32,000 nt of DNA, from assembly GCA_043808785.1 (NCBI GenBank), contig JAZDEL010000003.1, positions 30,001-62,000 of the forward strand, written 5' to 3'. The notes under the pieces were generated by a model that had not been told where the DNA came from, made no database searches, and worked only from the letters and a program-made list of their open reading frames with translations. Positions 1-32,000 of this stretch are shown here, one piece after another. Every line of letters starts with the position of its first letter. Position 1 is the stretch's first letter. A program made the position numbers and the translations under genes. Source of the DNA: Candidatus Iainarchaeum sp. GTDB lineage: Archaea > Iainarchaeota > Iainarchaeia > Iainarchaeales > JAZDEL01.

Positions 1-152
1 TTCTCGACAGCATCCCTTTCCTTTATGCTCGCGCCTATGCCGTAACTTGTTTCAGTGGGGTAAATAATTACCTTCCCCGCCTTAAGTTCCTTAACCGCAA
101 GGCTTACCGCCTTCGCCCCCCCGATATCCTCAATCCTCAATATGATGGTCAT
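1..152 (-). CDS. L-threonylcarbamoyladenylate synthase (Sua5/YrdC/TsaC family), N-terminal fragment; gene runs off the left edge
   Basis: Own translation from ATG at 152: MTIILRIEDIGGAKAVSLAVKELKAGKVIIYPTETSYGIGASIKERDAVE... The YPTETxYGxG block is the family signature. Absent from the ORF track (short, open to the window edge). Confidence 0.6.
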   Translation of the reverse strand, partial: MTIILRIEDIGGAKAVSLAVKELKAGKVIIYPTETSYGIGASIKERDAVE

Positions 153-157
153 TTTTA

Positions 158-697
158 TCACATAAGCCAGCCAATTGCCATGAAATTATACGCCATGTGG
201 GCAAAAATACCCGGGATGATGTTCTTGTTCGCCCTGTACGCGTGCGCAAGCAAGGCACCAAGCACAAACGCACCCAAAATCTCGGCAATTGAGCCGTAAC
301 CAAAGTGCGCAAGGGCAAAAAACGCGGAAGAAACCCAGATTCCGGTTTTCTTTGCCAGAAAACCCCTGAAAAACACCTCCTCGCTAAAAACCCTGACTAT
401 AATCAGGTACCCAAATATATAAATGGGTTGGTTTTTCAGGAAGCCGAGCTTTTCCTGCACAAGGTTAAGGTCGTTCATTCCCGCGATGGTTAACAGCGTT
501 GATAGCGCGGCGGAAACAAGAAAAAGCGCGCAGAAAAGCCACGCGGCATTTTTAATTTCGGTTTTCGGTTCGCGGAAAAACAGCCCGAGTCCGGAAAGAA
601 GCTTCCCCCCGCCCTTAACCTTATCGATAAGCGCCAGGTAAATTAACGGCGCGGCAATAATGAGCCCGTCAAAAAAAACCTGCTCTAGCAAGGTCAA
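158..697 (-). CDS. CPBP-family (CAAX protease/Abi) intramembrane glutamic endopeptidase
   Basis: 179-aa polytopic hydrophobic ORF with CPBP motifs EEVFFRG (EExxxR), FFALAH (FxxxH) and a later conserved His (IFAHMAYN). The codon at 697 reads TTG and there is no nearby in-frame ATG. Confidence 0.75.
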   Translation of the reverse strand: MTLLEQVFFDGLIIAAPLIYLALIDKVKGGGKLLSGLGLFFREPKTEIKNAAWLFCALFLVSAALSTLLTIAGMNDLNLVQEKLGFLKNQPIYIFGYLIIVRVFSEEVFFRGFLAKKTGIWVSSAFFALAHFGYGSIAEILGAFVLGALLAHAYRANKNIIPGIFAHMAYNFMAIGWLM

Positions 698-732
698 TCA
701 TCGCCAGCCATGGTTCGGCAAGGGTGCAATGC

Positions 733-751
733 GCGCAAACGCACTTTGCGC
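733..751 (-). other. GC-rich hairpin (GCGCAAA-5 nt-TTTGCGC) in the rps27ae/CPBP spacer
   Basis: Perfect 7-bp inverted repeat read directly from the sequence. Function unknown (terminator or processing site). Confidence 0.3.
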
Positions 752-810
752 CCAAGCCACATTGGCGCACCCTGTGTGGCAATCATCCGCGCCTTTGCGC
801 GCAAGCGCAG

Positions 811-1026
811 TCATGCCTTCGGCTTCCACTCCGTGAAGCCGCATCTCCCGCAGCTGTCCCTGTCCTTGTGCGAAGCAAGGAACACGCCCGAGCCGCACTT
901 CGGGCACTGCTTCCTGCTCCTGCCTATTGCTCCCCCGTCCATAGTGTAGCACGAGCCCTTCCCCGTTTTTTTCTCCTTCGCTTTCGCCTTTCCCCCGCCA
1001 GCCTTTCCTTTTGCGTCATCCGCCAT
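811..1026 (-). CDS. rps27ae: 30S ribosomal protein S27ae (eS31)
   Basis: 71 aa with the zinc ribbon CPKCGSGVFLASHKDRDSCGRCG typical of S27ae. ATG at 1026. Sits in the conserved S27ae-S24e cluster. Confidence 0.9.
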   Translation of the reverse strand: MADDAKGKAGGGKAKAKEKKTGKGSCYTMDGGAIGRSRKQCPKCGSGVFLASHKDRDSCGRCGFTEWKPKA

Positions 1027-1056
1027 TTACACCACTCCCTGTTTTTGAAATTAATT

Positions 1057-1509
1057 TTATTTCGCTTCCGCTTTCTCCGCAGGCTTTTCCGCACCCGCCT
1101 TTGCAGCCTCTGCTTCGGCCTTTCCCCCGCCAGCGTGCCCAGGCTCGGCAGCCTTTGCCTTGCCTTCCTGCCCGTCATTCTTTGTTGCAGCCGGCGCTGC
1201 CGCTTTCTTCCCCCCTTTCTTCTGCCTGCCCCTGAGCCCGAGGGTGCGGTTTATTACGAACTTTTCCTCAACCGCCTCCATACTCTCCCTGGATGGGTAA
1301 ACAGTTGCCCCGCCCGTAACCCTGTGCTCGCCGAACCTCTCGGTAATGCTCCCCAACGCAATGCTTTCCTCCTTCGCATTGCACAGCGCGGCAAGTTTTG
1401 CCCTTATCTCCTTCCTGCCGGGCGTCTTCACACAGTCCGAAACCTCGAACATGAGTTCCTCCCTGCCTATGAGCGGGTTCTTCACCCTGCCTGTTATTTC
1501 CAGTTTCAT
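1057..1509 (-). CDS. rps24e: 30S ribosomal protein S24e (eS24) with Lys/Ala/Glu-rich C-terminal tail
   Basis: N-terminal ~100 aa (MKLEITGRVKNPLIGREELMFEV...GGATVYPSRESMEAVEEKFVINR) matches S24e. The last ~50 aa are low-complexity K/A/G/E. Confidence 0.9.
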   Translation of the reverse strand: MKLEITGRVKNPLIGREELMFEVSDCVKTPGRKEIRAKLAALCNAKEESIALGSITERFGEHRVTGGATVYPSRESMEAVEEKFVINRTLGLRGRQKKGGKKAAAPAATKNDGQEGKAKAAEPGHAGGGKAEAEAAKAGAEKPAEKAEAK

Positions 1510-1574
1510 TTTTCACACCCCTTGTTTTGGTTTTAATTTTTCGCCGCACAGCGCCGCGCGCACGGCACCGCAGT

Positions 1575-1599
1575 TGCGGCAGCCGCTTCGGCCGCCGCA
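1575..1599 (-). other. Strong GC hairpin in the spt4-rps24e spacer
   Basis: TGCGGCAGCCGCTTCGGCCGCCGCA forms a 10-bp stem (one G-U on the RNA) with a 5-nt loop. It lies inside a 127-nt GC-rich spacer. Confidence 0.3.
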
Positions 1600-1636
1600 G
1601 CAATCCCTGCCTTTGCCTGCGCGCTTTTGCCCTCCC

Positions 1637-1831
1637 TTACCTGCTCAGGCGCAGCGCGTGCATCCCTATCGTATTTATCCCCATCTTCTGCGCAATCTCG
1701 CTTTTCTCGGGGTCGATTATTACAACATAGCCGCGCCAGAAGGTTGTGAAAGAGGTGCTTCCGCACACCGGGCACTTTTCCCCTGTTTCAATTACCTTCC
1801 TGCACTGCCTGCATGCCTTTCCTTTCTGCAT
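1637..1831 (-). CDS. spt4: Transcription elongation factor Spt4 (RpoE'')
   Basis: 64 aa with zinc ribbon CRQC...CPVCGS followed by WRGYVVIIDPEKSEIAQKMGI, the archaeal Spt4 pattern. GGAGGA lies upstream of the ATG. Confidence 0.85.
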   Translation of the reverse strand: MQKGKACRQCRKVIETGEKCPVCGSTSFTTFWRGYVVIIDPEKSEIAQKMGINTIGMHALRLSR

Positions 1832-1955
1832 AATTTATTCCTCCGTTTTAGGTTGCCGCGCCGCCTGCCTTATTTGCCGTGCGCACTTCCTTCTCGGTTT
1901 GCCGCGCAGTTATTGCGCGGGCGTTTCATTCCTTGCCCTTCGCCCCATTGCCTGC

Positions 1956-2618
1956 TTAGGCGGGAGCCTCCTTCCTCGCTGACTGCTTCCTGCTGTCAGC
2001 AGCGCCTTTCCTCTGCGCCTTTTCCTTAACCGCCTTTGCCTGCTGCCTCACATCCCTTTCCGCCCTGGTTACCTTTGTCTTTTCGTCTATCTTCTGCCAT
2101 TCCTCTTTCCCAAGGCCGAGCTGCCTCATTGTAAGCCCTATTTTGGAACTTGCTATGCTGCCCTTCAGGCTTATTGTAACCACGCGCGCAAGCACGTTGT
2201 CGTTCAATTGCAGTTTCTTGGAAGTTTCCTTTCCCACAAAGCCCGGCAGCTTGGGGTCGTAGTTTATGTAATCGTCCATTATCTGGCTCACGTGCACCAA
2301 GCCTTCCACAGGCCCTGTGCGGACGAATGCCCCGAACTCGGTTACTTCGCTTACTGTGCCTTCAACAACTTCATGCATCCTCGGCTTGTAGAGCAGCATC
2401 TTTATTTCCGCGGAGTAATACACTCCGGCATCCCCCGGAACTACCCTGCCCTCGCCCACATTCTCTATCCCTATCACGCTCACGACAACACCCATGTCGT
2501 CGTCGAGCATGCCCTCGTAATCGCCCTGCGCGATTTTGAGGATTGTCTTCTTCAGGTCGCCGCCCAATTCAGCTGGCGGAACCCTCACCGTATCGTTAAC
2601 GCTGTATATTGTGTACAT
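1956..2618 (-). CDS. rpo7: DNA-directed RNA polymerase subunit E' (Rpo7) with S1 domain and basic C-terminal tail
   Basis: 220 aa. An N-terminal Rpo7 fold pattern is followed by an S1 domain (VVEGTVSEVTEFGAFVRTGPVEGLVHVSQI). Conserved position next to spt4. Confidence 0.9.
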   Translation of the reverse strand: MYTIYSVNDTVRVPPAELGGDLKKTILKIAQGDYEGMLDDDMGVVVSVIGIENVGEGRVVPGDAGVYYSAEIKMLLYKPRMHEVVEGTVSEVTEFGAFVRTGPVEGLVHVSQIMDDYINYDPKLPGFVGKETSKKLQLNDNVLARVVTISLKGSIASSKIGLTMRQLGLGKEEWQKIDEKTKVTRAERDVRQQAKAVKEKAQRKGAADSRKQSARKEAPA

Positions 2619-2632
2619 TTTTCCACGCTCCG

Positions 2633-3115
2633 TTATTCAAGTTCCAGAAAGCTTTTTTTCCTTATTAACAGAACCTTTCCCCCGTTTTTTCTTGCCCTTG
2701 CCCTGAGTTCCTTGTCATTGGTTGCGATTATAAACCCTTTTCTTGAGAGTTCGAGCAGCGCCTCGTCCGCCCCCACTGCCCCCGTGCGGCCTGCGGCGGT
2801 TTTCAGCCCCGCGTCCCGCGGTTCCGCGCCGGTTCCTTTCCCGCGCCCTGCGGAAATAACCTTAACCCTTGTGCCCTCGCGCGCGAGTATTTTTTTCGCA
2901 ACCTCAACAGCCTTATGCTCCTTTGCCCCCCTGTCCGCGAGCTTATCCAGTTCGGCAAGCACCTGTTCCGGCACCACAAACTCAACATTCCCGAACATGT
3001 TCCTGCCCCCCTCGAAAACATCGACGCCAAACTGCTCCGCGGCAGCCAGCATGTTCGTGTCTATCGCAACCATTGTAACCACGTTTTTTTTGTTTTTTCC
3101 GTTCCCCGCAACCAT
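2633..3115 (-). CDS. PIN-domain protein (Fcf1/Utp24-like), the conserved neighbour of aIF2-gamma and Rpo7
   Basis: 160 aa with PIN acidic motifs VAIDTNML and IATNDKELRARA. The position between eif2g and rpo7 is conserved in many archaea. Confidence 0.7.
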   Translation of the reverse strand: MVAGNGKNKKNVVTMVAIDTNMLAAAEQFGVDVFEGGRNMFGNVEFVVPEQVLAELDKLADRGAKEHKAVEVAKKILAREGTRVKVISAGRGKGTGAEPRDAGLKTAAGRTGAVGADEALLELSRKGFIIATNDKELRARARKNGGKVLLIRKKSFLELE

Positions 3116-3143
3116 AGCAAAAAACCACTTTCTTTTTTACCCC

Positions 3144-4373
3144 TTACTTCGCGGTTCCATATGCAGCAAGCCTCCAGCCCGTGCTCTCCCTCTTGCTCAC
3201 GGCAAGTTTCTGCCCCTTCTCGCAGACAACGTAATTCTTCAGCGTGATTTCCGCCTCGCTGCCCTTCTTTGCCGTAACGCTCCCAACGCCCATTGCGGTG
3301 CCCACGGAAACAACAACAATATCGCCCTTAATTATTTCCCTGCCTTCGCCCGTAAGCCTCTTGAGCGCTGTAAGTTCCACCTTAAGCATCTTAACCGCAT
3401 CAGGCACCTTTCCCACGTGCCCGATTACCTGCCCCCTCATCTGGTCGTTGCGCGTTATGTTCGGGTCAAGTGAAGTTCCGACAGCAACAAGGCCGCCCGC
3501 AATCGCCTCTCCGAGCTTTCCCGTGCTTGTTGCAAGCTCTGCAACCTTTGTCTTCAGCACCTTCCCCTCAATCCCCGGTTTTATCTCAATCCCATCCCCC
3601 TTCTTAACGCTGCCCTGCACAATGCTTCCGCCGAACACGCCGCCCTTCAGTTTCTCTATTTCCGTGCCGGGCTTGTTCACATCGAAGCTCCTCACAACAT
3701 ACATCCTCAGTTCCTTTTTCAGGTCGCGTTTGGGCGTCGTTATCTCGGTTTCAATCGCCTCGAGGAGCGCGTCGACATTCGTCTGCGAGTGCGCCGCAGT
3801 CGGGATTATTTTCGCATCCGCATAACCGAACTCCGCAAGGAACTTTTTAATCTGCGCGTAATTTTTCATGGCCCCTTCCCTGTCAACCAAATCAACCTTG
3901 TTCTGCGCAACCACTATTTTTTTGGTTCCGCTTATGCTCAGCGCCATCAAATGTTCGGCAGTGCTCGGCTGGGGGCAGGGTTCGTTTGCGGCAATCACAA
4001 GTATGGCGCCGTCCATCAGCGCCGCGCCGCTGAGCATTGTGGCCATCAGCGTTTCGTGCCCCGGGGCATCGACAAAACTTATCCTCCTTTCGAGTTTTCC
4101 CTTTCCCGCGCAGTGTGCGCATTTTTCCTTTGTGCCGTAAGCGGAAGCGCCCTTGCATTTTTCGCATTTGTATATCGAAACATCCGCGTAACCCAACCTT
4201 ATCGAAATCCCGCGCCTGAGCTCCTCGCTGTGCGTGTCCGTCCACTTGCCCGTCATTGCCTCGACAAGCGATGTCTTTCCGTGGTCGACGTGCCCTATTA
4301 CCCCGATGTTTACTTCTGCCTGAATCGAAGGATGCCCCGCGGATTTACTTTCTTTATGTGGCGCAGCCTGCAC
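3144..4373 (-). CDS. eif2g: Translation initiation factor aIF2 gamma subunit
   Basis: 409 aa with the GTPase G1 motif GHVDHGKT, DAPGHE, NKVD, and the zinc knuckle CEKC...CAHC typical of aIF2-gamma. The only in-frame start is GTG at 4373. Confidence 0.95.
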   Translation of the reverse strand: MQAAPHKESKSAGHPSIQAEVNIGVIGHVDHGKTSLVEAMTGKWTDTHSEELRRGISIRLGYADVSIYKCEKCKGASAYGTKEKCAHCAGKGKLERRISFVDAPGHETLMATMLSGAALMDGAILVIAANEPCPQPSTAEHLMALSISGTKKIVVAQNKVDLVDREGAMKNYAQIKKFLAEFGYADAKIIPTAAHSQTNVDALLEAIETEITTPKRDLKKELRMYVVRSFDVNKPGTEIEKLKGGVFGGSIVQGSVKKGDGIEIKPGIEGKVLKTKVAELATSTGKLGEAIAGGLVAVGTSLDPNITRNDQMRGQVIGHVGKVPDAVKMLKVELTALKRLTGEGREIIKGDIVVVSVGTAMGVGSVTAKKGSEAEITLKNYVVCEKGQKLAVSKRESTGWRLAAYGTAK

Positions 4374-4476
4374 AGGTTCGGCGCCAACAGCAACTTTGGC
4401 GGATTTGCCCTTCCCTTTCGCAGCACCCTTTATTTCAGACAGAACATATCACCTTTTCCTTTTTCGATTATTCCCG

Positions 4477-4500
4477 TGCCGCGGCAATTCTGCCGCGGCA
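4477..4500. repeat. Two copies of the 10-bp palindrome TGCCGCGGCA separated by ATTC
   Basis: Read directly from the sequence. Each 10-mer is self-complementary, so the pair can form a 10-bp hairpin with a 4-nt loop. Lies 21 nt downstream of the rps6e stop. Confidence 0.6.
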
Positions 4501-4521
4501 GAGGATTTGCACATTCACTTA

Positions 4522-4962
4522 TCACTTCTTTCCCGCGGCTTCCGCTGCGGCAAGCTCGCCCTTTGCCTTGAGCACAGCCTCCTCCTTTGCGCTGAGTTTC
4601 TTCTCCTCGGTTTCCTTGACTATGAGTTCGTCGAGCTTCTTCCCGCCGTATTTTGTCACTGCAAGGTTCAGCTGCTGCACTTCATCTGTAACCGTGTTGC
4701 CGCGCCTGTTGACGCGCATCCTCACTCCCTTCTTCACATCCGTTGTTATGTAAATCTTTCTCCTTGCGGTGCCCGGCAGGTCCCCTTTTATCGGGAAGCC
4801 CTGCTTGTCGCTGCCCCCTGTTATTTTCGCGCTGTAGCCCTCGAGCCCCACCGCGCTGAGGCTGACTTCCTCCCCAACTTTCTTCCCCATGAAGATTGCG
4901 GGGTTGTCTATTTTCTTCTTGTATCCTTTCGATGTTTTCGGGTCAGAAATAACGATGTGCAT
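4522..4962 (-). CDS. rps6e: 30S ribosomal protein S6e (eS6)
   Basis: 146 aa. KITGGSDKQGFPIKGDLPGTARRKI is the S6e core. AGGAGG precedes the ATG at 4962. Confidence 0.9.
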   Translation of the reverse strand: MHIVISDPKTSKGYKKKIDNPAIFMGKKVGEEVSLSAVGLEGYSAKITGGSDKQGFPIKGDLPGTARRKIYITTDVKKGVRMRVNRRGNTVTDEVQQLNLAVTKYGGKKLDELIVKETEEKKLSAKEEAVLKAKGELAAAEAAGKK

Positions 4963-5006
4963 AGTTTTTCCTCCTAAAGATAATTTTCCGTTTTTTTAAA
5001 TTAATC

Positions 5007-6761
5007 CTAAGCCCCCACCTCTACGGCGATTTCCGCCATTTTTTTAATTTCCAGCACAAGTTCCATCTCGCCCTCGCTCAGTGCGTCCCCCATTTCGCCA
5101 AGCCTCTCCAATTGCCTTGCTGGCAGGAAAGAATAAAGCTCGTCGTTCTCGAAAAGGTTCCTTCCGCAGGTTGCGCCCTTTATGCTTACAGCAACCTCCT
5201 GCCCCTGCTTTGCCTCATCTATGTCCTTTCCGTTGTCCTGCATCCCCTGCACCTTCCCTATTTTCTCCCCGCCCTTTTTCATCAGCTCCACGCCGTTCTT
5301 CAGCCTTCCTGCAAGAATCCTTACGCCGACAATTGCGGGTTTTGTGTTGTGGAATATGCACCCCGGCAAAACCTTCAGTTTCACAGGCATTACCGCGTGC
5401 TGCAGCTTCTCCTCCTTTGCGCTTTCCCTCTCAGCTGCAAGCCATTCATCATATCCCTCTATAAGCCTGTAAATTATTTTCTCGGAAAATACCTTCACAC
5501 CGCTTTTTTTTGCCTCCGCCCCCGCTGCTGCATCAACCTTAACATTGAATGCAAAAACAATTCCCTTGAACCTGTCGCTCGACCTTACAGCCTCGGCCTC
5601 CATTACGTCCCTCTTGCTCACTTCCCCTATGTCGGCTTTCCTCACCTTTATCCCGTGCCCCTCAAGGAGCTTAACAACAGCCTCGAGCGAGCCGAGCGCA
5701 TCAGCCTTAACAACAGGCCCCACTGCTTCGGTGTCAATCTTCGCGCCAAGCACTTCCTTCATTACCTCTTCCTCGCTTCCCGCGTATTTCACAAGGAGCG
5801 GAGAGCCTGCAAGAGCATCCTCAAGCATCGGCGCGGCAATCTTCACACCGCTCGCGGCAACAACGCCCTCAACCCCGCTGAATTTATCCTGCGGGTTCCT
5901 TATTTCCTGCAGGGGCTTGGGCACAAGCAGTGCGCGCACCTTTGTGCTTATCACCCCGTTCTTTCCCGCAAGCACGATTTCATCGCCAATCTTCAAAACG
6001 CCGTCATAAAGTATAACATCAACGGTTTTCCCGAGCCCCTTCTCTTCCTTTACCTCAAGAACAGTCCCGCGCCCCTTTGCGCTTTCCTCTATATGCAGCC
6101 TCTTGTCAAGGTATTTCTGCGAAAGCCCCGCAAGGAACATCAGAACCTCGGGAACCCCGTCCCCGCTCTTAGCGCACACAGGCACAATCGGAATCTCCTT
6201 TGTGAAATCCTTTACCCTGTCGAACCTCTCGCACCTGAACCCTTTCTTATGCATCGCGCCTATGAGTTCATATGTCTTTGTGTCGAGTTCCTCAAGGACA
6301 TCATCCCTCTGTTTCTGCATGCTGTCGCTCACAGCGCCCCCGCTGTTTTGCCAGCCGCGGATTGTGTCTATTTTATTCTGCGCGATTATGAAGGGCGTTT
6401 TGTAACTTTTCAAAACCTCGATTGCCTCATTGGTCTGCTGCTGCAGCCCCTTGTTAACATCAACAACAAGCACGGCCAAATCCGCAATGCTCCCCCCGCG
6501 CTTCCTGAGGTTTGCGAAAGCCTCGTGCCCCGGCGTGTCAATGAACAGCAGGCCGGGTATGCCTATGTTGAATTTGTATTTCTCAATAAGCGCGCCGCTG
6601 AGTTTCCTTATGGTTCCTATCGGCACTTCCGTTGCGCCGATGTGCTGTGTTATGCCGCCCGCTTCCTTCTCCGCGATTGCCGTGCCGCGGATCGCATCAA
6701 GAATTTTCGTTTTGCCGGCATCTACGTGCCCAAGCACCACAATTATCGGCTGCCTTATCAT
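5007..6761 (-). CDS. infB: Translation initiation factor aIF5B (IF-2 homologue)
   Basis: GTPase motifs VLGHVDAGKT, DTPGHEAF and NKID, with the four-domain length of aIF5B. I place the start at Met44 of the track ORF (MIRQPIIVVLGH, ATG at 6761) because the longer ORF overlaps dut. Confidence 0.95.
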   Translation of the reverse strand: MIRQPIIVVLGHVDAGKTKILDAIRGTAIAEKEAGGITQHIGATEVPIGTIRKLSGALIEKYKFNIGIPGLLFIDTPGHEAFANLRKRGGSIADLAVLVVDVNKGLQQQTNEAIEVLKSYKTPFIIAQNKIDTIRGWQNSGGAVSDSMQKQRDDVLEELDTKTYELIGAMHKKGFRCERFDRVKDFTKEIPIVPVCAKSGDGVPEVLMFLAGLSQKYLDKRLHIEESAKGRGTVLEVKEEKGLGKTVDVILYDGVLKIGDEIVLAGKNGVISTKVRALLVPKPLQEIRNPQDKFSGVEGVVAASGVKIAAPMLEDALAGSPLLVKYAGSEEEVMKEVLGAKIDTEAVGPVVKADALGSLEAVVKLLEGHGIKVRKADIGEVSKRDVMEAEAVRSSDRFKGIVFAFNVKVDAAAGAEAKKSGVKVFSEKIIYRLIEGYDEWLAAERESAKEEKLQHAVMPVKLKVLPGCIFHNTKPAIVGVRILAGRLKNGVELMKKGGEKIGKVQGMQDNGKDIDEAKQGQEVAVSIKGATCGRNLFENDELYSFLPARQLERLGEMGDALSEGEMELVLEIKKMAEIAVEVGA

Positions 6762-6792
6762 AACACACACCTTTTGCCTTTTCGGGTTCACA

Positions 6793-7230
6793 TTAAATCC
6801 CCGTAGAGCCAAATCCCCCCGCGTTCCTCGTGGTTCCGCCAAGTTCCTCCACAAACTCAAGTTCCGCTTCCTCCACCTTCGCGAACACAAGTTGCGCGAT
6901 TTTTTTCCCTTTTTCGACCTTGTACTGGGCGCCGCTGTGGTTCATGAGGATAACCCCCACTTCCCCGCGGTAGCACGAATCAACCGTGCCCGGCGTATTC
7001 AGCACGGTTATGCCGTGCTTCAGCGCAAGCCCGCTCTTCGGCCTCACCTGCGCCTCGTAGCCTTTAGGGAGCGCTATCTTAATTCCAGTGCCCACGAGTT
7101 TCCTTTCCCCAGCGTTCACTGTAACATCCTCGCGCGCGTAAAGGTCTATGCCCGAGTCACCTTCATGCTCGTACGCAAGTTTGGGTAAGCCGTCCCACAG
7201 CTTCTGGACTCTGACAGTTAATTTGCTCAT
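6793..7230 (-). CDS. dut: dUTP diphosphatase, classical homotrimeric Dut type
   Basis: 145 aa with the five Dut motifs (GDSGIDLYA, RPKSGLALKHGI, GTVDSCYRGEVGVILMN, KIAQLVF, GGFGSTG). GGAGGA lies 9 nt upstream of the ATG. Confidence 0.85.
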   Translation of the reverse strand: MSKLTVRVQKLWDGLPKLAYEHEGDSGIDLYAREDVTVNAGERKLVGTGIKIALPKGYEAQVRPKSGLALKHGITVLNTPGTVDSCYRGEVGVILMNHSGAQYKVEKGKKIAQLVFAKVEEAELEFVEELGGTTRNAGGFGSTGI

Positions 7231-7305
7231 TTATTTTCATCCTCCGCGCGGCAAACCCGCGAACCATCGCGCGAACCCACGCATTTCATTTATTTTCATC
7301 CTCCG
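7227..7305 (-). repeat. Exact 20-nt direct repeat (7227-7246 and 7286-7305) bracketing a 39-nt GC-rich insert at the ndk/dut junction
   Basis: Minus-strand CGGAGGATGAAAATAAATGA occurs twice, 59 nt apart. One copy is the ndk 3' end plus stop; the other is the dut SD plus ATG. Confidence 0.85.
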
Positions 7306-7750
7306 AATACATCCACCTTGCGGAACATTTCTCGTACTCATGCAGTTCCCCCGCTTTGAAGAACCTCTTTATTTCCTTCTCCGCCGTTTCTTTGCTGTCC
7401 GAAGCGTGCACCAAATTCGCCTGCGTGCTCACGGAGAAATCACCGCGGATTGTTCCCGCCTCCGCGTTCCTTCCGTTCGTCGCTCCGCACATTTTCCTCA
7501 CTACATCTGCCGCATCCTTGCCCTCGAGTGCGAGGAAAATGCAGGGCGCCCCTGACATGAACTTCACAAGCCCCGGAAAAAACGGCTTCTCCCTGTGGTG
7601 CGCGTAGTGCTCGCCCAGCATTTCCTTTCCCAGCGTTTCCATTTTAATTCCCGCGATTTTGAGGCCCTTTGCCTCGAACCTCGCGATTATTTTTCCCGCA
7701 AGGTCGCGGTTCATTGCGTCGGGCTTGATTATTACCAGAGTGCGCTCCAC
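7286..7750 (-). CDS. ndk: Nucleoside diphosphate kinase
   Basis: ERTLVIIKPDA...NLVHASDS (active-site His) is canonical Ndk. I favour the GTG at 7750, which is preceded by GGTGAT and gives the usual M-ERT N-terminus. Alternative starts: ATG at 7792, or 7882 (track ORF). Confidence 0.85.
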   Translation of the reverse strand: MERTLVIIKPDAMNRDLAGKIIARFEAKGLKIAGIKMETLGKEMLGEHYAHHREKPFFPGLVKFMSGAPCIFLALEGKDAADVVRKMCGATNGRNAEAGTIRGDFSVSTQANLVHASDSKETAEKEIKRFFKAGELHEYEKCSARWMYSEDENK

Positions 7751-7882
7751 AGAATCACCTCTTTTTCCCCTTGCCCGCTTGCGATCGGGCATGCCGCGTG
7801 CCGCTTCGCGATTCTGCCTCTGGCAGAATGCGCGCATTCGGCTCAAGCCGAATAGCGTCAGCGGCACTAGCCTGCACTGCAC

Positions 7883-8122
7883 TCATTTCTTACCCCTCTT
7901 TTTCCCCTTGCTTTCCTCTCCGCCTTCCGCGTGCTTCTTCCCCTGCGCCTTCAGCGCCACGGCCTTTGCGGTCCACCTTGTCCTTGCGGGCGAGCGCCCG
8001 AGCTTCAGCAGGTTCTTGTTGCACTTGTTCGAGCAGAAGTAGAACGCGGTGCCGTCCTTCTTCACATATATCCTGCCGCTGCCGTGCGGTATTTCCAGGT
8101 CACAGAACGAACATTTCACCAT
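7883..8122 (-). CDS. rpl24e: 50S ribosomal protein L24e (eL24)
   Basis: MVKCSFCDLEIPHGSGRIYVKKDGTAFYFCSNKCNKN is the L24e zinc-ribbon signature. Start taken at ATG 8122 (Met21 of the track ORF). Confidence 0.9.
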   Translation of the reverse strand: MVKCSFCDLEIPHGSGRIYVKKDGTAFYFCSNKCNKNLLKLGRSPARTRWTAKAVALKAQGKKHAEGGEESKGKKRGKK

Positions 8123-8214
8123 TTTTATCACGCCCTTTTTATTTTGGTTTGCAGCAGCCCTCGCTGCGGCAAACCCAACCATCGCACGTTTTTGTTTTTA
8201 TTTCCGTGCGCCCT

Positions 8215-8421
8215 TTACCTCGCCTTAATCTCCTTCGCCTCCCTCTCCGTGCTGAGCAGGATTATAACGTCCCCTTTCTTCACCTTGCCCTTCACGTTCC
8301 TCCTCTTTACCCTGCCCTGTTCCGGGCCCTCGAGTATTTTGCACAGCACCTGCACGATTTCCCCGTACACGCCCGTGCGCTGGATTATGTCAACAACCTC
8401 TGCGGGAGTTCCCCTATCCAT
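8215..8421 (-). CDS. rps28e: 30S ribosomal protein S28e (eS28)
   Basis: 68 aa. [26 protein letters not shown]...[10 protein letters not shown] matches S28e. Conserved L7Ae-S28e-L24e order. Confidence 0.9.
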
Positions 8422-8433
8422 TTTTCATTCCCC

Positions 8434-8799
8434 CTAACCCCTCAGTTCCTTTATTTTCTTTGCGAGGTCGTCGAGTTCCTTTTTCGCGTCGCCCTCGTTC
8501 TCTATCGCGACAGCGCTTGTCCCCACTTTAAGCCCTGCGCTCGCGCCGAGGTCCTTCTTCGCCTGCACATACCCGTAAGGAACCTTTTTCTCGTCGCAGA
8601 GCAAAGGCAGGTGCATAACAACCTCGGGCGGGGTAACATCCTGCGCAATTACCACAAGCTTAGCGTTCCCGCGCTCGATTGCCTTTGTGACCTCGTTGCT
8701 CCCTATGCGTATCTTTCCGCCCTTCCTCGCTTTCTCCAGCAGCGCAAGCTGCCTGTCCGCAAGTTCCTTGGGCATCTCGAACTTCACGTAGTCTGCCAT
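8434..8799 (-). CDS. rpl7ae: 50S ribosomal protein L7Ae (K-turn binding protein)
   Basis: KIRIGSNEVTKAIERGNAKLVVIAQDV...LPLLCDEKKVPY is the L7Ae/L30e core. ATG at 8799 (the track start at 8802 is TTG). GGAGGTG lies upstream. Confidence 0.95.
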   Translation of the reverse strand: MADYVKFEMPKELADRQLALLEKARKGGKIRIGSNEVTKAIERGNAKLVVIAQDVTPPEVVMHLPLLCDEKKVPYGYVQAKKDLGASAGLKVGTSAVAIENEGDAKKELDDLAKKIKELRG

Positions 8800-8943
8800 C
8801 AATCACACCTCCGGTTAAAACCTCCAACCTCCTTTTCCCGCGCATTTCGCGCAGGATAAGTCATAGATTGTCATCGGCAAAATAAGCCCGACAACAACGG
8901 TTGTACGGCAATTCTACAATAAAAAACTGCCCCAGAAAGGTTT

Positions 8944-8969
8944 AAAAACCCCCTTTCGCGGGGGTTTTT
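8944..8969 (-). terminator. Hairpin plus oligo-T downstream of the Cys-rich protein gene
   Basis: AAAAACCCCC-TTTCGC-GGGGGTTTTT is a perfect palindrome. On the minus-strand RNA it gives a 5-bp GC stem followed by UUUUU, about 60 nt after the stop at 9027. Confidence 0.5.
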
Positions 8970-9026
8970 GGCTGCCGCGGTTTGCGGGTTTTTGTTTCTG
9001 CGGCTGTCGCCTTGCCGCTGCAAGCC

Positions 9027-10235
9027 CTAACCGCCATAAGGCAGCCCGCAATATGAGGGTGCGCACGTGTCATTGTCGCCGTCCTGCTTCGCCAAATCGC
9101 AGCGGCAGACAAAGTCCTTGTAGAGCTGTCCCTCGTTGCAGGCGTAGTATTTGCTCGCGTTCTTGCCTGCGCTGCAATACTGCTCGACGATTTTTTTGCA
9201 GGTTCCGTAGCACTTATCCTGCAGGCACTGCCCGGGTTCCTTGTTTTCGGGAGGCGGGCAAGCGCCCGTCATGCCCCCGCTGTAAGCGTCGCAAAAGTCG
9301 TCTATTGCATAATACTCCTTGCCCGGAATGGTCTGGGCTGCGGTGTTCTTCCCCACATATACGGTACCTGCCACCTTGGCTTGCGTGAAATCCCCGCCGC
9401 CGTCGGTGTCGTAGCAGTTAACGCACTTTTTAGTTCCAAGGTCGCACACCATCCCTTTCGAAACGCAGTCCTCGTGCTTTGTGCATTCGCTTCCGCCTGT
9501 GCCCGACTTTTTGCACTGCCCTCCGTTGGCCGTATTCTCGCAGCCGTATGTGCAGCTGTAATTATGGAACATCCAGTCATAATCCCTGCAATAATATTCC
9601 ATTAACCCGCCGGTTGCCTGGCATTCGTCCGTCTTCTCAAGCAGTTTGTCCTGCCCTTTTCTGGAGTAGGTTACCTTTCCCGCAACATATTGCCGGTCCC
9701 CCCCGTCGGTGTCCTCGCAGAACTGGCAGTATGCGCCCTTGCCGTCGCAGAGCCTGAGCGTGCCGCTGTTCAGCCCCGCACTTATTCCGTTAGTGAGTTC
9801 CGCAAGCGCGATGTCGAGCTTCGCCTTGTCCGCAAGGTCGGCATCTGTCCAGCCCCTGCTTGACAGGTACGCATTCTTAACCTCGACCCAGCCGTAGCAG
9901 TAACCCCTGTAGCAAACCCCGTAATGGTTTCCCCACTCGGCAGGGACAGGTGCCGCAGCCCGCGCATATGCAGCGCGCACCGCGGGAATCTGGAAAACTT
10001 TCACGAATTCAACAACACGCGCAGGGTCGGCAATTCCGCGCGCCTGCAGGAAAACGTTCTGCGTTCCCGCCGTAGGCTTCAGCGCCTGCCCGATATTCCC
10101 GCCCGAAAGCGCGAAATAGCCCGCCACGATAACAACAACCACTAAAACAAAAATCAGCGCGTTCTTGGCGTTCATTTTAATGTTGAGTTTTGTCGGCTTT
10201 TTTTGGCCAGCTTGTTTTGCATGCTTTTTTGGCAT
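9027..10235 (-). CDS. Membrane-anchored, cysteine-rich extracellular protein of unknown function with two C-x-DTDGG modules
   Basis: 402 aa from ATG 10235, which lies downstream of the gltX stop. Basic N-terminus plus TM helix (ALIFVLVVVVIVAGYFAL). I counted 26 Cys by hand. Repeated motifs are CEDTDGGD...VAGKVTY...EYYC and CYDTDGGGD...VAGTVYV...EYY...C. Confidence 0.65.
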   Translation of the reverse strand: MPKKHAKQAGQKKPTKLNIKMNAKNALIFVLVVVVIVAGYFALSGGNIGQALKPTAGTQNVFLQARGIADPARVVEFVKVFQIPAVRAAYARAAAPVPAEWGNHYGVCYRGYCYGWVEVKNAYLSSRGWTDADLADKAKLDIALAELTNGISAGLNSGTLRLCDGKGAYCQFCEDTDGGDRQYVAGKVTYSRKGQDKLLEKTDECQATGGLMEYYCRDYDWMFHNYSCTYGCENTANGGQCKKSGTGGSECTKHEDCVSKGMVCDLGTKKCVNCYDTDGGGDFTQAKVAGTVYVGKNTAAQTIPGKEYYAIDDFCDAYSGGMTGACPPPENKEPGQCLQDKCYGTCKKIVEQYCSAGKNASKYYACNEGQLYKDFVCRCDLAKQDGDNDTCAPSYCGLPYGG

Positions 10236-10290
10236 AAAACCACGACTAATTAATGGCGCAATGTTGTATATTAACCTTAACCTTCTTCCC

Positions 10291-11961
10291 TCACCTGTGC
10301 GCAAAATAGCAGTGAACAAAGTGCTTGTCTATAGCATCCACGCGCGCGAAACCCAGCCTGTCAAGGTTCAAAATATCCCCCACATTTACCTCAACAGCAT
10401 CCATCATTCCGTAAACCTTTGAATTGTCCCCGAGTGTAACTTCCGCATCCCTCCCGTCCCCTTCCGTAAGCCAGGGCATTATGTCATCCTCCTTTTTTGT
10501 CGTCCCCACAAATTCGCCCATAACCTGCAGCGCGTCCTTATGTGTTATCTTCACATTGTACGCGTCCTTGAGCCTTATCACTTCCCCCTCAAGATATCTT
10601 TCAAGCAATTTCTTGGGCACAAGGAACTGCTGGGTGCCCTCGTTCAAGGTTACAACCCCGCCCTCCCTTTCGACTTCGGTTTCGTGCGCGAACTGCACAT
10701 CAAGCCTCAAAGGGTCCTCAATGAATGAAACATGCCTGCTTGCTTCACCTACGTATTTCCTGTTCAGGTCGAAGAGCATGTTCATTTCAACAGTTGCATC
10801 GGAAGGCTTAACGCCCAAATGAATTATCACCTCCCTTATTGCCTTGCTCGAAAAGCCGCGCCTTCTCAGCGCCCTTATGGTTCCCAAGCGCGGGTCGTCC
10901 CAGCCCTCATACTCGCCCTTTTCAATTCCTTCCTTTATTTTGGAGGTGCTCAGCACCATCCCTTCAAGGCTTATCCTTCCGAAATGGAACGCGTGCGGAT
11001 ATTTCCATCCGAAATATTTGTACAAAAACTCCTGCTTTGTCCGGTTCTGCGCGTGCTCCTGCCCGCGCAGGATGAGCGTCACGCCCATCAGATGGTCGTC
11101 CACAGCTGACTGAAACATATAACTCGGCCAAACATGATACTTATCCCCCACGCGCGCGTGCCGGGGCTCATCAACAATGCGCGCAATCCACCAGTCCCTT
11201 ATGCTAGGGTCGGGGTCCTCAAGGTTGGTTTTGATGCGCAGCACTGCGCTGCCTTCCTTGAGTTCGTGCTCCATCATTTTCTCGAACTGCTTCAGCACTT
11301 CCTTCGGCTTCTTCTCCCTGCACTTGCAGCCTTTTTTCTCCCGTATGAGTTCGCGCCATTTCTCCGCATTGCAAGTGCAAACATAAGCCCCACCCTTTTT
11401 TATGAGTTCGAGCATGTGTTCATAGTAAATGCCCATCCTGTCGCTTGCGAAGTAAGTTTCATCAGGCCTGCACCCTAACCAATCCAAATCCTCGCGGAAA
11501 ACTTCTTCAGCATCAGCCATCGGCTTCTTAACTTTCGGGTCGGTGTCCTCGAACCTCAGTATGAATTTCCCGCCGTATTTCGCCGCATATTCATAACTCA
11601 AAATCGCGGCGCGCGCATTTCCAAGGTGCAAAGGCCCGTTAGGGTTCGGGGCATAGCGCGTGACAACCTTCTCTTTTGCAGCCCACTCAAGTTCCTGCAA
11701 ACCCTCCACCTTGTCCTTGGGCTTCAGTTCGTAACCCTCCTCCTCGAACTTCTTGTATTCCTTTTCGATTTCATCCGGCGGCATCCCGTTAACCCTGCGA
11801 ACCGCCTCCTCGATTACGGGCATCGCCTTTTTCACGTCAAGCCCCTTCTCGAGCGCGAGCATTTTCCCCACAAGCGCCTTTATGTCCGCCTTGCCGCTGT
11901 GGAGGAAAGCGTTCTTTATTGCATATTTGTAGGCGTTGCGCCCGAGTTTCTCCATATCCAT
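10291..11961 (-). CDS. gltX: Glutamyl-tRNA synthetase, archaeal type
   Basis: HIGH motif (PNPNGPLHLGNARAA), KMSKS-like motif (VLSTSK) and the archaeal N-terminal helical domain (YAIKNAFLHSGKADIKALVGKMLA). Start taken at ATG 11961; the track start at 11979 is GTG. Confidence 0.9.
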   Translation of the reverse strand: MDMEKLGRNAYKYAIKNAFLHSGKADIKALVGKMLALEKGLDVKKAMPVIEEAVRRVNGMPPDEIEKEYKKFEEEGYELKPKDKVEGLQELEWAAKEKVVTRYAPNPNGPLHLGNARAAILSYEYAAKYGGKFILRFEDTDPKVKKPMADAEEVFREDLDWLGCRPDETYFASDRMGIYYEHMLELIKKGGAYVCTCNAEKWRELIREKKGCKCREKKPKEVLKQFEKMMEHELKEGSAVLRIKTNLEDPDPSIRDWWIARIVDEPRHARVGDKYHVWPSYMFQSAVDDHLMGVTLILRGQEHAQNRTKQEFLYKYFGWKYPHAFHFGRISLEGMVLSTSKIKEGIEKGEYEGWDDPRLGTIRALRRRGFSSKAIREVIIHLGVKPSDATVEMNMLFDLNRKYVGEASRHVSFIEDPLRLDVQFAHETEVEREGGVVTLNEGTQQFLVPKKLLERYLEGEVIRLKDAYNVKITHKDALQVMGEFVGTTKKEDDIMPWLTEGDGRDAEVTLGDNSKVYGMMDAVEVNVGDILNLDRLGFARVDAIDKHFVHCYFAHR

Positions 11962-12007
11962 AAACACACCGTCGTGCACGCAATTGCTTCGGTTGGTTTG
12001 CAGGTTC

Positions 12008-12038
12008 AGATATAATTAGTCCTGCCGAATATATAAAA
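12008..12038 (-). promoter_or_regulatory. Candidate TATA boxes upstream of gltX
   Basis: Minus strand reads AATTTTATATATTCGGCAGGACTAATTATATCT. Two TATA-like elements lie about 35-70 nt upstream of the candidate starts. Confidence 0.35.
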
Positions 12039-12178
12039 TTAGGTTTTTGGTTCGGCAAAGCCGCGGAACAAAAAACCGCCGTTTTCCCTTCTGGAACAGA
12101 AAATTTCCTAAGGAAAGAGATTTTTTCCAATAATTTTGGTGCGTGAAGTGCTTTCCGCACACCAACCCGCTTGCGCCT

Positions 12179-12931
12179 TTATTTCCCCCTCTTCCAGCAC
12201 TGCTCGAAATAGTTTGTCAGCGCTTCCGCGAGGGCTTTGTTCTCGGGCCAGATTGTGAAATGGTACTCGGGCTTCTCCTGCGCGAAATCGCTCAGCGCAA
12301 GTATCACTTTCTTTCCGTCAATAATGTAAGCGTGCATCCCGTGGTCGCAGTCCTTGAATTTCACTCCCGAATCCCCGAACTCCTTTGCGAGTTTTCCCGA
12401 TTCCTCGGAAACCTTCGCAACAAGGCGCATTTCCACATTCCTTACTCCCGCGCCTTTTATGTTCTCCCTCAAAATTCCGTGCTCCTTCCCCAAATTAGTG
12501 AGTGCAACAACGCTCTCCTTTGCACCGTCTATCTCCTGCCCCAGGATGCGCATGAAATCCCCGCGGTCCTTTACCTTCATCACGCGCTCCCCTGTGAAAT
12601 CGCCCGCCCCCGCACCGATGCCGAGCTTAACCTTCTCGGCCTGCCTCTCAAGTTCCTTGAGCAGTTCCCTTTTCTCCTCAATAAGTGTGCCGAACACTTT
12701 CTCCGCCTCGACAGCCCTGTATTTCTTCGGCCTTCCGTAAATAGCGATAATCAGCCCGCGCTTTGTAAGCCTTTCAAGTACGTCATAAACCCTTGTTTTG
12801 GGGACCTGCGCGCGCCTGCTTACCTCGGGCGCTTCCGCCTCGTGCAGATTGAACAGCGCATCGAGCGCCTTTGCCTCATACTCGGTAAGCCCCAACTGCC
12901 CGAGCAGTTTCCTTATCTCTCCGTTTGCCAT
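12179..12931 (-). CDS. TrmB-family transcriptional regulator
   Basis: 250 aa. The N-terminal winged helix LGLTEYEAKALDALFNLHEAEAPEVSRRAQVPKTRVYDVLERLTKRGLI, followed by a coiled-coil, is the TrmB pattern. Confidence 0.8.
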   Translation of the reverse strand: MANGEIRKLLGQLGLTEYEAKALDALFNLHEAEAPEVSRRAQVPKTRVYDVLERLTKRGLIIAIYGRPKKYRAVEAEKVFGTLIEEKRELLKELERQAEKVKLGIGAGAGDFTGERVMKVKDRGDFMRILGQEIDGAKESVVALTNLGKEHGILRENIKGAGVRNVEMRLVAKVSEESGKLAKEFGDSGVKFKDCDHGMHAYIIDGKKVILALSDFAQEKPEYHFTIWPENKALAEALTNYFEQCWKRGK

Positions 12932-12973
12932 TTTACCCGCGCCTTCGGTTTGCCGAAAATTCCGATAACTATA

Positions 12974-13005
12974 CTTAATATATGCCCGAGAAACTATATA
13001 AATTT
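12974..13005 (-). promoter_or_regulatory. Candidate promoter of the TrmB-family gene
   Basis: Minus strand reads AAATTTATATAGTTTCTCGGGCATATATTAAG. A consensus-like TTTATATA box lies about 65 nt upstream of ATG 12931, with a second AT box about 45 nt upstream. Confidence 0.4.
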
Positions 13006-13061
13006 ACCTTTTTACGGTTAACGAATGATTTTTCCGCCTTTTTTTTGCCTGCAGGTGCTTT

Positions 13062-13886
13062 TTAACGCCCCCTGAAGGCAATTGCGGCATACCCTACCAC
13101 ATTGCCGAAATCGCCGCTTTCTTCGGCGCTGGTGCCATATTTCAGTAGTTCGGCATGCTTAATTCCGCCTAGCCTGCACGCCTCCATTACAACGCATACG
13201 GGGGCATAGCCGCAAATGCTCATCCTTTTCCCCTCGACAAGGGCGTGGAATCCGCCGATATCCATCTTCTCAATCAGCGCTATCGCTTCCGCATCCCCCT
13301 TTCTCGCCCTTTCCTCGCTCTCGAAATGCGTGAAATCCGAGGAGGCAATGAACCCCGCATCCCTCCCGCGAGTTAGGTTATGTAGAATTGCACCAATTTT
13401 TTTCAGTTCCGCAAGCCTGTGCTCCGCGATTGTTATTGCGACAATCTTGAAGCGCGAGCCGCAGAGGTGCTGCAAAAAAGGCAGTTGCACCTCGAGGGAA
13501 TGCTCCCCCGCGTGCGCGGTTTCATCGAACCCGCAGCCGAGCGCATCCGCAATCCCCCCGCTCAGCGCTGCATCGACTTCAACCCTTCCCAAAGGCGTTT
13601 CCCACTCCCCTTCGGGGTAAACCGAAACCGCCTCCCCTATTCCGGTGTGGTTGGGCGAAATTATAACATAAGTTTCCGCCTTCTTCAGCGCTGAAAAAGC
13701 GTGCGCCGCAACCTTGCCCGAATAAACATAACCCGCGTGCGGGCTTACAACAGCGGGCGCGTTGTTTGTTTTTTTTCCTGCTGCACGGAAGAAAGCATCA
13801 AGCTGCTTCTTCAGTTCCTTCTCCCGCGCGGAATAGAACTGCCCCGCGAAAACAGCGCTGCGCAAACTTCCAGCCATTGCCCGCAT
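13062..13886 (-). CDS. MEMO1 / AmmeMemoRadiSam system protein B family protein
   Basis: Motifs SPHAGYVYSG, GEHSLEVQLPFLQ and SSDFTHF are characteristic of the family. Start ambiguous: GTG 13895, ATG 13886 or ATG 13877. Confidence 0.8.
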   Translation of the reverse strand: MRAMAGSLRSAVFAGQFYSAREKELKKQLDAFFRAAGKKTNNAPAVVSPHAGYVYSGKVAAHAFSALKKAETYVIISPNHTGIGEAVSVYPEGEWETPLGRVEVDAALSGGIADALGCGFDETAHAGEHSLEVQLPFLQHLCGSRFKIVAITIAEHRLAELKKIGAILHNLTRGRDAGFIASSDFTHFESEERARKGDAEAIALIEKMDIGGFHALVEGKRMSICGYAPVCVVMEACRLGGIKHAELLKYGTSAEESGDFGNVVGYAAIAFRGR

Positions 13887-13920
13887 ACCGCACACCTGCA
13901 GTTATTAACTTCTGCGGGAG

Positions 13921-13930
13921 TTTATATAAA
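13921..13930 (-). promoter_or_regulatory. TATA box (palindromic TTTATATAAA) upstream of the MEMO-like gene
   Basis: Lies 26-35 nt upstream of the candidate starts at 13895 and 13886, consistent with a leaderless or short-leader archaeal mRNA. Confidence 0.5.
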
Positions 13931-13978
13931 ATTAGGGTTTCGCGGGGCAATTTGGTAAAAACGCGAACCCGCCAAAAA

Positions 13979-14530
13979 CTATATTTCTTCAACCCCAACC
14001 GGGGCACAAACTATTGAAAACTCGCCGTTCGCCTGGTTGAAATATATCCTTACCTTTTCACCTTCGTGGAAACTTGGCGAGCCTTCCACCCATTCGCCGA
14101 TTGCCCCGACCATTCCGCCTGGCGTTACAATTTGAAGTTTATCTTCCGTAAACGGCGCCCCTTTGGCATAATTTTCAATTCTCATATCGGCATAGGTAAA
14201 AATAGAAGTTCCATCTTCATTCCGTTTGCTTTCCACTTTTTCAATAGTTCCTTCGATTATATAATCTGCTGTTTCGGTTATGTAAGATTTATTATCGCAG
14301 TCCCCTATCAATAGCCCACCTTCAGCCTTTACTATTATTTTGCCTTCTGGCAAAGGAGCCGCAGGTTTGCTTAAATCTTCACCATTTACCGGTATTTTGC
14401 CTTCCGGTAAGGGAGCCGCAGGTGTCACAGTTGTCGGAGTTGTCGTGCCACCGCCCGCCAAAACAACCAAGGCAGCGATGCAAACCGCAAGCGCAACCGC
14501 CGCAAATGCAACCAGCCAAAATTTCTTCAT
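13979..14530 (-). CDS. Membrane-anchored surface protein P2, diverged paralogue of the metzincin partner proteins
   Basis: 183 aa from ATG 14530 (MKKFWLVAFAAVALAVCIAALVVLAGGG). It has a Thr/Pro stalk, a 19-aa tandem repeat (PAAPLPEGKI...), and a C-terminal domain I could align by hand to P1a/P1b (AKG, GG.xG and GEKV blocks). Confidence 0.7.
   Translation of the reverse strand: MKKFWLVAFAAVALAVCIAALVVLAGGGTTTPTTVTPAAPLPEGKIPVNGEDLSKPAAPLPEGKIIVKAEGGLLIGDCDNKSYITETADYIIEGTIEKVESKRNEDGTSIFTYADMRIENYAKGAPFTEDKLQIVTPGGMVGAIGEWVEGSPSFHEGEKVRIYFNQANGEFSIVCAPVGVEEI
14337..14422 (-). repeat. 57-nt-period tandem repeat inside P2 (encodes PAAPLPEGKI twice)
   Basis: The 29-nt cores at 14337-14365 and 14394-14422 differ at 3 positions. 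Confidence 0.8.
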
Positions 14531-14585
14531 ACTCGTGCTTCCTATTAAGATGTTCCATACATACAAAAGAATGGAAAGAAAAGTT

Positions 14586-15242
14586 TCATTGGCCCGTTAC
14601 AGAGGCCAATACCTCTTCAAGCGGCAGTTTCTGGTATTGCTCCGGAACCTCGAGCCGCACAGCCTGATTGTCGCTTGTGATTGTGAATTTTCCGTGCTTC
14701 CAGCCCACAACGCTGTAATGCGCTCCGCCGTTGGTTGAGGTTTTATCAGAAGGGTCGTTTGTTGTGAGGAACAGCAGGACTTTTTCGCCGACTTCAAACT
14801 TAGCCGCGTCCTCAACATCCATTGAATGATCCCCGATTTTTCCCCCGAGGGTGCGGACAACAAGCCTTGACGGAACTGAACCTTTTGCCGTGCTGTCGAC
14901 CTGAATAATCGCATCAGTATAGATTTGGGCATCGCTTGCCACATCTGCGGGTCGCCCCCCATCGGGAGTATCCCACTTGCTGGGGAGAATCTCCGTCACA
15001 CGCCCGATAACCACGCTTTCCGAGTGTTTATTGAGGAAGGAAAGGTCCAATACTTCAGTGGACCACAGAGGGTAGATTGTCTTTGTCGTGGGCGATATTG
15101 ATTGTGTCGCCGTTGTTGTGGGTGACATTGGCGGTGTCGCCGTTGTCGGGCCGCCGCCCGCCAAAACAACCAAAGCGGCAATGCCTACAACAAGCGCAGC
15201 CGCCGCAAATCCAGCCAGCCAAACTTTCTTCATATTTTTCAT
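14586..15242 (-). CDS. Membrane-anchored metzincin-partner protein P1a (signal anchor, Thr/Pro stalk, unassigned ectodomain)
   Basis: 218 aa: MKNMKKVWLAGFAAAALVVGIAALVVLAGGG, then PTTATPPMSPTTTATQSISPTTKT, then a ~150-aa domain. AGGAGG lies 7 nt upstream of the ATG. About 80% identical to P1b by hand alignment. Confidence 0.75.
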   Translation of the reverse strand: MKNMKKVWLAGFAAAALVVGIAALVVLAGGGPTTATPPMSPTTTATQSISPTTKTIYPLWSTEVLDLSFLNKHSESVVIGRVTEILPSKWDTPDGGRPADVASDAQIYTDAIIQVDSTAKGSVPSRLVVRTLGGKIGDHSMDVEDAAKFEVGEKVLLFLTTNDPSDKTSTNGGAHYSVVGWKHGKFTITSDNQAVRLEVPEQYQKLPLEEVLASVTGQ

Positions 15243-15257
15243 ATATGTGCCTCCTGC

Positions 15258-15830
15258 TCAGGCCGTCCCATAAATATATTTAATGCCCGCTATGTCGTCG
15301 GAGTGTAATGTTCTCTTCTTTGTCTCGCCCGTGCTGATGTAACCATACATTGTCTTTTCGGTGTCGGACGAGCCGTAAAGGTCGTTCAATTTCAACCAGT
15401 GGCCAAACTCATGCGTGGCTGCGTTTTGAACATCATAATAACCGCTTTGGCCGGTTGTAGACCATGAAACGTTATAGCTGAAGTTTGTTAAAACCTTGTA
15501 AATTCTATAAGATTGTGCACTTATTAGTGTTTGGGCTATTTGCCCGGCAGGAAGGCTTGCCTTGCCTATGATGTCCAACGTCGTCGACCTTTTGGTAAAG
15601 GCAAATTTTGACCCGGCATTATTCCAGGCAGCGGCGGCACTATTTATGGAATTGTACCAACTTGCTGGTATTGAACCACTCCAATAATAGGGTACCCCCC
15701 ATTTATCCGCACCGTAACTGTATGCACTGACAGGCGCCGATGCAATCACACAAAATAGCGCCAGTAATAACAGCGCGCCCGCGCCCCGCCCGATTTTTCT
15801 TCTATTCATGATTTCCTCCGAGTGGCTCAT
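15258..15830 (-). CDS. Secreted snapalysin/matrixin-like mini-metzincin M1a
   Basis: 190 aa. Signal peptide ...LLLLALFCVIASAPVSA|YSY; zinc motif HEFGHWLKLNDLY; Met-turn TMYGY; AAAAWNNAGSKFAF helix. The ATG overlaps the P1b stop (ATGA). An alternative start is Met8 (15809). Confidence 0.8.
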   Translation of the reverse strand: MSHSEEIMNRRKIGRGAGALLLLALFCVIASAPVSAYSYGADKWGVPYYWSGSIPASWYNSINSAAAAWNNAGSKFAFTKRSTTLDIIGKASLPAGQIAQTLISAQSYRIYKVLTNFSYNVSWSTTGQSGYYDVQNAATHEFGHWLKLNDLYGSSDTEKTMYGYISTGETKKRTLHSDDIAGIKYIYGTA

Positions 15831-16483
15831 TTGCCCGTTACCGCACCTAATACCTCTTCAAGGGGCAATCTCTGGTATTGCTCCGGAACATTGGGCCTCA
15901 CGGCAAAGCTGTCGTCCGTGATTGCGAATCTTCCGTGCATCCCGGCGACCACCCAGTAATGCGCCCCGCCATTGCTTGTGGTGTTATCGGACGGGTCGTT
16001 TGTCGTGAGGAACAGCAGCACCTTTTCGCCGACTTTAAACTCGGCCTCGCCCTCCGCAATCATGCCATCGTCCCCAACCTGCCCGCCAAGTGTGCGGACA
16101 ACCACACTGGAGGGAACGGAGCCTTTCACGACCTTGTCAACCTGAATAATTATATCCGTATAGATGGAGGCATCGCTTGCCACATCTGTGGGCCGCCCCC
16201 CATCGGGAGTATCCCACTTGCTGGGGAGAATCTCCGTCACACGCCCGATAACCACGCTTTCCGAGTGTTTATTGAGGAAGGAAAGGTCCAATACTTCAGT
16301 GGACCACGTGGGTGAGATTGTCTTTGTCGTGGGCGATATTGATTGTGTCGCCGTTGTTGTGGGTGACATTGGCGGTGTCGCCGTTGTCGGGTCGCCACTT
16401 GTAAAAGCAAATAAAGCGGCAATGCCGACTACAAGCGCGGCCGCCGCAAATCCAGCCAGCCAAACTTTCTTCATATTTTTCAT
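15827..16483 (-). CDS. Membrane-anchored metzincin-partner protein P1b
   Basis: 218 aa with the same architecture as P1a. Its start and stop are offset exactly 1241 nt from those of P1a. Confidence 0.75.
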   Translation of the reverse strand: MKNMKKVWLAGFAAAALVVGIAALFAFTSGDPTTATPPMSPTTTATQSISPTTKTISPTWSTEVLDLSFLNKHSESVVIGRVTEILPSKWDTPDGGRPTDVASDASIYTDIIIQVDKVVKGSVPSSVVVRTLGGQVGDDGMIAEGEAEFKVGEKVLLFLTTNDPSDNTTSNGGAHYWVVAGMHGRFAITDDSFAVRPNVPEQYQRLPLEEVLGAVTGK

Positions 16484-16498
16484 ATATGTGCCTCCTGC

Positions 16499-17071
16499 TC
16501 AGGCCGTCCCATAAATATATTTAATGCCCGCTATGTCGTCGGAGTGTAATGTTCTCTTCTTTGTATTGCCCGTGCTGGTGTAACCATACATTGTCTTTTC
16601 GCTGTTAGACGAGCCGTAAAGGTCGTTCAATTTCAACCAGTGGCCAAACTCATGCGTGGCTTCGTTTTGAACATCATAATAACCGCTTTGGCCGGTTGTA
16701 GACCATTGGTAGTTAGAGTTGAACGTTATTTTAGCCTTGTAAATTCTATGATCTGTGTCTGCATACGTTGTTGACATGGCTACTGTCCCGGCAGGAAGGC
16801 TTTGCTTGTACAGAAAGTTCAACGTCGTCCCAGCTGTCGCAGATTTGACAAAGGCAAATTTTGACCCGGCATTATTCCAGGCAGCGGCGGCACTATTTAT
16901 GGAATTGTACCAACTTGTTGGTATTGAACTATTCCAATAATATGATGCCCCCCATTTCCACCCACTGTAACTGTATGCACTAACAGGCACCGATGCAATT
17001 AAGCAAAATAGTGCCAATAATAGCAGTGCGCCCGTTTTCCTTCCGATGTTTCCATTTCCCATGAAACTCAT
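16499..17071 (-). CDS. Secreted snapalysin/matrixin-like mini-metzincin M1b
   Basis: 190 aa. Signal peptide ...LLLLALFCLIASVPVSA|YSY, with HEFGHWLKLNDLY and TMYGY motifs as in M1a. First gene of the cassette. Confidence 0.8.
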   Translation of the reverse strand: MSFMGNGNIGRKTGALLLLALFCLIASVPVSAYSYSGWKWGASYYWNSSIPTSWYNSINSAAAAWNNAGSKFAFVKSATAGTTLNFLYKQSLPAGTVAMSTTYADTDHRIYKAKITFNSNYQWSTTGQSGYYDVQNEATHEFGHWLKLNDLYGSSNSEKTMYGYTSTGNTKKRTLHSDDIAGIKYIYGTA

Positions 17072-17094
17072 CTATTTATGTAGTATGATTTGAC

Positions 17095-17101
17095 ATTTAA
17101 A
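17095..17101 (-). promoter_or_regulatory. Candidate TATA box (TTTAAAT) for the metzincin cassette
   Basis: Minus strand reads AAGTTTAAATGTCAAATCATACTACATAAATAG-ATG. The box centre is about 27 nt upstream of ATG 17071, which suggests a leaderless transcript. Confidence 0.45.
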
Positions 17102-17228
17102 CTTATCTTTGAAAACGGCTTTGCGTATTTGTTTAAGAAGCAGCGGTTCTATGCCAGGCTTCAGGGCAAAAGATGCCCTTGCAGGGGCTACAGCCCCGAC
17201 ATCCATCTCCACGCCATGGTGCGAAAAA

Positions 17229-18020
17229 CTAGTACCTCTCCCTTATTCCGCCTTCCCTGCGCCCGCCGCCGAACCTGCCCCCGCCCCTTGAGCCGAAACC
17301 CCTGTCGTCCCTGTCCCTGCCGAACCTTCCGCCTCTCCTGTCCCCGTCACGCCCCCTGCGCTCATGCCTCTCCATCGCTTCCTCCCTTTCCCCTTCCTTC
17401 ATCTTGTACTCGAAATCCTCGAGGCTCTTTGTGAATTCCGCATCGGACTTTATGGTTCCGCGGTTCTTCAAATACTCCCTGGCAAGGAGCCAGTAAATAA
17501 GCGCAAGGCTTTTCCTCCCCTTGTTGTTCACGGGCACGGCCAAATCCGCGTTCCTTATCGAATTATTCGTGCTCGCAAGCACAACAACAGGAATCTTGAC
17601 CCTTGTCGCTTCCGATATCGCCTGCTCGTCGGGCTCGGGTTCCGTAACAATAATCACGCCAGGCTCGATGAAGCCCTTTGCCCTCGGGTTCGTGAACAGC
17701 CCCGGCACGAACCTGCCAGTAACCGCCCTTGCCCCGATGGCTTCGGCAAACTGCCTTACAGGTTCCCTGCCGTAAAGCCTTTTTGAAACCGCAACAATCT
17801 TCGAGGGTTCGAACTGCGAAATAAAGTTGGCAGCTGCGCGCACCCTTGCATCAAGCACCTGCACATCAAGCACATTCAGGCCGTCCTTCCTTACCTTGTA
17901 AATGTACTTCCTCATGTCCCCCGCCTTGAACTTTGTGCCTATGTGGGCGCCAGTCTTCAGGTAGATGTCCACATCTACCAATGTGTCCTGCTTCTTTGCC
18001 TCAGCGGTTTCTTCAGCCAT
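17229..18020 (-). CDS. rps2: 30S ribosomal protein S2 (uS2) with Arg/Gly-rich (RGG) C-terminal tail
   Basis: The core (YLKTGAHIGTKF...VIIVTEPEPDEQAISEATRVKIPVVVLASTNN) is uS2. The last ~47 aa are RGG/RD-rich. ATG at 18020; the track start at 18029 is GTG. Confidence 0.9.
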   Translation of the reverse strand: MAEETAEAKKQDTLVDVDIYLKTGAHIGTKFKAGDMRKYIYKVRKDGLNVLDVQVLDARVRAAANFISQFEPSKIVAVSKRLYGREPVRQFAEAIGARAVTGRFVPGLFTNPRAKGFIEPGVIIVTEPEPDEQAISEATRVKIPVVVLASTNNSIRNADLAVPVNNKGRKSLALIYWLLAREYLKNRGTIKSDAEFTKSLEDFEYKMKEGEREEAMERHERRGRDGDRRGGRFGRDRDDRGFGSRGGGRFGGGRREGGIRERY

Positions 18021-18065
18021 CGTAATCACTTTTCCCTCTCAGTTCCAAAAATCACGCTTCCCAAA

Positions 18066-18260
18066 TCACACCTTGTATTTCGCAATCTCGTCCATCAAAT
18101 CCACGTGCGCGAATATCGTGCGCCTGCAGCAGTATTTCTCGACCCCAAGTTCGCTCAGGACCTTGTCCGCACTCTCCTTTTTCTGTACCCTGCGTAGGTA
18201 TTCCTCGTACTCCTGCGCCACTACCCTTCCGCATGAAAAGCACCTTACTGGAACAATCAT
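18066..18260 (-). CDS. rpoN: DNA-directed RNA polymerase subunit N (Rpo10)
   Basis: 64 aa. MIVPVRCFSCGRVV...YCCRRTIFAHVDL is the Rpo10 signature. GGTGAT lies 5 nt upstream of the ATG. Confidence 0.9.
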   Translation of the reverse strand: MIVPVRCFSCGRVVAQEYEEYLRRVQKKESADKVLSELGVEKYCCRRTIFAHVDLMDEIAKYKV

Positions 18261-18295
18261 TTTTCATCACCTCTCACAAAAAACCAAATATCCGG

Positions 18296-18363
18296 AATAA
18301 AAAACACAAAAAACAAAAATCGGGTTTTGTTGGTTTTTGGTTCGGTTTGCTTTTCGGCAAACC
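18296..18363 (-). terminator. Hairpin (GGTTTGC-6 nt-GCAAACC) followed by oligo-T runs between rps9 and rpoN
   Basis: 7-bp stem at 18344-18363. On the minus strand it is followed by GATTTTTGTTTTTTGTGTTTTTTATT. Oligo-T tracts are typical archaeal termination signals. Confidence 0.4.
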
Positions 18364-18416
18364 AAAAAACCAAACCATCCAACGGCGTTTTGTTTTTTAT
18401 TTTTGTTTTCCAATCT

Positions 18417-18986
18417 TCACCTCTTGCTTTTTTGTTTTTTCTTCCTCGCTTTTGTTCCCAGCGGCTTCTTTGGTTCGGTCCTGCGCGAGTCATCCACAAG
18501 CAGGAGCCTGTCGTACTTAAGCATCGCAATCCTGAGTTTGTCGTTCTTCCTGAATTCAAGCAGCGCCTTCGCAATCGCGCCGCGTGCAGCCGCAGCCTGC
18601 GCCATCGAGCCCCCGCCCCTTGCCGTTACCGTAATATCCACCTCTTTCGGCAAAGGTTCCGCCATCTCCAGGGGTTCCATTATAAATTCCCTGATATATG
18701 CCGGCTCCACAATCGCAAGGCTGCGCTTGTTTATCCTCACCTTTCCCGTGCCCCTCTTTATGACCGCCCTCGCAACCGCGGTTTTCTTTTTCGCCTTTGT
18801 CGTTATCCCGCGCGCCCTGCTTTTTTTCTTTTCGGGCTTTTTCCCTTCCGCAGCGGGCTTCTCAACTGGCTTTTGCGCCTCCTTTCCCGCCGCTTTCTCG
18901 GTCTCCGCTGTCCGCGCCTTCTCGGCCTCTGCAGCCTGCGCCTTGGCAGCAGCTTCAACAGGCATAACATTTTCCTCATCCATCAT
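18417..18986 (-). CDS. rps9: 30S ribosomal protein S9 (uS9) with Ala/Lys/Glu-rich N-terminal extension
   Basis: The C-terminal 130 aa (AVARAVIKRGTGKVRINKRS...GGGSMAQAAAARGAIAKALL...DSRRTEPKK) are uS9. An N-terminal low-complexity stretch of ~55 aa precedes them. ATG at 18986; the track start is GTG. Confidence 0.9.
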   Translation of the reverse strand: MMDEENVMPVEAAAKAQAAEAEKARTAETEKAAGKEAQKPVEKPAAEGKKPEKKKSRARGITTKAKKKTAVARAVIKRGTGKVRINKRSLAIVEPAYIREFIMEPLEMAEPLPKEVDITVTARGGGSMAQAAAARGAIAKALLEFRKNDKLRIAMLKYDRLLLVDDSRRTEPKKPLGTKARKKKQKSKR

Positions 18987-19013
18987 CCTCACCGTTTCCG
19001 CCCATTTCCAAAA

Positions 19014-19586
19014 TCAAAACTTCGCACCGAGAACCTTTGAAATTTCCCCGATTTCAAGGAACCTGTCCGAATTGTTCTGCGCAGGTTCAATTGTCTCGCC
19101 CTTGCCCTCGGGAACGAACGAAGGCTTCCCCATGTATGATTTCAGCCTCCTGAAAGCATTGATGCCCCTCTCTTTCTTGTGCGGAAGCATCCCGCGCACA
19201 GCGCGCCTGACAATCCTGTCCGGCATCCTGCTCATCTTCGGGCTGAAGTGCGGGTTGCCCTTCCTCCTGAGCGTGCGCCTCTTTGCGAACTTTGCAAGTA
19301 TGAAATCCCTTCCCCCGACTATCACGGCTTTCTCCGCGTTGAAAATCGTTATGCTCTCCCCGTTCAGCAGCCTCTTTGCAACTGCCGAAGCCATGCGCCC
19401 GAGCACGAGGTTCTCGGCATCTATGAAAACTTCCCGCCCTTTCTCGGCGCCCTTTCTCGCCCCAGCGCCCTTTGCCTCCCCCCTTTCCGCTGCGCTCCTT
19501 GCAGCGCGCCTTTCCGTGCCCGCCCTGTGCTGAAGCCTGGCATCCTTGCCTAAAGGTTTCCTGAATTTCCTTCTCCTCGGGCCCAT
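19014..19586 (-). CDS. rpl13: 50S ribosomal protein L13 (uL13) with basic N-terminal extension
   Basis: IDAENLVLGRMASAVAKRLLNGESITIFNAEKAVI...RAVRGMLP matches uL13. An extra ~50 aa of R/K/A/G-rich sequence sits at the N-terminus. Confidence 0.9.
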   Translation of the reverse strand: MGPRRRKFRKPLGKDARLQHRAGTERRAARSAAERGEAKGAGARKGAEKGREVFIDAENLVLGRMASAVAKRLLNGESITIFNAEKAVIVGGRDFILAKFAKRRTLRRKGNPHFSPKMSRMPDRIVRRAVRGMLPHKKERGINAFRRLKSYMGKPSFVPEGKGETIEPAQNNSDRFLEIGEISKVLGAKF

Positions 19587-19592
19587 AACAAA

Positions 19593-19961
19593 TCACTTCG
19601 CTATAAGTATCTCCGACTTCTTCACCTTTTCTTTCACAAGTTCGCCGAGCGAAACCGCTTTTCCCTTCGCCGCCTCTATTTTCTTCCTCGCGCTTTCCGA
19701 GAACTCCAGCGCGGCAACCCTCATTCCCTCCGCCGCGTCACCTGTCCCGAGCACCTTTCCCGGCACAACCATAAATTTTCCCGCAGCCTTTTTCGAGAGC
19801 TTGGAAAGTTCCCAGAGGTTCTTCGAGGCGCGCGCCCTGCTGCTGCACGAGAGCATTTCCGCAAGCGTGCGCCACACGTCCTCCTTCCTCTCCTTCCCGC
19901 ACTTGTCAAGCGCAACTATGGTGTGCCTTGTGCTTTCCTTTGTAGGGCCTGTCCTCTTCAT
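19593..19961 (-). CDS. rpl18e: 50S ribosomal protein L18e
   Basis: 122 aa. VVPGKVLGTG...VAALEFSESARKKIEAAKG matches L18e. Conserved L18e-L13-S9 order. GGTGAT precedes the ATG. Confidence 0.85.
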   Translation of the reverse strand: MKRTGPTKESTRHTIVALDKCGKERKEDVWRTLAEMLSCSSRARASKNLWELSKLSKKAAGKFMVVPGKVLGTGDAAEGMRVAALEFSESARKKIEAAKGKAVSLGELVKEKVKKSEILIAK

Positions 19962-20008
19962 TCAAAATCACCGCAAATGCGCGCAGCAGCGCGCTGTTTC
20001 TTTTGCCA

Positions 20009-20031
20009 ACTTTTCTTTTGTAAAGAAAAGT
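20009..20031 (-). other. Perfect 10-bp AT-rich hairpin abutting the tRNA 3' end
   Basis: Minus strand reads ACTTTTCTTT-ACA-AAAGAAAAGT immediately after the discriminator base. A GCGCGC-TGCT-GCGCGC hairpin follows at 19978-19993. Confidence 0.5.
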
Positions 20032-20173
20032 TGCAGGGGACAGGATTCGAACCTGCGAAGGCACTGAGCCACGGGATTTCCAAAAAATTTTTCATAACCA
20101 TCGTTTTCCGCCCCTTTTTCCAGCAAAAAATTTCTCTTAAGTCCCGCCCGTTTAGCCGCTCCGGCACCCCTGC
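20032..20173 (-). tRNA. tRNA-Leu (anticodon UAA) with a 58-nt intron at the canonical 37/38 position (intron 20078-20135)
   Basis: Hand fold: acceptor GCAGGGG/CCCCTGC plus discriminator A; 3-bp D stem with a GG loop; anticodon stem CGGGA/UCCCG with loop CUUAAGA; long variable arm (class II); T arm GCAGG-TTCGAAT-CCTGT. Exons are 38 + 46 nt. Confidence 0.85.
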
Positions 20174-20188
20174 AGCCTTTTCGGAGCG

Positions 20189-20197
20189 TATTTCAAA
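20189..20197 (-). promoter_or_regulatory. Possible TATA-like element (TTTGAAATA) upstream of tRNA-Leu
   Basis: Lies about 20 nt upstream of the mature 5' end. The match is weak and the spacing is slightly short. Confidence 0.25.
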
Positions 20198-20262
20198 ACC
20201 TTTGGTTTTGAATTCACTTCCAAAAGCCTGGGGAAAACTTTAGCCTTTTCCATAACACTCCA

Positions 20263-21021
20263 TCAAATCTTTCCTAACTCCTTCCTGAATTCCTTTGCCT
20301 TCTCCGCGAGGCTGTCAAGCGCGTCCTCAAGAATCTCCGAAACATCCATGTTGCCGTGGCTGTCTATTGTCATTGTGAAACTTCCCGAATCGTACTCCAG
20401 CGCAAGCACGCCCTTCTCGCACGCGTCCCTGCACTTGCCGCACAGGTCGCAGAGAGTGCCGTCCTTAAGCACAACCTTTCCGCCCTTTATTTCAAGCGCA
20501 CCCTTTGCGCAGTTCTCCACGCACGCCTTGCACATGCTGCACCCTCTCCCAATCTCTATGCTCGGCAATTCCGCATACCCTATTGATGCGGGCTGCCATT
20601 TCACGTGCTCCTTTCCCGTGCCTGCAACAGCGGACAGTTCAAGCTTCACCTTTTGCCCCTTTGCAAGCTTCACTATCGGAATCTTCTTTGCAACAACCTC
20701 TATTTTCGGGTCAGTGCTCTTAATGTCCTTCGAGTAAACCGTGCACGGCCCCTCTTTCTCAAGCAAAAGTTTTGCCTTGTCCCCTTTCTTAAAATCCTTT
20801 GCACCGCTTTTCAGCGGAATAAGCCCGAGCCTGTGGCTCATGAATTCGTCGAAAAGGACCGATGAATTTTCGTAAATGGAAACATCCTCTATCGCAAGCA
20901 CAGGCACATAGCCCATTGCCGCGCGCCTGAGCGAGTTTATCATTGCGGTGTCCGTGCCGGTAATCAGGAGTTTTGTTATGTTATTTTTCTCTGAAATTTT
21001 CTTCACTTCAACCATGTGCAT
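20263..21021 (-). CDS. rpoD: DNA-directed RNA polymerase subunit D (Rpo3) with ferredoxin-like 2 x CX2CX2CX3C insertion
   Basis: 252 aa. INSLRRAAMGYVPVLAIEDV is the Rpo3 dimerisation domain. CSMCKACVENC and CDLCGKCRDAC are two full 4Fe-4S motifs. The second ATG (21015) has better SD spacing. Confidence 0.9.
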   Translation of the reverse strand: MHMVEVKKISEKNNITKLLITGTDTAMINSLRRAAMGYVPVLAIEDVSIYENSSVLFDEFMSHRLGLIPLKSGAKDFKKGDKAKLLLEKEGPCTVYSKDIKSTDPKIEVVAKKIPIVKLAKGQKVKLELSAVAGTGKEHVKWQPASIGYAELPSIEIGRGCSMCKACVENCAKGALEIKGGKVVLKDGTLCDLCGKCRDACEKGVLALEYDSGSFTMTIDSHGNMDVSEILEDALDSLAEKAKEFRKELGKI

Positions 21022-21039
21022 TCCTCCTTTTCACGGGCC

Positions 21040-21426
21040 TCAGCTGCCCTTCTTGCTCCTGAACTTTTTCTTTCTCCTGCAGCCGTCGTGCGGCATAGGC
21101 GTGACGTTCTCTATGCTCCTCACCCTTAGGCCGTTCCTGTTCAGCGACATTATCGCCGCCTCCGCCCCAGCGCCAGGAGAGCGGCTCCTTATCCCGCCCT
21201 GGCCCCTTACCTTCACAAACACATCCGTAATCCCGCGCTCCCTTGCCTTGTCGGCGATGTTCTCTATTATTTTCATTGCCGCGTAAGGGCTGCCTTCCTT
21301 GTGCTGCGCCTTGACAATTATTCCGCCCGAGCACTTCGCTATTGTCTCCGCCCCTGTTACGTCCGTGAGCAGCACTATTGTGTTGTTCGGCGAAGCATAT
21401 ATATGCACGACACCTGTCTTGCCCAT
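21040..21426 (-). CDS. rps11: 30S ribosomal protein S11 (uS11)
   Basis: GVVHIYASPNNTIVLLTD...SPYAAMKIIENIADKARERGI...VKVRG matches uS11. ATG at 21426; the GTG at 21432 abuts the rps4 stop. Confidence 0.9.
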   Translation of the reverse strand: MGKTGVVHIYASPNNTIVLLTDVTGAETIAKCSGGIIVKAQHKEGSPYAAMKIIENIADKARERGITDVFVKVRGQGGIRSRSPGAGAEAAIMSLNRNGLRVRSIENVTPMPHDGCRRKKKFRSKKGS

Positions 21427-21428
21427 AA

Positions 21429-22274
21429 TCACATCCCTGCCTTCCCTTCGTCGGTTTCATCCGCAGTTCCGGGGAAACCTATAATCTCTTCCTTCTCCGG
21501 CTTCGCGCCGGGAATGTCGGAAGGAACTGTTTCGTCCTCCGCGCTTGTTACTTTCGTGGCTTCCCCCGTGCCAGCTTCATCATCCGCACTCGCGGCCCCA
21601 TCTGCAGCCTTCGCGCTTTCCTTCCCGCCGGCTTTAGCATCGGCCTTCCCTTCCTCAGCAGTGCCCGAGCCCCTGCCGCCCTCCGCAGCAATCGCCTCGG
21701 CTTCCGCAGCGCTCCCCGCATGGGCATTGAGGCCGTGCTTTCCCGCGTGCAGTTTCTTTATCAGCTTTGCATCTTCCTTTTTTTCAAGCTTTATTTTCAT
21801 GGGCTTCCCGAAGTATGAAATCTTGCCCTCTTCGTCGCGCAGCACTATGTAACCCGGGCAGTTTACCTTTTTCCCGTTTATTGCAATGTGCCCGTGCGCT
21901 ATGAATTGCCTCGCCTGCTCAATTGTGTTTGCGAGGTTCTTCCTCCACACCATTGTCTGCATCCTTCTCTCGAGCAGTTCCTTAACCGTAAGCCCCAGCA
22001 CGTCGTCAAGCGTTGCGCCCTGCTTCAGCAGCCCCATCCTGTCAAGGCTGAGCATAAGGACACGCTGCCTTTCCTCGCGCTTCTCCGCGCCGAGCGCAAG
22101 CAGCTTCCTCGCGTTCTCCCTCTTCTTCCTGAGTATTGTCTCTATCCTGCGCAGTTCCCTCTTGTTCTTCAGGCCGTATTCCGTTAGCAGTACCCTTTCC
22201 CTCTCAAACCTGTTCTTGTCCCACCTCTTCCTCGGGACCGTGTACTGCTTCTTCAGCCTTCTTGAGCCAGCCAT
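21429..22274 (-). CDS. rps4: 30S ribosomal protein S4 (uS4) with ~105-aa acidic/Ala-rich C-terminal tail
   Basis: MAGSRRLKKQYTVPRKRWDK...S4 domain (LERRMQTMVWRKNLANTIEQARQFIAHGHIAINGKKV), followed by a low-complexity A/E/G/D/K tail. ATG at 22274. Confidence 0.9.
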   Translation of the reverse strand: MAGSRRLKKQYTVPRKRWDKNRFERERVLLTEYGLKNKRELRRIETILRKKRENARKLLALGAEKREERQRVLMLSLDRMGLLKQGATLDDVLGLTVKELLERRMQTMVWRKNLANTIEQARQFIAHGHIAINGKKVNCPGYIVLRDEEGKISYFGKPMKIKLEKKEDAKLIKKLHAGKHGLNAHAGSAAEAEAIAAEGGRGSGTAEEGKADAKAGGKESAKAADGAASADDEAGTGEATKVTSAEDETVPSDIPGAKPEKEEIIGFPGTADETDEGKAGM

Positions 22275-22342
22275 AAAAAACACACCCACTCCATCGGGTT
22301 CGCAGGGTTATTTCCCCTTCGCACCCTTCGAGGCATCGGGTT

Positions 22343-23059
22343 TCACTTCCCCTTGCCGCCCTCCTTCTTGTCCGCGCCTCCGCCCGCTGCGGCCTTTGTA
22401 ACGTCCTTCTTTACAACGCCTACCGCGCCGCCCTTTCCGCGGTGCGTGCTCTTCGTCTTCTGCCCCCTGACAGGCAGGCCCCACATAAGCCTAAGGCCCC
22501 TGTATGATTTTATCTCGCTGAGCCTCTGCAAATCCTTCCTGAGTGAAAACTGCAAATCGTTCTCCACAAGGTGAACCGACTCTCCGCTTTCAAAATCATT
22601 CCTCCTGTTGAGGATCCATGAAGGCAGGCCGTGCTTTTCCGGATGCATTATAAGTTCCTCTATTTCCTTCTCCTTTCCCTCGGGGATTTCCCCGAGCCTT
22701 GAATCAGCGCCAATCCCCGTCTCCGCCTCGAAAACCCTTGCAAACGCGTCCGCGGTGCGGGTGCTTATTCCCTTGATGCCCGTGAGCGCGCGCCTTATGG
22801 GCTTGCTTCCGTTCAGGTCGCGGTTCGCAATCCTGACAATATACCTTATGTCCTTGCCGTCCTTTGGCTGCGCCATGAATTTTCCGAAATCGTGCCTCGG
22901 GTCTCTTGCGCGTTCCTTTCCCCCCGCGCCCTTCTGCGCGTCGTGCCCCGCGCCTTTCCTTGCACCATCCTGCCAGCCGCCCTTCTTATCCTGGCCCTGC
23001 TTGGGCGTGCCGCCCTTCTGCTTTCCCGCTTCATCCTTTCCTTCGCGCATAAAAACCAT
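22343..23059 (-). CDS. rps13: 30S ribosomal protein S13 (uS13), possibly with a Lys/Gly/Gln-rich N-terminal extension
   Basis: IRYIVRIANRDLNGSKPIRRALTGIKGIS...SYRGLRLMWGLPVRGQKTKS matches uS13. The start is ambiguous: 23059/23050 (long form) or 22876 (MAQPKDGKDIRYIV, canonical length). Confidence 0.85.
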   Translation of the reverse strand: MVFMREGKDEAGKQKGGTPKQGQDKKGGWQDGARKGAGHDAQKGAGGKERARDPRHDFGKFMAQPKDGKDIRYIVRIANRDLNGSKPIRRALTGIKGISTRTADAFARVFEAETGIGADSRLGEIPEGKEKEIEELIMHPEKHGLPSWILNRRNDFESGESVHLVENDLQFSLRKDLQRLSEIKSYRGLRLMWGLPVRGQKTKSTHRGKGGAVGVVKKDVTKAAAGGGADKKEGGKGK

Positions 23060-23086
23060 CACTCACTTGCCCTTCTGCCCCGGCAT

Positions 23087-23317
23087 TCACTCCAGCGCTT
23101 TCACAATCTCCTCGTGCTTCGCCCCTTTTGAAACCTCGATCATGTCGTTCGTCGGCATGAGGTGCCTTATGTTGCACCTGCGCCTTTTCACTCCCTTCCC
23201 GTCTATTGTAACGAACTCCTTTTCCTTTCCCGCGCCTGCCTCGACAATAACAACCTTTGCCCCCGCTTCCCTTCCGCGGGTTTTTATGCAAACCCTCCCC
23301 ACTTCCATTGCGGGCAT
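23087..23317 (-). CDS. rpl14e: 50S ribosomal protein L14e (eL14)
   Basis: 76 aa. The KOW-like MEVGRVCIKTRGREAGAKVVIV...KRRRCNIRHL matches L14e. Its ATG overlaps the rpl34e stop (TAATG). Confidence 0.85.
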   Translation of the reverse strand: MPAMEVGRVCIKTRGREAGAKVVIVEAGAGKEKEFVTIDGKGVKRRRCNIRHLMPTNDMIEVSKGAKHEEIVKALE

Positions 23318-23655
23318 TACTTACCCCCCCCGATTGAAGAGGTTACAAAACCGCGGAGTTTAACCCCCACAGCCTCGACCTTCTTAATCCCGCACTGCAC
23401 CATTGTGCCCTCCTCGAAAACAAGCACCCTGCATTTCGTGCAGAGCACCCCCCCGAAAGGAACGCTGGGCCTGCGCCCGCTTTTTGAAAGTTTCTTTGTT
23501 GCGCACTTGCCCTTTCCGTGCGGAACACCGTGCAGCACCGAGCCGCACGCAGCGCAGCAGTGCTTCCCCGACTTTCCAGTGAAGTACTTTATGCGCTTCC
23601 CGCCCGGTGCGCGGAAGAACTTCCTTTCCCTTCCCCTCTCCGCGCGCGTGGGCAT
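23317..23655 (-). CDS. rpl34e: 50S ribosomal protein L34e (eL34)
   Basis: RAPGGKRIKYFTGKSGKHCCAACGSVLHGV...GRRPSVPFGGVLCTKC is the L34e zinc-ribbon pattern. Confidence 0.85.
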   Translation of the reverse strand: MPTRAERGRERKFFRAPGGKRIKYFTGKSGKHCCAACGSVLHGVPHGKGKCATKKLSKSGRRPSVPFGGVLCTKCRVLVFEEGTMVQCGIKKVEAVGVKLRGFVTSSIGGGK

Positions 23656-24134
23656 TACTTCACCTCCCTTGATTTTTTATAAATCCCCATCAATGAACTG
23701 AACACAAGGCTGAAAACAAGCGAGCAAAGTATATACCATCCAAGCCAGTTGGTTTCATTGTAAAGCATTATGAAACTCGTGCCCCCAAACCAGGGCACCG
23801 GCACAGGCAGGTTTATTGTCGCGCTCGAATATGCCGCGCCTATGAGCATAAACGCGGGAAGGAAAATAACCATGCTTATCACCATAACCTTCATGCTCCC
23901 GCCCATCATCTTGCTCATGCCTTCCATCATTTCCTTCTCGAGCCTTTCGAGCTCGGCCTTTGCCGAGCCGTCATTGCGCTTCACAAGTTCCTGCATCCTC
24001 TTCTGCCTTGCCTTCATTTCCTTCTGCGCCGCCAGCATCTCGTCGCGCCTGCCGAACTTAAGCTGGATGAACTGCGATACTATCGCAAGCAAAGCCGAAA
24101 TGGCGACAATGTCTATCTGTGGGTTCACGAACAT
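23655..24134 (-). CDS. DUF106 / EMC3-TMCO1-like membrane protein (archaeal Oxa1/YidC-superfamily insertase candidate)
   Basis: 159 aa: TM helix, charged coiled-coil (EMLAAQKEMKARQKRMQELVKR...), Met-rich segment, two further TM helices. It occupies the usual position between secY and rpl34e. ATG at 24134; the track start is GTG. Confidence 0.7.
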   Translation of the reverse strand: MFVNPQIDIVAISALLAIVSQFIQLKFGRRDEMLAAQKEMKARQKRMQELVKRNDGSAKAELERLEKEMMEGMSKMMGGSMKVMVISMVIFLPAFMLIGAAYSSATINLPVPVPWFGGTSFIMLYNETNWLGWYILCSLVFSLVFSSLMGIYKKSREVK

Positions 24135-24194
24135 GCTTATCACTCAAAATGCCTCAAAAAGCGGAATTTGGGGGATTTCCGCACTTTTTCTGCA

Positions 24195-24203
24195 CTTATA
24201 AAC
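24195..24203 (-). promoter_or_regulatory. Candidate TATA box (GTTTATAAG) for the DUF106-L34e-L14e unit
   Basis: Lies about 65 nt upstream of ATG 24134, inside the 230-nt secY-DUF106 spacer. Confidence 0.3.
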
Positions 24204-24252
24204 TTCCCCAGCAATAACCTTATTAAGGTTCATTTTGCGCCATTCCGTAGGC

Positions 24253-24338
24253 GCGCGAATTGGCTGCTGCCAATTGCGCCCGTTTTGGCCGCCCCAAAAC
24301 AGGGCAATCCGGAATATGTGGGCTGTTTTCAACAGCCC
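24253..24338 (-). terminator. Three consecutive stable hairpins directly downstream of secY
   Basis: 24320-24338: GGGCTGTT/AACAGCCC. 24283-24299: TTTTGG/CCAAAA. 24253-24279: an 11-bp stem GCGC(G)AATTGGC/GCCAATTGCGC. A further hairpin plus U5 lies at 24156-24182. Confidence 0.4.
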
Positions 24339-24373
24339 GGTAATATTTTGTGTCAAATTTCCCGCCATTGCAT

Positions 24374-25819
24374 TCACCCAAACAACTTGCCCAGCATGGG
24401 GTGCATATCCATAAGCTGCGCCCTTGCAAGTTCCTCATAAAGCCTGTAAACAATCCCCACTGTCAGAAGTATTCCAGTTCCCGAGCCCAATGCGCCAGTG
24501 AGGTCCGCGAACCCCGCAAGCAGGGCAACGAACGCGGAACCAAGAACACTTATCGGCGGTATGTACCTGTCGAGCACGCCCCTCACAATGCGCGGGTCGC
24601 GCCTGAACCCGGGGATATGCATGCCCGCCCTGTTCAGCTGGTTAGCAACAGCCTCGGAACCCTGGCCGCCCATCTCAACCCAGAACTTTCCGAACACAAC
24701 ACAGACAATAACAAGGATTATTATGTAAAGGAACGCGTGGATCAGGCTGCCGCCGATTCCTATGAAACTCAATGACACAATGCTCTGCGCCATTTCCCCG
24801 ATTGTTGTCCCCGCGAATCCGATAATTCCCGAAAACCCGGCGCCAAGCGCGCTTCCGAACTGTATTATTATATTCTCGACGAGGCTGTAAGGCGGAATCA
24901 CGATAGTCCCTATCTTATCCAGCACCGCGCCTACGATCGGCAAATCCTTGCCCAATGTCGCCCACATCCTCACGTTTGCGAAAAGTGCGACGGCAAGTAT
25001 CACGGGAATGTTCGAAACATAAAGGAACTTGACCGGGAACCTGCCCCCTGTTCCGCGCCTGCCCATTGTTATCGGTATATTGACATGCATGCCTTCCGCA
25101 AAAACAACCACAAAGAAAACCACGAGAGTGAAGAAAACAGGGAGCAGGTAAATCATCGCATTAAGGAGGTTCTGCGTAACCTCGCTCATGAACAGCCAGA
25201 GCAGGCCCTGCCCGCCGAAAAACACGAGTTCCTGCGCTATATTGAACGGGTTGAACATGCGCCAGATCACGACTTCTGAAACCCCGCCCGCGATGAACAG
25301 CCCTATTCCCGAGCCTATGCCGTACTTGCTCACGACCTCATCCATGTACATGAGCACTATTGCCCCGAGCGCAACCTGAAGTATCACGAATGGCAGCATC
25401 CCCGCCTCCGCGCTCAGGAAGCCGCTCATAACGTAAACGCCCGCCTCGAAGAAGCAGAGCACTATTGCGAACAGTTTCTGCAGTGCGGTGAACCTTGCCT
25501 TGTCCTTCGGCTGCGAGAGGTCGATATTGAGTATTTTTCCCCCGACAAGCAATTGCAGTATGATCGAGGCAAGCACAATCGGGCCTATCCCTACTGTGAG
25601 TATCGTGCCTATCTTGCTTGCAAGTATTACCTGCAATTGTTCGAGCTGCCCCGCGGATGAGGCGTTAAGCCCTATTACCGCAATGTTCCCCATTATGAAG
25701 AACAGCATCAGCACAGCGCCGGTCCAGATAAGCCTGCGCTGCAAGGTAGGCTTTGTCTCCGGTACTTTCACTTCCGGAAGCAGTTTGTAGACGGGCTCGA
25801 AAATGTCAAGGACATTCAT
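24374..25819 (-). CDS. secY: Preprotein translocase subunit SecY
   Basis: 481 aa with ~10 TM segments. The N-terminus (LPEVKVPETKPTLQRRLIWTGAVLMLFFIMGNI) and overall pattern match archaeal SecY/Sec61-alpha. Its ATG overlaps the rpl15 stop (ATGA). Confidence 0.95.
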   Translation of the reverse strand: MNVLDIFEPVYKLLPEVKVPETKPTLQRRLIWTGAVLMLFFIMGNIAVIGLNASSAGQLEQLQVILASKIGTILTVGIGPIVLASIILQLLVGGKILNIDLSQPKDKARFTALQKLFAIVLCFFEAGVYVMSGFLSAEAGMLPFVILQVALGAIVLMYMDEVVSKYGIGSGIGLFIAGGVSEVVIWRMFNPFNIAQELVFFGGQGLLWLFMSEVTQNLLNAMIYLLPVFFTLVVFFVVVFAEGMHVNIPITMGRRGTGGRFPVKFLYVSNIPVILAVALFANVRMWATLGKDLPIVGAVLDKIGTIVIPPYSLVENIIIQFGSALGAGFSGIIGFAGTTIGEMAQSIVSLSFIGIGGSLIHAFLYIIILVIVCVVFGKFWVEMGGQGSEAVANQLNRAGMHIPGFRRDPRIVRGVLDRYIPPISVLGSAFVALLAGFADLTGALGSGTGILLTVGIVYRLYEELARAQLMDMHPMLGKLFG

Positions 25820-26352
25820 TCCTCTTCAGCCCCCGCATCCGTGCCCGCGGCGCTTGCCCCGTCTCCCGATTCCTCGGCCTCGAAATCATCATCTTCCGTG
25901 CTTCCCTTAGCGGATGTTTCGCCCGCCTCTCCTTCGGTGCCCTCTATCTTCCCCCCCGCCTTTTCGATCGCCTCGATTGCGCCCGCGCTCGCGGAAAGGT
26001 TCCTGAGCAATATCTTATCCTTCACCTTTCCCCTGCCGAGGATTTTCGCAATCCCCTGCTCCTTCCCGTCTATGACCACAAGCCCGCCTTCCCTGCGCAG
26101 GGTTTTTTTTGCGTTCATTTCCGCGATAATTTTCTCGAGTTCGGAAACATTAACCGCCTTGCCCCCCTTCTTCGCCTTGAGTATTCTCTTTGTGCCGTAA
26201 ACAAGGTAGAACTTGCTGAACTTGTGCTTGTGCGAGCCCGCGTTTCCTCTCCCCCCTCTGCACCCCGCGCCGCGCCTGTTCTTCTTGTTCCCGCCGCCGT
26301 GGTGCCTCTGCCCGCGCGCCTTGATTTTCTTCCTGCCTCTCCTTACAACCAT
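25816..26352 (-). CDS. rpl15: 50S ribosomal protein L15 (uL15) with acidic C-terminal tail
   Basis: MVVRRGRKKIKARGQRHHGGGNKKNRRGAGCRGGRGNAGSHKHK matches the uL15 N-terminus. The last ~45 aa are E/D/G/A-rich. ATG at 26352; the track start at 26382 is TTG. Confidence 0.9.
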   Translation of the reverse strand: MVVRRGRKKIKARGQRHHGGGNKKNRRGAGCRGGRGNAGSHKHKFSKFYLVYGTKRILKAKKGGKAVNVSELEKIIAEMNAKKTLRREGGLVVIDGKEQGIAKILGRGKVKDKILLRNLSASAGAIEAIEKAGGKIEGTEGEAGETSAKGSTEDDDFEAEESGDGASAAGTDAGAEEE

Positions 26353-26395
26353 TTCAACACCAGCCCTTTCAGCAAAATCCAAACATGCAAAACGA

Positions 26396-26857
26396 TTAAG
26401 CCATTTTCACTATCAGTTTATTTATTTCTTTTCCCCTGTATCCTAGCACGCCCCCCTCGGCGTAGCCCTTCTTTATCCCCGCCCTTTCGAAGCCCTTGCT
26501 TGGCGGGTTAAGCCTGAACACCGGTTTTATCCCGAAATCCGCAAGCTTCTTTTTCCCAGAGAGCACAAGTTTTGCGATTTCCTCCGCGCCCTTAACCTTG
26601 TGCTTTGCGTAAAATGCGGAGTCAAGCCTCTTATTCCCCACAACGCGCCCGCGTTTCGCTATCACGTGCGCAAGTGCAGCCTCGCCGATTTCGCCGTATG
26701 TCAGGTAATCCCTTGACTTCTTAATCATGCCTTTTGCCGTGCCGTTCTCGGGCAGGAGCACCATATGGTTTGCCCTGTGCAGCCTGAGCAGTTCGAGCGT
26801 GTCCCTGATTTCCCACTTCACGTCGACCTCTCCCCTGACCCTTATTGCAGCATACAT
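26396..26857 (-). CDS. rpl30: 50S ribosomal protein L30 (uL30)
   Basis: MYAAIRVRGEVDVKWEIRDTLELLRLHRANHMVL matches archaeal uL30. ATG at 26857 follows GGTGTGAT. Alternative starts: 26863 and 26866. Confidence 0.9.
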   Translation of the reverse strand: MYAAIRVRGEVDVKWEIRDTLELLRLHRANHMVLLPENGTAKGMIKKSRDYLTYGEIGEAALAHVIAKRGRVVGNKRLDSAFYAKHKVKGAEEIAKLVLSGKKKLADFGIKPVFRLNPPSKGFERAGIKKGYAEGGVLGYRGKEINKLIVKMA

Positions 26858-26884
26858 CGTCATCACACCCTTTTGGTTAACAAT

Positions 26885-27616
26885 TCAGCGCTTCTCCTCT
26901 GTAGCAATTCCCTTCATCCTCGTTGTCTGCGCAAGCGCGTCAATCGCCGCGGCAACGAAATCCAGCGTGCTCATCGTGTTGCCCTTTGTCTTCGACCACA
27001 CGTCGCGCAATCCCGCAAACCTAAGCACGTCCTTTATGTTGTCCCCGACAACAAGCCCTGTTCCGCTGGGCGCGGGGAGGAGCAAAACCCTCACGCTCGA
27101 GGATTTGCCCTCCACTGTGAAAGGGACCGAATGTGCCGTGCCGCAGGTGCATTCCCACGAGCCGCAGCCGCGCCTTACCTGTACCATCGCAAGCTTCGCC
27201 TTTCTTGTAGCTTTCCTCACCGCTGGCCAGCGTTCCTTATCCGTGGCCATGCCCAAACCTATGTGCCCGTTCCCGTCCCCGACAAGGACAGAAACCCTGA
27301 ACCTGAACATGCGCCCCGCGCGCCTGACCTTTGCAGTCTTCTTGAAATCGACCATTTTCTCCTGCAGGTCGGGCACAAGGTAATCTATAATCTCGGGCTC
27401 CATAACATGTGCGTTCTGCTCGAACAGCTGCGCAAGCGATGCAACCTCGCCCTTCTGCACCCTCCTGCCGAGGTCGGTTTTCGCAACCCAGCCCTCAAGT
27501 TCCTTGCGCTTCTGCTCCTCCGCATTGAACCTCGACTCTGCGCCGTCCCTGCCTCTCCTCGGGCCGCCTCTAGGCGCGCCCATACCCATTCTGCCCCCTA
27601 ATTTAACACCCATCAT
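26885..27616 (-). CDS. rps5: 30S ribosomal protein S5 (uS5)
   Basis: WVAKTDLGRRVQKGEV...RFRVSVLVGDGNGHIGLGMA...GTGLVVGDNIKDVLRFAGLRDVWSKTKG matches uS5. Its ATG overlaps the rpl18 stop. Confidence 0.95.
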   Translation of the reverse strand: MMGVKLGGRMGMGAPRGGPRRGRDGAESRFNAEEQKRKELEGWVAKTDLGRRVQKGEVASLAQLFEQNAHVMEPEIIDYLVPDLQEKMVDFKKTAKVRRAGRMFRFRVSVLVGDGNGHIGLGMATDKERWPAVRKATRKAKLAMVQVRRGCGSWECTCGTAHSVPFTVEGKSSSVRVLLLPAPSGTGLVVGDNIKDVLRFAGLRDVWSKTKGNTMSTLDFVAAAIDALAQTTRMKGIATEEKR

Positions 27617-28125
27617 TTACCACCATATTTTTTTTCTATCGCATCCTTAACCGCAATGAACTGCTTTGCCGCGTCCTCCGAAATATGCTTCCCCGAAAAC
27701 CTGTCTGCCGAAGGGAAAACCTTTTCGTCGCACTTTATTTTCATCCCCGAATCTACCGCCCCCTTGAGCGCCGCAAACACCCTCGAGCCGTGCACCGGCG
27801 TGCTCAGCCCTATATCAAGTATCGCCTCCGCGGGCCCCTTTTTTCCGGCCTTTTTGCAGCAGAGGAACGCGGCAAGATATGCGGCAGGCAAATTGCCGCA
27901 GTGCATCTTCCAGCCGAACTCCTTCAATTCGCGGGAGTTTGCCGCGGAAACCATAACATCGCCCTTCTCCTCAAACCTCACAATCTGCACAATAGTGCTG
28001 TTGTTGGATTTCCTCACAACAAGCCTGTGCTTCCCCGACTTGAGCTGCGCAAGCCTCTTCGTGTAATCCGTCTTCTCCTCCCTTCTCCTCCTGAATGCCG
28101 GCTCGTATGTGGAAGTGTGGCTCAT
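27613..28125 (-). CDS. rpl18: 50S ribosomal protein L18 (uL18)
   Basis: FRRRREEKTDYTKRLAQLKSGKHRLVVRKSNNSTIVQIV matches archaeal uL18/L5e. 4-nt overlap with rpl19e. Confidence 0.95.
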   Translation of the reverse strand: MSHTSTYEPAFRRRREEKTDYTKRLAQLKSGKHRLVVRKSNNSTIVQIVRFEEKGDVMVSAANSRELKEFGWKMHCGNLPAAYLAAFLCCKKAGKKGPAEAILDIGLSTPVHGSRVFAALKGAVDSGMKIKCDEKVFPSADRFSGKHISEDAAKQFIAVKDAIEKKYGGK

Positions 28126-28562
28126 TTTCCGCCCCCCCTTACATATGCCTCAAGGTATTTCTTTCCCCTGAAATAATTTCCCTTAACCATCTTGTACACC
28201 GTGCTGTAGGGCTTCTCCATTTTTACCCCGCCCTTCTTCAGTTCCGCAAGCATCTTCCTCTGCGCCCTTACGTTCCTTACCCACACGGACTTGCTCTGCA
28301 TTCTCGCCTTCTTCGTCCCTGCCCTCTTTCCGTAGCCGCGCTTCCTGCCCTTCTTCCTTTTGGTGTGCATTGCCTTTGCCCTGCCCCTGCTCATGCCGAT
28401 GAGCCTTTTCTTTTTTATAAGCCCGTCGGCAATCAGCGCCCTTACGTCCTCCTTTGTCATGCACTCCGCAATCTTAACGCTCTCCGCGGGGTTGAACCGC
28501 ACCCGCGTTTCCCCGACTTTAAGTATGCGTGCTGCAAGCCTTCTTACCTTGTACAGTTCCAT
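28122..28562 (-). CDS. rpl19e: 50S ribosomal protein L19e (eL19)
   Basis: VRRLAARILKVGETRVRFNP...RGRAKAMHTKRKKGRKRGYGKRAGTKKAR matches L19e. Confidence 0.95.
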   Translation of the reverse strand: MELYKVRRLAARILKVGETRVRFNPAESVKIAECMTKEDVRALIADGLIKKKRLIGMSRGRAKAMHTKRKKGRKRGYGKRAGTKKARMQSKSVWVRNVRAQRKMLAELKKGGVKMEKPYSTVYKMVKGNYFRGKKYLEAYVRGGGK

Positions 28563-28664
28563 AACATCACAACCTTCAACAACTTTTCAAACAACAAACA
28601 AACCCCGCAAACCGTCGTTCGCGTTTTTTGGTTTTTTCTTTTTTTGTTTTTTCAGCCTTCGGTT

Positions 28665-29453
28665 TCAGGGGTTAACAATTCTCAAACCGAGTTTCTGCGC
28701 CTCCTCGAGCATCATCCTTTTCTTTTTCCTGCCGATTTTCCCCGCAATCCTCACCGCCTTGTCCCTCCCCGCGGCCTTTATTTCCGCAAGGTTCCCCACA
28801 AGGACTTCCATATACCCCGAGGGGTGCATATGCCTTATTTTCACGGGCGTCCTGTAACCCGGCTGGGGCAGCATTCCGTCCTCCTGCCTGCAGTGCATGT
28901 CTATGCCGCGGGGCGCGCGCCACCTGTTCCACTTCGCCTTGCTCGGAACCCTGAGCCAGCGCTTGCCGAACCTTCCCCTGAATGCGGGCTTCCACTTTTC
29001 GCTTATCGCCTCCGCGTTCCTCTTCGCCTCCTCGCTCTTCGGCTGTTTCTTAATCTCAATCCTTCCGAATTTCTTCCTGCGTTCGGCGCGCCTTTTTTCG
29101 TTCTCCTCGCGCGTTTTTGCGGATTCCTTCCCCGCTGTTTTTTTCTTCTCCGCTTCAGCCGGCTTTTTCCCCGCTTCAGATGTTTTTTCCGCGGGCTTTC
29201 CGCCATCGGCCTTTTTCTCCGCCTGCTTTCCCGTGTGCGCATCCGCGGATTTTTTCTTCTCCGTTTCGGCGGGCTTTTTTTCAGCCACGGCGGGCTTCTT
29301 CTCTGCAGCGGTTTCCGCGCGCGTTTGCGCCCGCGCGTCACGCGTGCCGCTTGCAGCGGCACTAGCCTGCACTTCGGCTTCTTTGCCCGCGGGCTTGCCC
29401 TTCTTCCCTTCCGCGCCCTTGCCTAATTTTCTCCCGTAAACTTTTTCAGCCAT
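28665..29453 (-). CDS. rpl32e: 50S ribosomal protein L32e (eL32) with ~130-aa Lys/Ala/Glu-rich N-terminal extension
   Basis: The C-terminal ~130 aa (KPAFRGRFGKRWLRVPSKAKWNRWRAPRGIDMHCR...AGKIGRKKKRMMLEEAQKLGLRIVNP) are L32e. The N-terminal half is low complexity. ATG at 29453; the track start at 29459 is TTG. Confidence 0.9.
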   Translation of the reverse strand: MAEKVYGRKLGKGAEGKKGKPAGKEAEVQASAAASGTRDARAQTRAETAAEKKPAVAEKKPAETEKKKSADAHTGKQAEKKADGGKPAEKTSEAGKKPAEAEKKKTAGKESAKTREENEKRRAERRKKFGRIEIKKQPKSEEAKRNAEAISEKWKPAFRGRFGKRWLRVPSKAKWNRWRAPRGIDMHCRQEDGMLPQPGYRTPVKIRHMHPSGYMEVLVGNLAEIKAAGRDKAVRIAGKIGRKKKRMMLEEAQKLGLRIVNP

Positions 29454-29503
29454 AACCAAAGCCTTTTAACCTTCCTTTTCAGCCAAACCTTCAAAACCAT
29501 TTT

Positions 29504-29551
29504 CGTTTTTTATTTTTCCCCTTCCGCCAAAAACCGTTTTTTATTTTTCCC
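29504..29551 (-). repeat. Exact 17-nt direct repeat CGTTTTTTATTTTTCCC (29504-29520 and 29535-29551) upstream of rpl32e
   Basis: Read directly from the sequence. A looser third copy lies at about 29575-29600. The minus strand reads GGGAAAAATAAAAAACG. Confidence 0.6.
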
Positions 29552-29606
29552 TTCCCTTCCGCAAACCCCCAAACCCGTTTTTTTGTTTTTTTATTTTCCC
29601 GCCCTT

Positions 29607-30164
29607 TCACTTCCCCTTCACTATCAGCGTCTTCGGCTTCTGCACTATGTATATCCCGTCCTGGAAAATCCTTACGTCCTTGCCCTTCACCCTTGTCGCG
29701 CCCTCCAAATTTGCCGCGGTCTGCCCGGCAGCCTCCTTGTCGAACCCCCTGACCGTTATGTCCTTTCCCTTAATCTCCACCTTTGTCTGCCCCACTATTG
29801 CGGCTTTCCTCGGCTCCTTTGCCCCGGTGACATTGCTTATTTCAAGGTGGCTTCCCTTCAGCGTAACCGTCATGGGAAAGTGCGAATAAACAACCTCCAA
29901 CTTATACTCGAACCCGTGCTCCAGCCCGTGAACCATATTGCGTATGTGCGCGGCGATTGTGTTTGTTGTCGAGGCGTTTTTCTTTTTCGCGTCCGCGGCC
30001 CTCACGATTATCGCCTGCCCATCCATGACTATCTTCACGCTCCTCGCCCTGAATTTTTTCACGGCCTCGGTGCCGCCTTTTTTAATCTTCACAACGAGCC
30101 CGCTTACCTCCGCGGTTATTCCCGCGGGAAGCGCGATTTTTTTCTCGTTTATTTTCTTCGCCAT
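29607..30164 (-). CDS. rpl6: 50S ribosomal protein L6 (uL6)
   Basis: Two-domain uL6 pattern (IALPAGITAEVSG..., HIRNMVHGLEHGFEYKLEVVYSHFPMTV...). ATG at 30164; the track start at 30173 is TTG. Confidence 0.9.
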   Translation of the reverse strand: MAKKINEKKIALPAGITAEVSGLVVKIKKGGTEAVKKFRARSVKIVMDGQAIIVRAADAKKKNASTTNTIAAHIRNMVHGLEHGFEYKLEVVYSHFPMTVTLKGSHLEISNVTGAKEPRKAAIVGQTKVEIKGKDITVRGFDKEAAGQTAANLEGATRVKGKDVRIFQDGIYIVQKPKTLIVKGK

Positions 30165-30198
30165 AAAAACCAACCCAAAGGCAAGAAGCGCGCGGCAT

Positions 30199-30591
30199 TC
30201 AGTAAATGTACGCCAGCAGCCTCCCTCCGGTTGCTTCCCTTTTCGCGTCCGAGTGCGTCACTATTCCCTTCGGCGTGCTTATTATAAGCGCCCCTATGCC
30301 CCTTGAGGGCAGGTACCTCTTCTCGTATTTCTCGAACCCGTTTTTCCCGACCGCATACCTCGGCTTTATCGCCTTGCAGTCGTTTATCCTGCCTGTAAGG
30401 TTTATCCTGTACATCCCGTCCCTGCCGTCATCGACATACTCGTATGTTGAAATATAGCCCTGCTTCTGCATTACCTTGAGCACTTCCCCCAGCAGCTTCG
30501 AAGCAGGCCTTACAAGGCACTCCTTCTTCGAGGCAAGCTCGTGGTTCTTTATGTTTGCGAGCGCATCCGCCAGCGGGTCGGTCCTAACCAT
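30199..30591 (-). CDS. rps8: 30S ribosomal protein S8 (uS8)
   Basis: DPLADALANIKNHELASKKECLVRPASKLLGEVLKVMQKQGYI...ISTPKGIVTH matches uS8. Confidence 0.95.
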   Translation of the reverse strand: MVRTDPLADALANIKNHELASKKECLVRPASKLLGEVLKVMQKQGYISTYEYVDDGRDGMYRINLTGRINDCKAIKPRYAVGKNGFEKYEKRYLPSRGIGALIISTPKGIVTHSDAKREATGGRLLAYIY

Positions 30592-30615
30592 TTTTCACAC
30601 CTCTTCCAAACATCC

Positions 30616-30774
30616 TCAGTCGTATTTCCTGAATCCTATTTTTTCCGCAATGTCCTTGAAGCATCTCCTGCAAATGAACAGGCTGTACTTGCTTATCAGC
30701 CCGCGCCTTGTGCCGCATCTCCTGCAGCCGCCCTTCTTGTCGAACTTCTTTTCCTCTTTCCCCTCGGAATTCAT
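30616..30774 (-). CDS. rps14: 30S ribosomal protein S14 (uS14, zinc-binding short form)
   Basis: Own translation (52 aa, below the track cutoff): MNSEGKEEKKFDKKGGCRRCGTRRGLISKYSLFICRRCFKDIAEKIGFRKYD. It has CxxC...CxxC and lies between rpl5 and rps8. Its ATG overlaps the rpl5 stop (ATGA). Confidence 0.9.
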   Translation of the reverse strand: MNSEGKEEKKFDKKGGCRRCGTRRGLISKYSLFICRRCFKDIAEKIGFRKYD

Positions 30775-31292
30775 TTCACATCAGCCCCGAACTTTTGCTT
30801 TACAAAATCTATGGCATCACTTTTGGCTATCCTGTGCGCAACCGGTATTTTCTTTTTCGCCAGTTTCCTGCGCTTCAGCCTGTAGCCCGGCCTTTTGAGC
30901 GTTACAAGCACGTCAAATCCCCTTATTCCGAGCCTCGGGTCATATCTCACGTCCGGCATGTCAATGTACTCCTTTATCCCGAACCCGAAGTTCCCGCTGT
31001 TGTCGAAGTTCCTCGCCTGAAGCACGTTGTCCTTTGCCGAGAGCGCCCTCCTGAGAAAATCATCCGCCTTCTTTTTCCTGAGCGTAACCTTGAGCCCTAT
31101 GTTCAGGCCCTCCCTTATGCCCCATGTGGGCTGCCTGACCCTGCATTTGGTGCGCATCGGCTTTGCGCCCGTAATGGTTTGCATTATCACAGCAGCCTTC
31201 TCAAGCTCTTCCCCAGGCTGCCCCACACCCATGTTCACCGTGACCTTCTCTATGGCAACATTGCGCATTGCATTTCCCGCTTCCATAACCAT
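30771..31292 (-). CDS. rpl5: 50S ribosomal protein L5 (uL5)
   Basis: MRNVAIEKVTVNMGVGQPGEELEKA...NFGFGIKEYIDMPDVRYDP matches uL5. The second ATG (31286) has better spacing from GGTGA. Confidence 0.95.
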   Translation of the reverse strand: MVMEAGNAMRNVAIEKVTVNMGVGQPGEELEKAAVIMQTITGAKPMRTKCRVRQPTWGIREGLNIGLKVTLRKKKADDFLRRALSAKDNVLQARNFDNSGNFGFGIKEYIDMPDVRYDPRLGIRGFDVLVTLKRPGYRLKRRKLAKKKIPVAHRIAKSDAIDFVKQKFGADVK

Positions 31293-31346
31293 TCACCTTT
31301 TTTCAAAAAATTTCCCTTTACTCTGCACCCTTGCCCCGCCCCCGAA

Positions 31347-32000
31347 TCATTCCTTCTTCACTGCCTCTCCGAGCTCTATTCCCGCCTGCTTCTCGCCTAT
31401 TACGAAAACGTTCTTTTCCGCCGTGCCGAACTCCGAGCCCTTTGCCTCAAGGCTCACAAGTTTTCCCCTTGCCATTGTCCCCTCTACAACCTTTGTTATC
31501 TTCGCGATTACGCCAGTGTGTGTTCCGCCCGTTATGTATGCGGTATTCCCCTCCTTCATGGAGTAAATTCCCGAGATTTTGTTTTCCGGCATCTCGAGTT
31601 TTATGCTGTCCCCGACCTTTGCGTCGTGCTTTCCAGCGAGCAGGGTTATTCCGCTGCTCGTGTGCAGCTGCACCTTGCCGCCCTTTACATTGCCCTTGCC
31701 CGTGACCTTTGCAATTCCCTCGAGCTTTCCCTTTGCGTTGATTTCCCCGAGCACAATCCTCCTCTTCCCGTCGAACATCACCCTGTAGCGCTTGTTCGAG
31801 GATTTGAGTTCGACAATATCGAACAGCCCGACAGCGAAGCCGTGGCTCTTCCTGACCTTGCCGTTTATTTTCATCTCACCTTTGTTGAGTATCATCTTTG
31901 CCTCGCCCAGCGTCCTGCAAACCCCGAGAATTTCCCTGAGAACAAACCCTGCCGGCACGGAACTCGCCTTGCTGTGCGGCCCGGCCCTTACCCTTATCGC
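31347..32000 (-). CDS. rps4e: 30S ribosomal protein S4e (eS4), 5' end beyond the right window edge
   Basis: The frame stays open to position 32000 (...RVRAGPHSKASSVPAGFVLREILG...). The S4 and KOW regions (GKVRKSHGFAVGLFDIVEL, GNTAYITGGTHTGVIAKI) match S4e. Confidence 0.9.
   Translation of the reverse strand, partial: AIRVRAGPHSKASSVPAGFVLREILGVCRTLGEAKMILNKGEMKINGKVRKSHGFAVGLFDIVELKSSNKRYRVMFDGKRRIVLGEINAKGKLEGIAKVTGKGNVKGGKVQLHTSSGITLLAGKHDAKVGDSIKLEMPENKISGIYSMKEGNTAYITGGTHTGVIAKITKVVEGTMARGKLVSLEAKGSEFGTAEKNVFVIGEKQAGIELGEAVKKE

Follow-up and report, generated by a model that had tools for sequence, protein, structure and literature searches.

We describe a tandemly duplicated metzincin-partner unit (14586..17071, minus strand; repeat families D1, D2 and D5) in Candidatus Iainarchaeum sp., in which the gene of a small M10 protease is directly followed by the gene of a membrane-anchored protein whose ectodomain is predicted to adopt an NTR/TIMP-type fold. 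There is a precedent in Listeria, where a metzincin paired with a TIMP-fold protein was reported in 2021 (PMC8235301), and the locus is a real feature that adds an archaeal case to a barely characterised, already described pairing. We infer that the most likely function of the anchored proteins is that of a surface-tethered cognate inhibitor or latency partner.

The window, that is the whole stretch of 32,000 nucleotides that was analysed, carries the cassette on its minus strand. From 5' to 3' the five genes are M2 (16499..17071), P1a (15827..16483), M1 (15258..15830), P1b (14586..15242) and P2 (13979..14530). Fifteen nucleotides separate the stop codon of M2 from the start of P1a, the same distance lies between M1 and P1b, and the start of M1 overlaps the stop of P1a by 4 nt. 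The two-gene unit repeats with a period of about 1241-1253 nt, and each partner gene sits directly downstream of its metzincin, P1a of M2 and P1b of M1. As read from the sequence, the M2-P1a-M1-P1b unit may have its promoter at a TATA-box-like TTTAAAT (17095..17101, minus strand) that precedes the M2 start codon by 24-30 nt. A hairpin with a T-rich tract spans the P1b stop codon (14563..14611, minus strand). This element, a consensus match only, is also present in a syntenic locus (L008) and may act as a terminator, in which case P2 would be on a separate transcript. The GC content of the cassette is somewhat low. Its neighbours in the window are rpsB, a Memo-like gene, TrmB and GluRS, and neither a prophage nor a mobile element was found at this locus, where the surroundings are housekeeping genes and lack a cI/cro switch.

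Judged from sequence, M1 and M2 (190 aa each, 72% identical) are M10 metzincins. M2, the MMP-like secreted protein whose signal peptide is cleaved between ...PVSA and YSY, matches Pfam PF00413 with E=1.1e-10 and 42.1 bits, and M1 does so with E=2.8e-9 and 37.5 bits, against a cut-off of 24. Both have the zinc motif HEFGHWLKLND and the Met-turn TMY. The motif is a variant of HExxHxxGxxH/D with Lys in place of the metzincin Gly and Asp as the third ligand. As the catalytic domain appears to begin about 20 residues past the signal-peptide cleavage site, the enzymes are prodomain-less. A cysteine-switch prodomain was ruled out, there being no space for it between the signal peptide and the catalytic domain.

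P1a and P1b are 80% identical over their 218 aa. Each starts with an N-terminal hydrophobic anchor, followed by a stalk of about 30 aa and an ectodomain that in P1a extends from about residue 58 to 218. The initial annotation had called the stalk Thr/Pro-rich, and it is encoded by 30-nt tandem repeats, the same ones in P1b (15083..15148, minus strand) and P1a (16324-16389; family D4). It had also remarked that a TIMP-like N-terminal Cys is missing, which is correct, as both proteins are free of cysteines. TIMPs place a free N-terminal Cys1 next to the barrel and chelate the catalytic zinc through its alpha-amino and carbonyl groups. In the unprocessed P1a and P1b a TIMP-style free N-terminus is unsupported, with anchor and stalk preceding the domain.

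Structural support comes from AlphaFold2 models of P1b and P2, each compared with the PDB using Foldseek. The P1b domain was modeled with pLDDT values mostly of 80-96 and the P2 domain was likewise confident. The loop joining strands beta1 and beta2 of the domain (PSxWNTPDG) is conserved. The order of secondary structure elements in both models fits a five-stranded OB barrel with N- and C-terminal helices, in line with the small all-beta, OB- or barrel-like domain that had been anticipated. For P1b the best PDB matches were NtA, C3 C345C, TIMP-2, PCOLCE NTR and TIMP-1, and NTR-module proteins (agrin NtA, C3 C345C, TIMP-1/-2, PCOLCE and meteorin NTR) head the lists of both models, with generic OB folds ranking lower. 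E-values of the NTR-type matches are modest, from 1e-4 to 1e-2; NtA was matched with E=1e-4 and a TM-score of 0.63 (normalised by target length). OB folds have arisen repeatedly by convergence. Among viral structures (BFVD), Foldseek found no significant match. The ectodomains of P1a, P1b and P2 are predicted to be OB-barrel modules of the NTR/TIMP type, and the loose resemblance to NTR/TIMP modules noted at first stands at the level of the models.

At the level of sequence it does not. An alignment of the N-domains of TIMP-1 to -4, validated against PDB entries, gave a probability of only 0.06% when compared with the P1 profile in hhalign, and sequence homology to TIMPs was rejected as undemonstrable. 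Pfam contains no match to P1a, P1b or P2 at E<=1, Pfam and NCBIfam scans together returned nothing meaningful for the three, and profile searches of PDB sequences (alignments A2 and A5) retrieved no relevant chain. Among 144 relatives a single one matched Pfam NtA (E=2e-4, limit of the scan 1e-3). An S-layer or adhesin identity was rejected, no matching domain of either kind being found. Like TIMPs and other NTR modules (MEROPS I35; PF00965, PF01759, PF03146), the modeled domains combine an OB barrel with flanking helices, and as in the animal MMP/TIMP system the partner is an MMP-like metzincin. Unlike TIMPs, P1a and P1b have neither the CxC N-terminus nor the six cysteines forming three disulfides (P1 is devoid of Cys, and the invariant cysteines of the P2 subfamily number two, one pair in P2), they carry an anchor and a stalk before the domain, and their hosts are prokaryotes.

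The tie of the ectodomain family to the neighbouring metzincins, suspected from this locus, is strongly conserved. At ten loci with differing neighbourhoods (L001-L007, L009-L011) the P1 homologue is immediately preceded by an M10 gene. Across 23 loci in GTDB genomes the M10 gene is directly upstream in 13, directly downstream in 1 and fused to the partner in one ORF in 4, while 2 loci are cut by a contig end and 3 have no M10. M10 is therefore adjacent or fused in 18 of the 21 informative loci, and the same is true of every one of 12 further loci for which the region preceding the partner gene is available. No nearby M10 was found at L033, L034 and L036. The pairing recurs in Methanoperedens, Methanosarcina, Hydrothermarchaeota, Actinomycetota, Brevibacillus, Paenibacillus and Thermanaeromonas. 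Partners from the three last-named genera are 33-38% identical to P1b with E-values of about 1e-20. Those of Brevibacillus (E=3e-20) and Thermanaeromonas (E=2e-19) each have an M10 directly upstream, and the Thermanaeromonas pair adjoins a group II intron reverse transcriptase. Searches with tblastn of phage genomes (queries M1 and P1b) and of plasmids (queries M2 and the P1b ectodomain) found only Streptomyces M10 genes. The metzincin-partner unit is widespread and probably mobile.

Conserved adjacency bears on whether the P1 proteins are simply generic surface OB proteins, for example binders of glycans or S-layers, whose NTR likeness is convergent and whose position next to a protease is incidental. 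Members of the P2 subfamily do occur in unrelated contexts with no protease nearby, namely within leu operons of Chloroflexi, L033, L034 and L036 are without M10, and there is no sequence similarity to TIMPs. Set against this are the adjacency or fusion counts above, which span two domains of life, and the existence of fusion proteins in both orders. We give such an explanation hardly any weight overall, and for P1a and P1b it is very unlikely.

Fusion proteins exist with either order of the two domains. In P0106, P0113 and P0164 the M10 domain precedes the partner domain. L035 and L037-L039 have the signal peptide first, then the partner domain and then M10, so the domain occupies the position of a propeptide. 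A free N-terminus in the style of TIMPs is seen only in the bacterial fusions, in which cleavage by signal peptidase would, by the sequence, expose TT[IF][VI][ML]P just ahead of the domain. Lif foldases are steric chaperones encoded next to lipases, and propeptides often combine the roles of foldase and inhibitor. The anchored OB domain might accordingly fold the exported prodomain-less metzincin, or retain the protease on the surface without lasting inhibition. Gene order, the anchor with its linker and the missing propeptide of M1 and M2 resemble lipase-foldase operons, and the fusions with the domain at the propeptide position are compatible with this. The predicted fold, however, matches NTR-type inhibitor and binding modules and not known foldases, and a domain placed C-terminal to the protease would be unusual for an intramolecular chaperone. 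We regard a foldase or docking function as rather doubtful.

The closest known system is Mtz-Tim of Listeria monocytogenes (LMRG_00713/00714), in which the gene of a secreted metzincin stands before that of an anchored, TIMP-like protein (Boichis et al. 2021; PMC8235301). Tim is cut by Mtz near residues 49-55, the Listeria phenotypes require Tim together with catalytically active Mtz, and Tim acted as a substrate or effector of Mtz, with no inhibition demonstrated there; similar pairs were reported in Bacillus, Brevibacillus, Lysinibacillus and Clostridium (PMC8235301). As in Mtz-Tim, a small secreted metzincin stands directly before a co-oriented partner gene with no room for a promoter of its own. 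Like Tim, whose linker is about 50 aa, P1a and P1b have an N-terminal anchor, a linker and a fold that is predicted to be TIMP-like. The Firmicutes pairs offer a further link, as the Brevibacillus, Paenibacillus and Thermanaeromonas partners are homologous to P1b. The likeness to Mtz-Tim is one of architecture, Tim itself (AEO06250.1) having been compared by description only. The differences are considerable: the present locus is archaeal, P1 is anchored through a hydrophobic segment and a Thr/Pro stalk instead of a lipobox, the proteases carry the variant motif that lacks the Gly and has Asp as its third ligand, the unit occurs as a tandem duplication accompanied by the chimeric P2, and it lies among housekeeping genes instead of in a prophage with a cI/cro switch.

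The Listeria data also suggest another role for the partner. The metzincin may cut the stalk, and the freed OB domain, inactive while tethered, might act on the envelope or on neighbouring cells instead of inhibiting the protease. Besides the cleavage of Tim and the joint requirement for both proteins, the same architecture is found here, with an anchor, a linker of about 20-60 aa and the domain. In addition, many relatives have a conserved [DE]-P-[IL]-x-[IFV] segment before the domain. MMPs prefer Pro at P3 and a hydrophobic residue at P1', and the segment fits this preference. In the P2 model, however, it is a strand of the fold and hence need not be a cleavage site. Moreover, a substrate or effector role leaves unexplained both the proteases' lack of any other latency device and those fusions that place the domain right behind the signal peptide and ahead of the catalytic domain. 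On this balance we consider it unlikely.

Inhibition by an anchored OB-fold protein has been shown experimentally for PotA of Tannerella forsythia, which is co-transcribed with the MMP-like karilysin, inhibits it and protects the producer's own surface (PMC9890683). PotA resembles P1a and P1b in being a membrane-anchored single OB-fold domain encoded with an MMP-like metzincin. It differs in its length of 98 residues, in having its gene upstream of the peptidase and in its loop-based 'bilobal' inhibition (PMC9890683). No potempin was among the top 50 Foldseek matches of P1b and P2, from a library that may not include potempins. A pair of a serralysin and its inhibitor from Pseudomonas was likewise cited in the Listeria work (PMC8235301). 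P1 differs from such inhibitors in its OB/NTR fold and in being anchored by a stalk instead of periplasmic. Serralysin inhibitors (MEROPS I38: AprI, Inh) are encoded together with a bacterial metzincin and are small, periplasmic eight-stranded beta-barrels, an N-terminal segment of which enters the active site.

Taken with the fold and the conserved coupling, we lean slightly towards P1a and P1b being anchored NTR/TIMP-type partners of the upstream prodomain-less M10 proteases with an inhibitory or latency role. Both proteins would be extracellular, with the hydrophobic N-terminus as membrane anchor and a Thr/Pro stalk that is probably glycosylated, presenting an ectodomain of about 160 residues with the predicted OB-barrel-plus-helices structure of the NTR/TIMP type. 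In each copy of the duplicated unit the partner would be cognate to the M10 encoded directly upstream. The tethered domain would bind the co-secreted protease at the cell surface and block or delay its activity, supplying the latency and self-protection normally given by a prodomain, and the protease probably clips its partner in the stalk, by analogy with Mtz on Tim. Several observations speak against the inhibitor reading. P1a and P1b are Cys-free and have an anchor and a stalk before the domain, the position of the domain C-terminal to the protease in some fusions misfits a wedge with a free N-terminus, L033, L034 and L036 have no nearby M10, and the P2 subfamily is protease-free in three contexts.

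P2 (183 aa) is the third copy, in which the ectodomain appears to have been replaced by a distantly related, two-cysteine domain. All three proteins had been described as starting with almost the same anchor, similar also at the nucleotide level, and the DNA bears this out: the 5' end of P2 that codes for the anchor (14432..14531, minus strand; family D3) shares 85% identity with the corresponding end of P1b (15135-15234) and 75% with that of P1a (16376-16475). Four sequence blocks had been aligned by hand between P1a, P1b and P2. BLASTP of the P2 ectodomain against P1b (E=5e-6 over 56 aa) spans three of them, and an hhalign comparison of profiles built from P1 only and from the P2 family (98.4% probability, E=7.6e-15) includes the first block as well. 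The designation as three paralogues of one family oversimplifies matters, as the ectodomain of P2 comes from a different and much larger subfamily. This subfamily, frequent in Patescibacteria and Chloroflexi, has two invariant cysteines, Cys78 and Cys175, the first of which is internal in P2. No protease was found beside P2-type genes in the three distinct contexts examined, and in Chloroflexi such genes lie inside leu operons.

A 19-aa tandem repeat (PAAPLPEGKI...) noted earlier in P2 was recovered as a 57-nt duplication (14320..14423, minus strand; family D6) whose copies at 14320-14366 and 14377-14423 are 83% identical. What is duplicated is the first, conserved strand of the P2-type domain, at the point where the native 5' end meets the replaced ectodomain, and the blastn breakpoint falls near 14415. 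P2 is a chimera that joins the native local anchor to the ectodomain of a distant two-cysteine subfamily and, as judged by its sequence, is a distant homologue of P1a and P1b and not a third close paralogue. It shows plainly how an ectodomain can be swapped onto a membrane anchor already in place.

Searches for the range of the family showed that it is not narrow. The superfamily comprises 6,856 clusters (50% identity) at E<=1e-3, no Pfam or NCBIfam model matches it, and every named homologue is annotated 'hypothetical protein'. A further search with alignment A5 gave 17 matches, mostly known already. This prokaryotic domain family is very large and unannotated, its predicted fold is of the NTR/TIMP type, and it is genetically coupled to M10 in archaea and bacteria, through neighbouring genes or fusions.

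To our knowledge, TIMPs and NTR modules are regarded as having arisen in animals, and accounts of prokaryotic MMP-like enzymes usually do without a regulator. A 2025 survey of MMPs in Methanosarcinaceae mentions none. It is conceivable, though improbable, that metzincin and NTR/TIMP-fold domain form an ancient, mobile, prokaryotic module present, fused or as separate genes, in thousands of lineages, that the animal TIMP/NTR modules descend from it and that they travelled, in one direction or the other, along with the MMP catalytic domain in inter-domain transfers, which have already been inferred for MMPs (PMC12587646). If this were true, MMP/TIMP regulation would predate animals. Should the partners prove to be inhibitors, they would explain how prodomain-less secreted metzincins are controlled, represent a large pool of cysteine-free MMP-binding scaffolds and turn the origin of the MMP/TIMP system into a testable question.

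Five co-oriented genes on the minus strand, flanked by rpsB and a Memo-like gene, make up the cassette at 13979-17071. The small secreted M10 (MMP-like) metzincin M2 (16499-17071) is followed by its membrane-anchored partner P1a (15827-16483), the metzincin M1 (15258-15830) by its partner P1b (14586-15242), and P1b by a third anchored protein, P2 (13979-14530). Gaps of 15 nt separate M2 from P1a and M1 from P1b, a 4-nt overlap joins P1a to M1, and 55 nt lie between P1b and P2. Metzincin and partner form a unit that occurs twice in tandem, the period being ~1241-1253 nt. The anchored family beside the metzincins, described in the initial annotation, is real. Archaeal neighbours (GluRS, ribosomal proteins, RpoN) surround the cassette, and the nearest relatives of its P1 proteins and metzincins are mostly from Candidatus Methanoperedens and Methanosarcina. 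GC and GC3 are below those of the flanking housekeeping genes (GC of 0.44 for M2 and 0.43 for the P2 ectodomain, with M1 likewise low, against 0.53 for the window), which is compatible with horizontal acquisition.

M1 and M2 match Peptidase_M10 over the curated cut-off. Their signal peptide ends in VSA, before YSY, and the catalytic domain starts only about 20 residues further on, so that a prodomain is lacking. Their zinc-binding motif, HEFGHWLKLND, carries Lys in place of the canonical Gly and Asp as third ligand, and a TMY Met-turn follows it; HE[FL]GHWLxLx[D/H] is common to the archaeal clade of these metzincins. The canonical Gly of HExxHxxGxxH is likewise missing from metzincins whose partners are close P1 homologues, in Methanoperedens, Methanosarcina and Hydrothermarchaeota, and in these enzymes the third-ligand position is occupied by Asp, His or even Glu/Asn. 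More distant versions, in bacterial fusions and in Firmicutes, retain the canonical motif.

Neither Pfam nor NCBIfam has a model that matches P1a, P1b or P2. When the ectodomains were used for an exhaustive profile search, 6,856 clusters (50% identity) passed E<=1e-3 and 938 passed E<=1e-10, counts that take in the P2 subfamily; all named members are labelled 'hypothetical protein'. A typical member has a transmembrane or lipobox anchor, a 20-60-residue linker and a conserved [DE]P[IL]x[IFV] strand, followed by the domain. The AlphaFold2 model of P1b, built from 20 homologues, contains a confident domain at about residues 60-218 (block pLDDT mostly 80-96), in which two short N-terminal helices precede a beta-barrel and a C-terminal helix follows it. 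Its Foldseek search against the PDB retrieved agrin NtA (E=1e-4; TM-score 0.63 normalised to the target length, 0.40 to the full-length query), complement C3 C345C, TIMP-2, TIMP-1, PCOLCE NTR, meteorin NTR and a hookworm netrin-like protein, with generic OB folds ranking below these NTR-type matches. P2, modelled independently from its own family (domain pLDDT ~90), retrieves the same set: NtA, TIMP-1, C3, meteorin-like NTR and TIMP-2. The structure search proposed together with the initial impression of an NTR/TIMP-type module was thus run, and at the level of predicted models the fold guess is right. At the sequence level, PDB searches were empty, hhalign against the N-domains of TIMP-1 to -4, using a TIMP alignment validated against PDB entries, gave a probability of 0.06%, and Pfam NtA is matched by one of 144 relatives (E=2e-4). 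The N-terminal CxC and the three disulfides of TIMPs are absent, P1 having no cysteines at all. Since these defining features and a sequence link are missing, we did not adopt an identity as TIMPs; the models suggest a fold-level likeness to NTR/TIMP domains in proteins with a functionally suggestive partner.

The strongest result of the analysis, and a robust one, is the protease link of P1-type proteins. Exact-protein look-ups of P1 homologues (L001-L007, L009-L011) place an M10 gene directly upstream in all loci with upstream sequence, in otherwise unrelated neighbourhoods. A GTDB species-genome scan yielded 23 loci, sorted by local HMM searches: M10 lies directly upstream in 13 (Methanoperedens, Methanosarcina spp., Hydrothermarchaeota, an Actinomycetota MAG and others) and directly downstream in one (L031, Calditrichota), while four encode both domains in one ORF (L035, L037-L039; Thermoanaerobaculia and Binatia); two are cut at the contig end and three (L033, L034, L036) have no M10 within the up to 4 kb searched on each side. 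The order M10 then partner also holds in Brevibacillus, Thermanaeromonas and Paenibacillus genomes, P1b being 33-38% identical to the partners of the first two. With M10 adjacent or fused in most loci of archaea and bacteria, the protease link drawn from the neighbourhood stands, and we regard it as very improbable that the anchored P1 proteins have no functional tie to the metzincins. PF00413 is present in 6 of 144 top representatives. The archaeal fusions P0106, P0113 and P0164 run M10, linker, domain, the reverse of the bacterial order. In the bacterial fusions the domain directly follows the signal peptide, where predicted signal-peptidase cleavage leaves TT[IF][VI][ML]P before the first helix, and thereby occupies the propeptide position.

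Several loci show further peculiarities. The upstream M10 gene is split into two ORFs in an Actinomycetota MAG (L030, 3234-3821) and in 'Subteraquimicrobium' (L032, 3283-3881); a frameshift, loss of gene function or an error in sequencing could account for this. The Thermanaeromonas pair (L043, 38-1450) adjoins a group II intron reverse transcriptase, in keeping with the link to mobile elements that has been reported for pairs in Firmicutes. An Eubacteriales MAG (L034, 3054-4504) carries two tandem partner genes with no M10 within 4 kb.

The view of P1a, P1b and P2 as three paralogues holds in part. P1a and P1b are 80% identical (M1 and M2, 72%), and P2 is related to them by BLASTP of its ectodomain against P1b (E=5e-6) and by comparison of the P1-only with the P2-family profile (98.4% probability, E=7.6e-15); P2 itself is a chimera with a distantly related ectodomain. 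The reported nucleotide-level likeness of the anchors is borne out, the anchor-coding DNA of P2 being 85% and 75% identical to that of P1b and P1a over 100 nt, as are the tandem repeat in P2 (57 nt) and the Thr/Pro-rich stalk, encoded in P1a and P1b by 30-nt repeats. About 80 proteins share 56-79% identity with the P2 ectodomain; where an organism is named for them, it belongs to Patescibacteria, Chloroflexi/Dehalococcoidia, Aenigmarchaeota or WOR-3. Two cysteines are invariant throughout this subfamily (Cys78 and Cys175 in P2); its bacterial members frequently carry lipoboxes and some have C-terminal DUF333 or eight-cysteine modules. On Chloroflexi-type contigs its genes lie within leucine-biosynthesis operons with no protease nearby; in L012-L014 and L016 (~5000-6400) genes for a P2-family lipoprotein, an unknown 125-aa protein and a DUF3795 protein are inserted between leuC-like and leuD-like genes.

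On the syntenic contig L008, the position of P2 is taken by P0003, a gene that has kept a P1-type ectodomain (13979-14562 compared with L008 1-846). Four stretches are homologous between L008 and the window: the 3' end of a P1b orthologue, the 32 nt that precede P2, its anchor (78% DNA identity, reaching down to ~14415), and the part that starts at the Memo-like gene. The junction within P2 coincides with the 57-nt tandem duplication. Because P0003 shares the 5' flank and anchor of P2, P2 is the resident third copy, with its ectodomain swapped for a distantly related one. P2 may be transcribed separately, as hinted at by a hairpin and T-tract after P1b. A ~30-nt hairpin element after the P1b stop (14563-14593) recurs downstream of P0003 (L008, 1094-1123; 93.5% identity) and could represent either a terminator common to both loci or a small repeat element. 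On a Methanoperedens contig, a P2-like gene with 39% identity to P2 (L004 8205-8864, equal to L018 7085-7744) lies ~3 kb downstream of an M10-P1 pair, with three unannotated genes in between; that the two subfamilies occur together may thus be more than chance.

A comparable pair is known from Listeria, where the secreted metzincin Mtz is followed by the lipoprotein Tim, TIMP-like by Phyre2; Mtz cuts Tim around residues 49-55, and further Firmicutes carry pairs of this kind (Boichis et al. 2021, PMC8235301). The authors found no prior report of bacterial TIMP-like proteins and did not demonstrate inhibition (PMC8235301). In Tannerella, the anchored OB-fold inhibitor PotA is co-transcribed with its target, the MMP-like karilysin, and shields the producer's surface (PMC9890683). 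A 2025 analysis of Methanosarcinaceae MMP genes mentions no partner (PMC12587646). Building on the modelled fold, on the conserved gene pairing and fusions, and on the missing prodomain of M1 and M2, we lean towards a putative inhibitor role: at the cell surface, the tethered P1 domain would bind the metzincin with which it is paired and block or delay that enzyme's activity, providing latency and self-protection, and the metzincin would probably clip its partner in the stalk. That the domain instead serves as a released effector seems unlikely, and a role as foldase or docking module for the metzincin slightly more so. With its metzincin and anchored TIMP-like partner, the locus resembles the Listeria module and would be an archaeal, duplicated example of this known but barely characterised system.

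Follow-up and report, generated by a model that had tools for sequence, protein, structure and literature searches.

The window, a 32,000-nucleotide stretch of a contig from Candidatus Iainarchaeum sp., carries on its minus strand four co-directional open reading frames in the order M1b-P1b-M1a-P1a. Their coordinates were confirmed and they encode 190, 218, 190 and 218 aa, respectively, each small protease (M) being followed by a partner protein (P). The earlier note described this tandem correctly and overlooked a third partner paralogue, P3, with which the module consists of two proteases and three partners. The genes and expression signals are listed below.

17095 to 17101, minus strand: TTTAAAT, a TATA-box-like element read from the sequence, 23 nt before the M1b ATG
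16499 to 17071, minus strand: M1b, predicted secreted matrixin-family (M10) mini-metalloprotease, 190 aa (Pfam PF00413)
16491 to 16496, minus strand: AGGAGG, a Shine-Dalgarno-like site 7 nt before the P1b ATG (sequence)
15827 to 16483, minus strand: P1b, partner, 218 aa (AF2 model and Foldseek)
15258 to 15830, minus strand: M1a, second matrixin copy, 190 aa as ORF (Pfam PF00413)
15250 to 15255, minus strand: AGGAGG in the second spacer copy, 7 nt before the P1a ATG (sequence)
14586 to 15242, minus strand: P1a, second partner copy, 218 aa (80% amino acid identity to P1b)
13979 to 14530, minus strand: P3, third, diverged partner paralogue, 183 aa counted from its ATG (repeat families D3 and D6; profile match)

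All ORF ends of copy A map to copy B at +1241 nt, as had been claimed, and the motifs quoted for the two products (LLLLALFC..IAS.PVSA running into YSY, AAAAWNNAGSKFAF, HEFGHWLKLNDLY, TMYGY and PTTATPPMSPTTTATQSISPTTKT) were all found. The copies share about 84% of their nucleotides, and amino acid identity is 74% for the protease and 80% for the partner. The differences between M1a and M1b are packed into codons 84-124, while P1a and P1b are almost identical over codons 1-100 and have their differences in codons 101-218. The equal length of the two proteases is partly coincidence, as four extra N-terminal residues of M1a offset four deleted in the variable region. The M-P array is a diverged tandem duplication: the identity of its copies is well above chance, and their divergence is too great for an assembly artefact. 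P3, which has no accompanying protease, shares its N-terminal anchor with the other partners (repeat family D3). Its stalk reads TTTPTT, it contains AAPLPEGKI in tandem, and its OB domain is shorter, with three Cys. It matched a partner profile built without it with E=4e-11, and E=2e-28 was obtained against A3. T-rich terminator-like runs are found both before and after P3. A P3-like copy also occurs 2.6 kb downstream of an M-P pair in a Methanoperedens locus (L002).

The window flanks comprise ribosomal/RNA-polymerase genes and Memo/TrmB/GluRS genes. The proposal that the module is an accessory insertion is plausible, with a GC skew weaker than that of the flanks and with S2/Memo flanks at no other locus. 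No phage or mobile-element association of the module was found in the window flanks, phage records or BFVD, and no significant match to M, P or a Clostridia pair emerged when 50,697 phage records were searched by tblastn.

The TTTAAAT box reported upstream of the first ATG is present (17101-17095), at a distance of 23 nt. Judged by archaeal promoter geometry, the whole array would be transcribed with a short leader or none. The 15-nt spacer between protease and partner, GCAGGAGGCACATAT, is identical in both copies and places AGGAGG 7 nt ahead of each partner ATG, and from these identical spacers expression of M and P appears to be coupled. The overlap of the P1b stop with the M1a start (ATGA) exists for the M1a ORF as described, but coupling at this junction is doubtful, because an alternative in-frame M1a ATG lies at 15809, preceded at a 5-nt spacing by GGAGG (15819-15815).

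In Pfam HMM searches, M1b and M1a matched PF00413 (Peptidase_M10, matrixin) with 42.1 and 37.5 bits, respectively, the curated gathering cut-off for membership being 24 bits. A profile of 33 M homologues aligned full-length to MMP-8 (E 1.7e-13) and to karilysin (E 4.5e-10), and the protein identical to M1b is named 'matrixin family metalloprotease' by NCBI. By these matches, M is a member of the M10/matrixin family. M1b comprises a predicted signal peptide (residues 1-32), the mature N-terminus YSYSG, the zinc motif HEFGHWLKLND and the Met-turn TMY. The zinc motif is a variant, HExxHxxxxxD, with Lys for Gly8 and Asp for His11 of the matrixin HExxHxxGxxH, and His is found at position 11 in a minority of M relatives (P0030, P0056 and P0063). 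In the Met-turn that follows, all 33 aligned homologues share T160, and at least 90% share M161 and Y162.

M lacks a pro-domain and a cysteine switch (PRCGxPD), and its only Cys sits within the signal peptide. Across the 33 homologues the signal peptide abuts a conserved YSYSG.KW, and in P-linked relatives the median extension ahead of the mature N-terminus is 29 aa. With PF00413 scores above the cut-off and a signal peptide joined directly to the mature YSYSG, the description of M as a complete, pro-domain-less small metzincin holds. Matrixins without P would be expected to carry a pro-peptide, and this complementarity is not clean. The S-loop with its structural zinc and calcium sites is absent from the profile alignment, where a deletion of about 11 residues lies opposite MMP-8 qrdhgdnspfdg and no His cluster is seen. 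Structural matching was done on the modelled catalytic domain of a fused homologue 45% identical to M (P0057); its best match was karilysin (4in9_A, E 1.7e-7, target-normalised TM 0.72), and it also matched MMP-13, MMP-3 and MMP-8 with target-normalised TM of about 0.7.

Two other assignments of M were considered and rejected: snapalysin (M7, PF02031), where M, with 11.2 bits (E 0.4), falls short of the 25-bit cut-off, and the MXAN_2677/2678 myxosortase-dependent metalloprotease (NF041905), with 36 bits in the C-terminal part only against an NCBIfam cut-off of 250. M resembles snapalysin and the Asp-zincin mini-metzincins in its small size (about 155 mature residues) and in Asp at the position of the third zinc ligand (HExxHxxxxxD), whereas its family groups clearly with M10 and some of its relatives have His at the Asp position.

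In P1b, an N-terminal hydrophobic anchor of about 21 residues is followed by a disordered stalk rich in Thr and Pro, which reaches to about aa 55, and then by the ectodomain (aa 56-218; 15830-16318). P1a and P1b have no lipobox, the hydrophobic segment standing in its place; a lipobox-like motif was found on P in 13 of 148 representatives and in a Clostridia relative (L024). P is probably membrane-anchored: the hydrophobic segment and stalk of the proposed membrane-tethered partner are both present, the tether itself being deduced solely from the length of that segment. The ectodomain had been called unassignable to any named family, and at the sequence level this stands, as no match was found in Pfam, NCBIfam or PDB sequences and a PDB profile search gave 0 hits. 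The unnamed P family is large, with about 10,000 clusters at 50% identity (about 10^4 of 1.8x10^9 clusters), and has no conserved cleavage site.

The AF2 model of the partner has pLDDT of about 80-95 over the ectodomain and below 50 over residues 1-50. The best Foldseek matches of the modelled ectodomain in the PDB were agrin NtA (1pxu/1jb3; E 2e-4, target-normalised TM 0.58-0.59), the PCOLCE NTR, C3 C345C and meteorin NTR domains, TIMP-2 (2e2d_C) and TIMP-1 (3ma2/2j0t_D; target-normalised TM 0.54). The predicted P ectodomain thus best matches OB-folds of the NTR/TIMP class. The TIMP-1 and TIMP-2 chains among these matches come from MMP complexes. The only hint to the NTR class in the sequences is a sub-threshold NtA Pfam match in 1 of 12 members (E 0.054), and hhalign of P against the N-domains of TIMP-1 to TIMP-4, with manually entered TIMP sequences, gave a probability of 0.2%. 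P1a and P1b contain no cysteines and hence neither the TIMP Cys1 (Cys-x-Cys) nor the conserved disulfides.

Linkage was scored when the other domain was encoded by the same ORF or lay on the same strand no more than 400 nt away. By this measure, 14 of 29 assessable partner loci carried an M domain, and a P domain was found at no fewer than 30 of the 52 assessable protease loci. Conserved adjacency of M and P was seen at 12 loci in genomes and 24 in metagenomes, and the pairing is found in many archaea and bacteria. The isolates Methanosarcina sp. T3, M. spelaei MC-15 and Methanosarcina sp. MSH10X1 and dozens of metagenome contigs show the gene order again, along with fusions and tandem arrays, and tandem M-P-M-P arrays were found again at two loci (L011 and L093). 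P precedes M in the majority of fusions. In 101 relatives of the P0057 fusion type, P directly abuts the YSYSG mature N-terminus, at the pro-domain position. The reverse order, with P C-terminal, was found in L009, L096, P0179, P0187 and P0234. The model of the natural fusion P0057 has a pTM of 0.63, compatible with or without a fixed domain interface.

Conserved adjacency and natural fusions in both orders support a functional link between M and P, and the two-component character proposed for them is upheld to this extent. That the two are always co-translated and co-duplicated was too strong, as only about half of P and about half of assessable M homologues are linked. The survey of partner homologues beside metzincins accordingly gave a divided result, about half being linked and the rest orphan or in other contexts: orphan P is common in Methanosarcina, and in Tissierella the P domain forms the ectodomain of a protein after an ECF sigma factor. 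P is therefore not exclusively a protease partner.

The family of M, the modelled fold of P, the way in which the genes are arranged for joint transcription and translation, and the evolutionary link between both domains are established, and M-P is a real, under-described protease-plus-partner module and not an unprecedented kind of system. The reading we prefer, with a probability of roughly 0.5, is that of an operon-like array encoding a secreted, pro-domain-less matrixin and a cognate surface-anchored protein with an NTR/TIMP-like OB-fold, the latter acting as a binding regulator, that is, an inhibitor or latency factor. M would be exported by the Sec pathway and, having neither pro-peptide nor cysteine switch, would be catalytically competent once the signal peptide is removed. 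P, made from the same transcript, would stay at the membrane on its Thr/Pro stalk of about 50 residues and bind M through loops of the OB domain as a stoichiometric inhibitor or latency factor, so shielding the producer's own envelope and localising or timing protease activity. M might then cut the P stalk, as shown for Listeria Tim, which would free the OB domain or the complex. The concentration of changes in the predicted cleft-lining strands of M and in the C-terminal half of P suggests that the duplicated pairs are two cognate pairs of diverging specificity. The idea of an inhibitor or self-protection factor, already raised in the earlier note, gains support from the TIMP/NTR-like fold, but the fold is a predicted one and P lacks the TIMP cysteines. 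Karilysin-PotA and Listeria Mtz-Tim are precedents from experiment for such a scheme. Against an inhibitor may be set the missing inhibitory N-terminal Cys, disulfides and sequence-level TIMP similarity, the half or so of P homologues that are orphans or in other contexts, and the incomplete complementarity of P and pro-peptide, and a P placed C-terminal to M in fusions would suit an exosite or ancillary domain equally well. The TIMP-like Tim of Listeria acted as a substrate or effector and not as a demonstrated inhibitor (PMC8235301).

A serious though unlikely alternative follows the Listeria example, with P as an inactive tethered precursor whose stalk is cut by M, the OB domain then acting alone or with M on the envelope or on neighbouring cells. 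Mtz shortens the lipoprotein Tim at its N-terminus by about 50 residues, and both proteins as well as Mtz catalysis are needed for the phenotypes (PMC8235301); the disordered anchor-plus-stalk of P1a and P1b, about 55 residues, is of the same length as the removed part of Tim, and a P domain that also occurs alone or after an ECF sigma factor fits a sensed or cleaved domain. Set against this, the position of P in the P-M fusions favours regulation of M, the P family shows no conservation of a cleavage site, and the phage or mobile-element association of the Listeria pair has no counterpart among our results.

It is rather doubtful that P, without inhibiting M, serves as an anchor or as an adaptor for substrate presentation that holds M at the surface; the parallel would be NTR domains that stimulate metzincins instead of inhibiting them, such as that of PCOLCE. 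M is itself anchorless and P supplies the long hydrophobic segment and stalk, the M-P fusions resemble proteins with ancillary C-terminal domains, and the PCOLCE NTR domain is among the best structural matches of P; PCPEs are described as stimulators of metzincin activity (PMC2871463). However, most fusions have P directly ahead of the mature N-terminus of M, and Firmicutes relatives of Tim reportedly lack an anchor, so that anchoring cannot be the conserved partner function.

Two mutually compatible readings reach further and, taken jointly, are given only a slim chance. P may be a true prokaryotic homologue of the animal NTR/TIMP module, and perhaps its ancestor, matrixin and OB-fold regulator forming an ancient genetically linked unit that predates animals; and the fast-diverging tandem pairs may be secreted protease effectors with membrane-bound immunity proteins in inter-archaeal antagonism. 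If the homology were real, MMPs and TIMP-like regulators could have entered eukaryotes together, as opposed to TIMPs being a metazoan invention.

We consider it improbable that P replaces the missing pro-peptide as a trans-acting folding chaperone of M, after the example of pro-domains that work as intramolecular chaperones, and is then degraded. The lack of a pro-domain in M and the pro-domain position of P in fused relatives would fit such a role, but MMP catalytic domains generally fold without pro-domains, and 5 of 11 assessable close matrixin relatives have neither a nearby P nor an N-terminal extension. Finally, coincidental adjacency or an artefactual duplication without a functional module, for which the metagenome-assembled source and the unlinked half of the homologues of each gene might speak, is effectively refuted by the 84% identity and mosaic pattern of the copies, by the recurrence of the arrangement in isolate genomes and metagenome contigs, and by the rarity of the P family, which makes chance adjacency negligible.

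Prokaryotic matrixins have been used in arguments on the origin of MMPs and even in dating archaeal clades, in a study that nowhere mentions TIMPs or other proposed regulators of prokaryotic MMPs (PMC12587646). As the locus shows, operons and gene fusions connect a clade of pro-domain-less archaeal and bacterial matrixins with a large extracytoplasmic domain family that has no name and is predicted to share the OB-fold class of TIMPs. Were P an inhibitor, the producer's protection from a protease without a pro-domain would be accounted for, and P would add a new family to the proteinaceous inhibitors of MMPs, like potempin A in the case of MMP-12. The origin of the MMP-TIMP pairing would become experimentally testable in culturable Methanosarcina strains with the pair, and a new domain family entry would be justified for thousands of 'hypothetical proteins'.

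The statement that no described system has this architecture was wrong, as karilysin-potempin A, Listeria Mtz-Tim and AprA-AprI are precedents. In Tannerella forsythia, the MMP-family karilysin is co-transcribed, in one of the KLIKK peptidase/potempin pairs, with PotA, an OB-fold lipoprotein and specific inhibitor of the linked peptidase (PMC9890683). Both systems place the gene of an M10 peptidase beside that of an OB-fold protein with a membrane anchor (five-stranded OB-fold in PotA; fold and anchor predicted in P), and the protease domain of P0057 finds its best structural match in karilysin. The window pairs have the adjacency and co-direction of the potempin type (15-nt spacers) in reversed gene order, potempin genes lying upstream of the peptidase and P downstream of M. 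PotA is a 98-residue outer-membrane lipoprotein, whereas P, with 218 aa, is larger in its NTR-like OB domain and carries a Thr/Pro stalk and, by prediction, a transmembrane anchor. M lacks the pro-peptide and the C-terminal domain of karilysin. PotA was absent from the best 50 Foldseek matches of P, and with 0 hits in the PDB profile search no sequence relation was detected.

The Listeria monocytogenes pair Mtz-Tim (LMRG_00713/00714) consists of a secreted metzincin and a TIMP-like lipoprotein (PMC8235301). Going by the published description, it shares with M-P a Sec-secreted metzincin that looks pro-domain-less and, directly downstream, a gene without a promoter of its own that encodes a tethered protein of predicted TIMP-like fold, as well as an N-terminal tether of about 50 residues and the retention of pairs across many taxa. 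It differs in its ties to prophages or mobile elements and a CI/Cro switch, none of which is seen in the window context, and in its Met-turn (AIMLD in Mtz, TMYGY in M), while the window module is archaeal, tandemly duplicated and has an extra partner paralogue.

In the serralysin/alkaline protease system (AprA-AprI, Inh, SmaPI), the inhibitor is a periplasmic eight-stranded beta-barrel and not an OB/NTR protein, and the protease is of the M10B type with RTX repeats and type I secretion. What this system has in common with M-P, as proposed here, is a bacterial metzincin regulated by its own proteinaceous inhibitor, which engages it in a TIMP-like way (mentioned in PMC8235301). In vertebrates, TIMPs are separate secreted proteins whose genes are not linked to MMP genes, and they have the N-terminal Cys-x-Cys, the disulfides and the C-terminal TIMP domain that P lacks; what the vertebrate MMP-TIMP system shares with M-P is the pairing of a matrixin catalytic domain with a partner of the NTR/TIMP-class OB-fold, as predicted for P.

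The array is made up of two protease-partner pairs, copy B (protease M1b and partner P1b) and copy A (M1a and P1a), and a third partner gene:

16499-17071, minus strand: M1b, ORF for a secreted matrixin-family protease
15827-16483, minus strand: P1b, ORF for its partner
15258-15830, minus strand: M1a, ORF for the second protease copy
14586-15242, minus strand: P1a, ORF for the second partner copy
13979-14530, minus strand: P3, a third, diverged partner paralogue directly downstream of P1a

The first four ORFs lie exactly where the earlier note had placed them, the offset of +1241 nt from copy A to copy B holds for all eight ends and is backed by direct-repeat families, and every peptide motif quoted there was found in the window sequence. 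The 15-nt spacer (GCAGGAGGCACATAT) is the same in both copies, with AGGAGG 7 nt 5' of each partner ATG, and the TTTAAAT element upstream of the first ATG is present at 17101-17095, at a distance of 23 nt. The ATGA stop/start overlap proposed as the start of M1a is possible, but an in-frame ATG at 15809, with GGAGG ahead of it, is no worse a candidate. In the source MAG, NCBI names the proteases 'matrixin family metalloprotease' and the partners 'hypothetical protein'.

Nucleotide identity between the two module copies is 84%, and at the amino-acid level the proteases are 74% and the partners 80% identical; the equal protease lengths of 190 aa are the product of compensating indels. Divergence is distributed as a mosaic. 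A near-identical tract extends across the spacer, from codon 125 of the protease to codon 100 of the partner, and all differences between P1a and P1b fall within codons 101-218, while protease codons 84-124 contain 23 non-synonymous and no synonymous-only codon differences together with two indels. Over the whole genes, dN/dS is about 1.05 for the protease pair and 0.34 for the partner pair. An assembly artefact was ruled out as the source of the duplication, the copies being diverged and mosaic and similar tandem M-P-M-P arrays occurring in two other loci (L011 and L093); the duplication is thus real and aged. On the basis of MMP topology and the secondary structure of a modelled homologue, P0057, codons 84-124 probably correspond to beta-strands 3-5, among them the edge strand lining the active-site cleft. 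Gene conversion, together with diversifying selection or cassette replacement on the specificity-determining surfaces of two cognate pairs, would fit the mosaic, which is also the pattern to be expected of an effector/immunity-like module.

M1b and M1a were assigned to Peptidase_M10 (matrixin) by Pfam with 42.1 and 37.5 bits, respectively, above the gathering score of 24. Over its full length, a profile of 33 M homologues aligned with the MMP-8 catalytic domain (E 1.7e-13) and with karilysin (E 4.5e-10). P0057, a natural P-M fusion 45% identical to the window protease, gave an AF2 model with best matches to the catalytic domains of karilysin, MMP-13, MMP-3 and MMP-8 (target-normalised TM about 0.7). 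No pro-domain or cysteine switch is present in M, the conserved mature N-terminus YSYSG.KW following the signal peptide directly, and comparison of the profile with MMP-8 revealed that the S-loop for the structural zinc and calcium is deleted in the family. The zinc motif is HExxHxxxxxD, with Lys replacing the metzincin Gly and with His at the third-ligand position in a few relatives; the Met-turn T-M-Y is kept, T160 being invariant and M161 and Y162 nearly invariant among the 33 homologues. The Pfam score and the position of YSYSG bear out the description of M as a complete small metzincin lacking a pro-domain. Snapalysin (M7) and the MXAN_2677 myxosortase-dependent protease family were both ruled out, as the scores were far under cut-off. 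Archaeal matrixins like M, chiefly from Methanosarcinaceae, have been published as products of horizontal transfer in a paper that nowhere mentions TIMPs (PMC12587646).

The partner, as the earlier note had found, could not be assigned to a named family from its sequence: searches of Pfam, NCBIfam and PDB (phmmer and PDB profile search, with single sequences and profiles) returned no significant match. Weak matches to Syntaphilin, T7SS_Rv3446c, CU044_5270 and DUF3592 were rejected as sub-threshold, as was the Pfam NtA match (E 0.054), the sole sequence hint, seen in one of 12 members. An AF2 model built on a 22-sequence alignment predicts a beta-rich ectodomain (residues 53-218, pLDDT about 80-95) behind some 50 disordered N-terminal residues, which comprise the hydrophobic segment and a Thr/Pro stalk. 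Among the loops of P is an invariant R-T-x-G-G-x-V-G-D. The best Foldseek matches of this ectodomain in PDB form a coherent NTR/TIMP-class OB-fold set, including agrin NtA (E 2e-4, target-normalised TM 0.58-0.59), PCOLCE NTR, complement C3 C345C, meteorin NTR, TIMP-2 and TIMP-1 chains from MMP complexes, with ribosomal proteins, MCM and other generic OB-folds ranking below this class. The hhalign probability between TIMP N-domains and the P profile was 0.2%, so that homology to TIMPs by sequence was dropped and likeness at the level of fold alone was retained. P is therefore placed outside the TIMP family, both on this value and because P1a and P1b contain no cysteine, and its predicted fold is NTR/TIMP-like. 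The hydrophobic stretch is about 21 residues long, where M has about 13 and an AxA-type cleavage site, which suggests a putative membrane anchor. P3 has the same N-terminal anchor segment as P1a and P1b and no protease of its own; it carries a tandem 19-aa repeat (AAPLPEGKIPVNGEDLSKP / AAPLPEGKIIV...) and a shorter OB domain with 3 Cys. A P3-like copy was found in a Methanoperedens contig (L002, 9211-9870), 2.6 kb downstream of an M-P pair.

An exhaustive search of 1.84 billion representative proteins with the partner-domain HMM recovered 10,094 clusters at E<=1e-3 and 1,980 at E<=1e-10. Most of the top matches measure about 217 aa and have a hydrophobic segment at the N-terminus; among 148 representatives, a lipobox-like motif was found in 13 and a matrixin fusion in 7, and all named family members are called 'hypothetical protein'. 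Linkage to matrixins was surveyed from both sides. In the partner-anchored survey (one genome per species, a matrixin counting as linked if it shared the ORF or lay no more than 400 nt away on the same strand), 14 of 29 assessable loci were linked and the other 15 had no such matrixin. Isolate genomes are among the linked cases, namely Methanosarcina sp. T3, M. spelaei MC-15 (two loci) and Methanosarcina sp. MSH10X1. Among 80 protease-anchored metagenome loci, the partner domain was adjacent or fused in 30, with M-then-P adjacency, the order of the window, in 21, P-then-M adjacency in 3, and fusions in both orders (7 P-M and 1 M-P). Another 22 had sufficient flank and no partner within 400 nt, and in 9 of these a partner domain lies farther off within the same large ORF; 28 more were too near a contig end to be judged. 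Linkage of M and P is thus far above chance and persistent in evolution, but the obligatory coupling suggested in the earlier note does not hold in view of the 15 partner loci without a linked matrixin.

The domain is found in other contexts as well. Orphan partners are common in Methanosarcina. Two partner domains stand in tandem, with no protease close by, in Methanosarcina proteins (L008 5881-7074 and L016 5827-7089) and in P0175 and P0176. P0187 and L026 show the partner domain fused, along with a matrixin, into very large surface proteins that also bear PKD, FG-GAP and Ig-like domains. In Tissierella praeacuta (L027 5214-6908, similarly L028-L030), a distant homologue of the partner domain makes up the extracytoplasmic portion of a protein of 214 aa. 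The gene for this protein overlaps an ECF-type sigma-70 gene at the latter's end, where an anti-sigma factor would be encoded, and a DUF4358 lipoprotein-like gene comes next. The Tissierella case suggests that the OB domain also serves, away from protease operons, as a sensor or as an ectodomain that can be cleaved.

The assignments of family and of fold are established, as are the coupled arrangement of the genes, their conserved linkage and the fusions in both orders. Beyond these, M would become active upon removal of its signal peptide, and P, translated from the same transcript and held at the cell surface by its flexible stalk, would bind M via the OB domain. We consider an inhibitor or self-protection factor of M to be the most likely role of P, with a probability of roughly 0.5. 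This role is preferred because P fills the place of the missing pro-domain in fused relatives, because its fold class is that of TIMPs, and because the closest characterised prokaryotic case, PotA, is an OB-fold, membrane-anchored inhibitor co-transcribed with the MMP-like peptidase karilysin (PMC9890683). In the P0057-type sub-family (101 hits) the signal peptide is followed by the partner domain, then by a short linker and the YSYSG matrixin, so that the partner domain stands exactly at the pro-domain position. The model of this natural fusion has a pLDDT of 80.6 and a pTM of 0.63, which would fit either the presence or the absence of a fixed domain interface. N-extensions were compared to ask whether partner-less matrixins carry a pro-peptide instead; the median was 61 aa without and 29 aa with a partner, in overlapping distributions (n=11).

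The main rival, cleavage and release of P by M, either within regulation or as the main function, may by analogy occur here as well but is rather unlikely. The secreted Listeria metzincin Mtz shortens the TIMP-like lipoprotein Tim by about 50 residues at the N-terminus, and the freed fragment mediates cell-wall phenotypes (PMC8235301); the tether of the window partners has the same length as that of Tim, about 50 residues. Somewhat less probable is a non-inhibitory tether or exosite, and a chaperone for M would be improbable.

On one side of the module is the rpS2/RpoN/S9/L13 block, on the other are the Memo/TrmB/GluRS genes. Its reading as an accessory insertion, foreign or recent, is plausible, because GC skew is much weaker in the module (about -0.05 at 14000-17000, against about -0.25 in its flanks and -0.2 to -0.3 in the rest of the window, where nearly all genes are on the minus strand) and because none of 112 related loci has the window's flanking genes near the module. 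A phage or mobile-element origin as in Listeria was unsupported, since M1b, P1b and a Clostridia pair had no significant tblastn match in a phage collection and a Foldseek search of BFVD gave none either. Several features of the surrounding genes were also recorded. At its C-terminus (17229-17400, minus strand) the ribosomal protein S2 homologue has a long low-complexity tail rich in Arg, Gly and Asp (ERHERRGRDGDRRGGRFGRDRDDRGFGSRGGGRFGGGRREGG), an RGG-like extension that is, to our knowledge, unusual for archaeal S2. Ribosomal protein S9 (18417-18992, minus strand) has an Ala/Lys/Glu-rich N-terminal extension of about 65 residues, the Pfam S9 domain starting at residue 68, and the S9 homologue in the window has a Lys-rich C-terminal tail. 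The gap between RpoN and S9 contains an A/T-rich inverted repeat (18299-18407) with 20-nt arms, 85% complementary and 69 nt apart, and a 430-aa ORF without a Pfam match at E<=1e-5 (9027-10319, minus strand) overlaps the start of the GluRS gene.

The earlier note knew of no system with this architecture, which was incorrect: Tannerella (potempins) and Listeria (Mtz-Tim) both provide known cases of a secreted metzincin with a co-transcribed, membrane-tethered beta-barrel or OB-fold partner, and serralysin/AprI is a looser form of it. In a Clostridia MAG (L024 598-1851), a matrixin with the canonical motif HEIGHLLGLGH is followed after 18 nt by a partner with the lipobox FLPSC, in agreement with the published description of Mtz-Tim-like pairs in Firmicutes. 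That the NTR/TIMP module has its prokaryotic homologue or ancestor in the partner family is doubtful, because the support is at the level of fold and OB-folds can converge; if true, the MMP-TIMP pairing would be pre-metazoan. What appears to be new in the searchable literature is the archaeal occurrence of the pair, the partner as a very large unnamed domain family with a predicted NTR/TIMP-class fold, the frequent fusion of this domain to matrixins at the pro-domain position, and the tandem, divergently evolving M-P pairs.
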